From Rebecca billardiae RCC1528 (lineage: Eukaryota; Protista; Haptophyta), in the NCBI GenBank assembly GCA_965240325.2, contig OZ251248.1, positions 186,001-250,000 on the forward strand: DNA of 64,000 nt, written 5' to 3'. Position 1 is the first letter of the stretch. Every line of letters begins with the position of its first letter. The position numbers and the translations under genes were made by a program. Below, in pieces: positions 1 through 64,000 of this stretch. A model generated the notes under the pieces. That model had not been told where the DNA came from. It did not search any database and saw nothing but the letters and a program-made list of their open reading frames with translations.

Positions 1-381
1 TCAGGCGACTCGGCGGCGGCGGCGGCCGTAGTCAGCGACAGCCGCAGCGGAACTTGTAGCTAGCTGCTAGCGCTGTCACGCCGTGATTACACGCGATGGG
101 ATATGCCATATGGCGCGACACGACTGCCATAGTCTGATGATGACCCTGACGGTCATCATCGTGATCGTGACGACGACATCGTCACGTCCATCGGCGTCGT
201 ACGTCAGCAGGCGCAGCAGTAAGCGAATATAACAAGCAGCGCGACATGTGAAATGACTGTCGACCGGCGGAACATGACGATAAGTCGTGATGACGATATG
301 ATCTGCGAGTGTGGTGCCATGCGGCGCGTCGGCACCGCGGCACGCGGGCTCGGGGCCCTCGAGTGGCACGCCGTGCCATCG

Positions 382-876
382 TCAGCCCTCCGCCGCCTCG
401 TCGTCCTGATCCACGTACACGCGCAGCTCAAAGTCGGGCGAGCGCGCGAAGCCAGCCGCGGGGTCGTCGAGGTCGTCGCGGTGGAAGACGGCGAACGCGC
501 TGCCTGCTGCCGCGCCCGGTGCGCCCAGGGTGGCTGCGGCGGGCTGCGGCGGCCCGGCGGTGGTGTGCGTGGCATGCGCCGGGCTCTCGCCGACGAAGCC
601 ACCGGCCACGGCGGCGGCCGGGGCGCCGCCCGGCGCACCCGCAGCCGCAGGCGCCTCCGCCGCGCCGCCGGTCGGCCCATGCCGCCGCAGCGCCACAAAG
701 GCCGCGTGAAAGTGCAACCGCCACTGGACCTCGGTCGCCAGCCCGAGGGCCGCGTGCGCGCTCAGCACCAGGCGCACGTCCGCGCTGGCCGCGAGCGCAT
801 GCGCCGCGCCGGCTGAGGCGGGGCTCGGCGCCGCCGGCGCGCCGCCCTCCTCCGTCGAGCGGCGAGCGGCGGCCAT

Positions 877-924
<48 letters not shown>

Positions 925-2106
925 CTCAGGGGGGGAGTCCAGCCGGAGCTCCACCGCCACCTCGCCGTCTGCGAGCCACGCGGCGAGCTGCGCGGCGGAG
1001 CGGCTGGTCGGCGGCTCCAGCCTCGCCCCGCTGCGCAGCGACCACGCCCGCCACGCGCCGCTCACCGCGCGCCGGCCCTCCCCGAGCGCGTCCAGCTGCA
1101 GACTCAGCGCCGCGCCGCCGCCTCCGGCCGAGCCGGCGGCCTGCGGCGAACCAAACGGGAGAGGCGGGCCAAAGGGCCCGCGGTGGGCGCCGCCGCTGAG
1201 GTCGAGGCCCGCGCTCGCGGCCCTGCCCAGCTCGAACCGCGCCGCGGCCTCCTCCTCGCCGTCCACCAGCGCGCGAGCCGCGCCGCCACTGCCGCCGCCA
1301 TCGGCGGACAGCTGCTGCGCCAGCCCACCCGCGCCGCCGCCCGCTGCCGCCGTCCACGGCGGCGGCGCGAGGACGACGCTCGGGTCGAGCAGCGCCGCGG
1401 CGCCGGCGTGGCACAGCACGAGGCGGCGGAGGCGCAGCGTGCGTGGCGCGGGCTGCACCTGCCCCGGCGCGCGGAACACGCGCTCGAAGTAGTGCGTGTA
1501 ACGAATCTGGCCTGCGCCGCGGCACGCGTCGCCGTCGCTCACGCGCGCCGCGCGAAAGAAGTGCAGCGCCGCGCTCGCGTCGGCGCACGCCGGGTGGCGG
1601 AGCGCGATGAGCAGGCTCGCGATCATCACGCCGGTGCGCCCCTTCCCCGCCTTGCAGTGCACGGCGATCACGTTGCGCTCGTCCGCCGCCAGCCACGCGC
1701 GCGCGTCAGCCACGAACAGCAGCAGAGCGTTCAGGGTCGGCGGGTGGTGGTCCGGGAAGGGGATGCGGATGGCTGAATGGAAGTGCGCCGGGTCGTAGTC
1801 GCGCTCGTCGCAGAGGTTGTACACGCGGTGGCACCCAGGGTGCTTCGCGTGCATGAACCGCGCCACGTCGAGGATCGAGTTCCTGTAAGCCGCCTCAATG
1901 TTGGTCGCTGGGAGGCCCATCGCAATGATGGTCGGCGTGATGTAGGTGAGGTCGAGGTCGAAGCCGTCGCCCTCGTAGCGGTACTTTGAGCCGGAGACGA
2001 GGTGCCGCGCCAGCCCGATCGGCGCGCGCACCAGCGGAGCGGACGCCGTCGCCACACCGCTCGCGACCGCCGAGGCGGTGCTCACGGCGTCGCGCCATTG
2101 CTGCAT
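382..2106 (-). CDS. PTEN: PTEN/TPTE-like phosphoinositide phosphatase with low-complexity C2-like C-terminal region
   Basis: Intronless 574-aa ORF with GFDLDLTYIT..IIAMG, YRNSI, VYNLC, FPDHHPP (WPD-like loop) and the PTEN P-loop HCKAGKGRTG. Confidence 0.9.
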
Positions 2107-2372
2107 CTCGGGCCGATAGCTAATGTGTGGCTGTGTGCGTCTCTTTTAAAAAAATTCTTAGTAAACTGTACTGTTCAGTGGATGTCAGTCGACACTCGTA
2201 TTCCGACGATGTTATTACTACAGTAGTGTATCATACTACTATACTAACAGTAGTAGTCTCAGAAGCGCTCGACTGAATCGCATCCGTTTTCGTCGTCAGG
2301 ATGCCGAGGACCGCCACCAAAGCTGAAAGCAGCCCGTCGCCCCGACGCCGCCCGCCAGCCGGCGCCGCGCGC

Positions 2373-4256
2373 TCAGTCGTCCTTGCCCGCGTCCGCGCGG
2401 TGCACCTTGGTGTCCGCGTTGAGCACCACCTGGCACACGCTCGCCAAGCCGAGCGCGACCGCGCACGCCGCAAAGAGCGTCGTCGAGCTGGCGATCGTGC
2501 TCCCCTGCGCACCACCGGGGCGGCGGGGCGGGCGGGAGGCGGCGGCGGTGTGTGTGTGAGGGCGAGGCCCGGGGTGGGAGGGCGGAGGGCGGGGCCACGA
2601 GGCCGCGCGTGCGCCGCCACGCCCGCCTGCGCCGGCCATCGTTCCGGGCGCTGTGGGCGGCGCGAGCCGTGCCGCGCGCCGCCGCGCGCCGCCGCGCACG
2701 CCTGCGCACCTTTGTGCCCGCCACCACAGCCATGTTGAGGGTGATCCGGTAGAAGTTGAGCACGGTGGAGTGGATGTTGGGCGGGATGACCCTGCGCGTG
2801 TCGGCGCCACGCGCCGCGCGTCAGGCGGCGTGCTCGCACGTCGCAGCGGCGAGGCGCGCGCTCGGCGCCCGTGCCGCGAGGCGCACGCTGCGGGCGCGCG
2901 GCCACGCACCTCGAGCGCAGCGTGGCGCATCCGGGGCCGAAGGCGCCGACGCAGGCCTCGAAGAGGAGGAACGCCGCGAGCACCGCCGGGAACGAGTCCA
3001 CTGCCACCGGCGTCGCCAGCACGAGGGTCGAGACGATCAGCGTCGCCGCGACCGCGTGCCTCGAGTCGAGCGCGCGCGTCATCAGCTCGAACACGGTCGA
3101 GCCCGACGCGATGCAGAGCATGAAGCAGGCGAAGACCAGGCCGTGCGGGAACGGGGCGGCGGAGGCGGGCGCGAGCGGCTCGAGCATCGGCACCCAGTTG
3201 AACACGAACGTGTACATCGCGCCCTCGAACAGCGACTGCACGAGCCCGAGCAGCCACAGGCTCGGCTGTGTGCGCATCGCGCGCACGGCGAGGGACAGCG
3301 ACGCGCTGACCTCTGCTGTCTGGTCGCCATAGTTCTCGGACCAGGGCGTGATCTGCAGCAGGGCGACGACGGTGAGCGCGATGGCGCCCTGGAACGGCCC
3401 GATGTTCCCCAGGCCCAGGTTCACCGTGAGCACCTGCGCCAGCAGCCCCGCCGCGATGGCCATGATGCCGTTGAGCGCGCCGTTCAGCGAGAAGGTTCGC
3501 TCCAGCCAGTGTTCCGGGAAGTTTCGGGAACGGTGCTCGGAGACGAGCCACGCCTCGAAGGCGGAGAAGAGGAGCGAGGTGGAGATCCCGCCGAGCACGC
3601 GCCCGAGCAGGAGCAGCGGCATCGACGGGAAGTGCTCCAGGATGTTGATCACCACCTGCGCACGCGGAGTGCGCCGGGGGCGCGTGGGCGTGCGCGCGGG
3701 GCCGCGCGTGTGAGCACTCGTGCGCACGCCGGCGCGAGCGGCGTCAGTCGTGCCGGCGCGGCCGGGCACGGCCGAGCTCGTGGCGCACCTCGAGCACGCA
3801 GTACAGCAGGCATCCGTTCTTCCGGCCGAACCGGTCGACGAACGGGCCAATCACGGTCGAGAAGACGGCGCCAGACCCAAAGCCCGTGAGGAAGAGGTTG
3901 CCAATGTCGTCCTTTGAGAGCTCGTACGACGCGTAGAGCGCGTACATGTGCGTGCCCTGCAGCCAGTCGGCGAGCATGATCGTGCAGTACGCCATCCCCC
4001 AGCGCCACTGGAACGCGCGGTACTCCGCGTTCGTCCCGGTCGCCGCGTGCCCATTCTTCGCGGCGCCGTTGTTGTTGCTCTTCACCGGCGGCTCTTCGGC
4101 CGCCTCGCGAAGGCGCTGCACGATTTGGAGCGTGGCGTACACGACGCAGAGCGATGCGAACAGGACGATAGACCACGCCGGGCAGTCCAGCGCGCGCTCG
4201 AGCGCGTCCCACGCGATCAGATTCGCCGATGGCGGCGACGGCGCTGGTCTCCCCAT
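2373..4256 (-). CDS. MFS molybdate-anion transporter (MFSD5/MOT2 family), 4 exons
   Basis: Exons 4256-3789, 3655-2910, 2791-2710, 2504-2373 join in frame (475 aa). Motifs ADWLQG.HMYALY, DRFGRK, GRVLGGISTSLLFSAFEAW, QSLFEGAMYTFVFNW, NFYR. Confidence 0.9.
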
Positions 4257-5507
4257 CGTGGACGCGTGCCACCGTTGATGACCTGCGAATCCTGGGCTTT
4301 CAGCTTGCTGTTCATGAGCTGGCTGGTTCAGACCCAGCCGTTTCGTGGTACCCACGAACAATAAATTGCTCCGTGCGGAGCGGCTGGGAAAGTCCAGCAA
4401 GGGCCTGAAAGGAGATCCGGCCACGAGGGCCTCGGCGTGCCGCCCGCCCGCGTGCCGACGCGCCGTCGCGCTCGCGGCTGTGACGCGTCGGCGGTCGCGC
4501 GCGCGGCTCTCGCGCGAGTCGGATGGACGTGGATCCCTCTTCGCCGGCGCCTCCACCTGGTGAGCGGTGCTCTCCCCCCCTTCGCGCTCGCCGCGCACTG
4601 CTTCTGTCCCAGAGTGCGGTCTGTGGGGCACCGCGCGTACGCGTGGCCGGGCACCTCGCAAAACCTTCGCGGGCAACACTTTTGAGTGGCTGGCATGGGG
4701 GGGGACAATGTGTACCGTGAGCTGAGTGGCTACCCGTGTGCGAGCGCGGAGGGGCCAGCCCTCTTTTTCGGCCACACGTCTCACACTGTTCCATGGCCCG
4801 TTCTACCTTGTGTCCGTGTGCACGTACAAGTGGAGCAGGGCGGGGTGGGCGGCCCTTATCGCCGTCGGATGAGACCCAAAGATAGCATGTGCCACGCCGC
4901 ACCGCGCTGCACCACCAGCCAACAATCTGGGCGGGCGGTACCGGCGATCTGCGCGGCGCGATGGGCACGGGCAGCATGCCTGCCAGCATGACGGCGAACA
5001 CGGCAAACCGCCTGCAAATCAGGTTCAACGCGGTCTGAACTCCGCGAATCCGGATTTCACGCACGGGAAGACCGAAACGCTTTTCCACTGGATATCGCTA
5101 GCCGCTCCGCGGGGCCGCGGAGCGGCCTCCCAAAAGGAGCGGCGGGTCTGAACTAGCCAGGTTCATGAGCACCGACCGTCGACTCGTCGAGGGCAAACTT
5201 CCATAGGAAGGCGGCGGGTACGACCCATATAGGCGGGTAAGGGCACGTGGCCTGATGCTTCTATCATAACTATGGGGCTCGAGCTTCGAACATCCAGGGA
5301 CCTCATCGTAAATCGTAAATCGTTGGGTACCCAGTCCGGCTCTAGGCTCGTTCCTCGGTCCGGGAGGGGTGGTGACCTCGTCGCGCGCACGGCCTCGCGC
5401 CGCGCTCAAAGCAACAAGCACACGGGGGGCTCGCTAAGGGGCGAGGTCGGCGCGGGTGAGTGGTGAGCGGAGGCTCCGGGAGCCTGTGCAGAGCGGGAGA
5501 AGCGACG

Positions 5508-6284
5508 ATGGAGGGCGAGCAGGGCCGTGAGGGGATGTACATGGAGGGCCAGTACCAGGGCGAGCAGCCGATGTACCCGCCGCAGCAGGGCGGCGAGGTG
5601 CGGCCGGGCGACTGGTCGTGCCCGACGTGCGGCGCGAACGTGTTCGCGAGCAAGTCGAGCTGCTTCCGCTGCCAGACGCCGAAGCCGGGGATGGAGCCGC
5701 AGCAGGGCATGTACCGCGGCGGCCCGCCGCAGCAGGGCGGCGACGTGCGCCCGGGTGACTGGTCGTGCCCGCAGTGCGGCGCGAACGTCTTCGCAAGCAA
5801 GAATTCCTGCTTCCGCTGCAACACGCCCAAGCCCGGCGGCGGCGGGTACGGCGGCGGCGGCGGGTACGGCGGCGGCGGGTACGGCGGTGGCGGGTACGGC
5901 GGCGGCTACGGTGGCGCTGGCGGCGGCGGCGGCTTCCGTGGTGGCGGCGGCGGCGGCGGTGGTGACGTCCGCCCCGGCGACTGGGCGTGCCCGGGCTGCG
6001 GCGCCAACGTCTTTGCCAGCAAGAACACCTGCTTCCGCTGCAACACGCCCAAGCCCGGCGGCGGCGGGTACGACGGCGGCGGCGGGTACGGCGGCGGCGG
6101 GTACGGTGGCGGCGGCGGCGGCGGCTTCCGTGGTGGCGGCGGCGGCGGCGGCGGCGGCGACGTCCGCCCCGGCGACTGGGCGTGCCCGGGCTGCGGCGCC
6201 AACGTCTTTGCCAGCAAGAACACCTGCTTCCGCTGCAACACGCCCAAGCCCGGTGACGGCGGGGGCCCGCCTGGCGGCTACTGA
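5508..6284 (+). CDS. RNA-binding protein with four RanBP2-type zinc fingers and Gly/Tyr-rich linkers
   Basis: Four copies of RPGDW-x-C-x2-C-GANVFASK-x2-CFRC-x-TPKP separated by GGGY/RGG low-complexity tracts; ATG at 5508. Confidence 0.9.
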   Translation: MEGEQGREGMYMEGQYQGEQPMYPPQQGGEVRPGDWSCPTCGANVFASKSSCFRCQTPKPGMEPQQGMYRGGPPQQGGDVRPGDWSCPQCGANVFASKNSCFRCNTPKPGGGGYGGGGGYGGGGYGGGGYGGGYGGAGGGGGFRGGGGGGGGDVRPGDWACPGCGANVFASKNTCFRCNTPKPGGGGYDGGGGYGGGGYGGGGGGGFRGGGGGGGGGDVRPGDWACPGCGANVFASKNTCFRCNTPKPGDGGGPPGGY

Positions 6285-6879
6285 GTGGAGCGCGCTCGGT
6301 TTCAAGGATGGGGCTGCGCACAGCGCTTGGCGGCTGCGCTCTCGCAGCGGCCGCTGAGCGGTGCCGGGCTGCGGCGAGTGGCTCCTGCTGGCTCGCGGCA
6401 GCCCCGAGCCCCGCGCTGGAGTGAGCAGGATGCGTCGCGCGCGCCAGCGGCTCGCGGCGGCCGCGGCGCGGGCAGCGAGCCCGCGCCGCGCGCCCAAGAG
6501 CCGTGCACCGACAAGGCGCAGTGGGCTTCCGTTCGGCGCGGCGATTAATGGTGTGTTCAGTGTTGATGGCGGTGGGCGCCTCGTGGCTCGCTGCCGTCCC
6601 CGGAGTGGACGGCGCGGACTGGTTGTCTGCCCGGCAGCCGGCTCCGCGACGGGCAGCACTTGCCACTTCGCGAATACGACGAGCAGGCTTTGTTTACACG
6701 CGTCAGTCACTCTTCAGAGTGCATCGGTCATCGGAGGCTCGCCGCGGCGCTGTGCGTCTGCGCTGAGCACGGGTCAGACCGGATCCCCTGATGCCGACTG
6801 ACGGTCCGACTCAGATCAGACGATAGTCGATGTTAGTAATTGATGTCGCACTTCGCAGTCGTACCGACGCACGGTCCCG

Positions 6880-6913
6880 GTCCGGAGTCCGGAGTCCGGA
6901 GTCCGGAGTCCGG
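6880..6913. repeat. Short tandem repeat (GTCCGGA)n
   Basis: gtccggagtccggagtccggagtccggagtccgg read directly. Confidence 0.8.
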
Positions 6914-7308
6914 CCGGGCACGGAGACGCCGACGGCGTGCCGCGACTCACTGGCGCGAGACGGGTGCCGCGGTGCCGCCGGCCGCGCCCGGCGCGCATCG
7001 TACTCGTAGTAACGCACCTCGCTGCTTCTGTCCGCTGTTACTTGTTAGGCTCAGCGCACGCTGCGCGGGCTGTACTCTGGAGCGGCTGCGGATTCACGCA
7101 GGCAGCAGCTAGCAGGCTGTGCCGCCGCAGCATTCGGAGCTCCAGCAACCCACTCGGACCTCCCCAAGTCATCAGCACGCCGGCAGCGCGCCGCCAGCAC
7201 TCCGCGGCACGCCGCGAGGCGCGAGCAGACCCGTCCGCGGAAATCGCACCGGTCCGGTGGATGGACCGGAACCGGTGTGACGGACAAGTACGGGCGTGGC
7301 GGCAGGTC

Positions 7309-8874
7309 TCATGCCTCGCACGCGGAGAGCAGCGCTGAGCTCGTGTTCAGGCGCACAACCTCGACGGCGTCGTCCTTGGACGCCGCCACAAAGACATAGG
7401 GGATGTCAGCCACGCGCACGAGCCGCACCGCGAGCGGCGACTCGAGCAGCGCGCCCGCCGCGCCGTGCGCCAGACCGCCCGCGTCCTTGGGCGCGGAGGG
7501 CGTGGAGAGGTCGACGAGCTGCAGGCCGTTCGCGTCGTACCCCGCGACGAGCGCGAGGGTGCAGTTGCCGTGCGCGAGGGCGGCGACGCTCGACGCGCCG
7601 CCGAGCATGGCGAACGCCGGCTTGCTGCCGCGCTCGAGCGCCACCGCTGACACGGGCCGTGGCCGCGCGGGGTTTGCGAGGTCGACCACTTGCAAGCCGC
7701 CGCCCGGCGCGCCGGCCGCGCGCCCGGCGGTCTCGGAGGTGACGAGCGCGAGCAGCCCGGCGGCGGTGCGGATGAAGCTCGCGCTGCTCGGCGCGCCCAG
7801 CGCCTGGTACCCGCCCGCCCCGTCCGAGAGCCGCGGCAGCAGCTGCGGCCGCTCCGGGTCCGAGACGTCAAGCAGCTGAACGGCGTCGCCGTTGTAGAGG
7901 CAGACTAACAGCACCCAGCTGGGCGCGCCGGAGTCGGCGGCGCGGCCGGTGGCGTCGTCGACGTGGGTGAGGGCGAGCGCCTGCGGGCCGCCGAGGAAGC
8001 GCGCCGCCGCGAGCGCGCGCGGCGCGCCGGGGTTCCCCACGTCCACCACCTGCACGCCGCCGCCCCTGTACGCGGACACAAACGCCACCGCCCGATCGGC
8101 AATCGTACCGGCCGCGACCGAGTGCGCGCCTTCGAGCAGGTCGAAGCCGCCGTCGCCTTGGTGCGCCCACGCCGTGGCGTGCGGCTCGAAGGGCGGGTCG
8201 AGCCGGATGATCTGCAGCCCGTCGCCCGTGAACGACGCGACCAGCGCGTGCGGCGTGCCGCGGATCTCCATCGTCTCGAGGCCCGACGGAGATTCGAGTT
8301 GGAATCCATGTTCGCCGTGTCGCGCCGTGCCCTGCAGGAGCGGGCGCGCCGGGTCCTCGATGTTGGCGACGTGGAGCGCGTGGTCGAGCATCGAGGTGAG
8401 CAGCGCGTAGCTCCGCCCCTGCCACTCGCAGAACGCGAGGCCGCGCACGCCGTCCAGCGTGTCCAGCCCGTCGCCCGTGAGGTTGGCCACCGGCCTTGCG
8501 ACCGGGTAGGACGGTTGCGCCGGCACGCTCGGCCGCACCGGGCAGCCGCGCTTGAGGCCGCACTGGAGGCCGCAGCACGCGCACAGGCAGTAGGCGCGAT
8601 CCGTGCCCCGCGGGTCCTCGTACCCCCACGACGACGCGCACTTGGCCCCCGCGTAGCACTTGCGCGCGACGCACTTGCCGCAGCCTTTGTTGCTTTTCTT
8701 CTTCTCCGCATCGCCGCTCCACACGAGCGGGTGCGGCGGTGGCGCCGCGGACACGCCAGGGCGCGATGAGCGGGCGAAGTGCGTTGGAAGCTCGGCGTGC
8801 GCGGCGAGGAGCACGACCGCCGCCACAGCGGCGCCGCCGAGCGCCACCCGCCTGGCGACCGGGCTGGGGGCCAT
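7309..8874 (-). CDS. LVIVD-repeat (beta-propeller-like) protein with N-terminal signal anchor and Cys-rich segment
   Basis: Starts MAPSPVARR followed by a hydrophobic stretch, then a Cys cluster, then repeats ALHVANIEDPARP, GLQIIRLDPP, GVQVVDVGNPGAP, AVQLLDVSDPERP, GLQVVDLANPARP, GLQLVDLSTPSAP. Confidence 0.75.
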   Translation of the reverse strand: MAPSPVARRVALGGAAVAAVVLLAAHAELPTHFARSSRPGVSAAPPPHPLVWSGDAEKKKSNKGCGKCVARKCYAGAKCASSWGYEDPRGTDRAYCLCACCGLQCGLKRGCPVRPSVPAQPSYPVARPVANLTGDGLDTLDGVRGLAFCEWQGRSYALLTSMLDHALHVANIEDPARPLLQGTARHGEHGFQLESPSGLETMEIRGTPHALVASFTGDGLQIIRLDPPFEPHATAWAHQGDGGFDLLEGAHSVAAGTIADRAVAFVSAYRGGGVQVVDVGNPGAPRALAAARFLGGPQALALTHVDDATGRAADSGAPSWVLLVCLYNGDAVQLLDVSDPERPQLLPRLSDGAGGYQALGAPSSASFIRTAAGLLALVTSETAGRAAGAPGGGLQVVDLANPARPRPVSAVALERGSKPAFAMLGGASSVAALAHGNCTLALVAGYDANGLQLVDLSTPSAPKDAGGLAHGAAGALLESPLAVRLVRVADIPYVFVAASKDDAVEVVRLNTSSALLSACEA

Positions 8875-9060
8875 TGTGCGCCGGGTAAGAGGCGGTTGGC
8901 CCAATAATCCGGCGGATCCCACCGCGGGCCGGTGTCGCCGGTGAAAACGCCGAGCGTGTGCGGGCCAACTACATGGAACTACCCGCGTGTGCGGGCAGCT
9001 TGGCGGGGCAGCCGTTGGCGCAGCCTCGCGTGAGCAAGCTGCCAAGCTGCGTTCGAGCAC

Positions 9061-10512
9061 ATGGCCGCCTCCGCCGCCAGTTCGTGGCGCTCGCTGCCGG
9101 CGCAGCCGCGCGCCGGCGTCGCGGGCGAGGAGGAGGAGGTCGTCCGCTTCCTCGCGTGGAACACTGGCCGCCCGTTCGACCACGAGCTCGACGCCGCCCG
9201 GCGCTCCGGCCACCACGAGGCCGGCAGCTGGATTGAACGGCACAGCCGAGCGGTCGCGGACGAGGTCGAGGACGAGGAGCGGCACGCGGCGCTCGCGGCG
9301 ATGTTCGACGTGCGTGACGAGATGCTGCGCGTCGAGACGGACCTGCACAGTTGCCTCGCCGACGCCGCCGACGCGCTGCGCCAGAGTGCTCAGAGCTCGC
9401 GCGAACGCGCGGAGGCGGTCGCTCACTCGCCGCCACCCGGAGCGGACGTGGCCGGCGCGCTGATCGGCGACCTGTGCGCGATGACGCTGCGCCACCTGGC
9501 GAGCGTGCAGCCGCTGCGCGCGGCCGTGGACGCGCTCGTCGCCAGCGGCGTCGCGCGCGCCAGCGCGCAGCACCCGCTCGAGCCCTTCCTCCGCAGCTTT
9601 GACAGGCTGCTGCGCGAGGTGGCCGCAGTGGCCGGAGCCGCCAGCATGGCCGCCGCTCCCGGGGCCCAGGCTGGGATGACGGGCGCGGCCGCGGCCGCCG
9701 CGTCGGGTGCGCAGGCGGGTGGGCACGCCGTGGCGGCCTCGCTTACGCCGTCCGGCGCGCCCGCGCTGGGTGCGGCCAACGCCTCGCTGGCGACGCTCGG
9801 CGGCGCGGCGCCGCACGGCGCGAGCGCGCACGCGGCGCCCGCTCTGCCCTGCGCCGAGACGCCGGGCCAGGGCCCCACCCCGCCGCACCTGGTGTCGCTC
9901 GAGGCTGCTCAGGCTCGCGCAGCCGCCGCTCGGGCGAGTGGGCCGCGCGGGTGGGATGGCGCCGGGCGCCCGCCGCTCGACGAGCGCCACCTGCGCCTCG
10001 CCGCCGCCCTCGGCGCGCGGCGCCGAGCCGAGCTGCTGCTCCAAGCGTGGCGGCGCGGCGTGGCGCGCACCGTGCGGCGCGCGCGCCTGCGCGCGCGCGC
10101 GCTCTCGCACCGGCGGCGGCTGAGGCTTGCGCTGGGCATGCGCGCGCTCGCTGCCGTGCTCGCGCGCGCGCGCGCGAGCGCGCGCAAGGCAGAGTGCCGC
10201 ACGTATGCGCACGCACTCGTCGCCGTGCGCGAGCGGCTGCGCGCCGCCCTCGAAGAGCACGCGGACGCGGACGCTGAGGCTGGCGCGGCGGCGGCTCAGG
10301 CGAGCGGCGGCGCGGCCGGCGGCGGTGCGGCCGGGGCGCGTCGTGCCGCGGCTGGGGCAGAGCCGCCCTGGGCGGTGCGAGAGGCGGCGGCGCTGCAGAT
10401 GCCGCGGCAAGCGCAGCGTTCGCAGCGCGCGCTGTCTGCGAGCCGGAGAGGGCGGCACGCAGCAGGCGCTGACGATGACTGGTACGATCACCACGACATC
10501 TCGCCTGCCTGA
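9061..10512 (+). CDS. Hypothetical helical/coiled-coil protein
   Basis: 483-aa ORF with coding-like N-terminal helical region (VRFLAWN...MFDVRDEMLRVETDL); divergent from the LVIVD gene; no domain recognised. Confidence 0.55.
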   Translation: MAASAASSWRSLPAQPRAGVAGEEEEVVRFLAWNTGRPFDHELDAARRSGHHEAGSWIERHSRAVADEVEDEERHAALAAMFDVRDEMLRVETDLHSCLADAADALRQSAQSSRERAEAVAHSPPPGADVAGALIGDLCAMTLRHLASVQPLRAAVDALVASGVARASAQHPLEPFLRSFDRLLREVAAVAGAASMAAAPGAQAGMTGAAAAAASGAQAGGHAVAASLTPSGAPALGAANASLATLGGAAPHGASAHAAPALPCAETPGQGPTPPHLVSLEAAQARAAAARASGPRGWDGAGRPPLDERHLRLAAALGARRRAELLLQAWRRGVARTVRRARLRARALSHRRRLRLALGMRALAAVLARARASARKAECRTYAHALVAVRERLRAALEEHADADAEAGAAAAQASGGAAGGGAAGARRAAAGAEPPWAVREAAALQMPRQAQRSQRALSASRRGRHAAGADDDWYDHHDISPA

Positions 10513-10859
10513 GCTGTATGCGTCTCTTACTGTATTCTTTTAGTAGTAAACTGCTGCATGTCTGACAGTCGTTTCTAAGCAGAAAGAATACTTTACCGCG
10601 CGATCGCACTCGACACTCGTTCGTTTGCTCATCACTTTATGGGCATCACTTTATTGCTCGTCAGCAAACGGCTCGATGGCGTCAGAATACAGTTTACTAT
10701 GTTTTAACGTGCACACTTGGTTAACAGACCGGCGCAGGCAGGTGAGGGGCGCGTTGCCGGCTTGCCGCACCAATGGACTATCGGTTGGAAACGTCGCGGC
10801 GACTCGGCGTCCTATCTCGCCCTCAATCTGAAACTCGTCGCACGAACGCGTCGAGCAAC

Positions 10860-11738
10860 ATGACCTCCGACGGCGCGGCGCAGCAGCGCATCGTGCTGAT
10901 CACCGGCGGCACATCGGGCGTCGGCAAGGGGCTCGCAATCACGCTGGCCAAGCGTGGCGACGCCGTCCACTTCGTCGGATCCTCCGCCGAGAAGGGCCGC
11001 CAGCTGGAGGAGGAGCTGAGCGCGCTCGGCGCGCGCGGCTGCCGATTCGTGCAGTGCGACCTCTCCAGCGTCAAGGCTACGCAGGCGATGGCGCGCAGGC
11101 TGAGCACCGAGCTGCCGAAGCTAGACCTCCTCATCGCGTCCGCGGGCATCATGCCGGGCAACGAGTTCCGCCAGACCGCCGAGGGCATCGAGGTTTCGCT
11201 CGCAGTCTGCTACCTGAGCGCTTACGTGCTTGGCACCGAGCTGACGCCCCTTCTGGCCAAGGGCGAGCACCCGCAGGTGATACACGTGGCCGGGGACCTG
11301 GACAACATGATGAGGCCGCGCCCCGACTTCAAGGTCATCAACACCCCCGAGGCGAACAAAGGGAAGGGCTTCCAGAACGCGAGGGACGCGGTCCATCTCA
11401 AGACGATCTGGACGCAGGCGCTCGCTGAGGCGCTCAAGCCGCAGGGGGTGGACGTCAACGCCTTCGACCCTTTCCTGGTCAGGTCGGACATCTCAAAGAA
11501 CATGAGCTTCCCCATGAAGCAAGTCATGATCATCAGCCAGATGCTCATGGGCTCAGACGTCGCGGTGGCCGGCGTCTACCTCGCCACCTCTGCAGAGGTG
11601 CATGGCACCACGGGGCACATCTGGCGAGCCAAGGCGTCGCTCAAGGCGGCCGTGCCGCTCCGCTTCGAGCCGGCGGTTGTGGAGGAGACCAAGCGCTTCA
11701 CTGAGCAGCTGGTGGCGAAAGCACTCGCGACGGGTTGA
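10860..11738 (+). CDS. Short-chain dehydrogenase/reductase (atypical)
   Basis: VLITGGTSGVGKG (TGxxxGxG), FVQCDLSS, LDLLIASAG, VNAFDP; intronless; ATG at 10860. Confidence 0.85.
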   Translation: MTSDGAAQQRIVLITGGTSGVGKGLAITLAKRGDAVHFVGSSAEKGRQLEEELSALGARGCRFVQCDLSSVKATQAMARRLSTELPKLDLLIASAGIMPGNEFRQTAEGIEVSLAVCYLSAYVLGTELTPLLAKGEHPQVIHVAGDLDNMMRPRPDFKVINTPEANKGKGFQNARDAVHLKTIWTQALAEALKPQGVDVNAFDPFLVRSDISKNMSFPMKQVMIISQMLMGSDVAVAGVYLATSAEVHGTTGHIWRAKASLKAAVPLRFEPAVVEETKRFTEQLVAKALATG

Positions 11739-12413
11739 GCGCTCCGAAAGACTGCGGCGCGGCGTCGCGCGTCTCCGCTTTGACGCGGCCCCTGGACGAG
11801 CCTGTTTGGCGCGCTGTTAAGCTAGCCTTACATTACTATAGCCACTGCTGTTAGGTCTTACCGGACGAGTGACGATGATGGAAATATAATTACCGTCGCG
11901 TTCCGCGGTCCTTTTCTGCATATATAGACTTCAATTGGGCCATTTGGGGGCCCGCGGTCCGGGCGGCAGGCGGGCAGTGCGGCCGTGCCCGCTCGCGGCT
12001 CGGGCGCCGTATCAGCGCGTTGCCACTGGCCGTCCGCAGTGGCAGTTCGCTGTCGTACTTCTGATTGCCCGCGGACGGACACAATAATAACCGCGATTAA
12101 TTATTATAGGCGGTCGGATTATTATTGTCGCGTGCCAATAACACCATCATCACACACACTCAATGACCCATGCACAATTTAATATTGCACACACGTATCT
12201 ATTTACGACACACTACTACACACTCTCAGACAGTCGCGCCCCGCACCGCCGGGCTCGGGCTCGGGCTGTGCGGCGGCGGCGGCGGCGGCCAACGGCGGCG
12301 GCGCGGCGGGCCAGAGGCGGCGGTCCGGTCGGTCGGCGTGCGGCCTCTCAAAGCCGTCCGCAAAGGACTGTCAGGGGCAAAGGTGCGGCTTCATACTGCA
12401 TCACGTCATGTCG

Positions 12414-13580
12414 TCAAGAGACAAAGGTGCTTGCACGGCTCTGGAGCTCGCTTGGCTGCTGCTCGTCGAAGCGGTCAGAGTCACATATTTTGCGTTTTGA
12501 GAATGCGACGCGGAGCGCCCGGTCCTCTCGGGCCAGCTCAGCGAGCACTGCATCGGTCGTGCCGATGGGCACCTCCTCGAGCAGGTCGAGTAGGTGAGGC
12601 AGCGCGCTCTCACGCACCAGGGCCGCCGCCAACCCCATGAAATGCGGCACGCGGCTCATGTCCACTGAGCTGTTCCGCTGCCATGCGTCGGGGTCGGCGC
12701 GCATTCTGGCCAGGTCCGCGTCTGGGTATGGGGCGCCACTGGTCTTCTCGCGTACAGTGCGCACGGCAGACTTGCCGGCCTCGTCGACATCGACGATGGC
12801 AATGTCCCATGTCTGCGCGGGGAAGTCGCGTAGGAATTGGCAGAGCCGAGAGCGCCACGACGGGAGCACCTCTGAGTCGTCCTCCATCAGCAAGAAGTAG
12901 CGCTCGTCTTTGCGAGGTGCACGGCGTGGGCGGGGCGCTGGTCGCTGCGACGCACTGCCGGTGCGCACAAAGTTGACGCGAGCTTCGATCGTCTGCAGGG
13001 CGCGCCGCATGCTCAGGAAATTGGCCACGAAGAGGCCGCAGACTGCCTTGCTGATTTTGTACGAGTGTGCGATTGTTGAGGGCGATCCATACTGCGTGTA
13101 GTGCTCACAGCCCAGCACGCTGCCAAGCACGCCATTCAGTCTCAGGCGGTTCATCATGCCGCCGCCGCCGAGGACCATCCTGTGCACGCACTTGACGAGT
13201 GGCACGCGCAAGCCACCATTCGCCCCCCCCGGCTGCGTCATTCGGCGGCAACGGCGCTGACTGTACATCGCGCGCGCGAAGTCGGCGCCCATGCGCTCAG
13301 GCACTCGGCTCAGCAGCAGCTTCCTTATGTTGGGCACCGGCGGCTCGAACGCGGGCACGCGCACCGCCTCGAGTCCTGCCTTGCCGAGCGTCCTCTGCAT
13401 GAAAGCCGCGCGAACGCGATCGCGTGCGCGGTTCACGTAGTAAGCGGCCTCAATCGTGGGCGAGGATGTGTTTCGATGGACGGCCCCGGGCACCACCGCG
13501 GCATCGCAATGCTCGGCGCCGACTTGCGAGAGCATCGCAACGACGACGCCCCGCGCTACCAGTAGCCGGACCGCCGCCAT
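12414..13580 (-). CDS. Glycosyltransferase family 25-like protein with signal peptide/anchor
   Basis: Hydrophobic N-terminus, AYYVNRARDRVR...RVPA, FLLMEDD, MGLAAALV, TTD; matches the GT25 motif order. Confidence 0.6.
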   Translation of the reverse strand: MAAVRLLVARGVVVAMLSQVGAEHCDAAVVPGAVHRNTSSPTIEAAYYVNRARDRVRAAFMQRTLGKAGLEAVRVPAFEPPVPNIRKLLLSRVPERMGADFARAMYSQRRCRRMTQPGGANGGLRVPLVKCVHRMVLGGGGMMNRLRLNGVLGSVLGCEHYTQYGSPSTIAHSYKISKAVCGLFVANFLSMRRALQTIEARVNFVRTGSASQRPAPRPRRAPRKDERYFLLMEDDSEVLPSWRSRLCQFLRDFPAQTWDIAIVDVDEAGKSAVRTVREKTSGAPYPDADLARMRADPDAWQRNSSVDMSRVPHFMGLAAALVRESALPHLLDLLEEVPIGTTDAVLAELAREDRALRVAFSKRKICDSDRFDEQQPSELQSRASTFVS

Positions 13581-16369
13581 CGTCAGTGACCCGCCTGACC
13601 GTCCGCAGGAAGTCGGTGCGCGGGGAAACTAATACCCCCGCCGCCCATCATTCTTTGCTTCTATCTACTGCTATAGCTCATCAGGCAGGCAAATAATAAC
13701 CGGTCAAGGGCCGTCCTTGAACCGGTGCCTGCCCGATGATGAGCTGTGTGCGTCTCTACGTATTCATAGTAAAGTCTGTAAACTGTATGGGGTCCCGGAC
13801 TTTTTTTTCATAGATGATCGTCAGTGCTGCCGGACACTGGCGCCTGCAGTGGCAGCGGCGGCGGAACTAATAATTTATCACTTGAGTTGCGGTGCGGTGC
13901 CTCCTGATGTCGTCCGAGTCCGTGAGGCGATAACGACGGTCGTGGCGGTTCAGTGATTCCGTCGTTAATAACCGTCAAAACCCAGCGCCCATTATTAATG
14001 CCGCATTATGATATAATATATACAAAATTTCGTTCAGCGGTTTTTTCAGCCCGCTAGCGAGTAGCGTCCGAGTCTGAAACTGAAAGGTCCTGGGACCAAG
14101 CTAAGTGGCTCGATAGAGAGCCTAGGTACACCCCAACATGCGACTGGGGCGTTGGCGCCCGAGCCCACCGGCGTCACCGCTCCAGCCGCTCTCTCTCTCG
14201 CGCGCGTGCACGTGTCCGACACGGACGAAAGGACCCCCATTGTGCAAAAACGCAGTGATCAGGCTCAGGAGGGCTGCCACTGCTTCCCTTGCGCCATCGA
14301 AGCCATCCTGGGCGTACCGCAAGTGTATCCCAATGTGCTCGCACGGCTCCTGCGCGGAATCGACACCATAGGCTGCTCGTCATACCTCACGGTTGCGACA
14401 CGTGTGTAGCTTGCGACGTTGCTCGTTCACGGTGGCAGTCGTCGGGCACGCCGACGCTCACGTCGCTGCTTCGGATGGGCACATGTTTGCGATCTCGACC
14501 TCGACCGCTCACACGGTCACAAATCGCCGACCCATCACCCAGCGTCGGCGTTCGAGTCTGGGTCGTCGATCAGCCAGGCACCACTGTTGTGCGCGCGAGC
14601 GCATCCTGTCGTGCGTATGCCGTCCCGCCGGTGTGCCCGACACCTTGATCGCGCAAGCTGCCATGGTACATCGGCGGCTGAGACAGAGCCCTGCGTCACA
14701 GCCGAGATAACCAGCGCTGCCAATCACCCCCGTCTCGCGAATCGCCGCCGTGTGTCCATCCTTATCCATGACGCGCCGCAACATCCCGCCGGCGCGATGC
14801 GTACCGCCGGTGTGTGGATGAGCACTCGGAGCAGCTGCAGACGATCACCCCCGCTTCACGTCATCATCTTCTTGAGCCTGGGTGCCCATGCGCTCCATCC
14901 ACCGTCGCTCCCAACGCCGTCAGGGGTTGCCCGGCTCGCGGCCGCCTCTCCTGTGCCCAAGCACACAAAATGCTGGGTTGTGTTGACGTTTGGCAGCCAT
15001 GCGTCGCTCGAGGCATCGGCCTGGCGATCTGCCGGCTTGGTCGTCGATTCCCCACGTCTTGACTCTTGGCGGGTTGTCCGATGGAAGCTTCGGCCACGGC
15101 GAGGTTTTGTTCGGCGGCTAGCGGCCAGCAACATCCGATTTTTTGCTCTGAAACCCCAGATCTGCTCACAAAAATGGCGGGCTCACAGCCGATGGGCCCG
15201 ATGGCGGCGGAGTTGGCGGTGGCGCTACTGGGCTTTCTGAAGCGCCTATGCGTGGGGCATCTACTGTAGCGCTCACTGGGGACCATGTGGCCGCAGTCAT
15301 CCCCTCGCGGCCTACTATGCACGCATTACGGTGCCGAATTTGCACAATGATATTGATGGGGGTCTTTGACTCTTTCGGTATACTGATGGGCGGGTTTTCC
15401 GGTAAGATCGACCGGGCTGACGGACTCACGGACTCACGGAGTCAGATGTTTTAAAATTACTATATGTGGTGTTATTGGTACAATAAGTGAGTGTGTGTGT
15501 ATACGAGCTGCATGACGGAGGGGCTCCGGCTGTGACGGGCCTCTGCACTCCACTTACCCGTGTTTCGTCGCAGCCGCCCTCGCAGAATTTCAGGACTCTT
15601 ATTCTGCGGGTACGCCGCGGGTGCACGAGCAAAGTGCCCAGCGAGTGCCAGAGCGGCGCGGACGAACCAGCCATGCTGCTGCCCCCGGGCATTCGGCAAG
15701 TCATCGGCGCGAGCACCGCCTCGCTTCTCGAGCAGCGAGCTGGGCCAATCGGCAGCGCACAACCTGAGCGCGCCAGGTACCTCTCGCCTCGTCCTTCGAC
15801 CACAGGAGTCAGGATGCCTGCACCATCAACTCGTCGATCAGCAAGTGGCGTCCCTCGGCTGCGCACGAGTGCACCACGCAGTGTGACCACGCAGGCAGGC
15901 GCAGCAGCAAACGACCAGCAGCTGCTTTGTAGTGTCGTATGTATATATATGTGGGGTTATTGGTACAATAACTGATTGTCTAAGAGGACGACAAGAACGC
16001 CGGGCGCCAGCGCCGCTCATCAGCCACATCGCCCTCTAGTCTCTACCAGACCATCGCCTCAAAGGGCGCTGCTCCCGGACAAACAGTCTGTCCGGGTTGT
16101 TCTGCCGCCCAGGAGATCGGTTTCCGGCGCCGGCCTCTGCCGGCCTGCTTCGCCAGGCGCGGCGTGCGAGATGGCTCCAGCCAAGCTCGTCCTGCGTCGC
16201 CGGCGGCGGCGGCTCGCACGCGGGTGGCGCGTTGCGTGCACCGACCAACATCTATCCCATTGAGTAACTAGGAACACACGCAGCCGCCTCGGCATCGACA
16301 TCGGCCAGGGCCCAGGCGGCGTGCCCACCTTCGGCCAGCAGTTGGCGTCGGCGTTCACGAGGACGGCTA

Positions 16370-16516
<147 letters not shown>

Positions 16517-16638
16517 CTGATGCTACGACGCGACTCCTGACTCCTGACTCAGGAGTCCTGGCCGCGCTGAGTACTTGAGCAGATAACTAGTCACTGACTC
16601 AGTGAGTCAGGCTGACAGTCTGTCAGGCTGAGAGATCG

Positions 16639-19600
16639 TCAGTCATCCGCGCGAGGCCAGTACTGGCCGTCGGTGTACACGCGCACACCGTAGCTGACAG
16701 CGCCCTGCCGCTCGCCGCCGCCCGGCGGCGGCAAGTACATGCCCGCCGCTGCCTCGAGCGTGCACACGAGCAGGTGGCCGTTGGGTGTCAGGGAGATCTG
16801 GGTCGCCTTGGACGAGGCGGCGGCGAGCTCGGCGGCGAGCGGCTCGCCGATGGGGTTGTCGCTGAGGCACAGCTGGCGCAGCCGCCCCCGCGCGCCCGCG
16901 GCGCGCAGGGCCTCGAGCAGCGCGGCCGCGCCCTCGTCTCCCACCTGATTTGCGCTGAGCCCAAGCGCCGTGAGGCTGCTGGCCTGGGCGCCGAGCGCCG
17001 CGGCGGCGAGCGCGGCCGCGCCCGCGTCGCCGATGCCGTTCCGCCCGAGCGTGAGCGCGGCGAGGCGAGAGCCCTCAGCGCCGAGGCAGGCGGCGAGCTT
17101 GCGCGCGCCCTCGTCGCCGATCTCGTTCCCATCGAGGATGAGCCGCTGCAGCGCCGCCTTTGGATTCGCGCGCAGCGCGCCGCCGAGCTCGGCCGCGCCG
17201 GCCGCGCCCAGCCTGTTCCGCCCGAGCTCGAGCAGCGTGAGTCCGGCGTTGGCGCGCAGCCCGCCGGCCAGTCCGGAGGCGCCCGTCGGGCCGATGCCGG
17301 CCTGCGTGAGCCGGAGCTCGCGCAGCGCGCGGTTCGAGCGGAGCGCGCCGCCCAGGTCGGAGGCGCCCGCGTCGCCGATGCGCTCGCACCGACTCAGGTC
17401 GAGCACCGCGAGGGTGTCGTGCTCGGCGATCGCTCCGGCGAGGGCGGAGGCGCCGCTGCCGCCGATCGCGCTGCGCGCGGCGCTGAGGATGCGGAGGGAG
17501 CCGTTGGCGCGCAGCCCGGCGGCGAGCGCGGCCGCGCCCTCGTCGCCCACGCCCGTGCACCCCGCGAGGTTGAGCACGAGCAGGCTCGCGCTTGCGCCGA
17601 GCGCGGCGCCGAGCGCGGCCGCGCCCGCGTCTGCCACCGCCTCGTTGCCACCCAGGTCCAACTCCCGCAAGGCTTGGCACACGCGCGCCGCGCCGGCGAG
17701 CTCGGCAGCCGCTCGCTCGCCGAGGGCGTTGTACCGCAGGCTGAGCTCGTCGAGTGCGCCGTGCGCTCGCAGCGCGTCCGCGAGGACCACGCCGCCACCC
17801 TCGCCGAGCTCGGTGTGCTCCAGCTCCAGCGCCCTGAGCGGCGGGTGCGCGCGCACGCGCGCCGCGAGCGCGGCGCCGCCCGGTTCGCCCAGTCTCGTCA
17901 TTCTGATTGTGAGCCGGCGCACTGAGCCGCCCGCGCAGATCGCGGCGCCGAGCTCGTCGACGAGCGGCGGCACGGCGTCGCGCGTCTCGCTGCGCAGCTG
18001 CCCGAGCCGCACGCCCTCCAGCGCCGTGTCCGCGCGCACGTACGCCGCCACCAGCGGCCAATCGTCGGGGCTCGTGGGCGTGAAGGCAAGCGTGCGCGCG
18101 CCGCGGTCGACCTGGATTGGGCGCGTGCGCGCGCCGGCGGGCTGGAGCTCGAGGCTCGCGCCGTGCGCGTCGAGGGCGGCGAGGAGGCGCTCGACGGGCG
18201 CGCCGGCGGGGGGCATCGCGCCCAGCGAGAGCGTCTGCAACGACGCGTGCCGTGCGAGGTCGTACGCTGCGAGCGCTGCGTCGCCGGCACTGCACTCGGC
18301 GCGCAGCTGCAGCCGCGTCGCGCCGTCCGCCGTGCCACAGAGCGTGCGCACGCCCTCGCCGCGCGCCTCCGCGGCGGCGCGCAGCAGCTCGGCGCTGTCG
18401 AAGGAGAAGTCGTTCCGGTGCAGCAGCGCCAGGCCGCTCAGCGCCGGGTTGGCCTCCAGCTCATACGCCAGCAGCGCAGCATCGCCGTCTGGCACTCTCG
18501 GCTGCGACTGCTGCGGCGGCTGCTGCTGCCGCTGCGCCGGCTGTGGAAGTTTGGCTTTGGCGCCGGCCCCCTTCGCGCCGCGCTCCTTGGCGGCGGCGCG
18601 CGCCACCGGCGGCGGCGTGCCACCGGGCCCGCCGCCCGCCGCCGCCGCCGCGCGTGCGCCGCGCGTGCGCGGCTCGACGCTCGGCGCGCCGTCCGCTGTC
18701 CCATAGAGCGTGCGGAGCTGACCGGCGCGGCTTTGCGCGGCTCGGAGCAGCTGCTCGCCGCCGGCCGCGCCGAAGGCGTTGAGCGCCAGGTCGGCGCGGC
18801 TGAGCGAGGCGCTGGCGCGGATGCCCGCGGCAAGCGCCGCCGCGCCCTCGTCGCCGATCCCGTTGCCACTCAGGTCGAGCTCAGTCAGGCTGACGCTCTC
18901 CCCGAGTCCCTTCGCGAGGCTCGAAGCACTTTCGTCCGAGATTCCGCAGCCGGGGAGCGCGAGGGTGCGCAGCGCGTGCGCCGCGCTCGGGATGGGCGCG
19001 GGCGGCCACGGCGCGCTCGGCTCGGTGCCGCGCACGCTGAGCACCTCGAGGTGCGTCGCCGTGCACAGCGAGCGCGCGAGCAGCCGCACCACCTCCTCCG
19101 TCCGAAGCGTCGGCAGCTGCAGCGCGCGCAGCCGCGCGCGCGCCAGCGACTCGAGCAGCGCGAGCGCGCGCGGCTTGAGCTTGAAGCCCGGGTGCTTGCG
19201 CCGCTTGGCGGCGAGCTGCGCGTCGTACCGCGGGAGCAGCAGCGCGGCGAACCGCGCGCGCAGCGTCGCGTCGAACGTCTCCCGGTCCGGGCCGACGAAC
19301 TCCTGGATCCGGACCAAATCCGCATGCACGCTCGCCTGCGACCGCTCGAGACCAAAGTCGACGGCGCGCTCGGCGAGCTCGAGCGGGAAGTCGGGCGGCA
19401 CGGCCTCCTCGCCGTGGCGGATCGCCGAGGTGGAGATCTCGAGGTTGAAGTCGCGCCGCTCGTGCCCCTGCATCGTCGAGCTCGCCACCGCGTACGTGTC
19501 CAGCTGGAAGCCGGCGCCGCGGCCGAGCAGCGCTTGGTACAGCTCAAAGCCGCACCACGCGCGGCTGAAGGTGACGCCGTCGCGGTCGAGGACGGAGACG

Positions 19601-20500
19601 ACACCCTCCGCGAGCTCGAGCGCGCGGAAGAAGGGGTACTCGCTGATCGGCGCGCCCTCGCCCAGCTCGGCGCCCAGCCGGTGCTGGTTGATCGCGTGCG
19701 CACACACCCAGTACGTCGCGAGCTCGGCCGGCAGCGCGCGGTCGGCCGCGTGCGCGCGCAGCATTGCGAGGAAGTCCTCGATCGGCTCGCCCCACCTGCG
19801 CGCGCCAGCGGGGGGCGTCGTGCGGGGCTGGGCGTGGCGCGCGGGCTCGGGAGGGGCCCGGGCCGCCTGTGCGCGGCTGCGCGGCCGCGCGCGCACACCA
19901 GTGGGACACGAACCACTGAGGCGGCTGCGGGCCCGTCGCGAGCAGCTCCACCATCGAGCACTGGCGCGCGCGCGTGGCCGGCTTGATGAGCCAGTACATC
20001 AGGTCGTACAGCGTCATGGTGTGCTCCGTCAGCTTCGCCCCCTTCTGCGCGGGGCTCGTCGAGGTCCACCCCTTGCGCTTGCAGTTCGCCTTGGCCGCGG
20101 CGAACACGCGCTCGAGCTGCGCGAGCGTGATCCCGCGCTCCTCCGTGCGCTCGATGGTGCAGCCGGCGTGCGGCACACCGTCGGGCCAGAGGGCGCGGAG
20201 GTCGACGTTCGGCGCGTGCTCGCCCGCCGCGCGGACGGGCGGCGGCGTCGAGCTCCGGCCCGCGTCGCTGCCCGGCGCGCTGCCGCTGTCGCGAGCGCTG
20301 CCGCCGTCACGCGCGCGCGCCGGCGACGGCACCGGCGCGTCCGCACGGGCGCGCGACCGCCCGACCGCGGCGTCGGCCTCGGGCGGAGGCAGCCGGGAGT
20401 GCGCGGCGCCCGCCGACGCGCGCCCGACCGGCGGCGACGTTTGCTGGGGCCGTCGCTTGGCCTTGCCGATGGGCGGCAGGGCGGCCGGGTCCGGCGCCAT
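16639..20500 (-). CDS. TIR-like N-terminal domain plus RI-like leucine-rich repeat protein, 2 exons
   Basis: Exons 20500-19899 and 19795-16639 (1252 aa). The junction gives WFVSHWWGEP, followed by YWVCAHAINQH, PFFRAL and TFSRAWCGFELY; many LxxLxLxxNxIGDEGAxALAxxL repeats follow. Confidence 0.85.
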
Positions 20501-20660
20501 GCTGGACTGCCGAGTGTGCACGAACTGGAACTGAAGTACACCGCCCTTCCGGTACCCGCATGATGCCAATCTCGCCTGCCTGAGCTGTGTGCGTCTCTTA
20601 TTCTTAGTAAACTGTAGAGTGTAGACTGTTCATAAGTTTGAAGTAAGAACTCCCTCGTCG

Positions 20661-23144
20661 ATGAAATCGCGCGATTCCGACGAACGCGCGATGCACAGCG
20701 CCAGACCCGCGAGAACCCGACGGCGGAGCTGGCGATCGTCGTGGGCAAAGGCCCAATGGCTGGTCGGCGTGCTTGCGCTAGCGGGCTTCTCGACCCTGGT
20801 TCACAGCCTTCCCGAGCCTGGTGATCTCGAGGAGAGGTCGACATGGGATGCGCTCATTGCGTGGGCGGCTACCTCCGCCGGCGAGCTCGTGCTGGTGAGC
20901 TCGAACGAGCGCGGGCTCCCGGCAGCCTCTTGGACGGCGCTGCAGCTGCGAGCAGTTGGCTACTCGAACGGCATCCTTCTCCACGCCACGGAGGCGCCCG
21001 TTTGCAGCCATGGCGTGCTCGCGCTCGGTATGAGCTGCGCGTGGTCGTCGTGGGCACCGCGTGGCCGCTGGCACGCCAAAATATTCGAGCACCAGCGCTT
21101 GTTCGTGCAGCGCAAGCGCCTGCTGTACCGGCTCGCCGTGGAGGGCGGCCTGTCGGTGCTACAGGCGGACACTGACACGGTCTGGCTGACGAACCCGTTC
21201 CCGCTGCTCCGCGCGGCCCCGCTGAGCAAGTACGCTGTCGTCGTGCAGAAGGACTCGCCCTGGGCCAACGGTGGGCTGGTCTACGTGGATGGGCGGCTCG
21301 CGCCGCGTGGGAGCGGCGCCGAGGGGATGCTGCGTGAGTACGTGCGCGCGCTCGACACCTTCTCTCGGCCGAATCCAGAGCTCACCCGCTCAGTGCGCGC
21401 CATCGTGCCGTGGCTCGGCGCCGTCAGCGAGAAGGCAGGTTGGATGGATGAGCAGAACCAGCTGAACGACGCGGTCTCGTCTGCCGCGCTGGGCAGGCGC
21501 GTGTGGGTGAACAGCATCGTCAAGCTTGCCGTCTCCTCACGTCCTCACGAGTGGATCCGTGCGCACCCGGGCGCCAGGGCGGGCGTGAAGGCCATGCTCC
21601 TGAGGAATGCCACCTCAGGTGTGTACGATGCCGTCAGGAACGCCTCGCGAGTCGTATACGTTCCGCCCGTGGTGAACGGCGCGACGAATGCGATGGCCTG
21701 GCTGACGGCTGGGTCCAGCGCCATCGCCTATTGTCCCCGCACGATGGCCCCCAGCAAGGACAACCGCGGCTACGAGATGACCATGCACCCATTCAGCAAC
21801 GAGGGTACAGCCAATTCAGTGAGCCAGATGGATGGCGCAGCAGCAGCAGGCGTTTGGGCTGATGCCAACGCGTCGAGGCTTCTCATCGCGCCACCAACCA
21901 TCTTCGCCCACGTGTCGCCGTTCCAGATTCTGCTGCGCTTGTGCGCAGCCAACCGGTTCGCCGGGCAGCGCGCCGAGCTTCTGACCGAGGCGCAGGCAGG
22001 CCACACTGCTTCTGCCTCGATGCGCACACGCAAGCAGGTGGCTGGCGTACCCACCAGGGCGCCCTCCGCTGTGCCATCAGCAGTGGTCCATCTTGCAGGG
22101 TTACCCAAGCAAGCCCGGCGTACTGTGCTTCGCTCGGCCGACACCAACGGGCGTCTATGGGCGCGCCGCATTGGTGTCGATGCAGTCGACGCCCGCATCA
22201 GGGCTGGTGGGGTGCCCACGCTCAGCATGCGTGGCTTCATCACTGACGAGCCTCCGCTCACTGCGAACGCAGCCGCGGCTGACGTTGCCGAGCGCGAGGT
22301 GATCCTCCCTCTGCTGGAGCTCGCGCTCTGCCTGCAGCGGGAGCCGGTGCTGCCACGACTGCCTTGCATGCGGCACCCAGGGGCCACACCTCTACACACG
22401 TCATCGAGAGCATGGCTGTATCTGGTGACGCCAGTGCCGCTGCGCGGAACAGAGCCCATGCCCTGCCGCTACGCCTGGATCGGACCTGGACTCGGCGCGT
22501 GCTCGTCACTGCCACTGCTGCACGAGCACGACCTGGTGGACATTGAGCAAGCGGCGAACCGCACGCGTGGTGGCGGCGTGGCCCACGTGTCGCTGCAGGC
22601 GCTGCTCGGTGCCGAGAGCGCTGAGGCCGCTGCCAGCCTGCTCGTGCACACTCGCGCGGAGATGCTGGTGATCGATGGCGGTGGGAGCGCGCCGCTCAGC
22701 GCATTGGCCCTGCTGCTCGAGCGCGTGCTGGAGGGCTCGATCCTTCCCGAGGCGACGGCTGAGGCAGACGCAAAGACGACGGCAAGCGGGCTGCTCCCTG
22801 GCTGCGAGGCAGCGCAGACTCCGACGCCTTCGCAGAATCGGTCTCCACAGCGAGTGGCGGAGGGCACGTTGGACACCCCCAGCGCTGCACCTGACCCGCC
22901 ACTCGCGCGTGCCGCCGGTGGGCATGCTGTCCCAAGCAGTTCACAGCGCGCCGTTGTTGTTCGTCGCTTCTTCAGCGACATTCGCCGCCGGCAGCAGGCA
23001 AGCCCAATCAGTGGCAGCAGGCGGAACAAATTCCTCAAGACGCTTGCCACCTGCCATGCGTTCCTCGTGTCTGAGCCGAAGCGCCAGCCGCGCCCGAAGA
23101 GCGGCGGCAGGTTCCGACCTCGTCCGCACCGACTGACCGAGTGA
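20661..23144 (+). CDS. Nucleotide-diphospho-sugar transferase (GT77-like), type II membrane protein
   Basis: N-terminal TM (WLVGVLALAGF), VLQADTDTVWLTNPF (DxD), NGGLVYV, WMDEQNQLN, VVHL. Confidence 0.75.
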   Translation: MKSRDSDERAMHSARPARTRRRSWRSSWAKAQWLVGVLALAGFSTLVHSLPEPGDLEERSTWDALIAWAATSAGELVLVSSNERGLPAASWTALQLRAVGYSNGILLHATEAPVCSHGVLALGMSCAWSSWAPRGRWHAKIFEHQRLFVQRKRLLYRLAVEGGLSVLQADTDTVWLTNPFPLLRAAPLSKYAVVVQKDSPWANGGLVYVDGRLAPRGSGAEGMLREYVRALDTFSRPNPELTRSVRAIVPWLGAVSEKAGWMDEQNQLNDAVSSAALGRRVWVNSIVKLAVSSRPHEWIRAHPGARAGVKAMLLRNATSGVYDAVRNASRVVYVPPVVNGATNAMAWLTAGSSAIAYCPRTMAPSKDNRGYEMTMHPFSNEGTANSVSQMDGAAAAGVWADANASRLLIAPPTIFAHVSPFQILLRLCAANRFAGQRAELLTEAQAGHTASASMRTRKQVAGVPTRAPSAVPSAVVHLAGLPKQARRTVLRSADTNGRLWARRIGVDAVDARIRAGGVPTLSMRGFITDEPPLTANAAAADVAEREVILPLLELALCLQREPVLPRLPCMRHPGATPLHTSSRAWLYLVTPVPLRGTEPMPCRYAWIGPGLGACSSLPLLHEHDLVDIEQAANRTRGGGVAHVSLQALLGAESAEAAASLLVHTRAEMLVIDGGGSAPLSALALLLERVLEGSILPEATAEADAKTTASGLLPGCEAAQTPTPSQNRSPQRVAEGTLDTPSAAPDPPLARAAGGHAVPSSSQRAVVVRRFFSDIRRRQQASPISGSRRNKFLKTLATCHAFLVSEPKRQPRPKSGGRFRPRPHRLTE

Positions 23145-23351
23145 CCGCCACCAGCTAGCAGCATATCGGCAGCGCAGGTTAATATTATATATATATATAT
23201 ATAATATGCGATGACGACGGACGAGTCGCGGGGCGCGTCGTCGCTTATTTGTCGTTAATATGTATATTTATGATAAATATAATTATTGCGCGCTATGTTT
23301 CACCATCAGTGACGCGGCCTGCGCTGTCAATGCGCATGATGTTACTATTTA

Positions 23352-24763
23352 TCTATAAACTGTGCCCTGGCGGGCGGGGGGGTCGGCGGGCCGCCGTGCC
23401 AGTGCTGTCGCAATATTTCCCCAGCGGGTTCGCGTCTTTTAGCGTTTTTACGGGCAGGATCAAGGATGACGAAAGAGCATCTCCTCCTGCCGCCAGCTGA
23501 GATCGTGTGTCGCGAGGATGCCAATGTCCGCTCCGGGCACGAGGTTCGGCGAAGGTCGCGTCGGCGTCGTGCACGGCCGCCACGCTGCGCAACAGCGCGT
23601 CCAGGTCCAAGCGCTCGTCGGCGCTCGCCGCTCCGCGCGACAGGTCCGGCACTCGCACGTTCGGCGGTATCAGGAGCTGTCGGTGGTGCGCGCGCGCGCA
23701 GTGCGAGAGCGTGTGCCACTCGCGATCGAGGGTGGGCACGTGCTGCTCGAGCAGGCACAGGAAGCGCAGCGCATGCGTCACCGGCTTCACGACGTCGGCC
23801 TGGTCCCGCAGCGCCCGAGTCATGGTGGAGGATGGCGCGGCGATCTTGCACGCGCGACGTTTCATCTCGGCGTAGATGCGCACCTGGGATCGCTTATAGC
23901 GCGCTGTCGCCTCAGTCGCCGACTCGCCAAGATGCGATTCCGGCCACGGCGGCAGAACCGGCAGGTGCGTGCGGTGCGCCTCGTACGCCGCTTCGCGCTG
24001 CGCCTCCGTCGCATTGGTCACCGTCGACGCCATGCAGGCCGGACGTGGGCCCTCAGGCGCCGAGCGATCTTTGGCCGCGAGCTCGCGAGCGCGAAAGATG
24101 ATCGCTCATCGCTCGCTCTGGAACGCCACCGACCGTAGCAAACGGATTTGCATGCGCCCGACCTTGCCAACCGGGGCACGCGACAGTCCGGTGTGTGGAT
24201 TTCCGATTCCGGTTATGGTGTTCAGAAGGCCGCGCCAAATCTTGCGTCGCGTGCGATGGCGCTTCCCGCCCGCGAGACACCTCGTGATGAGGGCCTTTCC
24301 GCACCGAGCCCGACGCGCGGCGGAGGATCGCGCGAGGCGGCCATCGTGCGCAGCGTCTGATGCTATGGCCGGTGCGAGCGTTCGACGTGCACGTCGGGCG
24401 AGGATCGCCCCAGGTCGCACGATCGTATCGACGCGCCGAGCGTACTGCTCCAAACGGGTCGATTTGGGCCCCGTTCGACCTGCACGCGAGACGACGAGGG
24501 CAGCAATCGCGAATCGGGCGAAAACCCCTCTAGGGAATCCCCGCGCGATGTCCGCGCCGGCGTTGGATTTGGCGCGCGCGGCCCATGCGCTCCGCGCCAT
24601 GCGGAAGATGTTTTCGGCCGAGCGTCCCCAGTGGGAGCTGCGAGGGCGGCCGGTAGTGAGCGAAGCGATTTTCTTTTCTTGGCGAGGCGATTTTCTTTTT
24701 CTTTTCTTTTTCTTATCTTTTCCCGGGCACTACAAGGGGCGGACCTACGGCCCGCCATACTAA
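23352..24763 (+). mobile_element. Non-autonomous Helitron-like element, copy 1
   Basis: A|TCTATAAAC at the 5' end; 3' hairpin GGCGGACCTACGGCCCGCC (24738-24756) then ATA-CTAA|T, i.e. TC...CTRR between A and T with no TSD. Homologous to the adjacent copy. Confidence 0.65.
23353..24033 (-). CDS. Hypothetical protein carried inside Helitron-like copy 1 (probably 3'-truncated)
   Basis: ORF MASTVTNATEAQR... has clear amino-acid similarity to the disrupted homologue in copy 2. Confidence 0.4.
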   Translation of the reverse strand: MASTVTNATEAQREAAYEAHRTHLPVLPPWPESHLGESATEATARYKRSQVRIYAEMKRRACKIAAPSSTMTRALRDQADVVKPVTHALRFLCLLEQHVPTLDREWHTLSHCARAHHRQLLIPPNVRVPDLSRGAASADERLDLDALLRSVAAVHDADATFAEPRARSGHWHPRDTRSQLAAGGDALSSSLILPVKTLKDANPLGKYCDSTGTAARRPPRPPGHSL

Positions 24764-24766
24764 TAA

Positions 24767-27198
24767 TATATAAACTGTGCCCTGGCGGGCGGGGGGGTCG
24801 GCGGGCCGTGCCAGTGCTGCGTTGCAATGTATCCTCTGCGGACCGTTCGCTCTTTCCACATTCGCTTGTGGCCGTGGGTGACGGACAGTCGAGTGCAAGG
24901 ACCAGTAATATAACACGTGATAAGTTGGGTCCCCGACGTTTACAAGTCTCAGTCTGTACTCTTATTGTTCTATAACCGTTCGGTTGTAGGGGTATAATAC
25001 TGGGCCAGCCCGCCGCCATGATCGGCTGCTCCTCAGTGGCTGCTAACCGCTGCTGACCTGCTAGGGCGGCAGAAACCTGACCTCACTCATCAGCTCGGTC
25101 CCACTCACCGCTCTCCCCCGAACTGCGGAGCCGCGGGCTTCCAAAGTGACCGGACCGTGCTGGGCGGGCAGCAAGCTCCGGGCGCCGGGTGCGCGCCCAG
25201 AGAAGCGGTATATGATTCCTGGGCTGTCCGTATATATACGGGCAGCCGGACCCGCCTACCGAACCGGTAGATTCTACCTCTGAGCGCCGCCGATGCGGTG
25301 CCGCGGCCGGCCTCTTCTTTCGGCAGCCGAGGCGGGGCTGGGCCTGGGCCGAAAGCCCCAGCTGCTCAGCCAGCAGCACTTCGGTCGACCGACCGTATCC
25401 CACTCCGGGTGGCGACCTCGGGCGCAACCCTCGTCGGCTGCTAGCGGGCCGTCGCAGCTTATTCCTCCTCGGTTGCGGGCGGTGGCGTCGCTACTGATTT
25501 CGCACCCTGCCCTCCCACCCGGCTCGACTGTGGTGGGCATGGCTTGTTCCGGTTGTGGCGACGGTGGCCGGGAGCCGCCGCGCCCCTCAGCCAGTCCCCT
25601 TACTGATCAACTGCGACCCCGTCGTTAGATAGCGCGCGGGTTGCGGGCAGAGTCGGGGCGACTGGCAAAAGGGGGTCGGCGGGCCCATCGCTACCTTAGC
25701 CGCGCAGCCGGAGCGTCGCGCGGAAGGAGGAATAGCAGTCGGGCGCTCCGCCGCTACTGTCACCCGGCCGCCGCCCCGGCTGCCGCAACCGCGGGCCGAG
25801 TCCGCCGAGGCGGGCCTGGCCCCAGTTATGCGCATCAGCGAGGCCCACACCCACGAGGAAATGTGCAGCACGCGGGGCGGGACGGGTAGCCCGTTGCTCC
25901 GCGCGAGCGCGGGTACGCGCTGTATGTGCCGCATCTCGACCGCGATGGCGTAATCGAGCGCCTCGCCGCCGCCGAAGCCGCCAGAGTAGGCTCCTCCTGC
26001 CGCCAGCCGAGAGCGGTCGTCGCGAGGATGCTTGCCGATATCCGCTCCAGGCACGATGGGCTCGGCGCAGGTCGCGTTGACGTCGTACACGGCCGCCACG
26101 CTGAGCACGAGCGCGTTGACGTTCACGCGGTCTTCGCTCTTCGCATCTTCGACAGGTCTGGCGCCCGCGTGCTCGGCGGCACGAGGAGCCGTTGGTTGTG
26201 CGCGCGCGCGCGCAGAGCGACAGCGTGTGCCACTCGCAATCGAGAGTAGGCAAGCGCTGCTCACGCGGGCACACGAATCGCAGCGCATCAGTCACCGGCG
26301 TGACGACTTCCGCCTCGTCCCGCAGCGCCTGCGCCATGGACGAGGATGACGCGGCGATGTTGCATGCTCGACGATTCATCTCTCTGCGGATGGCATCACG
26401 GGCTTGTCTGTGTCGCGCTGCGGCGAGGGTCGCCAACTCGCGATGACGCGGTTGCTGCCACGGCGACAGACCCGGGAGGTGCGTCCGCTGCGCGTCGTAC
26501 GCCGTTAGCGCTGCGCTTCCGTCGCATTGGGCACCGTCGACGCCATGCAGGCCGGACGTGGGCTTCGGCTGAGGGACCGGCGGACCGCGAGCGACAGTCC
26601 GGTTCGCGATGAGGATTCCGGCGATCGAGTTCAGAAGGCCGCGCCAAATCTTGCGTCGCGTGCGATGGCGCTTCCCGCCCGCGAGACACCTCGTGATGAG
26701 GGCCTTTCCGCACCGAGCCCGACGCGCGGCGGTGGATCGCGCGAGGTGGCTGTCGTGCGCAGCGCTTGACGCTATGACCCGTGCGAGCGCTCGACGTGCA
26801 AGTGGGGCGAGGCCGAGGACCGCCCCAGGTCGCACGATCGTGTCGACGCGCCGAGCGTACCGCTCCAAACGGGTCGATTTAGCCCCCGTTCGACCTGCAC
26901 GCGAGACGACGAGGGCAGCAATCGCGAATCGGGCGAAACCACCCATCGGGAGTCCTCGCGCGATGTCCGCGCCGGCGTTGGATTTGGCGCGCGCCGCCCA
27001 TGCGCTCCGCGCCATCGGGAAGATGTTTTCGGCCAAGCGTCCCCAGTGGGAGCTGCGAGGGCGCCCGGTAGTGAGCGAGGCGATTTTATCTTTTATTCTT
27101 TGCAAGGCGATTTTATACGGCCCGCCATTTTTTCCTTTTCTTTTTCTTATCTTTATCCCGGGCACTACAAGGGGCGGACCTACGGCCCGCCATATATT
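24767..27198 (+). mobile_element. Non-autonomous Helitron-like element, copy 2 (longer), head-to-tail with copy 1
   Basis: Same ~50-bp 5' end (tataaactgtgccctggcgggcggggggg...gtgccagtgctg); ~25990-27190 is homologous to ~23480-24756; same 3' hairpin at 27173-27191. The terminal TC and CTRR are degraded. Confidence 0.6.
25780..26546 (-). pseudogene. Frameshifted homologue of the 23353-24033 ORF
   Basis: MASTVPNATEAQR then an early stop. Homologous peptide continues in other frames (RTHLPGLSPW...EMNRRACNIAA...WHTLS; SVAAVYDVNATCAEP). Lower bound approximate. Confidence 0.5.
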
Positions 27199-27244
27199 AT
27201 AATACAGCTGGGCCCCGCCAACAGTTTAGTTCGGACTACACTAC

Positions 27245-27286
<42 letters not shown>

Positions 27287-27546
27287 TTTGGCTGCCTGCG
27301 ACTACGCGGGCTCAGCAGTCACTAGTCAGCTTGCTGGCGGACGATCATCACGATTCACGATGCTGATTGCAGTGATTGCTACTGAGCAGAGTGGGCCAGA
27401 GGCACGCCGGCTCTCATTGGCACACACTGACACACGCTGCTCAGTCGACTAGTACCGGGACGACTAGGGCGACCGCCGTATACACGACTAGGTCCTGGTC
27501 GGACCACGCCAGCTAGCTCTGCCCGACCGGCCGACCAACGGTGCTA

Positions 27547-28830
27547 CTAGGCTCGTCGCGCGCCGCGCCGCGGCGCCGGCGACGACGTCGCCTCGTCACT
27601 GTCGGCGGGCGCAGCGGAGGAGGGCGCGCCCGGCGCACCGTCCGACGGCGCCCTCGTCTCGCCGAGCGACGCGGCCGAGAGCAACGCCACCGGCGGCGCG
27701 CCTTCGCCCAGCTCCGCCGCGAGCTGCTCGCCCAGGTGCTCGCAAAAGCCGTGCTTGAGCACGAACGCGCCCGGGCCCCAGTCAGTTGTGTATCGCCTGC
27801 CCTTGCCGGCCAGCTGCTCGAGCAGCGCGTCGGAGGCGGCGCCGCAGGAGACGGTGCCGTACATGTTCTTCATGTCGAACCAGCGCACGCCCTCCAGCGC
27901 GCCGCTCGGGCCCTCCACGCGCGCGCCGCCCGGCGCATCGATGAGCAGGTCGGGCGTCGAGCGGCGGTTCTCAGTGGCGGGCCTCTGCCTCAGGTCGTGC
28001 TCCGTCAGCACTGGCAGCTGCAGCTGCGTGCGCAGGTGGGCCTCGAGCAGCCGCTCGCCGGCCTCGGCGTCCTCCATCGTGCGCTCCTTCGGCTGCCCCT
28101 GCATGTCGTGCTGGCACGCCCACACGAACTGCGCCCAGTCCGCGGGCGTGAGTGCGTGCGTCACGCGGATAAGCTCGCGGCGCGCGCTGCCGGGGAGACG
28201 CGAGCGCGCTGCGAACGCGCCGACGTTCTCGCGGAGGTCGTCGAGGCGCGCGGCGGCGCGCGGGTCGGCGCCGACGAACGATACCACCAGCTCGACCACC
28301 TTGCGCGCCACGCTGCTCGACGCGCCGTACCCGTGCCGCACGACAGCGCGCACGACCTCCAGGGGTGCGATTTGAAAGCGCGCCGCGCACGGCTCGACGC
28401 CGCGCGCCGCGTCGGTGGCGAAGTGGTGCGCGATCGCCTTGGGCTTTATGCGCTCGCGCTGCACGTCCAGCTGCACCTTGTACAGCAGGTTGCGCACGCA
28501 CACCGCCTGGTCGATCGTCGCCGGGCACGAGTGCTCGCGCAGGTCCGCCTCCAAGCGCGCGCGCGCGCCGTCTGAGAGCGCGGCGTAGCCGAAGTGGCGG
28601 CGCGCGACGATGGCGACGAGCTGGCGGTCGACGGCGAGCGAGGTAATCGCCGTCTGCGGCCAGCGCACCAGCGCCTCGCCGCCCGACCGCCGCGCGACCA
28701 GCGCCCAGAGCAGGAGCCGGCAGGCTGCCCTCGCCGCCGGAGCCATTGTCATTGTCATCATGCGTCCCAACTCCCAAATCGCGCGTCGCTGTGGCTCGGC
28801 GGGCGCCGCGCCGCGCGACCAATCGACCAT
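27547..28830 (-). CDS. CDIN1/C15orf41-like TPD-domain PD-(D/E)XK nuclease
   Basis: GERLLEAHL...LTEHDLR...STPDLLI...WFDMKNMYG...RYTTDWGPGAFVLKHGF. Start is either 28830 or 28761. Confidence 0.75.
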   Translation of the reverse strand: MVDWSRGAAPAEPQRRAIWELGRMMTMTMAPAARAACRLLLWALVARRSGGEALVRWPQTAITSLAVDRQLVAIVARRHFGYAALSDGARARLEADLREHSCPATIDQAVCVRNLLYKVQLDVQRERIKPKAIAHHFATDAARGVEPCAARFQIAPLEVVRAVVRHGYGASSSVARKVVELVVSFVGADPRAAARLDDLRENVGAFAARSRLPGSARRELIRVTHALTPADWAQFVWACQHDMQGQPKERTMEDAEAGERLLEAHLRTQLQLPVLTEHDLRQRPATENRRSTPDLLIDAPGGARVEGPSGALEGVRWFDMKNMYGTVSCGAASDALLEQLAGKGRRYTTDWGPGAFVLKHGFCEHLGEQLAAELGEGAPPVALLSAASLGETRAPSDGAPGAPSSAAPADSDEATSSPAPRRGARRA

Positions 28831-28908
28831 CGCGCCACAAGCTCGGGCGATGGCGGCGGCGCGGCGTGAGTGACTGAGCGCAAGGCACACACACACACAC
28901 GGCGCGCG

Positions 28909-31140
28909 ATGGCAGGCATCGTCGAGCGCGCGCGCGCGCTCCACGAGGACGTCGAGGTCCTCGAGAAGGCGTGCGCCGAGGAGCTGGCGCAACGCGCGGC
29001 GATGACCAAGGTGCGCGCGCGCGCGCGTGCGCAAGCGCGCGCCGCGGCGGACGGTGGCGCACGCTCCGACGCGCGGGCGGGCGCGGCGGTGTGCGGCGGT
29101 GCGCCGTGGGCACGCCTACGGCCGGTGGTTGGTGCTGACACGCGCCCCGTCCTCGCGCATGCCGCCCGCCCTCACGCCGCGCAGCGCACCGAGCAGATCA
29201 TGTCCGACCACACGACGCACGCGCTCGTCCGCGCCATCCGCGACCGCAGCGCGCAGCTCGATCGGCTGTACGGCGACGAGGACGGGCTGCTGCGCTCGGA
29301 GGTGGACGAGATGACGGGCGAGGGCTCGTTCGAGATCTTCTCCGCCCGGCTCGACGCCCTGCGCCACGCGCACCGCGTCAACCGCGCCGAGGCGTCTCTG
29401 ACCTCCGACCCAGCGCAGGAGATGGTGCAGTCTGTGCTTGAGGCCGAGCCCGAGGTGATCTTCACCGCCGAGGAGGGCGGCGGGCGGTACCTCGACCTGC
29501 ACGCGTGCCACGCGCGCTTCGTCAACCTGAAGGGCGTCAAGCCCGTCGACTACTACACCTACGTCACGGCGCACGCGTGCGCGCCCGACAGGGTCAGCGT
29601 ACGCGTCGCGTCGACGGCGCAGTACAGGCGGTGGGTGCTGTGCGCGCGCCGTGCGCGCTGCGCCGCGCACCGCCTGCCGGGTGGGCGTGAGCCGCGGCGG
29701 CGCGGGGCGGCGTGGGGCCGCGCTGGCCGCGCGGTGGGGCCAGCGCACGCACACGCCGCCGCGCGCACCACCGCACCACCGCTGCCTCCGCACCATTCGC
29801 ACACGGCCGCGCACCGCGCCACGCACCGCTCGCGCACCTCATCCGCGCGCACCCCACCCCGCCCCGCGCGGGCGCAGGTACCTCGACGCCATCGTGGAGT
29901 ACCTGCTCGGCTTCGTGCGCCGCACCCGCCCGCTGCTGGACACGGAGGCGATCGAGCAGGAGACGCGCGCGGCGGTGCGCGCCGCGTGGGAGCGTGGGGA
30001 CATCGGGCGGTGGCAGCACGCGGCGGGCGCGCAGCAGCCGGGCGCGCCCGCCGCGGCGCCCGGCGCCGAGCCCGCAGCCGCCGCCGACGCCGCGCCCAAC
30101 GGCACCGCCGCCGCGGGCGGCACCCGCCCGCACGACCCGTCGGCGCCGGCTGTCGACCTGAGCGCCTTCGCCGACGCAGAGCAGCTCGAGCGAGAGCTCC
30201 ACCCGGACTCTCTCAAGGCTGAGCTGCAGCGGCGCGGGCTCAAATGCGGCGGGCGGCCATCGGAGCGCGCCGCGCGACTGTACCTCTGCCGCGACACGCC
30301 GCTCTCCCAGCTCGACAAGAAGCACTTTGCGAAGGCGCCGCCCGCGCCGCCGCCGGGCGGCGCGGGCGCGGAGGGCGGCGCGGCCGGCGCGCCGCCGCCG
30401 CGCCGGCCGCACGACGGCTCCGCGCACCGGCTGCGCACCGCTGAGCAGGAGGCGCTGCTGCTTCGGCTCGGCTCGCTGCTCGACGAGACGATCGGCGAGA
30501 CGGGCGCGCACGTCGAGAAGCAGCAGGCGCGCACCTACGACGAGATCGAGGCGGAGATCCTCGCGGCCGAGGCGGAGGAGGCGGGCGAGGCGGCCGAGCG
30601 CGACGACGACGACGACGACGACGACGACGTCGCGCCCATCTACAACCCGAAGAACCTGCCCATTGGCTGGGACGGCAAGCCCATCCCGTACTGGCTCTAC
30701 AAGCTGCACGGGCTCAACCTCGAGTTCAAGTGCGAGATCTGTGGGAACGTCTCGTACTGGTAGGGCGCGCGCGCGGGGCGGGGCGAGGACGCGCGCGGTG
30801 GCGCGCGCGGCCACGGCCCGCGCCGCGCTGCGCGCTCACGCGCCGCGCGCCGCGCGTCGCGCGCCGCTCGGGGCGCGCGCGCAGGGGCCCGCGCGAATAT
30901 GAACGCCACTTTGCCGAGTACAGGCATGCGCACGGCATGCGCTGCCTCGGCATCCCGAACAGCAAGGAGTTCCACGGCGTCACGATGATCGACGACGCGT
31001 ACGCGCTGCACGCCAAGCTGCAGCAGGACCGCGCGGGCCGCGCGTGGAACGCCGAGATGGACGAGGAGTACGAGGACTCGGCAGGGAACGTGATGCCGCG
31101 CAAAACATATGAGGACCTAGCGCGGCAGGGGCTGCTCTGA
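28909..31140 (+). CDS. SF3A3: Splicing factor 3A subunit 3 (PRP9), 4 exons
   Basis: Exons 28909-29010, 29185-29630, 29878-30759, 30885-31140 (561 aa). FTAEEGGGRYLDL, SAP-like LKAELQRRGLKCGG, YNPKNLPIGWDGKPIPYWLYKLHGL, CEICGN..YWG, HAHGMRCLGIPN, TYEDLARQGLL. Confidence 0.95.
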
Positions 31141-32729
31141 GCCCTCCAAGGCCGGGCGAGCCCGCAGAGTCGCGGGCCGCGCGCGCCGTCGTCACGTCGG
31201 TCACGTCGACACCGTCGTCGTCAGCGCGGCGCCCGGACTGTTCAAGTCGTCATCATCGCCGCGAGAGCCGGCGGCATCCTCGACGTAGCCGGTACCGGCA
31301 TGGCACGGGATCTAACTCTAAGCGCGCACTGCCACTGAGGAGCCCGTGCCGCGCCGAGGCGGCGCGGCGCAGTTACACGCCGGACGACCGGGCCAGGCTG
31401 CTCCGCTGCATCCGCGCATCATCGATCATATCATCAGCATCATCATATGCTCACTCCATGGCGCCGTGAGCGGGACCGCGCGGAAGCCCGACCGCCGCGG
31501 GCGCCGCCGCCTGAAGGCGTGAAGCCCTGAAGTCGCCCCGGGCGGGAGCTGATTATTATAAGTGATGTTATTATTCACTGATGATGCCGCCTGCTGATTA
31601 AATATAACGATGATGACGACGAGTTGATGATGGCCGACGACATCGTCGCAGTCACTCAGCAGCCGAGTTCGTGAGTCCGCGTCCGAGACCGTCAACGTGA
31701 ACGGGCGTCAGTCATCGTCGTCCGTCGATCGTCATCGTCAGACTACTACCGTAGTCTCGTGGCAGCGTGAGCGTCGACGATCGACGCGCGCCGCGGCGCG
31801 GCTGATGACCACCGGCACCGGCGGACCCGCCGGTCACTCGGTGCCACCGCCCGGCGCGCCGCGGGCTGGTCCCGGACTCAACTCCGCACGACCGCACCGA
31901 CTCGGGCCGCGACTCGGTGGTCGCGGTGGCGCGGCCCACGCGTCGGTTCGAGTCACTCGTCGAGTCCGGTCACTAGACTCACTAGTTAGCCGTCGTCTAT
32001 GATCTCGTCGTATAGTAGTCGTAGTGGTAGTCCCGCAAGTAGCGCACTGCTCGGCAGTCGCGTCGTGCGGCAGCGCCCCCGCGCGGGCCGGCGCGTCAGG
32101 CCCCCCGGCCGGGCCGCGCCCGGCCGCGCCGCTGGCGGCGGCGCTGGCGCCGCCGCGGCACTCAGGCTCAGCAGTGCGCGCCCGAAGTGCGCCCGCCACC
32201 GTATGGCATGGCGCGCGCGGGCCGGCGGATGCGATGATGAGCTCTGCGCTCTCCGGTCTGGCCTCTCTCTCTCTGAGTCCGTGACTCTGTCTCACTCTCT
32301 GACCGTCTGAGTCAGACTGGCTCTCTCTCTCCATTTATGGCCCGCGATGCAGGGCGGAGCGCGCAGCGTGGAGCCCGCTCCGTGGGCCCTAACCACGTTT
32401 CAAAAAGATCTTTGATCAAAGAAAAAAGGGATGGGCCATGGGGGACGATTTTCAGGGCTGGAGGAGACCGAGTTTCGAATTTTGAGACCGCAAGAGACAT
32501 CCATTGCAGCGAGAAATGGACGCGTCCGCTCTTTTGATAGTCAGAGGAATCAACGAAACCCACGTCCAAGTGTGCGAGGGTGGGTAATTGTGGGTAGACT
32601 GTGACCATAGTAAATAAGCACATGACCATAGTAAAACAAGCATAGTCAGTTAACAGGCCTTGCTGCCGCTACTAGGCGCGCGCCAGGCACGGAGCGCGCG
32701 CACCAGTTGCGTCGCGCTGCGCACGGAGC

Positions 32730-33634
32730 ATGCGCGACGAGATCGCGGCGGGGGCGGCGAGATCGCGGCGGGGGCGACGGGCAACAGCCTGCCCGCGGGC
32801 GCGTTCGTCACTCGAGGAGCAGCGCGCAAGGGCGAGCCGATTCCGGAGCACGCGAGCTCGTCGCTCGCCGCCCGGAGCAGAGCGACCGCCGAGCGAGCGG
32901 GTCGCGCAGCGGCGCCCAGCTGCCTGCACGCGAGCGGCGGCCACGTGGCGCGAGGAGCTGCGTGGGGAAATCGCCGCGCGCGTCGACGCGGCGATCACCG
33001 GGCTGCAGGCCTCGGCAATCGACGCGGTGCGCACCCTCGCCGCCAGCCGCGACGACTCCGCCGTCGAGCTGCAGCAGCTGCGCGCGCAGATGCCAGAAGT
33101 GCCGATGGGCGGCGGCGTTACCCGCGGCGTATCAGCAGGCTGACGTGCACGAGCACGTGGCACGCGGAGGCGCTAGGCGCCAAGCTGGCGAAGTGCGGCG
33201 CCGAGCTCGACGAGCTGAGCGACGCGGCAACGGACGCGCTGGGCGCCCGCGCTGCCATCGTCGCGGCGCCCTCCAGCAGCTCGAGCAGCAATGTGGATAG
33301 ATGGCTGTCGAGGCGACCGCGGGTGTGACTCACAGTGTGAGTGAGTCGCGCGCGGCTCAGCCTGCCGCTGGCAGCCGCCGTCTTCGAGGCCGACGCGGCG
33401 GAGGAGGCGGCGGGCGAGCACGGCGGCGCGGTGGAGCAGGCGCGCACGCGCGGCGGCAGGCGCGACGCGCCGCTCGCCTCGTTCCACCGGCCCGAGCTCC
33501 GCTCGGTCGGTCTCGGTGCGAGGCTGCGCAGCCGGCAGGCCGGGGCCAGCAGTGGCGCGCGCTCTCGCTCTGCCGGCACGAGCGACCAGCGGCCCGTCGT
33601 CGAGCGCATGGCGCAGGGCGAGTACCTCAAGCAG
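32730..33634 (+). pseudogene. Possible degenerate or spliced coiled-coil gene fragment
   Basis: Coding-like peptides in three frames (WREELRGEIAARVD..., EALGAKLAKCGAELDEL..., VERMAQGEYLKQ|GTGCGC donor-like); no consistent gene model found. Confidence 0.25.
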
Positions 33635-33946
33635 GTGCGCCCGACTCGCGCGCACGCGCCGGCTCGCGCCGCGCCAGCGCCTCTCACGCCCTGCCTGCGC
33701 GCGCGCGCCGGCCGCTAGTCCCCGCGGCGGCCCGCGGCGACAGTCCTCGGCCCGCCGGCCCGGTGGGCGGCAGTGACTGAGTTGGCGGTGGCAGCTCAGG
33801 CGAACTGTTAGGCACATGTCAGACTGAGACAGCAGCCGACGGAGGGTGCACCGCGGGCCCCGAACTACGTTCGTTCTACGGAAAAAGACCGCGGAACGCG
33901 GTCATAAATAATAGCGCAGCAGCAGCAGATGACGACCGAGATATAT

Positions 33947-34356
33947 TGTTGTATTAATCCCGAATTTCCTCCGTGCACGATTTCTTTTCCTTTCCAGGCG
34001 CTTGGATCCAACCGCCACGAGAGGTCGAGTCCCAGGTACTACTCGCTGTCGTACCTGCCCTCCCTGAACCGGCGCGAGCGCGCTCGGCCCCTAATCCTAT
34101 TGCTTTCGCCGCTGCCCGCAGGCGAACGCAAGCCGCCGGTTACGTATATACGTTTTCCACCGGCGCTATTGGTCTAACGACCGGCCTATCAGTTACTGGT
34201 GGCCGCCGTTTGCCCTTGACGTTGACTTGTGACCCGTGTGGGACGACTCCCGCACCGCCCGCTCGTCCGCACGGACGACGCTGCTGACGACGTCCGCAGG
34301 GACACTGTGATAAGCCCCTGCGTGACCGGGGAACTGGTAAGGCGGAATAAACATCA
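33947..34356 (+). repeat. 5' LTR (410 bp)
   Basis: Direct repeat of 39681-40090; no differences seen by eye. Confidence 0.95.
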
Positions 34357-36490
34357 TGAGCTCACTCGTGCGTAACCACGGACCGCCGGGCATGGCCCAC
34401 CCAACCGGTCGCAGCGCCGCGGGCGCCGCGGACAGCGGATCCGCGCGGGCGACGACGCCCGCGCGCGAGCTCGGCCTCGAGCAGCTGGGCGACAACGCGA
34501 AGACCAACCAGATGCTCACTGGCGTGACGAACGAGTTTGCCAAGTTTGCAAGCTCCAATTCCAGCGTGAGCACCGACCTCTTCACCAGGACGGGCGGCAG
34601 CCTGAACCTGATGCCGGAGAGCACGTTCGTGATGCTTGCGCGGCAGCTGCCCTCGCTCGTCCAGATCACGAGCAAGATCCAGGAGAAGAACGAGCAGATT
34701 GCTATGGTGGACGCGGCGACGCGCTCCAAGGAGAAGGTGCTCCTCGTCCGCGCGAAGGTCGCGCAGCGAGAGCTCGACGGCAAGAACGAGCCGATGACAC
34801 CGGTACCACTCGCGACCGCGCCGGCGTTCCCGCCCGCGGCAGCGCCCTCTGACGCGTCTGCGGACGGCGACGACGCGAGCAGCGGGCCGGCGAGCGGTCT
34901 CGCGAGCGGTGAGGTGACGGTCAAGTTCGATGGCATGTCCGTCACCGCGGAGGAGCTGCACGAGCTCGTCGAGGCCAAGCTCGCGGAGATCACGGCCGAG
35001 AGGGACATCACCATCCGTAAGATTGCGATACTCGGAGAGGGCTTTGCGGGCGTCTCCGCGCTCGACAGCCCGAACCTGATCTACCAGAAGGTGTACGAGA
35101 ACTCCGCGGCCGTGCTACTGAAGCTGTTGAAGTCGACGCTGAACGCGGAAGCGCAGCAGTACGTGGACGCGTGCTCGCGGCGCAAGGGCATGGGCCCCTA
35201 CCCGAATGCTGCCGAGCAGCTGCAGGCGTGGTGGATTGAGCTGCGTGAGCTGCGCGACGAGGTGAGCGTCGACCACCTGATGGACATCATGGCCCCGTAC
35301 CTGAACACGGGGGAGAGCGAGCACAAGACATTCTCGGACCTGCCGTCGTACCTGGCGTACTCGAAGGAGAAGCAGCTCGTATTCGAGCGCCTGCGGGCGC
35401 CGGCCGAGGCGTTCGAGCTGGCCCGCGTGCTGCAGCCGCTGCGCAGCATGAAGGGCGACCTCTCGCTCAAGTTGAAGCTCGACAAGTTCCTCAAGATGCC
35501 GTACGTGGAGGTGACGAACGCGACGCTCGTCATGATGAACTCCGACCTCGCGAGCCACCCGCCGCGCGGCGTGATCACCGTGGGCAACGTGAAGGAGCGC
35601 CCGCCCCCGCGCCAGCCGCCGAAGCAGCCGGCGCACGAGGTGTCAGGCGCGACAGTGAAGAAGAACCAGCTCGTGACGACGCCGCGCGTCCCACCGGGGC
35701 TGAAGTGCGACGCGTGTACGGAGAACCACTTCTACGGCCCCGACTGCCCGCAGTTCAAGCGGGACGGCCCGCCGCCGCCATCGGTGCTCGCTGCGCGCGC
35801 GGAGCGCGCTGCTGCGCGCGCGAGGCGGGAGCAACCGGGCGCGGGCGCGCGCCGCGGCGCGGACCGCGGGGCCATCGTCGTGCCCGCGGGTGTCCCCAGC
35901 CGGAACATCGCACCGGTCGTCCGCGCGGTCCAGGCGATCGAGAACATTGACGAGGTGGAGCCCCACGACGAGGTGATCGGCGGGCACGTCGCCGCCGCCG
36001 TCGTCGAGGACAAGGGGGGCGCCGAGCCGCCCAACCGAGCGAACGGGCGCATTGACTCCGCGGCCGACCGGTCAGTCGGCGGGATGTGGATGGTCGACGC
36101 CGGTCTTGTGGAGAACTTGACGGCGCAGAACGGCGCGCTCATCGGCTTTGATGGCGGGGCCGCGGCCTCGTCGCTCAAGGGTGAGATCACCGCGCGCATG
36201 CTGAGCGTGGACGGCTCCGACTCGCAGCTGATCAAGTGCGAGATCTGGATTGCCGAGGGCGTGGAGACCATCCTGCTGTCCGCGGACGCGCTCGCGAGCG
36301 TCGGCGCGACGACCACCATCTCCAAGTGGCGGCAGTCGTCGTGCGACTTCACGGACGTCGGAGGCGGCTACATCAAGATCGGCTCGGACGCGCGCGTCAT
36401 CCTCGAGCTCCAGCCCGTCGAGGAGGCGGCCGCCGCCGCGGCGGGGCGCGTCGAGCCGGAGGCCGAACGCGCGCCCGCGCCCGCGCCCGT

Positions 36491-36522
<32 letters not shown>

Positions 36523-36548
36523 TCGGGCGCGCGCCGGGAAACGAGTAG
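34356..36548 (+). CDS. gag: Copia Gag-protease ORF
   Basis: 730 aa; zinc knuckle CDACTENHFYGPDC; aspartic protease motif RIDSAADRS and ILLSA. The ATG overlaps the last base of the LTR. Confidence 0.9.
36536..36542 (+). promoter_or_regulatory. Candidate -1 ribosomal frameshift slippery site G GGA AAC
   Basis: X XXY YYZ heptamer in the correct gag phase, one codon before the TAG; a -1 shift enters the pol frame; GC-rich stems follow. Confidence 0.75.
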
Positions 36549-39500
36549 GGCCCGAGCGCGCGGCGGCTGAGCGAGCTGCTGCCGGGCGTGCGCGCACGCC
36601 CGGTGACAAGGAGCTCGGCCTGTGGGCCGCCCGCTTGGGCACGACGAACAAGACTTTGCTGACTCGCACTTGGCGCGCCACCGCTGGCATGCCGGAGGCG
36701 ACGATGGCGCGCGCGCCGCTGGACACGCTGTCCGGCGCGCACATGAAACGACGGCCCTTTAACCGGCCCATGCCCCGCGCGACGCACCCGCGCGAGGTGA
36801 CGCACATGGACGTGGTGTCCGTGTCGAAGATTGACTTGCCGATCGGCGAGGCCGGGATCCCGGTCGGCATGAAGTACGCGCTGGTGTGTGTAGATGACTA
36901 CTCGCGCCGGATGAGCGTCTACTTCTGCAAGTTGAAGTCGCAGATACCTGACCTGATCGCGATGTATTTTCGCGAGATGGGAGCGCACGAGCTGTACGGC
37001 TCGCACATCGAGCTTGGACCTGGGTTCAAGCGATTCCACATCCACACCGACGGCGGCACCGAGCTGAACTCGGAGCGCGTGTCCGAGCTGCTGCTGCAGC
37101 TTGGCCTCGCCGCCAACGTGACGAGCGCGCCCGACACTCCCTCCTCGAATGGGGTGGCGGAGCACGCGATCCAGACTCTGGTGCGCGACACGATTGCGCG
37201 CCTTGCGATGACGGGCATGTCTGCCCAGCATTGGCACTATGCGATGCGCCACGCGTGCGCGAGCAGAAACCGCTTGGCGTCCAGGCGAATCATGCGCGAC
37301 GGCGCGCTGATATTCGTGACGCCCTACGAGCTCTTCTTTGGCAAGCCGCCGGACATGCGTCACGTGATCGTGTTCGGCGCCCCGTGCCGTGTGGTCCTGC
37401 AGGGGCTCGAGAAGCAGCGGCGGGGCAAGCTGGGCATGCCGACGGTGCGCGGCCGCGTCCTCGGTCACGGCATCGACGGCTCCCAGATCGACAAGACGTT
37501 CCGGCTGCTGCTGGGGTACGTCGTGCTGCTCGATGACGGGCGGGTGATTCACTCCAAGCACGTGTACATTGATGAGCGGTCGCTGGTCGAGGGGGGGCAC
37601 ACTCCGTTCGCGACCAGCGATGACAGTGCCGAGCCCGAGACTGAGCTGGGAGACGCCGCCGACGGCGAGCTCACCGGCGAGGGCGACGAGCATTTTGAGA
37701 TTGAGGACGGCGCGGCCGATGACGGCTGCGCTGCTGCTCATGACGACGGTGGCGCGGCGAGCGAAGCTGCGCGACCGAGCGCCGACGGCGATGACGCCGG
37801 AGGCGATGACGACGCACGAGCTGGTGAGTCCGCGGCGCCCGAGCTGCCGCGCGACTACGACCCGATGCGACGAGACCGAGCGAGGCGGAGCAGACCCGCC
37901 GCGCAGACGGTGCAGGCTGTGACCGAGGCAGCGTTCCAGGCAGCGGGCGAGGAACCTACCGAGGAGAACAGCTTCGAGGCATTCGCTGCGACGACGATCG
38001 CGCGGATGAATGGTGTGCCGATCACCATCCCCACGACGTGGGACGAGGCGATGAAGTCGCCCGAGGCCAAGCTCTGGATGCAGGCCTGCCACGACCACCT
38101 CGACGCGCACGGCGTGAGACACACGTTCTTCGAGGTGATTGTGCCGGACAACACGAGGACGATTCCTGTCAAGTGGGTGTTCGACGTGAAGACGCTTCCC
38201 GATGGCGAAGTGATCAAGTTCAAGGCGCGGCTGGTAACCCAGGGGTTCCGCCAGCGCGAGGGCATCGACTTCAATGAGGTGTTCGCCCCGACGATACGAC
38301 CAGAACAGCTGCGGCTGATGCTCGCGGTCGCGCTCAAGGCCAAAGGCGTCTCGATGACGGACGCGGCGAGCGCCAAGATCGTGGAGATGCGACCCGCCGA
38401 CGTGCGGCACGCATACCTGAACAGCGACCTGCCGGAGGGCGAGGAGGTGATGACACCGCTCCCGCCTGGCTACACCCCGAAGAGCTCGACGCCGCTCGGC
38501 TCGAAGGTGGTCGCGAAGTTTGTGAAGGCGCTCCCAGGCATGCGCCAGGCCGGGCGCGTGTGGTACCTGCACTTGCGTAAGTGTTTGCTCGAACATGGGT
38601 TCGAGCCGTGCCCGAGCGCGCCGTGCATCTACTCGAAGGCAGTCGATGGCGGCTACGTGTTCGTCGGTCACTTTGTCGACGATCTGCTGATGATGAACAT
38701 CTCGAAGGACAAGTCCGCGTTGGACGCGCTGATGACGGCGTTGTTGACGCACTACGAGATGCAGGGCGCGGACTGCCTGAGCAAGTTCCTTGGCGCCGAA
38801 TTTGAGACCACGGTGGACGGACTTTATACCCACCTGAATCAGTACATCGGTGATGTGTGCGAGCGCTTCCACCTGAGTGGAGAGCGCCACCCACCGACCC
38901 CCGAGTGCAGCGAGACGCGCGAGATCCCCCGCCCGCTGCAAGCCCTCCTGCTGCGCGCTGACCGCCAGCACTACCAGGAGATGACAGGTGCCCTCATGTA
39001 CTGCATGACGACGTGTCGCCCCGACATCGCGCACGCCGTGAACATGCTGGCACGCCGGATGTCCAATCCCCGGCTCTACGACTTGACCGCCGCGAAGCGC
39101 ACGCTCCGATACTTGCTCGGCACGCGTCGGCGCGGCATCCTCTTCCGGCACGCGACGCACGCACAACACCCTGATTTGGTGGCGTACGCGGACTCGGGCT
39201 GGGCGAACGATCGTGAAGAACGACGTTCTACGACGGGATACCTTGTTATGTACAACGGGGTCCCGATCTCGTGGCACAGCGGACTGCAGAGCGTGGTCGC
39301 GTTGTCTACGTGCGAGGCGGAGTACATCGCGCTGAGCGAGTGCTGCCGCGAGGTGATCTACCTGCGCGACCTGGTCACGTTTTTGAACGAGCCGGTCGTG
39401 GAGCCCACGACGGTGATCTACGAGGATAACCAGGGCACGATCGATTTGACGAACAACCCGGTGCACCACAAGCGCACCAAGCACATTGACGTGAAGTACC

Positions 39501-39667
39501 ATTTAACGCGGCGCGCGCAAGCCGACGGCGCCGTGCTGATCCAGAAGGTGCCGACCGACGACAACCGGTCCGACATCATGACCAAGGCTACCGCGACGAG
39601 TACTTTTCTGAAACACGTCGTGGCGATACTGCATGCTGTTCCACCACCTCCGCCGCCTTCGGCATGA
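36536..39667 (+). CDS. pol: Copia pol (integrase, reverse transcriptase, RNase H) in the -1 frame
   Basis: IN: THMDVV, VCVDDYSR, IHTDGGTE, NGVAE. RT: KARLVTQGFRQREGIDFNEVFAP, ADVRHAYLN, GHFVDDLL. RNase H: AYADSGWA, STCEAEY, YEDNQG, RTKHIDVKYH. Confidence 0.95.
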   Translation, partial: GKRVGPERAAAERAAAGRARTPGDKELGLWAARLGTTNKTLLTRTWRATAGMPEATMARAPLDTLSGAHMKRRPFNRPMPRATHPREVTHMDVVSVSKIDLPIGEAGIPVGMKYALVCVDDYSRRMSVYFCKLKSQIPDLIAMYFREMGAHELYGSHIELGPGFKRFHIHTDGGTELNSERVSELLLQLGLAANVTSAPDTPSSNGVAEHAIQTLVRDTIARLAMTGMSAQHWHYAMRHACASRNRLASRRIMRDGALIFVTPYELFFGKPPDMRHVIVFGAPCRVVLQGLEKQRRGKLGMPTVRGRVLGHGIDGSQIDKTFRLLLGYVVLLDDGRVIHSKHVYIDERSLVEGGHTPFATSDDSAEPETELGDAADGELTGEGDEHFEIEDGAADDGCAAAHDDGGAASEAARPSADGDDAGGDDDARAGESAAPELPRDYDPMRRDRARRSRPAAQTVQAVTEAAFQAAGEEPTEENSFEAFAATTIARMNGVPITIPTTWDEAMKSPEAKLWMQACHDHLDAHGVRHTFFEVIVPDNTRTIPVKWVFDVKTLPDGEVIKFKARLVTQGFRQREGIDFNEVFAPTIRPEQLRLMLAVALKAKGVSMTDAASAKIVEMRPADVRHAYLNSDLPEGEEVMTPLPPGYTPKSSTPLGSKVVAKFVKALPGMRQAGRVWYLHLRKCLLEHGFEPCPSAPCIYSKAVDGGYVFVGHFVDDLLMMNISKDKSALDALMTALLTHYEMQGADCLSKFLGAEFETTVDGLYTHLNQYIGDVCERFHLSGERHPPTPECSETREIPRPLQALLLRADRQHYQEMTGALMYCMTTCRPDIAHAVNMLARRMSNPRLYDLTAAKRTLRYLLGTRRRGILFRHATHAQHPDLVAYADSGWANDREERRSTTGYLVMYNGVPISWHSGLQSVVALSTCEAEYIALSECCREVIYLRDLVTFLNEPVVEPTTVIYEDNQGTIDLTNNPVHHKRTKHIDVKYHLTRRAQADGAVLIQKVPTDDNRSDIMTKATATSTFLKHVVAILHAVPPPPPPSA

Positions 39668-39671
39668 TGTC

Positions 39672-39680
39672 GAGGGGGGG
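39672..39680 (+). other. Polypurine tract
   Basis: GAGGGGGGG immediately upstream of the 3' LTR. Confidence 0.85.
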
Positions 39681-40090
39681 TGTTGTATTAATCCCGAATT
39701 TCCTCCGTGCACGATTTCTTTTCCTTTCCAGGCGCTTGGATCCAACCGCCACGAGAGGTCGAGTCCCAGGTACTACTCGCTGTCGTACCTGCCCTCCCTG
39801 AACCGGCGCGAGCGCGCTCGGCCCCTAATCCTATTGCTTTCGCCGCTGCCCGCAGGCGAACGCAAGCCGCCGGTTACGTATATACGTTTTCCACCGGCGC
39901 TATTGGTCTAACGACCGGCCTATCAGTTACTGGTGGCCGCCGTTTGCCCTTGACGTTGACTTGTGACCCGTGTGGGACGACTCCCGCACCGCCCGCTCGT
40001 CCGCACGGACGACGCTGCTGACGACGTCCGCAGGGACACTGTGATAAGCCCCTGCGTGACCGGGGAACTGGTAAGGCGGAATAAACATCA
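39681..40090 (+). repeat. 3' LTR (410 bp)
   Basis: Direct repeat of 33947-34356. Confidence 0.95.
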
Positions 40091-40576
40091 TATATATATA
40101 TATATATAGAACTATATATATATATGCATATATATAGTATAACGGCGGCCGGATATTATGGCCCAACGACGCGACTGCTGATGAGATTGAGTGATGATGG
40201 CTCGGAGTCGGCGGCAGCAGCCACGCAGCCTCGCGCGCAGCGGACGCGGTGCCGTGTATCATTAAAGCAGCAGTGCCCCGATGTGATTCAGCACCAGGTT
40301 GTCCGAGCACGTCGCAAGCAGTAGCAGCAGCGCGCCGAGCCGTGCGCATGAAAGTAAGCACTGCTCGTAACCAGCGCGCAGCCGTAGTGATGGTCGATGC
40401 TGCTGCTGATGACGATGCCCGCCGATGCCCGCCGCGCGCGCGCGGTGCGATGATGACGATGCTGACGATGACACGCATGCTCGCACGGGCCGCGAGGCGA
40501 CCACGGGTGGCGCGCGCGGTCCCGCCCACGCCCTGCGCGGGCTCGGCTGCGGAGGCGCGCGCGGGCGGCTCGGCGC

Positions 40577-43500
40577 TCAGCGCTTGCGCGCGCAGAACGT
40601 GTAGTGCGTCGGCAGCAGACACGTGTACGGCACGCGCGACACCGTCTCCTTGTACCACACGACCTCGAGGCGCTCGCAGCCGTGCAGCCAGTCGACGTGC
40701 GCGCGGTCAAAGTAGACACCGTCGTTGGCGAACCACCACTTGTACACGGCCTGCGCGGGGCCCATGCGCTTTCGGGTCGTGAAGTCGACGAGGCCGAGGT
40801 ACCCTGCGGCCGGGCGGCGCGCGCGCGCGTGCGTGTGTGCGTGCGTGTGTGTGCGTGGCGGGCGCGGAGGGGCGTGCGGTGCGGTGCGGTGAGTGAGCGT
40901 GGGCCCACGCGCGCACGCGCGCCCACGCCGCCGCAGCGGCGCCACCAAACGCGCGCGCCCACGCCGCGCGTGGGCGCTGCGCCGAGGCACCCCCGCGCCC
41001 TCGCCCTCGAGTCGCGCGTGCGCAGCGCATGGGCGGGGCAGCGCACACCCCCTGGCTTGGTGAGCTTGACCATCGTCTCCAGCGCCTGCTTCCACGGCGG
41101 GATCATCGTGAGGCAGTAGGAGCAGGTCACCTGCACGCGCACGCGCGCGCGCGCCGAGAGTGAGGGGGGCGGGAGGAGGTGGGGTGCGGGTGTGTGAGAA
41201 GCGGGTGTCGGCGGCCGGTGCGGCCGAGCGGTCGGCGCGGAGGCGGCACGTGGCGCAGCGAGCGCGGCTGCTGCTGTGCGCGCGCGGCACCGGCGGCCCT
41301 GCCGCGCACCCAGCACAGCACGGCCGCACTCGGCTGCACACGCGCAGCCGCGCGGCCAGCCGCCCACCCACGCCCGCGGCGCGCCGGCGCGTCCGCAAGT
41401 GCGCGCGCGCGCGCGCGAATGGAGCCGCAATCTCCGACCGCAGAGTGCGGCCCCCGGCCACGCACCATGTCCGCGCCGCCCTGCGGCAGCTGCGCGAGCA
41501 CCGCGGGGTCGTTCACGTCGCCCTCGATGCAAGTCACCTGTCCGCCGAGGCCGAGCGCCTCCACTCGCTCCTTCGCCATCTCGAGCAGAGCGTCGGAGAG
41601 GTCGAGCAGGTACACGCGTGTGCCTGCGCAGGCACGGGCACAGACGCGGAGAATTCAAAGGAAGAATTCAAAGGAACGTCGACAAGGGAAAGAATGGGCG
41701 CAGGGGCGCAGGGGCGCAGGTTGGGGGTGCGGAGTGGGCGAGGGTGGGCGCCGCGGACGGCGGCGGGCGGGCGGCAGGCGGCGGCGGGGCGAGCGGCGCG
41801 GCGCAGCGCACGCGCACGCACTGCCCGCACCGCACCGCGCGCGCGGCTGCGGCGAGTGAGCGCCGCGCGCGCAACCGCGCGCGAGGCGCGCCCGCGCGCG
41901 CACCGCAGGCCTTGATGTGCCCGAGCACGAACTCAACGTCTCGCGCGGTGCCGCAGCCGACCGACACCCAGCTCTGCGGATTTCTGACCCACGGCATGAC
42001 GTACTGCATGAACACGTCGCGGTCGGGGAGCAGCGCCTCGCGGAAGCCATCGTACCGCCGGCCCTGCGACTTGTAGAACTTGCGCACGTCGCGCGGCAGG
42101 CCTAGCGCGCCCGTCACTCCGTACGCACCCATCGTCGCCATCACCTGCGCGCGCGCGCCGCGCCGGGCCGGAGCAGGGAGCGCACGGCAGCGCGCGCGGC
42201 GAGGCGCGCGTTCAGAAGCGCAGGGTGAGCCACGCGCACGCGCGCCCCGAGCAGGGGCGCAGCGCGCGCGCCGCGGCCGAGGCGGGTGAGGCTGAGGGTA
42301 TAGGGTGAGGGTGAGGCGAGCGCCACACACGCACCATCAGGTCGTCCCCGAACGAGTTGGCCATGGTGGCGCCCGTGCCGACGCACAGCAACTTGGTCGG
42401 GTCGTACGCGCGGTCGAGCGTCGTCCAGTACTGCGAGAGGTACCAGCCCACGCGGTCGTAGTCCGGTACGAGGATGGGCGCACAGCCGGACTCGTCCCGC
42501 AGGTGGGTGAGCACGGCCGAGTGCACCTCGGGCGCGAACGAGCGCCAGAAGACCCGCGCCTGGGCGCGGGCGCGGGCAGCGGGGCCGAGGCGCGGCGGGG
42601 CGGGGGGCAGGCCACGCCGGGGGGCACCGTGCCAGCCGTGCACGCGCGCGAGCGTGCGGACGCGTGAGCGGAGAGCTGCGGGGCTGGGCGGCGCGCAGGG
42701 GCGCGCCCGCGCGCCCACTCGGCGCGCCGGCCGCTCCGCGGCAGCGCGCGCGCGCCCCTCCGCAGCAGCGCACGCGCAGTAGCGCACGCGCGTTTGAGGG
42801 CACGGAGCGGCTGGGCACACACGAGTCACCCCACGCGCGCCCCTCCGCACACGCGCGGGCAGGCGCGTGCGCGGGCGGGCGAGGGCTCGGGGGAAGGGCG
42901 CGCACCTTGGGCCGGTCCATGCACGCAATCAGCCGGCCGATGTTCTCCCCGACCATCGACTCGGGCATCCAATCCATCGAATCAAGGAGCGACGCAACCG
43001 TCACCTCGCCCTTGCCCAGGTTCTCGGCGCCCTCCGCCCACGTGCCGTGGAACGGGCGCACGATGTCCACGCGCTGCTTCAGCGTGGCGAACGAGCCCTC
43101 CTCGAGGTAGCGCGGGCAGCACTTACGCGAGAACCGACCCACCACGTACCCGTAGTAAAAGTAGTTGTTCTTGAAATGCTTGTTCGGCCACATGCGCTCC
43201 GACATCACCTCGACCAGCCGGTCGGCGAAGAGCTGCGCGCAGCCGACGCGGCGCGGGGCGGCGGCGGCGGCGGCAGCGGCGCGCGCGGCGCGCGCGCGCG
43301 CGGGCGGCGGCGCGGCGGCAGGTCGGGCGGAGGTGGGGGCGACGGTCAGCGAGGGCCCCGCGTGCGCGCCCGCGTGCGCGCGGGCGCGCTCGGGGAGCCC
43401 GGCGCGGCGCGGCCGCCTGAGCTCTCCGCCGCGCGTCCGCCGGGGCGCGCGAGACTGGGCGCGGAGGCGCGGCGGAGGCGCGGCGGAGGCGCGACGGAGG

Positions 43501-45358
43501 CGCGGCGGACGCGCGGCGGACGCGCGGCGCGGCGGACGCGCGGCGCGGCGGACGCGCGGCGCGGGCGGACGCGCGGCGCGGGCGGACGCGCGGCGCGGGC
43601 GGACGCGCGGCGCGGCGGACGCGCGGCGCGGGCGGACGCGCGGCGCACCTCTGGGCGCTCTGCGAGCAGGTTGAGCTGCTCGAGCGGCACGCCGCCGAGC
43701 GGCGCGAGCCACGACCACAGCCCCGGGTGCCGGACCACGGCGCACACCAGCTTGAAGCCCAGCGAGGTCGTCAGTCCGGACGGGGGCCCCTCGCCCGTCT
43801 CAGCCGCCTGCCGCGCAGACAGCGGGCGCAGCGCGCAACGCGACGAGCGCGCGCAACGAGCGCGCGCGCGACGCGACGCGAGAGCACGCGCCGAGCGAGG
43901 GACGGCGCCGGGCGGCGCGGGCGGGCGGGCGAGGCGTGAGCGCCGCGCACGCGCCTCGCACGCGCCTCGCCCGCGCGGCCCACCGCCCGCCGCGCCCGCC
44001 CGCGCGCGGCCTCCCGCGCCGCCGCGCGCGCGCCGCACCCGCTCCATGTGTGTCCGCGCGCCCGTGAGCAGGATGATGGGCTGCAGCAGCCGCGCCATCA
44101 GCCCGGACGCGCCGGCAAACATGAGGTTGTTCTTGATGATCGAGCCGTTCGCGTCCCAGAACTCGGCGGCCTCAGCCGAGAGGTGCGCGCGCAGCTTGGG
44201 CAGGTACACGGCCGTGAACACCTCGTAGTCCGACTCGCCGAACAGCGCGAAGAACTCGTCGTACGTGCAGGTGCGGATGGCGGCGAGCTTGAGCTCGAGC
44301 AGCGCGAGCTGCGCGCCGTTCATGTCGACGGCGATGACCTTCTTCGGGCCCTCGAGGACGTAGTCGAGCACGTTGCACCCCGCCGACGAGATCGTCAGCA
44401 CCACGTCCTCCGGCCCGCACTTGAGCACGCGGTGGTCGATCGCCGGGTCCTCCCACGAGATGTTGTAAATAATCTGCTTCTTGCCGATCGCCGACATGAT
44501 GAAGTTCTGCGTGTACACGTCGTGCACGATGCAGCAGAGCTCCCACACGCAGTACGCGCAGGTGAGCACGTGCACGAGCGCCGCGCGCGTGTCGCCCACC
44601 TCGCGCAGCACGCCGATCCGCGAGACCGCGAGGCTGACGTGCGAGGCCGCCTGCACGCCGATCAGTAGCAGGAACGTGTAGATCTTCGCGTTGAGCGGCA
44701 GCTTGCGCTTCTCGGTGCTCGAGCGCATGAGGTAGCCGCGCACCCACGACTGGAAGGTGACGAGGTGCCAGCGCAGCAGCACCACGCCCGAGGCGAACAC
44801 CAGCTTGGAGTACGGCGCCGCCGCGTAGATGAGCTGCGTGTGGAAGATCACGCGCGTCACAAAGTACAGCAGGCCAAACAGCAGCGACGGCTTGCGCTTG
44901 TTCTGCACCTCGAAGACGGAGAGGATGATGATGGGCAGCTCCTCGACGAGCGCGACCGCGAACAGCCCCGTCATCCGGCGGTACAGCAGCACGGCGCAGA
45001 TCGCCACGTACAGGAAGTGGTGCATCCAGCCGTCGGTGTACCCGATCGACGACTCGTAGTACGCCGCGCCGAGCGCGAGGTCCATGATGCAGTAGCCGAT
45101 GAAGAAGAGCGCGATGAAGCGCGAGAGCTCGTTCTCGTTCATGATCGACGCCTCGATCCCGTCGCGCAGCACGCCGCGGAAGAAGAAGACGCCCGTCGTC
45201 GACGTCGCGGCCGACGAGTAGAGCGTGAGGTACCACGCGCGGTTGCCGATCCGCAGCGCGGAGAGCAGCGCGAAGAAGACGCTGCACGCGGCCATGTTGG
45301 CGGCGAGGAGCATGAGCTCGCTCCTCACCTGGTCGTCCAGCGCGTCCATCACGCCCAT
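40577..45358 (-). CDS. Betaine lipid synthase-like fusion: TLC membrane domain + BtaA (DUF3419) + BtaB-type SAM methyltransferase, 8 exons
   Basis: Exons 45358-44039, 43807-43649, 43232-42906, 42559-42335, 42144-41904, 41623-41466, 41130-41049, 40803-40577 (912 aa). TLC: GYCIMDL, WMHH, EELP, YFVTRV. BtaA: YNISWEDPAID, LTISSAGCNVLDY, AVDMN, NNYFY, LLDSMDWM, VFWRS. BtaB: FYKSQGRRYDGFRE, VGCGT, SYCLTMIPPW, GLVDF, WFANDGV. Confidence 0.88.
43470..43648. repeat. GC-rich minisatellite at the 5' end of intron 2 of the Bta gene
   Basis: Repeated gcggcggacgcgc/gcgggcggacgcgc units. Confidence 0.7.
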
Positions 45359-47072
45359 CGTCCCGGAGCACGGCCGGGCGCGCGCGTAGCGTTCGGTGGC
45401 GGACGAGCTGGCTTCTCGCGGCACCGCGTGGGCGAAAAGGGTCGGCGGCGCGGCTCGCGCTCGCATCTTCCCGCTTGCCACTGGCGAGTGGCGGGCGTTG
45501 CCCAGGAACTTTTCCGGACTCTTGCCGAAACCCAGCTGTCCGGCGAAGGCACTGAGAGCAGGACTCATTCCGTTCCGGACCAGCCCGGACAAACTGGACG
45601 GAGGTTGGAGGAGCTTGCAAACGGCGAGTCGGCGCGGGGCGGCGCACGTGCGCACGGCAGCTCACAATGCCCGCCGAGGTGGGCGCCGGGCGCGCACGCC
45701 GACGCTTGTCTTCACCGGCGTTTACCAGCGCCGCGCGGTCCCGTGCACGTGGCGTCGCCATTTCTTGTGATCCTGACTCGGATCTGGCGCCGAGTTGGTC
45801 GCGCGTCGCTTTGACGCGGCCAACAACACGTATGCGGCGCAAGGGCTGGCAGATGGCGGCGGCTGCGCCCTCTGACCGCGTTGGCGGGAGCGCTGAAAGC
45901 CACGTCCATCACCACCGTGGCAAGTGACTTCTCCGTCTGGCGGTCTCCGCTGCCCCGAGAATCCCTGTCGCCCGGGCACCGCGCCGGCTGGCCCGCGACC
46001 GCGGCCGGCTGCGGCGGCCCCACAAGGCAAGCACAGATGCGCAACCAGCTCTCAAACCAGTTGTGCGTGGTGGCATCGGGCACTCCCCTAGTAGCCAATG
46101 CGGTGCAGCGCGCGCGCGTCCAATGCACCACTTCTGATGGCGCAGATAGCCGGCTGGTCCGCCGGAGTGCCCGGCGCGGGCGACGCGGAGTAGTGTAAGT
46201 GCTGCCGATCAGCTCGGCCGCCAAGGGGTTGGCAGGGCAGCAGGCCCAGAGGGCGAGCCTTGCGGAGGGCTGAGGGCTTCGGCGAGGAGGCTGCGCACCG
46301 ACACACGCTGGAGCGCAGCTCCGTCGAGCCACGAGGGCGTCGCGGCGGGCGTGGTCAGCCAGCGGAACGGTCCTGTCGGCGGGTTGGCGCCACCCCCCGG
46401 GTTCATCACGTCGAAAGGCGCGCAGCGGAACCAGTGGCGCGCGCGCCCAAAGTGAAAGTGGCCGTGCGTATGCGTGGAACGGAGCCCTCCCGCTTCATCA
46501 GAAGCCCCATAGCCGGTTTGGCGGCCAAGCCGATCCGTAATATGGGTGGGCTGGATCTGCTCGTATGATCGATTATAGTTATGGGGTTCGCACGAAGCGG
46601 TGGCAAGGACAAAAAATGAGGATATGTCGATTCCGTCGATGACAATGAGCCAGGCGAGAGCGATACGGAAAAGCCTGATGATGTGAGTGATTGGCACTGA
46701 TGACGCAATCATGAGCACATCAGGGTACTCGCTAAGTTGTGGTCTCGCTGACCCGCGCTCCAGCGCGACCGGCCTGCGCTGAACTTTTCCTGGCGGTCCT
46801 CAAATGACATGACCGTGCGGCTGCCATCTGATTGGCCCAAGTCCGTTCGGGCCTCTGAATTCTGTCGCTCCCTCGATCGAGATTGGCCCTCGCGCGTCGG
46901 CGAGTTTCGTCCCGCGGAAAAATGACGAACTCTTCCGCTTGGCCGGCTAACCAGCGCGAGCGCGGCCCAAGACGGCACAGGATACCTGGACGAACGTCTC
47001 CGCGCGATGCTCGAGCTCTGCAGCCACCCAGCACACGGCCTGGGCCCATCCCCGGCGCCACACGCCGTGCAC

Positions 47073-48469
47073 ATGGTCGGCGTGAAGCGCAAGGCCACGG
47101 CCGCCCTGCACGACGGCTCCGCCGCGCGCCTCGCCCTCCTGCCCGACGTGCTGCGGCTCGTCGAATCGCAGACGCCGCACATCACGCACGCGGAGGTGCA
47201 CAACTTCTTCAGCTCGGCCGACGTGTCCGACGCGTACTTTGAGGAGAACGACGCGGACGCGATTGCCAGCCACATCGCCTCGGTCTGGGCCGCCAAGCTC
47301 CTCCTCGACGTCGGCTCCAGCATGGGCTCCGGCGCGGGCGCGGGCGTTGGGCCGACGCCGGCGCGCCACCACCACCACCACCACGCGTTGAGTTCGACGT
47401 CGCCTGACAGCCCTCTGGACTCGGAGGAGGGCGGCGCCTCGGACATGGACTCGGCGAGCGACGGCGACGCCCTGCGCATGGCCGACGCCCACGACGCGCT
47501 CCACGCCGGCCGCGACGATACCTCCGGCTCGGCCGGCAAGGCGAAGCAGTCGCGCCGGCTCGTGTGGACTGAGGACTTGCATCGGCGGTTCGAGGACGCC
47601 GTGGCGAAGCTCGGCTCTGAGAGTGCGCGCGGGCGCCCTGCGCCCCGCGCGCCCGCGGCGCGACCAGCCGCGCGTGCCGCGGGCGCCCGCCGCTCTCTCG
47701 CTCTCGCGCTGACCTGGCGCCCTGCGCGCCGCGCCTGCGCCGCCCGCCCGCCTTTTCGCCGCGCCGCAGACGCAAAGCCTCAGGCGATTCAGCAGCTGAT
47801 GAACGTGGACGGCATCACGACGCGGAACATCAAGAGCCACCTGCAGGTGCGTGCCGCGCGCGGCCGCGCGCGCGGGCGGCGCCGGGCCGTCGCCGCGCCC
47901 GATGCGCAGGCCTGCGCGCCCGCGCCGCGCGCCCGGCCCCGTCGCTCACCGCCCACCACCGCCCGCGCCGCTCGCCGCGCGCCGCTGCCCGCGAGCAGAA
48001 GTACCGGCTGCGCTTGCAGAAGCACCCCTCGACCACCTCGGCGCTGTCTGCGGGCGTCTCCTCCGCCGCGCGCTCGTGCGGCGTGCACAGCCTCTCCGTC
48101 TCGGACGCCGCCGCGGTCGCCGCCGCAGACTCGCTCTCGCCGCAGCTGCATGCTCAGCCGTCTCCCGGGGCGCGACCGTCAGACCTGCCGCCGCTGCCGC
48201 TGCCAGCACGACCGCTCGCCGACCAGACGACGACGCCGCCGGCGTCGCCGAGCGCGGGCGGCGAGGCCTCGGCGTTCGCGCACGCGGCCTCGCCCGCGCG
48301 CTCCCCGCACCCGACCGACGCGCACACCATGCACATGCCCGCCGCCATCCCCATGTCTGAGTCCTTCCAGTCACGCACAGCACACGAGCTCGGGCCTCGG
48401 CATCCGACCGACCGCTCGGCCGCCGCCGCGGCGGGCGGCGAGCTGTGGTCGCCGACAGCGCCGAGCTAG
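47073..48469 (+). CDS. GARP/G2-like (SHLQKYR) Myb transcription factor, 3 exons
   Basis: Exons 47073-47622, 47770-47846, 47999-48469 (365 aa; alternative ATG at 47007). RRLVWTEDLHRRFEDAVAKLG-NAKPQAIQQLMNVDGITTRNIKSHLQKYRL, LUX/ARR-B-like. Confidence 0.9.
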
Positions 48470-49520
48470 GGCGCGGCGAGCGCTGGGCAGGGCGCCGAGC
48501 TCGCTGCCGCCGCGTGTGCCTGTGGGCCGCGCGCTCGGCGGGCGCCCTGGCCTGGGTTGTCTTTTGGGGGCGGGCCGCGGACTGGCTGACGATTTTTTTT
48601 GTCCTCACGAGGGGGCGCCCTGCGCGGCCGGCCGACACGAGTGGCGGGCGGCGGCAGGGCGGAGTGCGCGTGCAGTGCTGTCTTGGCGACGGCGGGGGGA
48701 AGCGGAGTGACGTTGCTGCTGCACGGGGGAGACGGTGGATGACGACGCGGAGGACGAGCCAGAACGCACGGGGATTCACGCGCGGCCGCCTGACGGGCGC
48801 GCCGCTGGGAGGGCCTAGCGGCCGGGCGGAGCCGCCACGCGCTCGCGGTCGAGACGCGCGAGGCAACGGGATCCGAGGCGACGTGTGTGCGCGCGCGAGC
48901 GCGACGACGGCGCAGCGGAGGGAGACGACTGGGCGTGACGAACGACCGCGTGGCCAGTCCGGCCGCCAGCCGGACTGGCCGATGTGGTGCCAAAGGCAAC
49001 GCGGGGGCATCGTCACGCGGTGCCAGTGGCACTGAGTCGAGAGACCGACTGACCGGACGGCGGACCGGCCACCGGGCAACCGGATGGCGGCAAGGGGCCG
49101 CGTTGGAATCGTTGGATTCCAGGCGACGACGAGGGCGCAGCCTAGACTGCTGGGGTACCTTGATCAGAGCCGACGCACTCGCAGCGGACACTAGATAAGC
49201 CGCTTGGCAGGCGGTCAAAGCCGCTTGGCTGATGCGCCGACGGACGCGGTCCCGCCAAATCGACCGACGCCCTGCGCGGAGCGCCGCGCGGTCTCGTTCG
49301 CTGATGCGGAATGACGAAGTTCCGCCAGCCAACTTCAGTTTGTCGAGTTTGTGGCACGTTCGTTGCAACTCACTTGCTGGGTGAATAACGGAAAGACGAG
49401 CTGTCCGGACGACGGCCCTTGCTTTGGTCCTGCGCACCCGTGCGTCCTTGGTCCCTCGCAACGATCTCGAGGACGACCGGAGCCTTGGCCGTGAGCGTCT
49501 GAGCGACGCATCCCGGCCCC

Positions 49521-52311
49521 ATGGCGGACCGGCCACGCGCCCCGTCGCCCGAGGGGCCTGCCGAGGGCACGCCGGCCGACTTCGCCTCGCTTGGGCTGGA
49601 TGCTCGGCTGCACCGCGCCATGTGTAAGATGGGCTTCGACCAGCCCACGCCCGTGCAGGCGCGCTGCATCCCACTCGCGCTCGAGGGCAAGGACGTGCTC
49701 GCGCGCGCGCCCACGGGCTCGGGCAAGACGGTCGCGTACGCCGTGCCGCTGCTGCAGCGCATCCTGCAGGAATCGCGCGAGGCGCGGGGCGAGAGCGCGT
49801 CTGGCGTGCGCGCGCTCGTCCTCGTGCCCACCAGCGAGCTGTGCAACCAGGTGCACGCGGTCGTCACCTCTCTCCTCTCGTACGCGCGCTCGGGCGTTCG
49901 TGTCGCCCACGTCTCGGGCGACGAGCCGCTCGCGGCGCAGGCGGCGCGGCTGGCGCCGGCGAGCCTGCCGCAGCTGCTCATCGCCACGCCCGCGCGCCTC
50001 CTCCAGCTCCTCCGCGCCGGCCACCTCGCCCTCACCGACGGCGTCTTTGGCGCGCTCGTCGTTGACGAGGCCGACCTCCTGCTGTCGTACGGCTACGGCG
50101 ACGACCTGCGCCAGGTGCGCGGGCGCAGAGGGGCTGTGCGCGGGCGGCGACCTGCGCCAGGTGCGCGGGCGGCGGAGGGGCTGTGCGCGGGCGGCGGAGG
50201 GGCTGTGCGCGGGCGGCGACCTGCGCCAGGTGCGCGGGCGCCGGAGGGGCTGTGCGCGGGCGGCGACCTGCGCCAGGTGCGCGGGCGGCGGAGGGGCTGT
50301 GCGCGGGCGGCGGAGGGGCTGTGCGCGGGCGACGACCTGCGCCAGGTGCGCGGGCGGCGGAGGGGCTGTGCGCGGGCGCGGAGGGACACGCCCGTGCGGA
50401 GGGCCGGCGGGGGCCGCGGCGGGCATGCGGGGCGTGCACTGCGCGGCCGGCTGACTCGGGGCGCGAGGCGGTGGGCCGGGCGTGCGTAGCACAACCGAAG
50501 GGGCTGTGGGCGCTGACGCGGCTGCGCGGCGTGCGCGGCGGACCGGGTGTGCCGGTGCCGCGGGTGTGCTGAGCGCTGAGCGCAGAGCGGGCGACCCGTG
50601 CGTGAGGCTGGGCGCGGCGGTGCTGCCGCGCGCCGAGCGCGCCAGGGGGCTATATGCCTTGCAGAGCTGTGAGCTCTCTCACTCTCTCTCTCTCTGTGTC
50701 TGTGTGTGCGTGTGTGTGCCAACTGTGCGGCCGGGCGCGTGGGCAGCTGGGTGGGCGGCCGCGGTGGTGGCTAGCTTGGCCGCCTGTCAGCCTGCCCACA
50801 CGCTCACGCCGCCCGCCCCACCCGCCGCGGCGCACCGCAGCTCGCACCGCTGCTCCCGCCGTGCGTGCAGACGACTCTCATGTCCGCCACCCTCACGCCC
50901 GAGCTGCAGGAGGCGACGGCGCTGCTGCTGCACAACCCGGTGACGGTGGACATGGGCGCGCCCGAGCCGGGCGCGGGCGGCGCCGCGGCGGGCGGCGCCA
51001 CGCCGGGCTCGAGCTCGCCAGACCTCTCCCAGTATTGGCTCAGCTGCCCGTCGCGAGATAAATACCTGGTGATGTTCGCGCTGCTCAAGCTCAACCGTAT
51101 CCCGGGCCGGGCGCTCGTCTTCTGCAACGAGGTGCGCGGCGCACGGCGGCGCGGGGCGCGGGCGCCCGCCTCTGCGCCGCGCCTGCGCGCCGCGCCTGAC
51201 GCCCGCGCCCGCGCTCGCATGCGCGCCGCTCACGCGCGCGCGCGCCGCCGCACATCCGCGCGCGCGCCGCCACCGTCTCGCTCGCGCGCAGGTGTCGCGC
51301 TCATTCCGGCTGAAGCTCTTCCTCGAGCAGTTCGGCGTGCACTGCGGCGTGCTCAACGCCGAGCTGCCGCTCAACTCGCGCTGGCACATGATCCAGGCCT
51401 TCAACAAGGGCACCTTCGATCTGCTGATCGCGACGGACGACCCCCGGCTCGGGCAGCAGAGCGGCGCGGCCGCGGCGGCGGGCGGCGTGCCGGGCTCGGC
51501 GGAGGCGGGCGCGCCCCCCGAGGGCGGCCAAGGCGGCGGGCCCAAGGCGAAGCGCGGCCGGCAGAAGGGCAAGGGCGCGAAGGGCTCGGCCGCGGCGCAG
51601 CAGCAGCCGGGCGCGCACGCCAGCGCCGAGTTCGGCGTCTCGCGCGGCGTCGACTTCCAGGGTGTGACGGCGGTGATCAACTTCGACCTGCCCGAGACGA
51701 TCGCCATGTATCAGCACCGCGTCGGCCGGACCGCGCGCGCGGGGCTCGCCGGCACGGCGATCTCGTTCGCCGCGTCGGAGGAGCCGGCGCAGGCGGAGCA
51801 GATCCGTGCGCTGCGCGAGCTCTACGGTGAGGATGCGCTGCTGCCGCTCAACGTGGAGTTCTCCAAGCTCAACTCGTTCCGGTATCGCGTCGAGGACGCC
51901 ATTCGCTCCGTGACGCGCGCGGCGGTGCAGGAGGCGCGGCTCCGCGAGATCCGCTCCGAGCTGCTCAACTCGGCCGCGCTGCAGGCGCACTTTGAGGACC
52001 ACCCGGACGACCTGCACGTGCTGCGGCACGACCGCCCGCTCACGACCGTGCGCGCCGCGCCCGAGCTCAAGTCGATCCCGCGCTACCTGCTGCCCGACCG
52101 GCGGCAGGCGGTCGACCGGCAGCTGGGCGCGCAGCTGGCGCGGGTCGCGCGCTCGGCCAAGCGCCGGATGCCCGCGCAGGCGAAGCGCGCGGGCTCCAAG
52201 CACAAGCTAGGCGGCGGGCGCAAGCGCAAGCATGACCCGCTCGTCGCGCTCGGCGCTCGCGGCCGCAAGGCCGGCACGGCGGGCGGCGGCCCAAAACGCG
52301 CACGGCGCTAG
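49521..52311 (+). CDS. DDX56: DEAD-box RNA helicase DDX56/DBP9, 3 exons
   Basis: Exons 49521-50114, 50841-51131, 51292-52311 (634 aa). [84 protein letters not shown]. Confidence 0.95.
50102..50378 (+). repeat. Tandem repeat spanning the exon 1/intron 1 junction of DDX56
   Basis: Five copies of cgacctgcgccag|gtgcgcgggcg...ggggctgtgcgcgggc. Confidence 0.9.
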
Positions 52312-54283
52312 GTGGGCGCTGAGCTTGGGCGTGCCGCCGGGCGGAGCCGGAAGGGCGGTACTCCGTGGCTCGGCTTGATCGTGCAGCCGGGGGCGGGGGG
52401 CGACGGTGCCCGCTCCGCTCTGGCGCGCTCGCGGCCTGCGCACGCGGGCCGCAGTAGCATCAGACTCAGTCGTCGTTATTATTCGATGCGGTCCGGTCGT
52501 GACGAGCAGTAATCACTCAGTCAGTAACTGCGCTCGTCGTCGTGTCACTGACTGACACTCTGTCACTCAGACACTGTCAGCCGGCCAGCTGGTGCAGGTC
52601 GCGGCAAGACGGCATAATAATAGACGATCGAATATAACCGCGCCCCAGCGCCGCGTGCTCAGCTGCCGCGCGGGTTCGGACTTCGCGTCAGGCTGACAGA
52701 CTGAGACAGGCACGGCCGCACGGCGGCCCGGTATGCCGTACCGAATAACCGACTCGCCGCTGATGACAGGCTAAATGCGCCGTCCCGCCGCCTTGAGGCG
52801 TGACGGTGACGCCTGACGGTCCCTGACTACAGACTAGCCGACGACTATAACTCTGTTAGCAGTGACTGGGCCTATTTCATTTATGATGTTCACATATATA
52901 TATATATCTAATGTCACTTAGTCCCGACCAGTTGCTCTGGCTGTGTCGTACTAGTACGGCGGTAGTAGCAGTAGTCAGTAGCAGTGGCAGCGCCGACGGG
53001 CGAGTCAGTTTAGCGGACTGTCGCCCCTGTCAGCAGCCTGAGCTATGTAACTGATAATAATGACTGGCGGTCTCGGATTCGGCCCTCGGACTCACGGTGA
53101 CTGACGCCGTTGAATAAATCTAAGTTAGATTAATAATTAAAGTTCGATTGGTTGTTGTAATTCAAGTGCAGCGGCGGGACGGTCGTCAAATCGCTTGGCG
53201 TAGTGGTCCCAGAGGAGGCTGCTACTACTCACTAGCCCTGGCAAGCTTGCTATCTATGCCGGTCGTTGGTCAGCCGCCGTTTACAGGCGCGCACACGCCA
53301 CGCGTATTCGGCGAATCGTGTCCGTGTGGAACTTATGATGACTGTACCGCCGCGCAGCCCGCAACATTGATCGGTCCGACTCAGGACTTGTGGGGTCAGA
53401 CAGAACATTGATAGGTCTGCACCTTCACCTGGCATGCCCCAGAGGTCAGCACGGCCGTGAGCAGGGTGATCCTGGGGCCACTTCCCCATCCCATCCTTCA
53501 CCCATGCGCAGCCCCAGCCGCCTTGCAGTTGCACGCGCGCCCGGGTCGGCACGATCTGACAGATGACATGGACGTGGACATGAGAGTGGTGGACAAGTCG
53601 GAGGGGAAGCCGCTACTCAGCCCCACGTGCTCGTACGGCGACGCCGACCGGCGTGTGGCACACACCCCGGTCCCGGACGTGCCACACGCGCCGTGGATCG
53701 CGGTGGGACGGGCAGCTCCTTACGTTTGCAATAACATGAGTTTACCCGTTTTCATGTGGACCCCCGTTACCCCGTAGCTCAATGATGAGCGCTAGCTCAG
53801 TTTTGATTACGCGCAACATCGATGAGCTTTTCATGACCTATTGGCAACGAGCGCCTTGATGAATACCAGCGATCGATTTTGAACAGGCTCAATGCCTCAA
53901 AGCGCAGCCCTGATGAATAGGGCCTCATATTGCTTTGGATGCTTAAGACAACCGGAGTGCAAGATTCGTCGCGCAATTATGCATCACCTGGTGCTCACGG
54001 TAACCGTAACCGTTAGGGTTTTTTCAATATACTTCGGTTGTACCGCATAGTTTGAGTGGCAATCTCAATCAGGCGTTCATTATTTCTTTGCTCACAGAGT
54101 GCTCATGCTCGGCATATAGGGGTAGGCGACTTGCGCCGATTGGCTCCTAGCCCAGGGAGATAAGATCCCTCGGGATGCGGCCGGGCGCGGGTGGGCAGGT
54201 GCACTCGAAGGTGGCGTGTCCGCTGGTCGATGGGGGGGCTGCTGCAGCATTAAAGCCGCACCCGTCAGCTACTTGTGGCAACA

Positions 54284-57200
54284 ATGCTGCGCCTCTCGAA
54301 CGCGCGGCGCCGCGCGAACGTCGTGCTCGTGACCGACCCGGGGCCCGACCCGGACGACGTCAAAGGTGTGCGCCCGCCGCGGGCCCCGCCCGGCGAGGAC
54401 GTGGGCTGCGGGCCGCGCGTATACGCGACGGCGGCCCACCCGCCGCTGCTACGGAGCGGGGCGGGCGGCGCGCGACGGCCGGCAGCTCTGGTTGCTCGCG
54501 CGCCTGCCGCGGGCGGTGTGAGCTGGTGGCACACCACCGCTCTCTCCGCCCTCTCCTGCCGGCTGCCCCGCGCCCCTCGCTCGGCTGCGCCCGCCCTCGC
54601 GCTCACTCGTCCTGCCGCGCGACCCCGCCCGCGCGCACGCGCGCGCCGTGGACGCGGCCGCTACCGGGTGCGCGCGACGCGCGAGCAGCGCTGCTCGTCG
54701 CGGCGATCTTGCACAAGCAGGGCGCGATCACGCTCGCCGCCGTCGTCGCGAACGGCGGGCAGCAGTCCAACAAGCGCGCGAAGCTCGCGCAGCGCATTCT
54801 TGACCTGCTAGAGGTCAACAACGTGCCGGTCGGGATCGGCTCGCAGGGCAAGGCGTACGCGGCGAAGCCGCACGAGTACGCGCTGGTGGGGTACGAGAGC
54901 GTCGACGAGTCGCGGCTCGTCGACGGCGGCGAGCTCCTCGCCGACGTCCTCCGCCGCGCGCGCCGCGCCAGCCTGTCGTTTGTTCTGATCTCGTCGATGC
55001 GAGATGTCGCCGATCTGATTGCGGACAAGCCCGAGCTGTTCGTGGCGAAGGTGCGCCACGTGTGCATCCAGGGCGGGCTCGAGCCCTCGGAGACCGCGCC
55101 GAGCGGGTACGTCGGCGACTCGTCGGTGAACAACGGTGCGCGCGCGCGCGAGAGCGAGCCGCCTCCGTGCGAGCGAGCGGGCCCTGCGCGGGCCGGAGTG
55201 CTCGCCGCGTTGCCGCCCGAGCCGCGCCAGCGCCGCGCGGCGCCGCCCGCCTGCGCGGCGCTCACGGCGCCCTCTCCCCGCGGCTCGCTCGCGCGCACAC
55301 GACCGCGCCGCGCGCGCGCGGCCCGCGCGCGCACGCAGGCTTCGACCCGGACGCGGCGAACGCCGTGTATGACTTTTGCTTTGGCCGCGGCGTGCGCATG
55401 AGTGTCGTGAGCCGCGCGGCGGTGCCGATGCTGCCGATGCAGCTCGCCAAGTCGTTCGCGCTGCGCACGGACTGCCCGATCATGCACTACCTGGCGGACG
55501 CGCAGTTCCTCGGGCTGGAGGGGCTGTGGAAGCGGCTGTGCGCGGGCGAGCTCCCGCCGCGCTGCACCAAGCAGTGGTACTTTGAGACTTTCTGCGGAAT
55601 CACCGCCGTCGAGTTTTCGCGCGCCGGCTACGAGCGGCTCGACGCCAACGTCGATATCCTCCGCCACCTCAACGGCTACGTGAAGCCGTACGACGGTGCG
55701 CGCACGCGCCGCCGAGCGCGGCGCGCACGGCGCGGCGTGCGCACCGCGCCGCCGTGCGCGCGCCAGGCTGGCCGCTCCCCGCGCGCGGCGCGCGCGCGCG
55801 CGCGCGCGCGCCGGCCCGCCCCAGCGCGCGCGCCTGCCCGCGCGCTGAGCTCCGCTCTGCGCGCCCCCGCCCCCCCACGCGGCTGCGCTGGCGGCTTGAT
55901 GGCGGTGTGTGTGTGCGGTCTGGTGGCGCGCAGTGGTGGCTCTGATGGCGGCGCTCCCGGACAACATCGCGCTCGACATCTTCGCGCCGCACGCCGAGGT
56001 CGATGTGCCCACCTCCGAGGGCGAGCCGGTCTCTCACCAGCTGCTGCTGTCCCCAGGCCACGCGCTCGACGTGCGGCATGTGATGCGCACGCTGCGCGAC
56101 ACCTATCACGAGGTGGTGATCGCGACGGCGCGCGCGCTGCGCACGCCGCGCTCCGGCACGGGCTCGATGAAGGCGACGCCGCGCGACACGGCCAACGGCG
56201 GCGAGCAGTCCAGCTCGCCGCGCTCGACGGCGATGACCGAGGCGGCGATGGGAGCGCACATGGCCTTTGCGCAGCTCGGCTCGCCCGCGCGCACGCTCGA
56301 CAGCCCGCTGCCGTTCGCCTCCAAGGCCTCGTTCAAGTCGAAGGGGCGGCTCCGCTCCGACGGCTCGTTCGCGATCGAGCGGATGGCGGACGGCGTGCCC
56401 TCGCGCGCCGCGGACGGCGTGCTGAGCGAGGACGACATCGTCGCGCAGCTCGAGCTCGCCATCGACGACGCGCGGCTCGGCATGCAGCGGCTCACGCGCT
56501 ACTCTGCGGGCCTCGGGTACAGCCTCTTCTTCGGCGGCGTCGTCTTCGCGGCGCTCGGCGCGTTCCTCGCGTTCCCGCTGGACGAGCCGACGAACCTGGC
56601 GATCATGTTCATCTCGTGCATCGCGTGGGTGAGTGGGCTGCCGCTGCTGCTGCTCGCGCTCTTCCCGACGCGCTCGCACCGTTGGCTCATGCACCTGTGG
56701 TCGGCGCTTCTCGGGTTGCTCTGCGCGGGCGGCGGCGCAATCTACACCGCGTGGACGCTCTCCGCGCTCTGCCAGCCCACCTTCTCCGAGGCCCGGCACA
56801 GCTGCCACCACCACGTCAACGTGGCGGTGGGCGGCGCGCTCGTCTCGGCAGTGCTCTACGCGCTCGCGCTGCTGCAGCTGCGCGCCGTCACGCGGCCGAG
56901 CGCGGGGGCACACCTCCGGCTGCTCTGGCGCTCCGTCGCGCTGCTCGCGCTCGCGTTCGCGCTCAACGAGATCCACCTGATGGTGTACGACGAGCTGTAC
57001 ACGCCCGACCGCGTGGTGACGCCCGCGCACGCGCTGTTCGTGGCGATGGTCTCGGTGGTCGCCATCGTGATGCTCGCGCCCGGCTCTCGCCCTGCGGGGC
57101 ACGGCATAGTCTCACGCATCATCGGCTCCAACGGCCAGCGCGCAGGCCTCGCGCCGCTGATCGGCGGGCTCGACCGCCCGATCGACGCGGCCTCGCTCGC

Positions 57201-58161
57201 CGCCGAGGGGATCCGGTGCTTCCGGCCCGTGCCGCTCGGCGAGGAGGTGTTCGCGCTGCTCCGCGCGCACCGCTCGACCTCGCTCTCCTCGAACGCCTCC
57301 TCCATGCAGACGAGTCCGTACGACCCGACGCTCGGCACAGGGCTGGTGGGCGCGACACCGCTGCGGCGACACGAACCCAACCCGGTCGTCGCGGCCGCGG
57401 CGAGGCTGGTCCGGCTCGGCTCCGCCGAGGGCCCGTACCACGTGGGCTCGGCGCACGGCGAGAAGCTGTACCGCCCGCCCACGTTCGTCGCGACCGCCTT
57501 CGCGCGGCGCACGATGCTCGGGCCCGCCGCCGCGTCCTCGGCGTCGCTGCGCGTGCTGCCGACTGACTCTGCGGGCGCCAACCGCGCGCGCGGCGAGCTC
57601 GACGGCGGCACCGCGACCATCTACGTCGACGGCGAGCCCGCCGACGCGTACATTGTCCACTCCACCTTCGACTCGGCGGAGCACAAGTCGACCGCGCTGC
57701 GCGAGTGGGCGCGCCACTTCGTCGCGCAGCACGGGCGGCAGGCGATCGTGTGGTACGACGGCGCGTGCGTCGACCCGTCGCTCACCTCGGCCGCGCGGCT
57801 CGCGCACATGCCAGTCTACCTCGCGCGCTCGAGGCGACTGCTGGTGCTCGCCGGCCCGACGCTCGTGACGAGGCTGTGGCCGGTGCTCGAGCTGTACGCG
57901 TGGCTCGCGATGGGCGGCAGCCTCGACGACGTGGACATCATCCCGATCGTGCCGGGCGACGACGACACGGAAGCCCTCCTCGCCTCCTTTGACGCGTTCC
58001 ACGTCGCGTACGCGCGCGCGGCCGGCAGCGCGGAGCGCCGCCTCTTCCTGCAGGCCATCGACTTTGCGTCGGTGGGCACGATCAACGAGGCGGTGCGCTC
58101 CTACCTGAGCATCATTCGGCAAAAGCTGGCCGCGGAGGACGACGCGGTGGAGGCAATATGA
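54284..58161 (+). CDS. Fusion protein: nucleoside hydrolase-like domain + multi-pass TM region + C-terminal TIR-like domain, 4 exons
   Basis: Exons 54284-54365, 54689-55135, 55339-55695, 55934-58161 (1037 aa). NH: VLVTDPGPDPDDVKAL, VCIQGG, NNGFDPDAA, PYDVVAL. About 6 hydrophobic helices. TIR-like: DAYIVHS, VWYDGACVD, MPVYLARSRRLLVLAG, TRLWPVLELY. Confidence 0.8.
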
Positions 58162-58357
58162 ATGATCCGTGGCGGCCATTCGGTCCGCTGCGGGCTCGCG
58201 GCGAGCGACGGCGACTGCGTCTGCAGAGGGCAGTCACGGAAAGGCGGGCGCCCCCCCCCCCCCGCGCGCGCCGGTATTATTTATATTGGCTGCTGCTACT
58301 TCTATATATATATATAGAGTCTAGCTGAATTATCGTCGTCTATTATACGCTAAGCAC

Positions 58358-60372
58358 TATATGATTAAACTTTCTTCAGGAATGCGCACCAGAAAAAGCC
58401 TTAACAACCCGCGCGGCCCAAGATGGGGTTGGCGGCCACGACGGCGGTTATGCGCCCTTTCGCGCCTTGGAGCGGCGCGTGCGCGCCAGGAAGTGGGCCA
58501 AACCATGCTCGCGACATGCTCGTTCGTCGACGCTGATTGTTGGCCGATTGCATGCCAGCCCACGCCGACGTCTGAGTGCGCCTCGCCGCGCACGGTACAG
58601 CTTGACGGTACACGGCACGATTCGGCCGCGAGCAGCCTCGTGCGCGCGACCGAGTCAGAGGTGGTCGTCGAGAGTAGCACGAGCGGCGGCGCACAAGCGG
58701 GCCTGGTCGTTGCCGAATATCTGACGCACCAATCGACCTCGCCCAGCGCCATCTGCTCGTTTGTGCACGTGTTGGAAAGGATGAGCAGCTGCGTGCAAGG
58801 CGCCAAGCGCGCAGATGAGGCGTGGGCGAGCGAAGGGGCGGCGAGGGCCGGCGCGTGCGCGCGCGTAAATTCGAGCCTCCCCATATGCATCGAAACACAC
58901 CGCGCTCGCTCGTCGAGCTGCGCACGGGTATCGGTGCGCGCGCGCCAACGCGGCGCGCCGTGCTCGCGCCCGGCAGCTGCAAACCTGCTCGCGCGCGCAC
59001 GCGTGCGTGATGGACCGAGGAGGTCGCGCGAGCATGCGCGATGTGTCTGGATGGAGCGTGTAGGAGGTGTAGGCTGCGCTCCGCACGCGCTCCGCCACCG
59101 TGCACCGCGCTGCCCCTCGCCCACGCGGTCGCCGCCGAGCCCAGATTCAAACCGGCGTGCGAGCGCTCGAGCGCACCTCCGAGCAGCAGTCGCAGCTATC
59201 GTGTCGAAGGCGTGGCGAGAGGCAGATGTGCATGGCAAGTAGCGACATGGTGGTGCCCATCACGCGCACACACTCGCGCACGCTCGCTACACCACCTCGT
59301 CGCGCCCACGTGCAGCGCGCGGGGCGCGCTTCGCGCCCGGAGCAGCTGCCGAGCGGCTGCTGCGCGCGGCGCGCGCGGCGAGTAGGGCTCAGCCAATGGT
59401 CCGAGGGCGAGCCTGCCGAGCGTCGTGCGTGGCGCGCGCGGACCTAGTACAACGCCGCGTACCACTCGCTGCCACCATAGGGCCCGTACCGGCGAGCTGT
59501 GGCCGCCACAGACACCCAAAAGCAGCCCAGCCGTCAGCCCGGGTCAGCCGACGAGCGCGCGGCGCGCGCGTCCGCCACCGTGATGAGCACGGACGAGCGC
59601 GCGCGCCCGTGTCGTAGCTCAGATGGGGTCCCCCGATCGCACGCACCACCGCGCTGCCACGTCTTCGACCATCTTGTGTCACCATGTGGCCGCTCGCCGC
59701 TCGCACCGAGCGGCTGGCGGCGCAGCTGCACGACCGGCAAACGGTCAGCGCGCGGCAAGGGTGGAGTCCGGCGAGGGTCGGCCGGACAGTCCGGCGCCAC
59801 CAAGGTGGACCGCGCGGTGGTCACCGGCGCGCTCGTCACCACGCTCGAGGCCATGGAGGCCGCCCAGGAGGAGAACTACTCACTGCAACTGCCTGTGCAC
59901 TGCCTTTGGAGTGGCTCCTTTGCGCGCGCACGCAGCGCCAACGAGCGAAAGCGTTTATCGGGACCTAGTCCGGGGATCAAGGGTACCACCATCAAAGAAT
60001 GGAATGCGCGCAAAGGTCCCGATACAAATATTTTGTGTCGCCCGTGCCGCGCGCGCGCGAGCACGGCCAAAGCCGCAAGCTGCAACATCTGCTGCAGATC
60101 GGCTCGTGCTCGACGAGGGCGGCGAGGAGACGGGTGCGCGCTCGCGAGCGAGCGTACCTGAGAGTGATATCGGCATCCGACCAGGAAGAGCGGGTCGATC
60201 TGCCCGCAGCTCGTCGCACGATCGCGAGAGCGCACGTGCGGTCGACGAGGAAGAAGGCCCGCATCGTGGCGTTTCCGCCAGTGGCGGGCCGGCTCGAGAT
60301 TTGACGGCGAAACTCCAGCGGGTTGTTAAGGCTTTTTCTGGTGCGCATTCCTGAAAAAAGTTTAATCATATA
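58358..60372. mobile_element. Non-autonomous DNA transposon with 55-bp terminal inverted repeats
   Basis: 58358-58412 and 60318-60372 are inverted copies with 1 mismatch (tatatgattaaactttYttcaggaatgcgcaccagaaaaagccttaacaacccgc). The outer TA may be the TSD; no transposase motif recognised. Confidence 0.8.
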
Positions 60373-60377
60373 CTCTA

Positions 60378-60420
<43 letters not shown>

Positions 60421-60560
60421 GACAGTGGTATGCAGTGCAACGGGCAGGCGTCAGAGTCAGCAAGCATATATAATATCCCGCGTAGGGGGCCGGTAAGGGT
60501 AAAGGGGGCCCGGCCTAAGGGGGGCACGGGGAGTCTAGCCTGGCCCTGGTCCGACATCCC

Positions 60561-60691
60561 GATTTTCGCCAGTGAAAAAGCCTTTTCGGATTTTGGGCGC
60601 CTGATTTCTCCGCCCGATTTTTCTCGTCGCTCGTCGCGCTCGTCAAATATTAAAATCGCCACCGGCCGTCCGACGGCTCGCCGCGACGAAG
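60561..60691. repeat. Imperfect direct repeat A flanking the EsV-1-7 gene
   Basis: gattttcgcca..gaaaaagccttttcggattttgggcgcct..aaaatcgccaccggccgtccgacggctcgccgcgacgaag, also present at 62634-62742. Confidence 0.85.
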
Positions 60692-61001
60692 CGAGTCGGT
60701 GTGGACTGCGTGATGAATTATAACGTATGAATGAATCGTAGGTGATGAATATGGCGCAGCACACGGTATGTGATGATGCGGTGTCGGTGACGATGCCCGC
60801 GCGGGAATCGGCCTAGCTACAGGCGCTACTGAGTACTGCTGACAGTCTGCTGTGACTGGCAGTACAGACGGCACTGCACCGTAAGAGTTGGCCTGTTCCG
60901 GGCTGCGCACGCGGTACGTCAGTCGAAGTGAGGGGCAGAGGGCCCCCGCCGGCGAGGGCTCTGCCACGCTACGCGCTCCGCCCTGCATGCACCGCGGGCC
61001 A

Positions 61002-62318
61002 TCAATCATAATCGGAGGATGATGACAGATCGGATGCCAGGATCACTGTCCAACGGTCAGACTCGTCATCAACGTAGTCTGTGTCTGCACCGTGTGGCCG
61101 CATTCGGGAATCCGCTCCGAGGTTGCCTCCGCTCTCGAGTCTCCCGACCAGCGGCGGCGGTTGGGGCAGCTGTGGGGCGGTGTCCGAGTCAGTGGCGATG
61201 CGGCTGGTGCGTGCGTGCCGTCGCTTCGCTGCGCGCGTGCCCTGGTCGCCGGTGCCATGCTCCAGCCTGCGCTTGGGGACGGCGAGCCGAGGGTTCACCA
61301 TTCCTGTCAGCTTGTGCTCAGCGCACCGGCTGGCGCGCGCGTCGCCCGGCATGCCGAACGAAGGCCACTTGGTGCAGCCAGCGTGACCGCACTTGGGGCT
61401 CACCACGTCGACCATGCCGGCCAGCTTGTGCGTAGCGCACCGGCTGGCGCGCGCGTCGCCCGGCATGCCAAAACCAGGCCGCTTGGTGCAGCCGGTGTGA
61501 TCACACTTGCGGCTCCTAACGTCGACCATGCCGGCCAGCTTGTGCGTAGCGCACCGGCTGGCGCGCGCATCACCCGGCATGCCAAACGAAGGCACCTTGG
61601 TGCAGCCCGCGTGATCACACCTGGGGTGTATCACGTCGACCATGCCGGCCAGCTTGTGCGTAGCGCACCGGCTGGCGCGCTTGTCGCCCGGCATGCCGAA
61701 CGAAGGCAGCTTGGTGCAGCCGGTGTGATCACACTTGGGGCTCACCACGATGATGAACATGCCGGCCAGCTTGTGCGTAGCGCACCGGCTGGCGCGCGCA
61801 TCACCCTGCATGCCGAACGAAGGCGCCTTGGTGCAGCCCGCGTGATCACACCTGGGGTGTATCACGTCGACCATGCCGGCCAGCTTGTGCGTAGCGCACC
61901 GGCTGGCGTGCTTGTCGCCCGGCATGCCGAATGAAGGCCACTTGGTGCAGCCCGCGTGATCGCACATGGGGTTCCTCACATTGACCATGCCAGCCAGCTG
62001 GTGCTCAGCGCACCGGCTGCCGCGCGTATCGCCCGGCATGCGAAATGAAGGCCACTTGGTGCAGCCCGCGTGATCGCACTTGGGGTTCACCACATTGACC
62101 ATGCGGGCCAGCTTGTGCTCAGCGCACCGGCTGCCGCGCGTGTCGCCCGGCATGCCGAATGAAGGCCACTTGGTGCAGCCCGCGTGATCGCACTTGGGGT
62201 TCATCACATTGACCATGCTGGCCAGCTTGTGCTCAGTGCACCGGCTCGGGCGCGTGTCGCCCGGCATGCCGAATGACGGCTGTTTTGTGCAGCCGTCATG
62301 ACCGCACTTGCGGCTCAT
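61002..62318 (-). CDS. EsV-1-7-type cysteine-rich (C-x4-C...C-x2-H) tandem repeat protein, 9 repeats
   Basis: 438 aa from MSRKC; repeat consensus CDHAGCTKxPSFGMPGDxRASRCAxHKLAGMVxVxxPK (114-bp unit); basic PKRR/AKRRH motifs and an acidic C-terminus; intronless. Confidence 0.88.
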   Translation of the reverse strand: MSRKCGHDGCTKQPSFGMPGDTRPSRCTEHKLASMVNVMNPKCDHAGCTKWPSFGMPGDTRGSRCAEHKLARMVNVVNPKCDHAGCTKWPSFRMPGDTRGSRCAEHQLAGMVNVRNPMCDHAGCTKWPSFGMPGDKHASRCATHKLAGMVDVIHPRCDHAGCTKAPSFGMQGDARASRCATHKLAGMFIIVVSPKCDHTGCTKLPSFGMPGDKRASRCATHKLAGMVDVIHPRCDHAGCTKVPSFGMPGDARASRCATHKLAGMVDVRSRKCDHTGCTKRPGFGMPGDARASRCATHKLAGMVDVVSPKCGHAGCTKWPSFGMPGDARASRCAEHKLTGMVNPRLAVPKRRLEHGTGDQGTRAAKRRHARTSRIATDSDTAPQLPQPPPLVGRLESGGNLGADSRMRPHGADTDYVDDESDRWTVILASDLSSSSDYD

Positions 62319-62633
62319 CGAGTAGCTCGTGCTGCCGTGTACCCTCGGCTCGGTGGCTCCGGCGGCAGCAGGGACTCGCGCTGGACGGTGTGCCACCCCG
62401 CCCCCCGCTCGGTTTCGGTTCTTGTGTGTCCGATCCGGATCGGGGGATAGTCCGGTAGACACCCCAGGAGTCCGGATGGGTGCGATCGACAGCGGACAGC
62501 ACCGCGCTGCGACGCGCGAGCTGTAAGGCCGCCGCCCGCCGCCATGGACCTCAGCTTCATGGACCAGCCCTTCGGCGCACGTGATGAGGATGCTGAGGCG
62601 CGCGATGGGGGCCTCGACATGCTCGGAGGGGCG

Positions 62634-62742
62634 GATTTTCGCCATGAAAAAGCCTTTTTCGGATTTTGGGCGCCTCATTTCTCCCGATTTTTCTGCTCGT
62701 CAAAAATCGCCACCGGCCGTCCGACGGCTCGCCGCGACGAAG
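62634..62742. repeat. Imperfect direct repeat B
   Basis: Copy of 60561-60691 with small indels. Confidence 0.85.
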
Positions 62743-64000
62743 GTCGGAAGGGGCTCGAGGGCTCGAGAGCCTCGACTGGACGACTGCGCCGCCTCATGTC
62801 AGGTGTAGTGCTAGACACATCGTTCGGGTGCCCCGGTGGTGGGCGTGCACACCCTGAGCGACATGTCTGCGTTGCTTCCGCCGCCCGCGGTCCGTCGCCA
62901 GGTCGAATTCTCGCCTGACGGCGCGCGTCGAACGCTCACCTGCTGGGTTGCGCGGCGCCTTCGAGACGGGCCACCTCGGGTAATATGCGGGCCACGCGAC
63001 GGCTCGTGTGGGCCACCGCCTACCCCTAGCATGTACTCGATGCCACCACCAGCGTTGGGCGCGCTGCGCATCGCCAACTCTTCATCCGGCCAGTCCCGTC
63101 ACGTTTGCGCATGGGTCGTCCTGAGCGGCGGCTGTCGATTTGTGCTCCTCGTGGAGCTGTATGACGGGCTGGTGGCGAGCAGGATGGCTCGCCTTGCGGG
63201 GCTGGGGGTGTACAGTCGCAGTGTAGTGGCTGCCGGCTGACTCCCATCGCCTGGGTGCTGCTTTACCGTCATGGCCTTTGCTGCGAGCACAAGGTCGAGG
63301 ATCGTACCGCGGTCTGCGAGGCAGAGTCGACGGAGTCGTCGCTTGAAGATGGTTGAGAGCGCTCATACGTCTTCCTTGGTGTCGTGCGGCTACTCCAGCA
63401 CGCAAGGCTCGCGCTCTGGCACGTGTTTGGTGTCCATGGGTGGCACATTGTGCCATTCGGGTGGCTCGGAAGCACGTGCTCGGGTGTCTTTCCCGTTTAC
63501 GCGCGGTGGGCCAAGTCACCACGCACGGCCAGAGCATGTCATGGCACGCAGAGGGTGCCCATAAACGATCCCCACCCCGGTGGTGGCCGTAGGCGCACTC
63601 GAAGCGGTCGCATCGTCACCCGCGGATCACATCAGTCCGCCGTTGAGGCTGTCGGGCGAGCAAAGACGTGCGATCTGACCCTTGGACGGGCAGCTAGAAT
63701 CGCGATTATGCCTCATCTAAGGACGCACATGTCGTCGTTGTAGGCAGTACTGATGCCCCAAGTGAAAGGGCGGGCGTGGCACGCGACTTGACAGCTTGAA
63801 TGACTCGATGCACGCCGCCATGGACACGCGATCCGGATCCATTGCGAACCTGCCGTGTGGCTCACGGCGGCGCGCGTTGTGCCGCAGATCGGCCAGTTGC
63901 CACGCAGGAGATGGTCTCCAGACCAGGTCCAGCACCTGACCGACTGCCGCACGCCTGGCCGGGTGGGAGTCCGGCCCTCTTCTTGTCTGCAGGAGTGCGC

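What the first reader, a model, noticed from the sequence alone, without database searches (positions are those of the whole stretch)
40577..45358. TLC-domain fused betaine lipid synthase with BtaA-before-BtaB order
Seen: the TLC-like membrane domain (D..HH..E..R motif residues) and the start of BtaA lie in the same exon (45358-44039), so the fusion is not a splicing artefact; a BtaB-like methyltransferase is C-terminal. Known: Rhodobacter BtaA/BtaB make DGTS; Chlamydomonas BTA1 and fungal BTA1 have the methyltransferase N-terminal and no TLC domain; TLC proteins (ceramide synthases, TLCD1, CLN8) include lipid acyltransferases. Inference: a three-step enzyme coupling acyl transfer or remodelling with head-group synthesis. 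It may act on an acceptor other than DAG or feed the incompletely resolved algal betaine lipid pathways (DGTA/DGCC).
Basis: partly seen in the sequence, partly recalled or inferred. Interest (0 to 1): 0.7.

Follow-up and report, generated by a model that had tools for sequence, protein, structure and literature searches.

The report
Betaine lipid synthase with acyltransferase-like domain
This algal gene joins a membrane domain that looks like a working lipid acyltransferase (TLC family) to the two known domains that build the phosphorus-free membrane lipid DGTS, and many marine algae share this layout without anyone apparently having described it.

Summary
A minus-strand gene of eight exons (45358-40577, all introns GT-AG, 912 codons) encodes three parts: a 215-residue seven-helix membrane domain, a BtaA-like domain (DUF3419) and a BtaB-like methyltransferase. 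The membrane domain and the start of BtaA share one uninterrupted exon.

The membrane domain scores below Pfam's TLC cut-off. It is still a TLC-fold protein: its model matches ceramide synthases best, and 27 of 63 relatives hit the TLC family. Five columns are invariant across those 63 sequences: D93, H113, H114, E140 and R169. They have the order and spacing of the published catalytic residues of TLCD1 and CLN8, which are acyl-CoA lysolipid acyltransferases.

The fusion is not special to this genome. It occurs in about 900-residue proteins of Diacronema, Ostreococcus, Micromonas, Cymbomonas, Emiliania, pelagophytes, dictyochophytes, a chlorarachniophyte and an ichthyosporean, and looks like a single origin. 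The BtaA-before-BtaB order is already known as "type A" BTA1.

No paper I could search links BTA1 to a TLC domain. My best reading is an acyltransferase that remodels betaine-lipid acyl chains, fused to head-group synthesis. That function is inferred, not shown.

The parts
44039..45358 (-). Exon 1 (440 codons): start codon, TLC-like domain, two-helix linker and the first 148 residues of BtaA in one open frame.
   Evidence: ORF and translation; Pfam DUF3419 E 2e-49 at residues 293-439 and TLC E 0.006 at 37-200; 79% identity to P0001 and P0022 over residues 12-444; GT donor at 44038-44037.
44714..45358 (-). TLC-like membrane domain, residues 1-215, seven predicted helices.
   Evidence: AlphaFold model, mean pLDDT 75, pTM 0.71. 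Best structural matches are CerS6 8qz6_A (Z 14.0, rmsd 2.9 over 200 residues) and yeast ceramide synthases (Z 13.6 and 13.3). TLCD5 cluster, TM 0.59/0.65. 27 of 63 relatives hit PF03798.
45080..45082 (-). Codon D93, invariant acidic residue (position of TLCD1 D98 and CLN8 E117).
   Evidence: PMC11838012, PMC13661276.
45017..45022 (-). Codons H113-H114, invariant His pair (position of CerS6 H211/H212, TLCD1 H117, CLN8 H138/H139).
   Evidence: PMC11919693, PMC11838012, PMC13661276.
44939..44944 (-). Codons E139-E140. E140 is invariant everywhere (position of TLCD1 E145 and CLN8 E167). E139 is specific to the fused forms.
44852..44854 (-). Codon R169, invariant Arg (position of CLN8 R204).
   Evidence: PMC13661276.
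44489..44701 (-). Linker, residues 220-290: two long hydrophobic helices found only in the fused forms, ending in the invariant DVYTQNFIM.
   Evidence: Model helices 222-254 and 257-299; hydropathy peaks; stand-alone relatives match the profile only to about position 225.
43649..43807 (-). Exon 2 (53 codons), BtaA.
   Evidence: tblastn against P0001 and P0022, 69-75% identity; AG/GT borders.
42906..43232 (-). Exon 3 (109 codons), BtaA.
   Evidence: Pfam DUF3419 E 6.6e-19, profile positions 227-324.
42335..42559 (-). Exon 4 (75 codons), end of BtaA and the linker to BtaB.
   Evidence: 76% identity to P0001.
41904..42144 (-). Exon 5 (241 nt), start of BtaB with SAM motif I (VSVGCGTARD).
   Evidence: 78% identity to P0001; the motif columns are invariant in A2.
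41466..41623 (-). Exon 6 (158 nt), BtaB methyltransferase core.
   Evidence: Weak Methyltransf_25 hit, E 0.0012, on the exon alone.
41049..41130 (-). Exon 7 (82 nt), BtaB.
   Evidence: 79-86% identity to P0001 and P0022.
40577..40803 (-). Exon 8 (227 nt), BtaB C-terminus and the TGA stop at 40579-40577.

Best explanation
This is the orthologue, in a very GC-rich Pavlovales-like haptophyte, of a widespread three-domain 'type A' betaine lipid synthase. The C-terminal two thirds (BtaA then BtaB) should make DGTS from diacylglycerol and S-adenosylmethionine, as in characterised BTA1 enzymes. That is an inference by homology. The N-terminal 215 residues are a divergent TLC-family seven-helix barrel that keeps the family's catalytic residues. 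I infer that it is an active acyl-CoA-dependent acyltransferase working through an acyl-histidine intermediate on H113, like TLCD1, CLN8 and CerS6. Its most likely acceptor is a lyso form or a deacylated form of the betaine lipid made next door. In that reading one ER-anchored protein both builds the head group and re-tailors the acyl chains, a Lands-cycle-like editing of betaine lipid. If the barrel has the CerS6 topology, the two extra helices after it would return the chain to the cytosolic face. BtaA and BtaB would then sit on the side where TLC barrels open. Shown here: the gene structure, the fusion, the fold, the residue conservation and the distribution. Inferred: the activity, the acceptor and the topology.
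For: Single exon and intact eight-exon gene. A close relative has the same 916-residue ORF uninterrupted on three independent 3.2 kb assembled contigs, which look like mRNA. TLC fold: the top three of 48,161 chains are all ceramide synthases (Z 13.3-14.0); TLCD5 cluster TM 0.59/0.65; 27 of 63 relatives hit PF03798, best E 1e-7, and no other family recurs; two fused relatives carry a precomputed PF03798 hit. The only invariant columns in 63 sequences are D93, H113, H114, E140 and R169. They are kept in at least 149 of 154 fused proteins. The spacing D-20-HH-27-E matches TLCD1 D98/H117/E145 and CLN8 E117/H138-H139/E167/R204, which are experimentally required (PMC11838012, PMC13661276). CerS6 H211 carries the acyl intermediate (PMC11919693). 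The fused N-domains form one clade (SH-aLRT 99), so the domain has been kept since a single fusion across very distant lineages. Betaine lipids behave as acyl-editing hubs (PMC9892843); I found no report naming the acyltransferase involved.
Against: The window protein itself scores below Pfam's TLC cut-off (16.9-18.1 bits against 24.6). Profile searches of PDB sequences found nothing. Foldseek gave no significant match, and Z values near 14 can occur by chance for helical bundles (note). I inferred the residue equivalence to TLCD1 and CLN8 from order, spacing and Pfam ranges, not from a residue-level superposition. No activity data exist for this domain. No RNA run was listed for this genome. 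Type A BTA1 from Microchloropsis and Phaeodactylum makes DGTS in tobacco leaves, with no extra product reported (10.1101/2024.07.11.603045). I could not establish whether those two proteins carry the domain.
Confidence: 0.55

Rival explanations
1. The N-terminal domain is only a membrane anchor, or a scaffold or lipid-presenting module that places BtaA and BtaB on the ER membrane or hands them diacylglycerol. It would do no acyl transfer of its own.
For: Bacterial BtaA and BtaB and the short type A proteins without the domain (P0330, P0344) show that head-group synthesis needs no TLC domain. Some TLC proteins (TRAMs) were identified as sphingolipid-binding proteins rather than as enzymes (PMC8665359). 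Three of 154 fused sequences have S at H113 and A at E140, so the residues can be lost.
Against: An anchor does not need five invariant charged or polar residues inside helices, kept from haptophytes to an ichthyosporean and in all 123 stand-alone relatives. These are the residues shown to be catalytic in TLCD1 and CLN8 (PMC11838012, PMC13661276).
Confidence: 0.2
2. The domain belongs to the unresolved path from DGTS to DGTA (or to DGCC). One example is the reacylation that labelling studies associate with DGTS-to-DGTA conversion.
For: Two of the lineages with the fusion are reported to make DGTA. It is reported as the exclusive betaine lipid of Ostreococcus tauri (PMC7407893), and Pavlova species make DGTA and DGCC (PMC8379373). 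No DGTA-forming enzyme is named in the searchable literature (PMC10685587 says the enzyme is unknown).
Against: The domain is present in nearly every full-length eukaryotic type A protein I recovered, across many lineages whose betaine lipids differ or are unknown. Phaeodactylum BTA1 expressed in tobacco gave a lipid that the authors called DGTS (10.1101/2024.07.11.603045). A TLC acyltransferase does not explain the rearrangement of the head-group carboxyl. The key comparison with DGTS-only eustigmatophytes could not be made.
Confidence: 0.12
3. The domain acylates another acceptor. It might turn monoacylglycerol into the diacylglycerol substrate, or N-acylate the free amino group of the diacylglyceryl-homoserine intermediate, in the way ceramide synthases N-acylate a sphingoid amine.
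For: TLC enzymes use varied acceptors: amines (CerS6), the LPE hydroxyl and thiamine (TLCD1), and glycerophosphoglycerol (CLN8) (PMC11919693, PMC11838012, PMC13661276). The best structural matches are ceramide synthases.
Against: Nothing in the sequence points to these acceptors. The ceramide-synthase DxRSDxE motif is absent. N-acylation would compete with the fused methyltransferase.
Confidence: 0.08
4. The fusion is an artefact: two genes merged by reading through, or translation really starts downstream of the membrane domain.
For: No RNA run for this genome was listed. The frame stays open for 99 codons upstream of the ATG.
Against: The domain and BtaA share one exon with no stop. The same single ORF appears on mRNA-like contigs of a relative, in annotated proteins of Diacronema, Ostreococcus and Micromonas, and in dozens of other lineages. 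The domain keeps 48% identity to Mamiellales proteins.
Confidence: 0.03

Closest known systems
Type A betaine lipid synthase BTA1 (BtaA-BtaB order; Nannochloropsis/Microchloropsis, Phaeodactylum; Ostreococcus tauri ostta15g02860)
   Same: Same DUF3419/BtaA then SAM-methyltransferase/BtaB order and conserved motifs. It is 54-56% identical over its full length to the Mamiellales proteins and 79% to Diacronema lutheri KAG8460119.1.
   Different: Published descriptions list two domains only (PMC10685587, PMC8752610, PMC7407893). This protein and its relatives have a third, N-terminal TLC-like domain of about 215 residues plus a two-helix linker.
TLCD1 / FLD-1, lysophosphatidylethanolamine acyltransferases of the TLC family
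   Same: Predicted TLC barrel. The Asp, His-His and Glu residues have nearly identical spacing: D93/H113/E140 here against D98/H117/E145 in TLCD1 (PMC11838012).
   Different: Sequence similarity is marginal and below the Pfam cut-off. The domain is fused to a head-group synthase, has extra conserved H173 and H198, and its substrate is unknown.
CLN8, glycerophosphoglycerol / lysophosphatidylglycerol acyltransferase
   Same: Its five-residue active site E117/H138/H139/E167/R204 corresponds in order to D93/H113/H114/E140/R169 (PMC13661276).
   Different: CLN8 is a stand-alone ER protein of animals. No direct alignment was obtained here.
Ceramide synthases (CerS6, yeast Lag1/Lac1)
   Same: These are the best structural matches to the model: Z 14.0, 13.6 and 13.3, covering residues 1-215. 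The His pair sits on the equivalent helix.
   Different: There is no Hox-like domain and no C-terminal DxRSDxE motif. A Glu-Glu pair replaces the Asp239/Asp242 pair. This protein is not a ceramide synthase.
Type B BTA1 (Chlamydomonas, Chlorella, fungi) and bacterial BtaA plus BtaB
   Same: The same two catalytic modules for DGTS synthesis.
   Different: Opposite order, or separate proteins. The one fungal type B protein (P0348) and the short, probably bacterial, type A proteins in my set (P0330, P0344) have no TLC domain.

Membership tests
Type A BTA1 betaine lipid synthase | BtaA-like domain (Pfam DUF3419, PF11899). | tested here: met
   E 2e-49 on exon 1 and 6.6e-19 on exon 3, with collinear profile positions.
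Type A BTA1 betaine lipid synthase | BtaB-like SAM-dependent methyltransferase domain. | tested here: met
   The domain is split over exons 5-8, so single exons score weakly (Methyltransf_25 E 0.0012). These exons are 60-86% identical to P0001 and P0022, and P0001 carries full precomputed methyltransferase Pfam hits. The GCGTARD motif is invariant.
Type A BTA1 betaine lipid synthase | BtaA N-terminal to BtaB. | tested here: met
   Exon order on the minus strand. The definition of type A is in PMC8752610.
Type A BTA1 betaine lipid synthase | Makes DGTS from diacylglycerol and SAM. | not testable with these tools
   Needs expression and lipid analysis.
TLC (TRAM/LAG1/CLN8) domain superfamily, PF03798 | Pfam match at or above the gathering score. 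| tested here: not met
   16.9-18.1 bits against a cut-off of 24.6 for the window protein. Relatives bridge the gap: 27 of 63 match at E<=0.01, with P0148 at 25.9 bits.
TLC (TRAM/LAG1/CLN8) domain superfamily, PF03798 | TLC helical-barrel fold. | tested here: met
   On a predicted model: CerS6 Z 14.0, rmsd 2.9 A over 200 residues, and yeast ceramide synthases Z 13.6 and 13.3 as the top three; TLCD5 TM 0.59/0.65. Caveat: Z near 14 is borderline for helical bundles.
TLCD acyltransferases (TLCD1, CLN8, CerS) | Conserved active-site set: acidic residue, His-His, Glu, Arg. | tested here: met
   D93, H113, H114, E140 and R169 are the only invariant columns in 63 sequences. The reference set is from PMC13661276 and PMC11838012. 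Equivalence rests on order and spacing, not on a superposition.
TLCD acyltransferases (TLCD1, CLN8, CerS) | Acyl-CoA-dependent acyl transfer through an acyl-histidine intermediate. | not testable with these tools
   Needs purified protein and labelled acyl-CoA.
Ceramide synthase (Lag1/CerS) | C-terminal DxRSDxE motif specific to ceramide synthases (PMC8789539), and the Asp pair of the Lag1p motif. | tested here: not met
   No DxRSDxE in exon 1. E139-E140 stand where CerS6 has D239/D242 (PMC11919693).

The most novel reading that the evidence does not exclude
The TLC domain is the missing acyltransferase of betaine-lipid acyl editing, that is a lyso-DGTS/DGTA or glyceryl-betaine acyltransferase. 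It would have been physically fused to head-group synthesis since an early single event and be shared by much of marine eukaryotic phytoplankton. A bolder version has it take part in DGTS-to-DGTA conversion.
Probability: 0.3. Interest if true: 0.8.

Novelty: new variant of a known kind. Interest (0 to 1): 0.6.

Why it matters
Betaine lipids replace phospholipids in phosphorus-poor oceans and carry much of the long-chain omega-3 fatty acid of marine algae. Labelling studies show them acting as acyl-editing hubs. I found no report naming the enzyme that re-acylates them, and the route to DGTA is unknown. TLC proteins were shown only in 2025-2026 to be lysolipid acyltransferases. A TLC domain with all catalytic residues, fused to BTA1 across haptophytes, prasinophytes, stramenopiles and rhizarians, gives a concrete candidate. 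Point mutants and lipidomics can test it. It also means that heterologous work on type A BTA1, and phylogenies based on two domains, have overlooked a third of the protein.

Tried and rejected
1. Profile searches of PDB sequences with A1 and A3 found nothing.
2. Foldseek against the PDB gave no significant hit. Only yeast ceramide synthase appeared, at rank 16 with probability 0.80. The exhaustive aligner was needed.
3. NCBIfam gave nothing for any exon.
4. I tried to find the Microchloropsis and Phaeodactylum BTA1 proteins, to test whether the domain tracks DGTA. Two further word searches, contig look-ups of unnamed NCBI hits, a supplement search and matching of peptides encoded by published primers all failed. 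The DGTA reading therefore stays open.
5. Murakami et al. 2018 (PMC5933114) is not held.
6. No RNA run was listed for this genome.
7. Rejected: a ceramide synthase (motifs absent).
8. Rejected: a gene-merging artefact (same exon, conserved architecture).
9. Rejected: BtaA-before-BtaB as a novelty (published as type A).
Full report
OBSERVATION. The minus strand between 45358 and 40577 carries one gene. From the ATG at 45358 the frame is open for 440 codons, up to a GT donor just after 44039. Within that single exon Pfam places a weak TLC match at residues 37-200 (PF03798, E 0.006, 16.9 bits, gathering score 24.6). It places a strong DUF3419/BtaA match at residues 293-439 (E 2e-49).

GENE MODEL. 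I mapped the gene by tblastn of two close relatives. These are P0001 (916 residues) and Diacronema lutheri KAG8460119.1 (P0022, 919 residues). They align collinearly from residue 12 to the last residue, at 60-86% identity per segment.
- Canonical GT-AG sites sit at every segment border.
- The eight exons are 45358-44039, 43807-43649, 43232-42906, 42559-42335, 42144-41904, 41623-41466, 41130-41049 and 40803-40577.
- They sum to 2739 nt, which is 912 codons plus TGA.
- Exons are 63-75% G+C. Introns are 78-91% G+C and full of short tandem repeats.
- Similarity to a relative's genomic ORF begins exactly at the proposed Met and is absent upstream of it.
I used exon-wise references and the orthologue P0001 instead.

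IS THE FUSION EXPRESSED AS ONE PROTEIN? No RNA run was listed for this genome. P0001 is encoded as one uninterrupted 2751-nt ORF on three independent assembled contigs of 3.2-3.3 kb, with short leaders and trailers of about 450-490 nt. That is what an mRNA looks like for a gene that has seven introns here. The same architecture is annotated in Diacronema lutheri, Ostreococcus tauri (XP_022841223.1, 905 residues) and Micromonas pusilla (C1N6P3, 917 residues).

WHAT THE N-TERMINAL DOMAIN IS. Sequence evidence on the window protein alone is marginal. Profiles of the domain find nothing among PDB sequences. Four other lines of evidence agree on a TLC assignment.
- An AlphaFold model built on 17 homologues (mean pLDDT 75, pTM 0.71) was compared with 48,161 representative chains. 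Its three best matches are human CerS6 (8qz6_A, Z 14.0, rmsd 2.9 A, 200 residues), and yeast ceramide synthases 8qtr_B (Z 13.6) and 8izd_A (Z 13.3). All cover model residues 1-215. TMEM120A and ELOVL7, which share the barrel type, follow. Z near 14 can occur by chance for helical proteins, so this line is not sufficient alone.
- The ESM Atlas search returns a TLCD5 cluster, TM 0.59/0.65 over 212 residues.
- An exhaustive profile search finds 793 proteins at E<=0.001. Most are stand-alone proteins of about 250 residues. Of 63 fused and stand-alone sequences, 27 hit PF03798 at E<=0.01 (best 1e-7). No other family is matched by more than one member. One relative passes the gathering score (P0148, 25.9 bits).
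- Two fused relatives (P0307, P0310) already carry a precomputed PF03798 hit.
I conclude that the domain is a divergent TLC-superfamily member (about 0.9). Named stand-alone relatives are in Mucoromycota fungi. By feature search, similar proteins occur in haptophytes and giant viruses.

CATALYTIC RESIDUES. In the 63-sequence alignment the only invariant columns are D93, H113, H114, E140 and R169. Nearly invariant are G110, Y117, P142, H173 and H198. Across 154 fused sequences these five are kept in 149-153. Across 123 stand-alone sequences they are kept in 122-123.

Published work defines the TLC acyltransferase active site.
- In CLN8 it is E117, H138, H139, E167 and R204, "conserved across the TLCD acyltransferases" (PMC13661276).
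- In TLCD1, D98, H117 and E145 are required, with an acyl-H117 intermediate (PMC11838012).
- CerS6 carries the acyl chain on H211 (PMC11919693).
The order and spacing here (D, 20 residues, HH, 27 residues, E, 29 residues, R) match TLCD1 (19 and 28) and CLN8 (21, 29 and 37). I did not obtain a residue-level superposition, so the equivalence is an inference. The ceramide-synthase DxRSDxE motif is absent. The protein should not be filed as a ceramide synthase.

ANATOMY BEYOND THE BARREL. Residues 220-290 form two long hydrophobic helices. They end in the invariant DVYTQNFIM just before the Pfam BtaA region. Stand-alone relatives lack this part. If the seven-helix barrel has the CerS6 topology, the hairpin returns the chain to the cytosolic side. 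BtaA and BtaB would then lie on the face where TLC barrels open. This is an inference.

DISTRIBUTION AND ORIGIN. Proteins of about 900-1000 residues with all three parts occur in many lineages:
- Pavlovales, Mamiellales and Cymbomonas;
- Emiliania;
- the pelagophyte Chrysophaeum;
- the dictyochophytes Dictyocha and Pseudopedinella;
- the chlorarachniophyte Amorphochlora;
- the ichthyosporean Chromosphaera.
Nearly every full-length eukaryotic type A protein in my set has the domain. The few that lack it are truncated calls, or short 630-640-residue proteins that look bacterial. In a quick maximum-likelihood tree of 146 domains, 41 of the 42 fused domains form one clade with one probable fragment (SH-aLRT 99). 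The exception is a single long-branch sequence. That fits a single fusion event. The window's domain groups with Cymbomonas and Mamiellales rather than with Emiliania.

WHAT IS ALREADY KNOWN. The BtaA-before-BtaB order is published as type A, or the "marine" configuration (PMC8752610, PMC10685587). The O. tauri orthologue was detected as a phosphate-starvation protein and described with two domains only (PMC7407893). Searches combining BTA1 or betaine lipid synthase with TLC domain, LAG1 or CLN8 found no paper that links them. The TLCD1 paper mentions neither algae nor betaine lipids. One group fused an ER anchor from Sec63 to Microchloropsis and Phaeodactylum BTA1 to ensure ER targeting (10.1101/2024.07.11.603045). 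That suggests no intrinsic membrane domain was recognised in them. The corpus is incomplete, because Murakami et al. 2018 is not held.

MECHANISM. My best reading has confidence of about 0.55 as a whole. The parts differ: about 0.9 for a real three-domain protein with a TLC fold, about 0.65 for a catalytically active acyltransferase, and about 0.35-0.4 for a betaine-lipid acceptor. In this reading BtaA and BtaB make DGTS from diacylglycerol. The TLC domain takes an acyl group from acyl-CoA onto H113 and passes it to a lyso or deacylated betaine lipid. Head-group synthesis and acyl editing would then be coupled on one ER protein. Betaine lipids are known to behave as editing hubs (PMC9892843); I found no report naming the acyltransferase involved.

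RIVALS.
- A non-catalytic anchor or lipid-presenting module (0.2). The conserved catalytic set argues against it.
- A role in the DGTS-to-DGTA or DGCC routes (0.12). It is attractive because O. tauri and Pavlovales make DGTA (PMC7407893, PMC8379373) and no enzyme is known. But the domain is near-universal in type A proteins, and Phaeodactylum BTA1 gave a lipid called DGTS in tobacco.
- Another acceptor, such as monoacylglycerol or the amine of diacylglyceryl-homoserine (0.08).
- An artefact (0.03).

LIMITS. No activity, localisation or expression data exist for this locus. The fold evidence rests on a predicted model. The comparison with DGTS-only type A species could not be made.

Noticed in passing
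window 36236-39667 (+): A 1143-codon ORF that looks by eye like a Ty1/copia-type retrotransposon polyprotein (integrase and reverse-transcriptase-like stretches). It ends about 900 bp beyond the 3' end of the BTA1 gene.
   Followed up: no
window 43233-43648 and the other six introns: Introns are 78-91% G+C against 63-75% for exons. They are packed with short tandem repeats. One example is a 17-nt unit repeated about 8-10 times at 43480-43646. Read through in frame, these give long Arg/Ala/Pro-rich pseudo-ORFs that inflate ORF lists.
   Followed up: partly
window 44723-44755 (-), residues 202-212: FQSWVRGYLMR fits the IQ consensus (FQxxxRGxxxR), at the end of the last barrel helix. Pfam IQ hits are weak (E about 0.007-0.011), in 10 of 17 Pavlovales and Mamiellales homologues. 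R212 is not kept in the wider family (89 of 154). It may be a chance resemblance or a regulatory site.
   Followed up: partly
alignment of fused against stand-alone domains (residue 139; window 44942-44944): The Glu before the invariant E140 is present in 153 of 154 fused proteins. In stand-alone relatives it is mostly L, E or M. This marks the fused clade and could relate to its acceptor.
   Followed up: partly
related proteins (three of the 154 fused sequences scored): Three fused sequences carry S at H113 and three carry A at E140. This may be one lineage in which the TLC domain has lost catalysis. I did not identify them.
   Followed up: no
tree of N-domains: The window's Pavlovales-type domain groups with the prasinophytes Cymbomonas and Mamiellales (SH-aLRT 99). 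The Emiliania-type domain (P0286 cluster) lies in the other major fused clade with the named dictyochophyte sequences. The two haptophyte classes therefore hold different versions, through ancient paralogy or transfer.
   Followed up: partly
stand-alone relatives: The closest stand-alone TLC proteins by features include clusters dominated by giant viruses (Nucleocytoviricota) and haptophytes. By sequence they include Mucoromycota fungi (Choanephora, Cunninghamella).
   Followed up: no
P0285, Emiliania huxleyi XP_005763111.1 (1565 residues): The public E. huxleyi model that contains this architecture is far longer than its relatives and is named as an N-acetyltransferase-domain protein. It is probably a merged gene model.
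   Followed up: no
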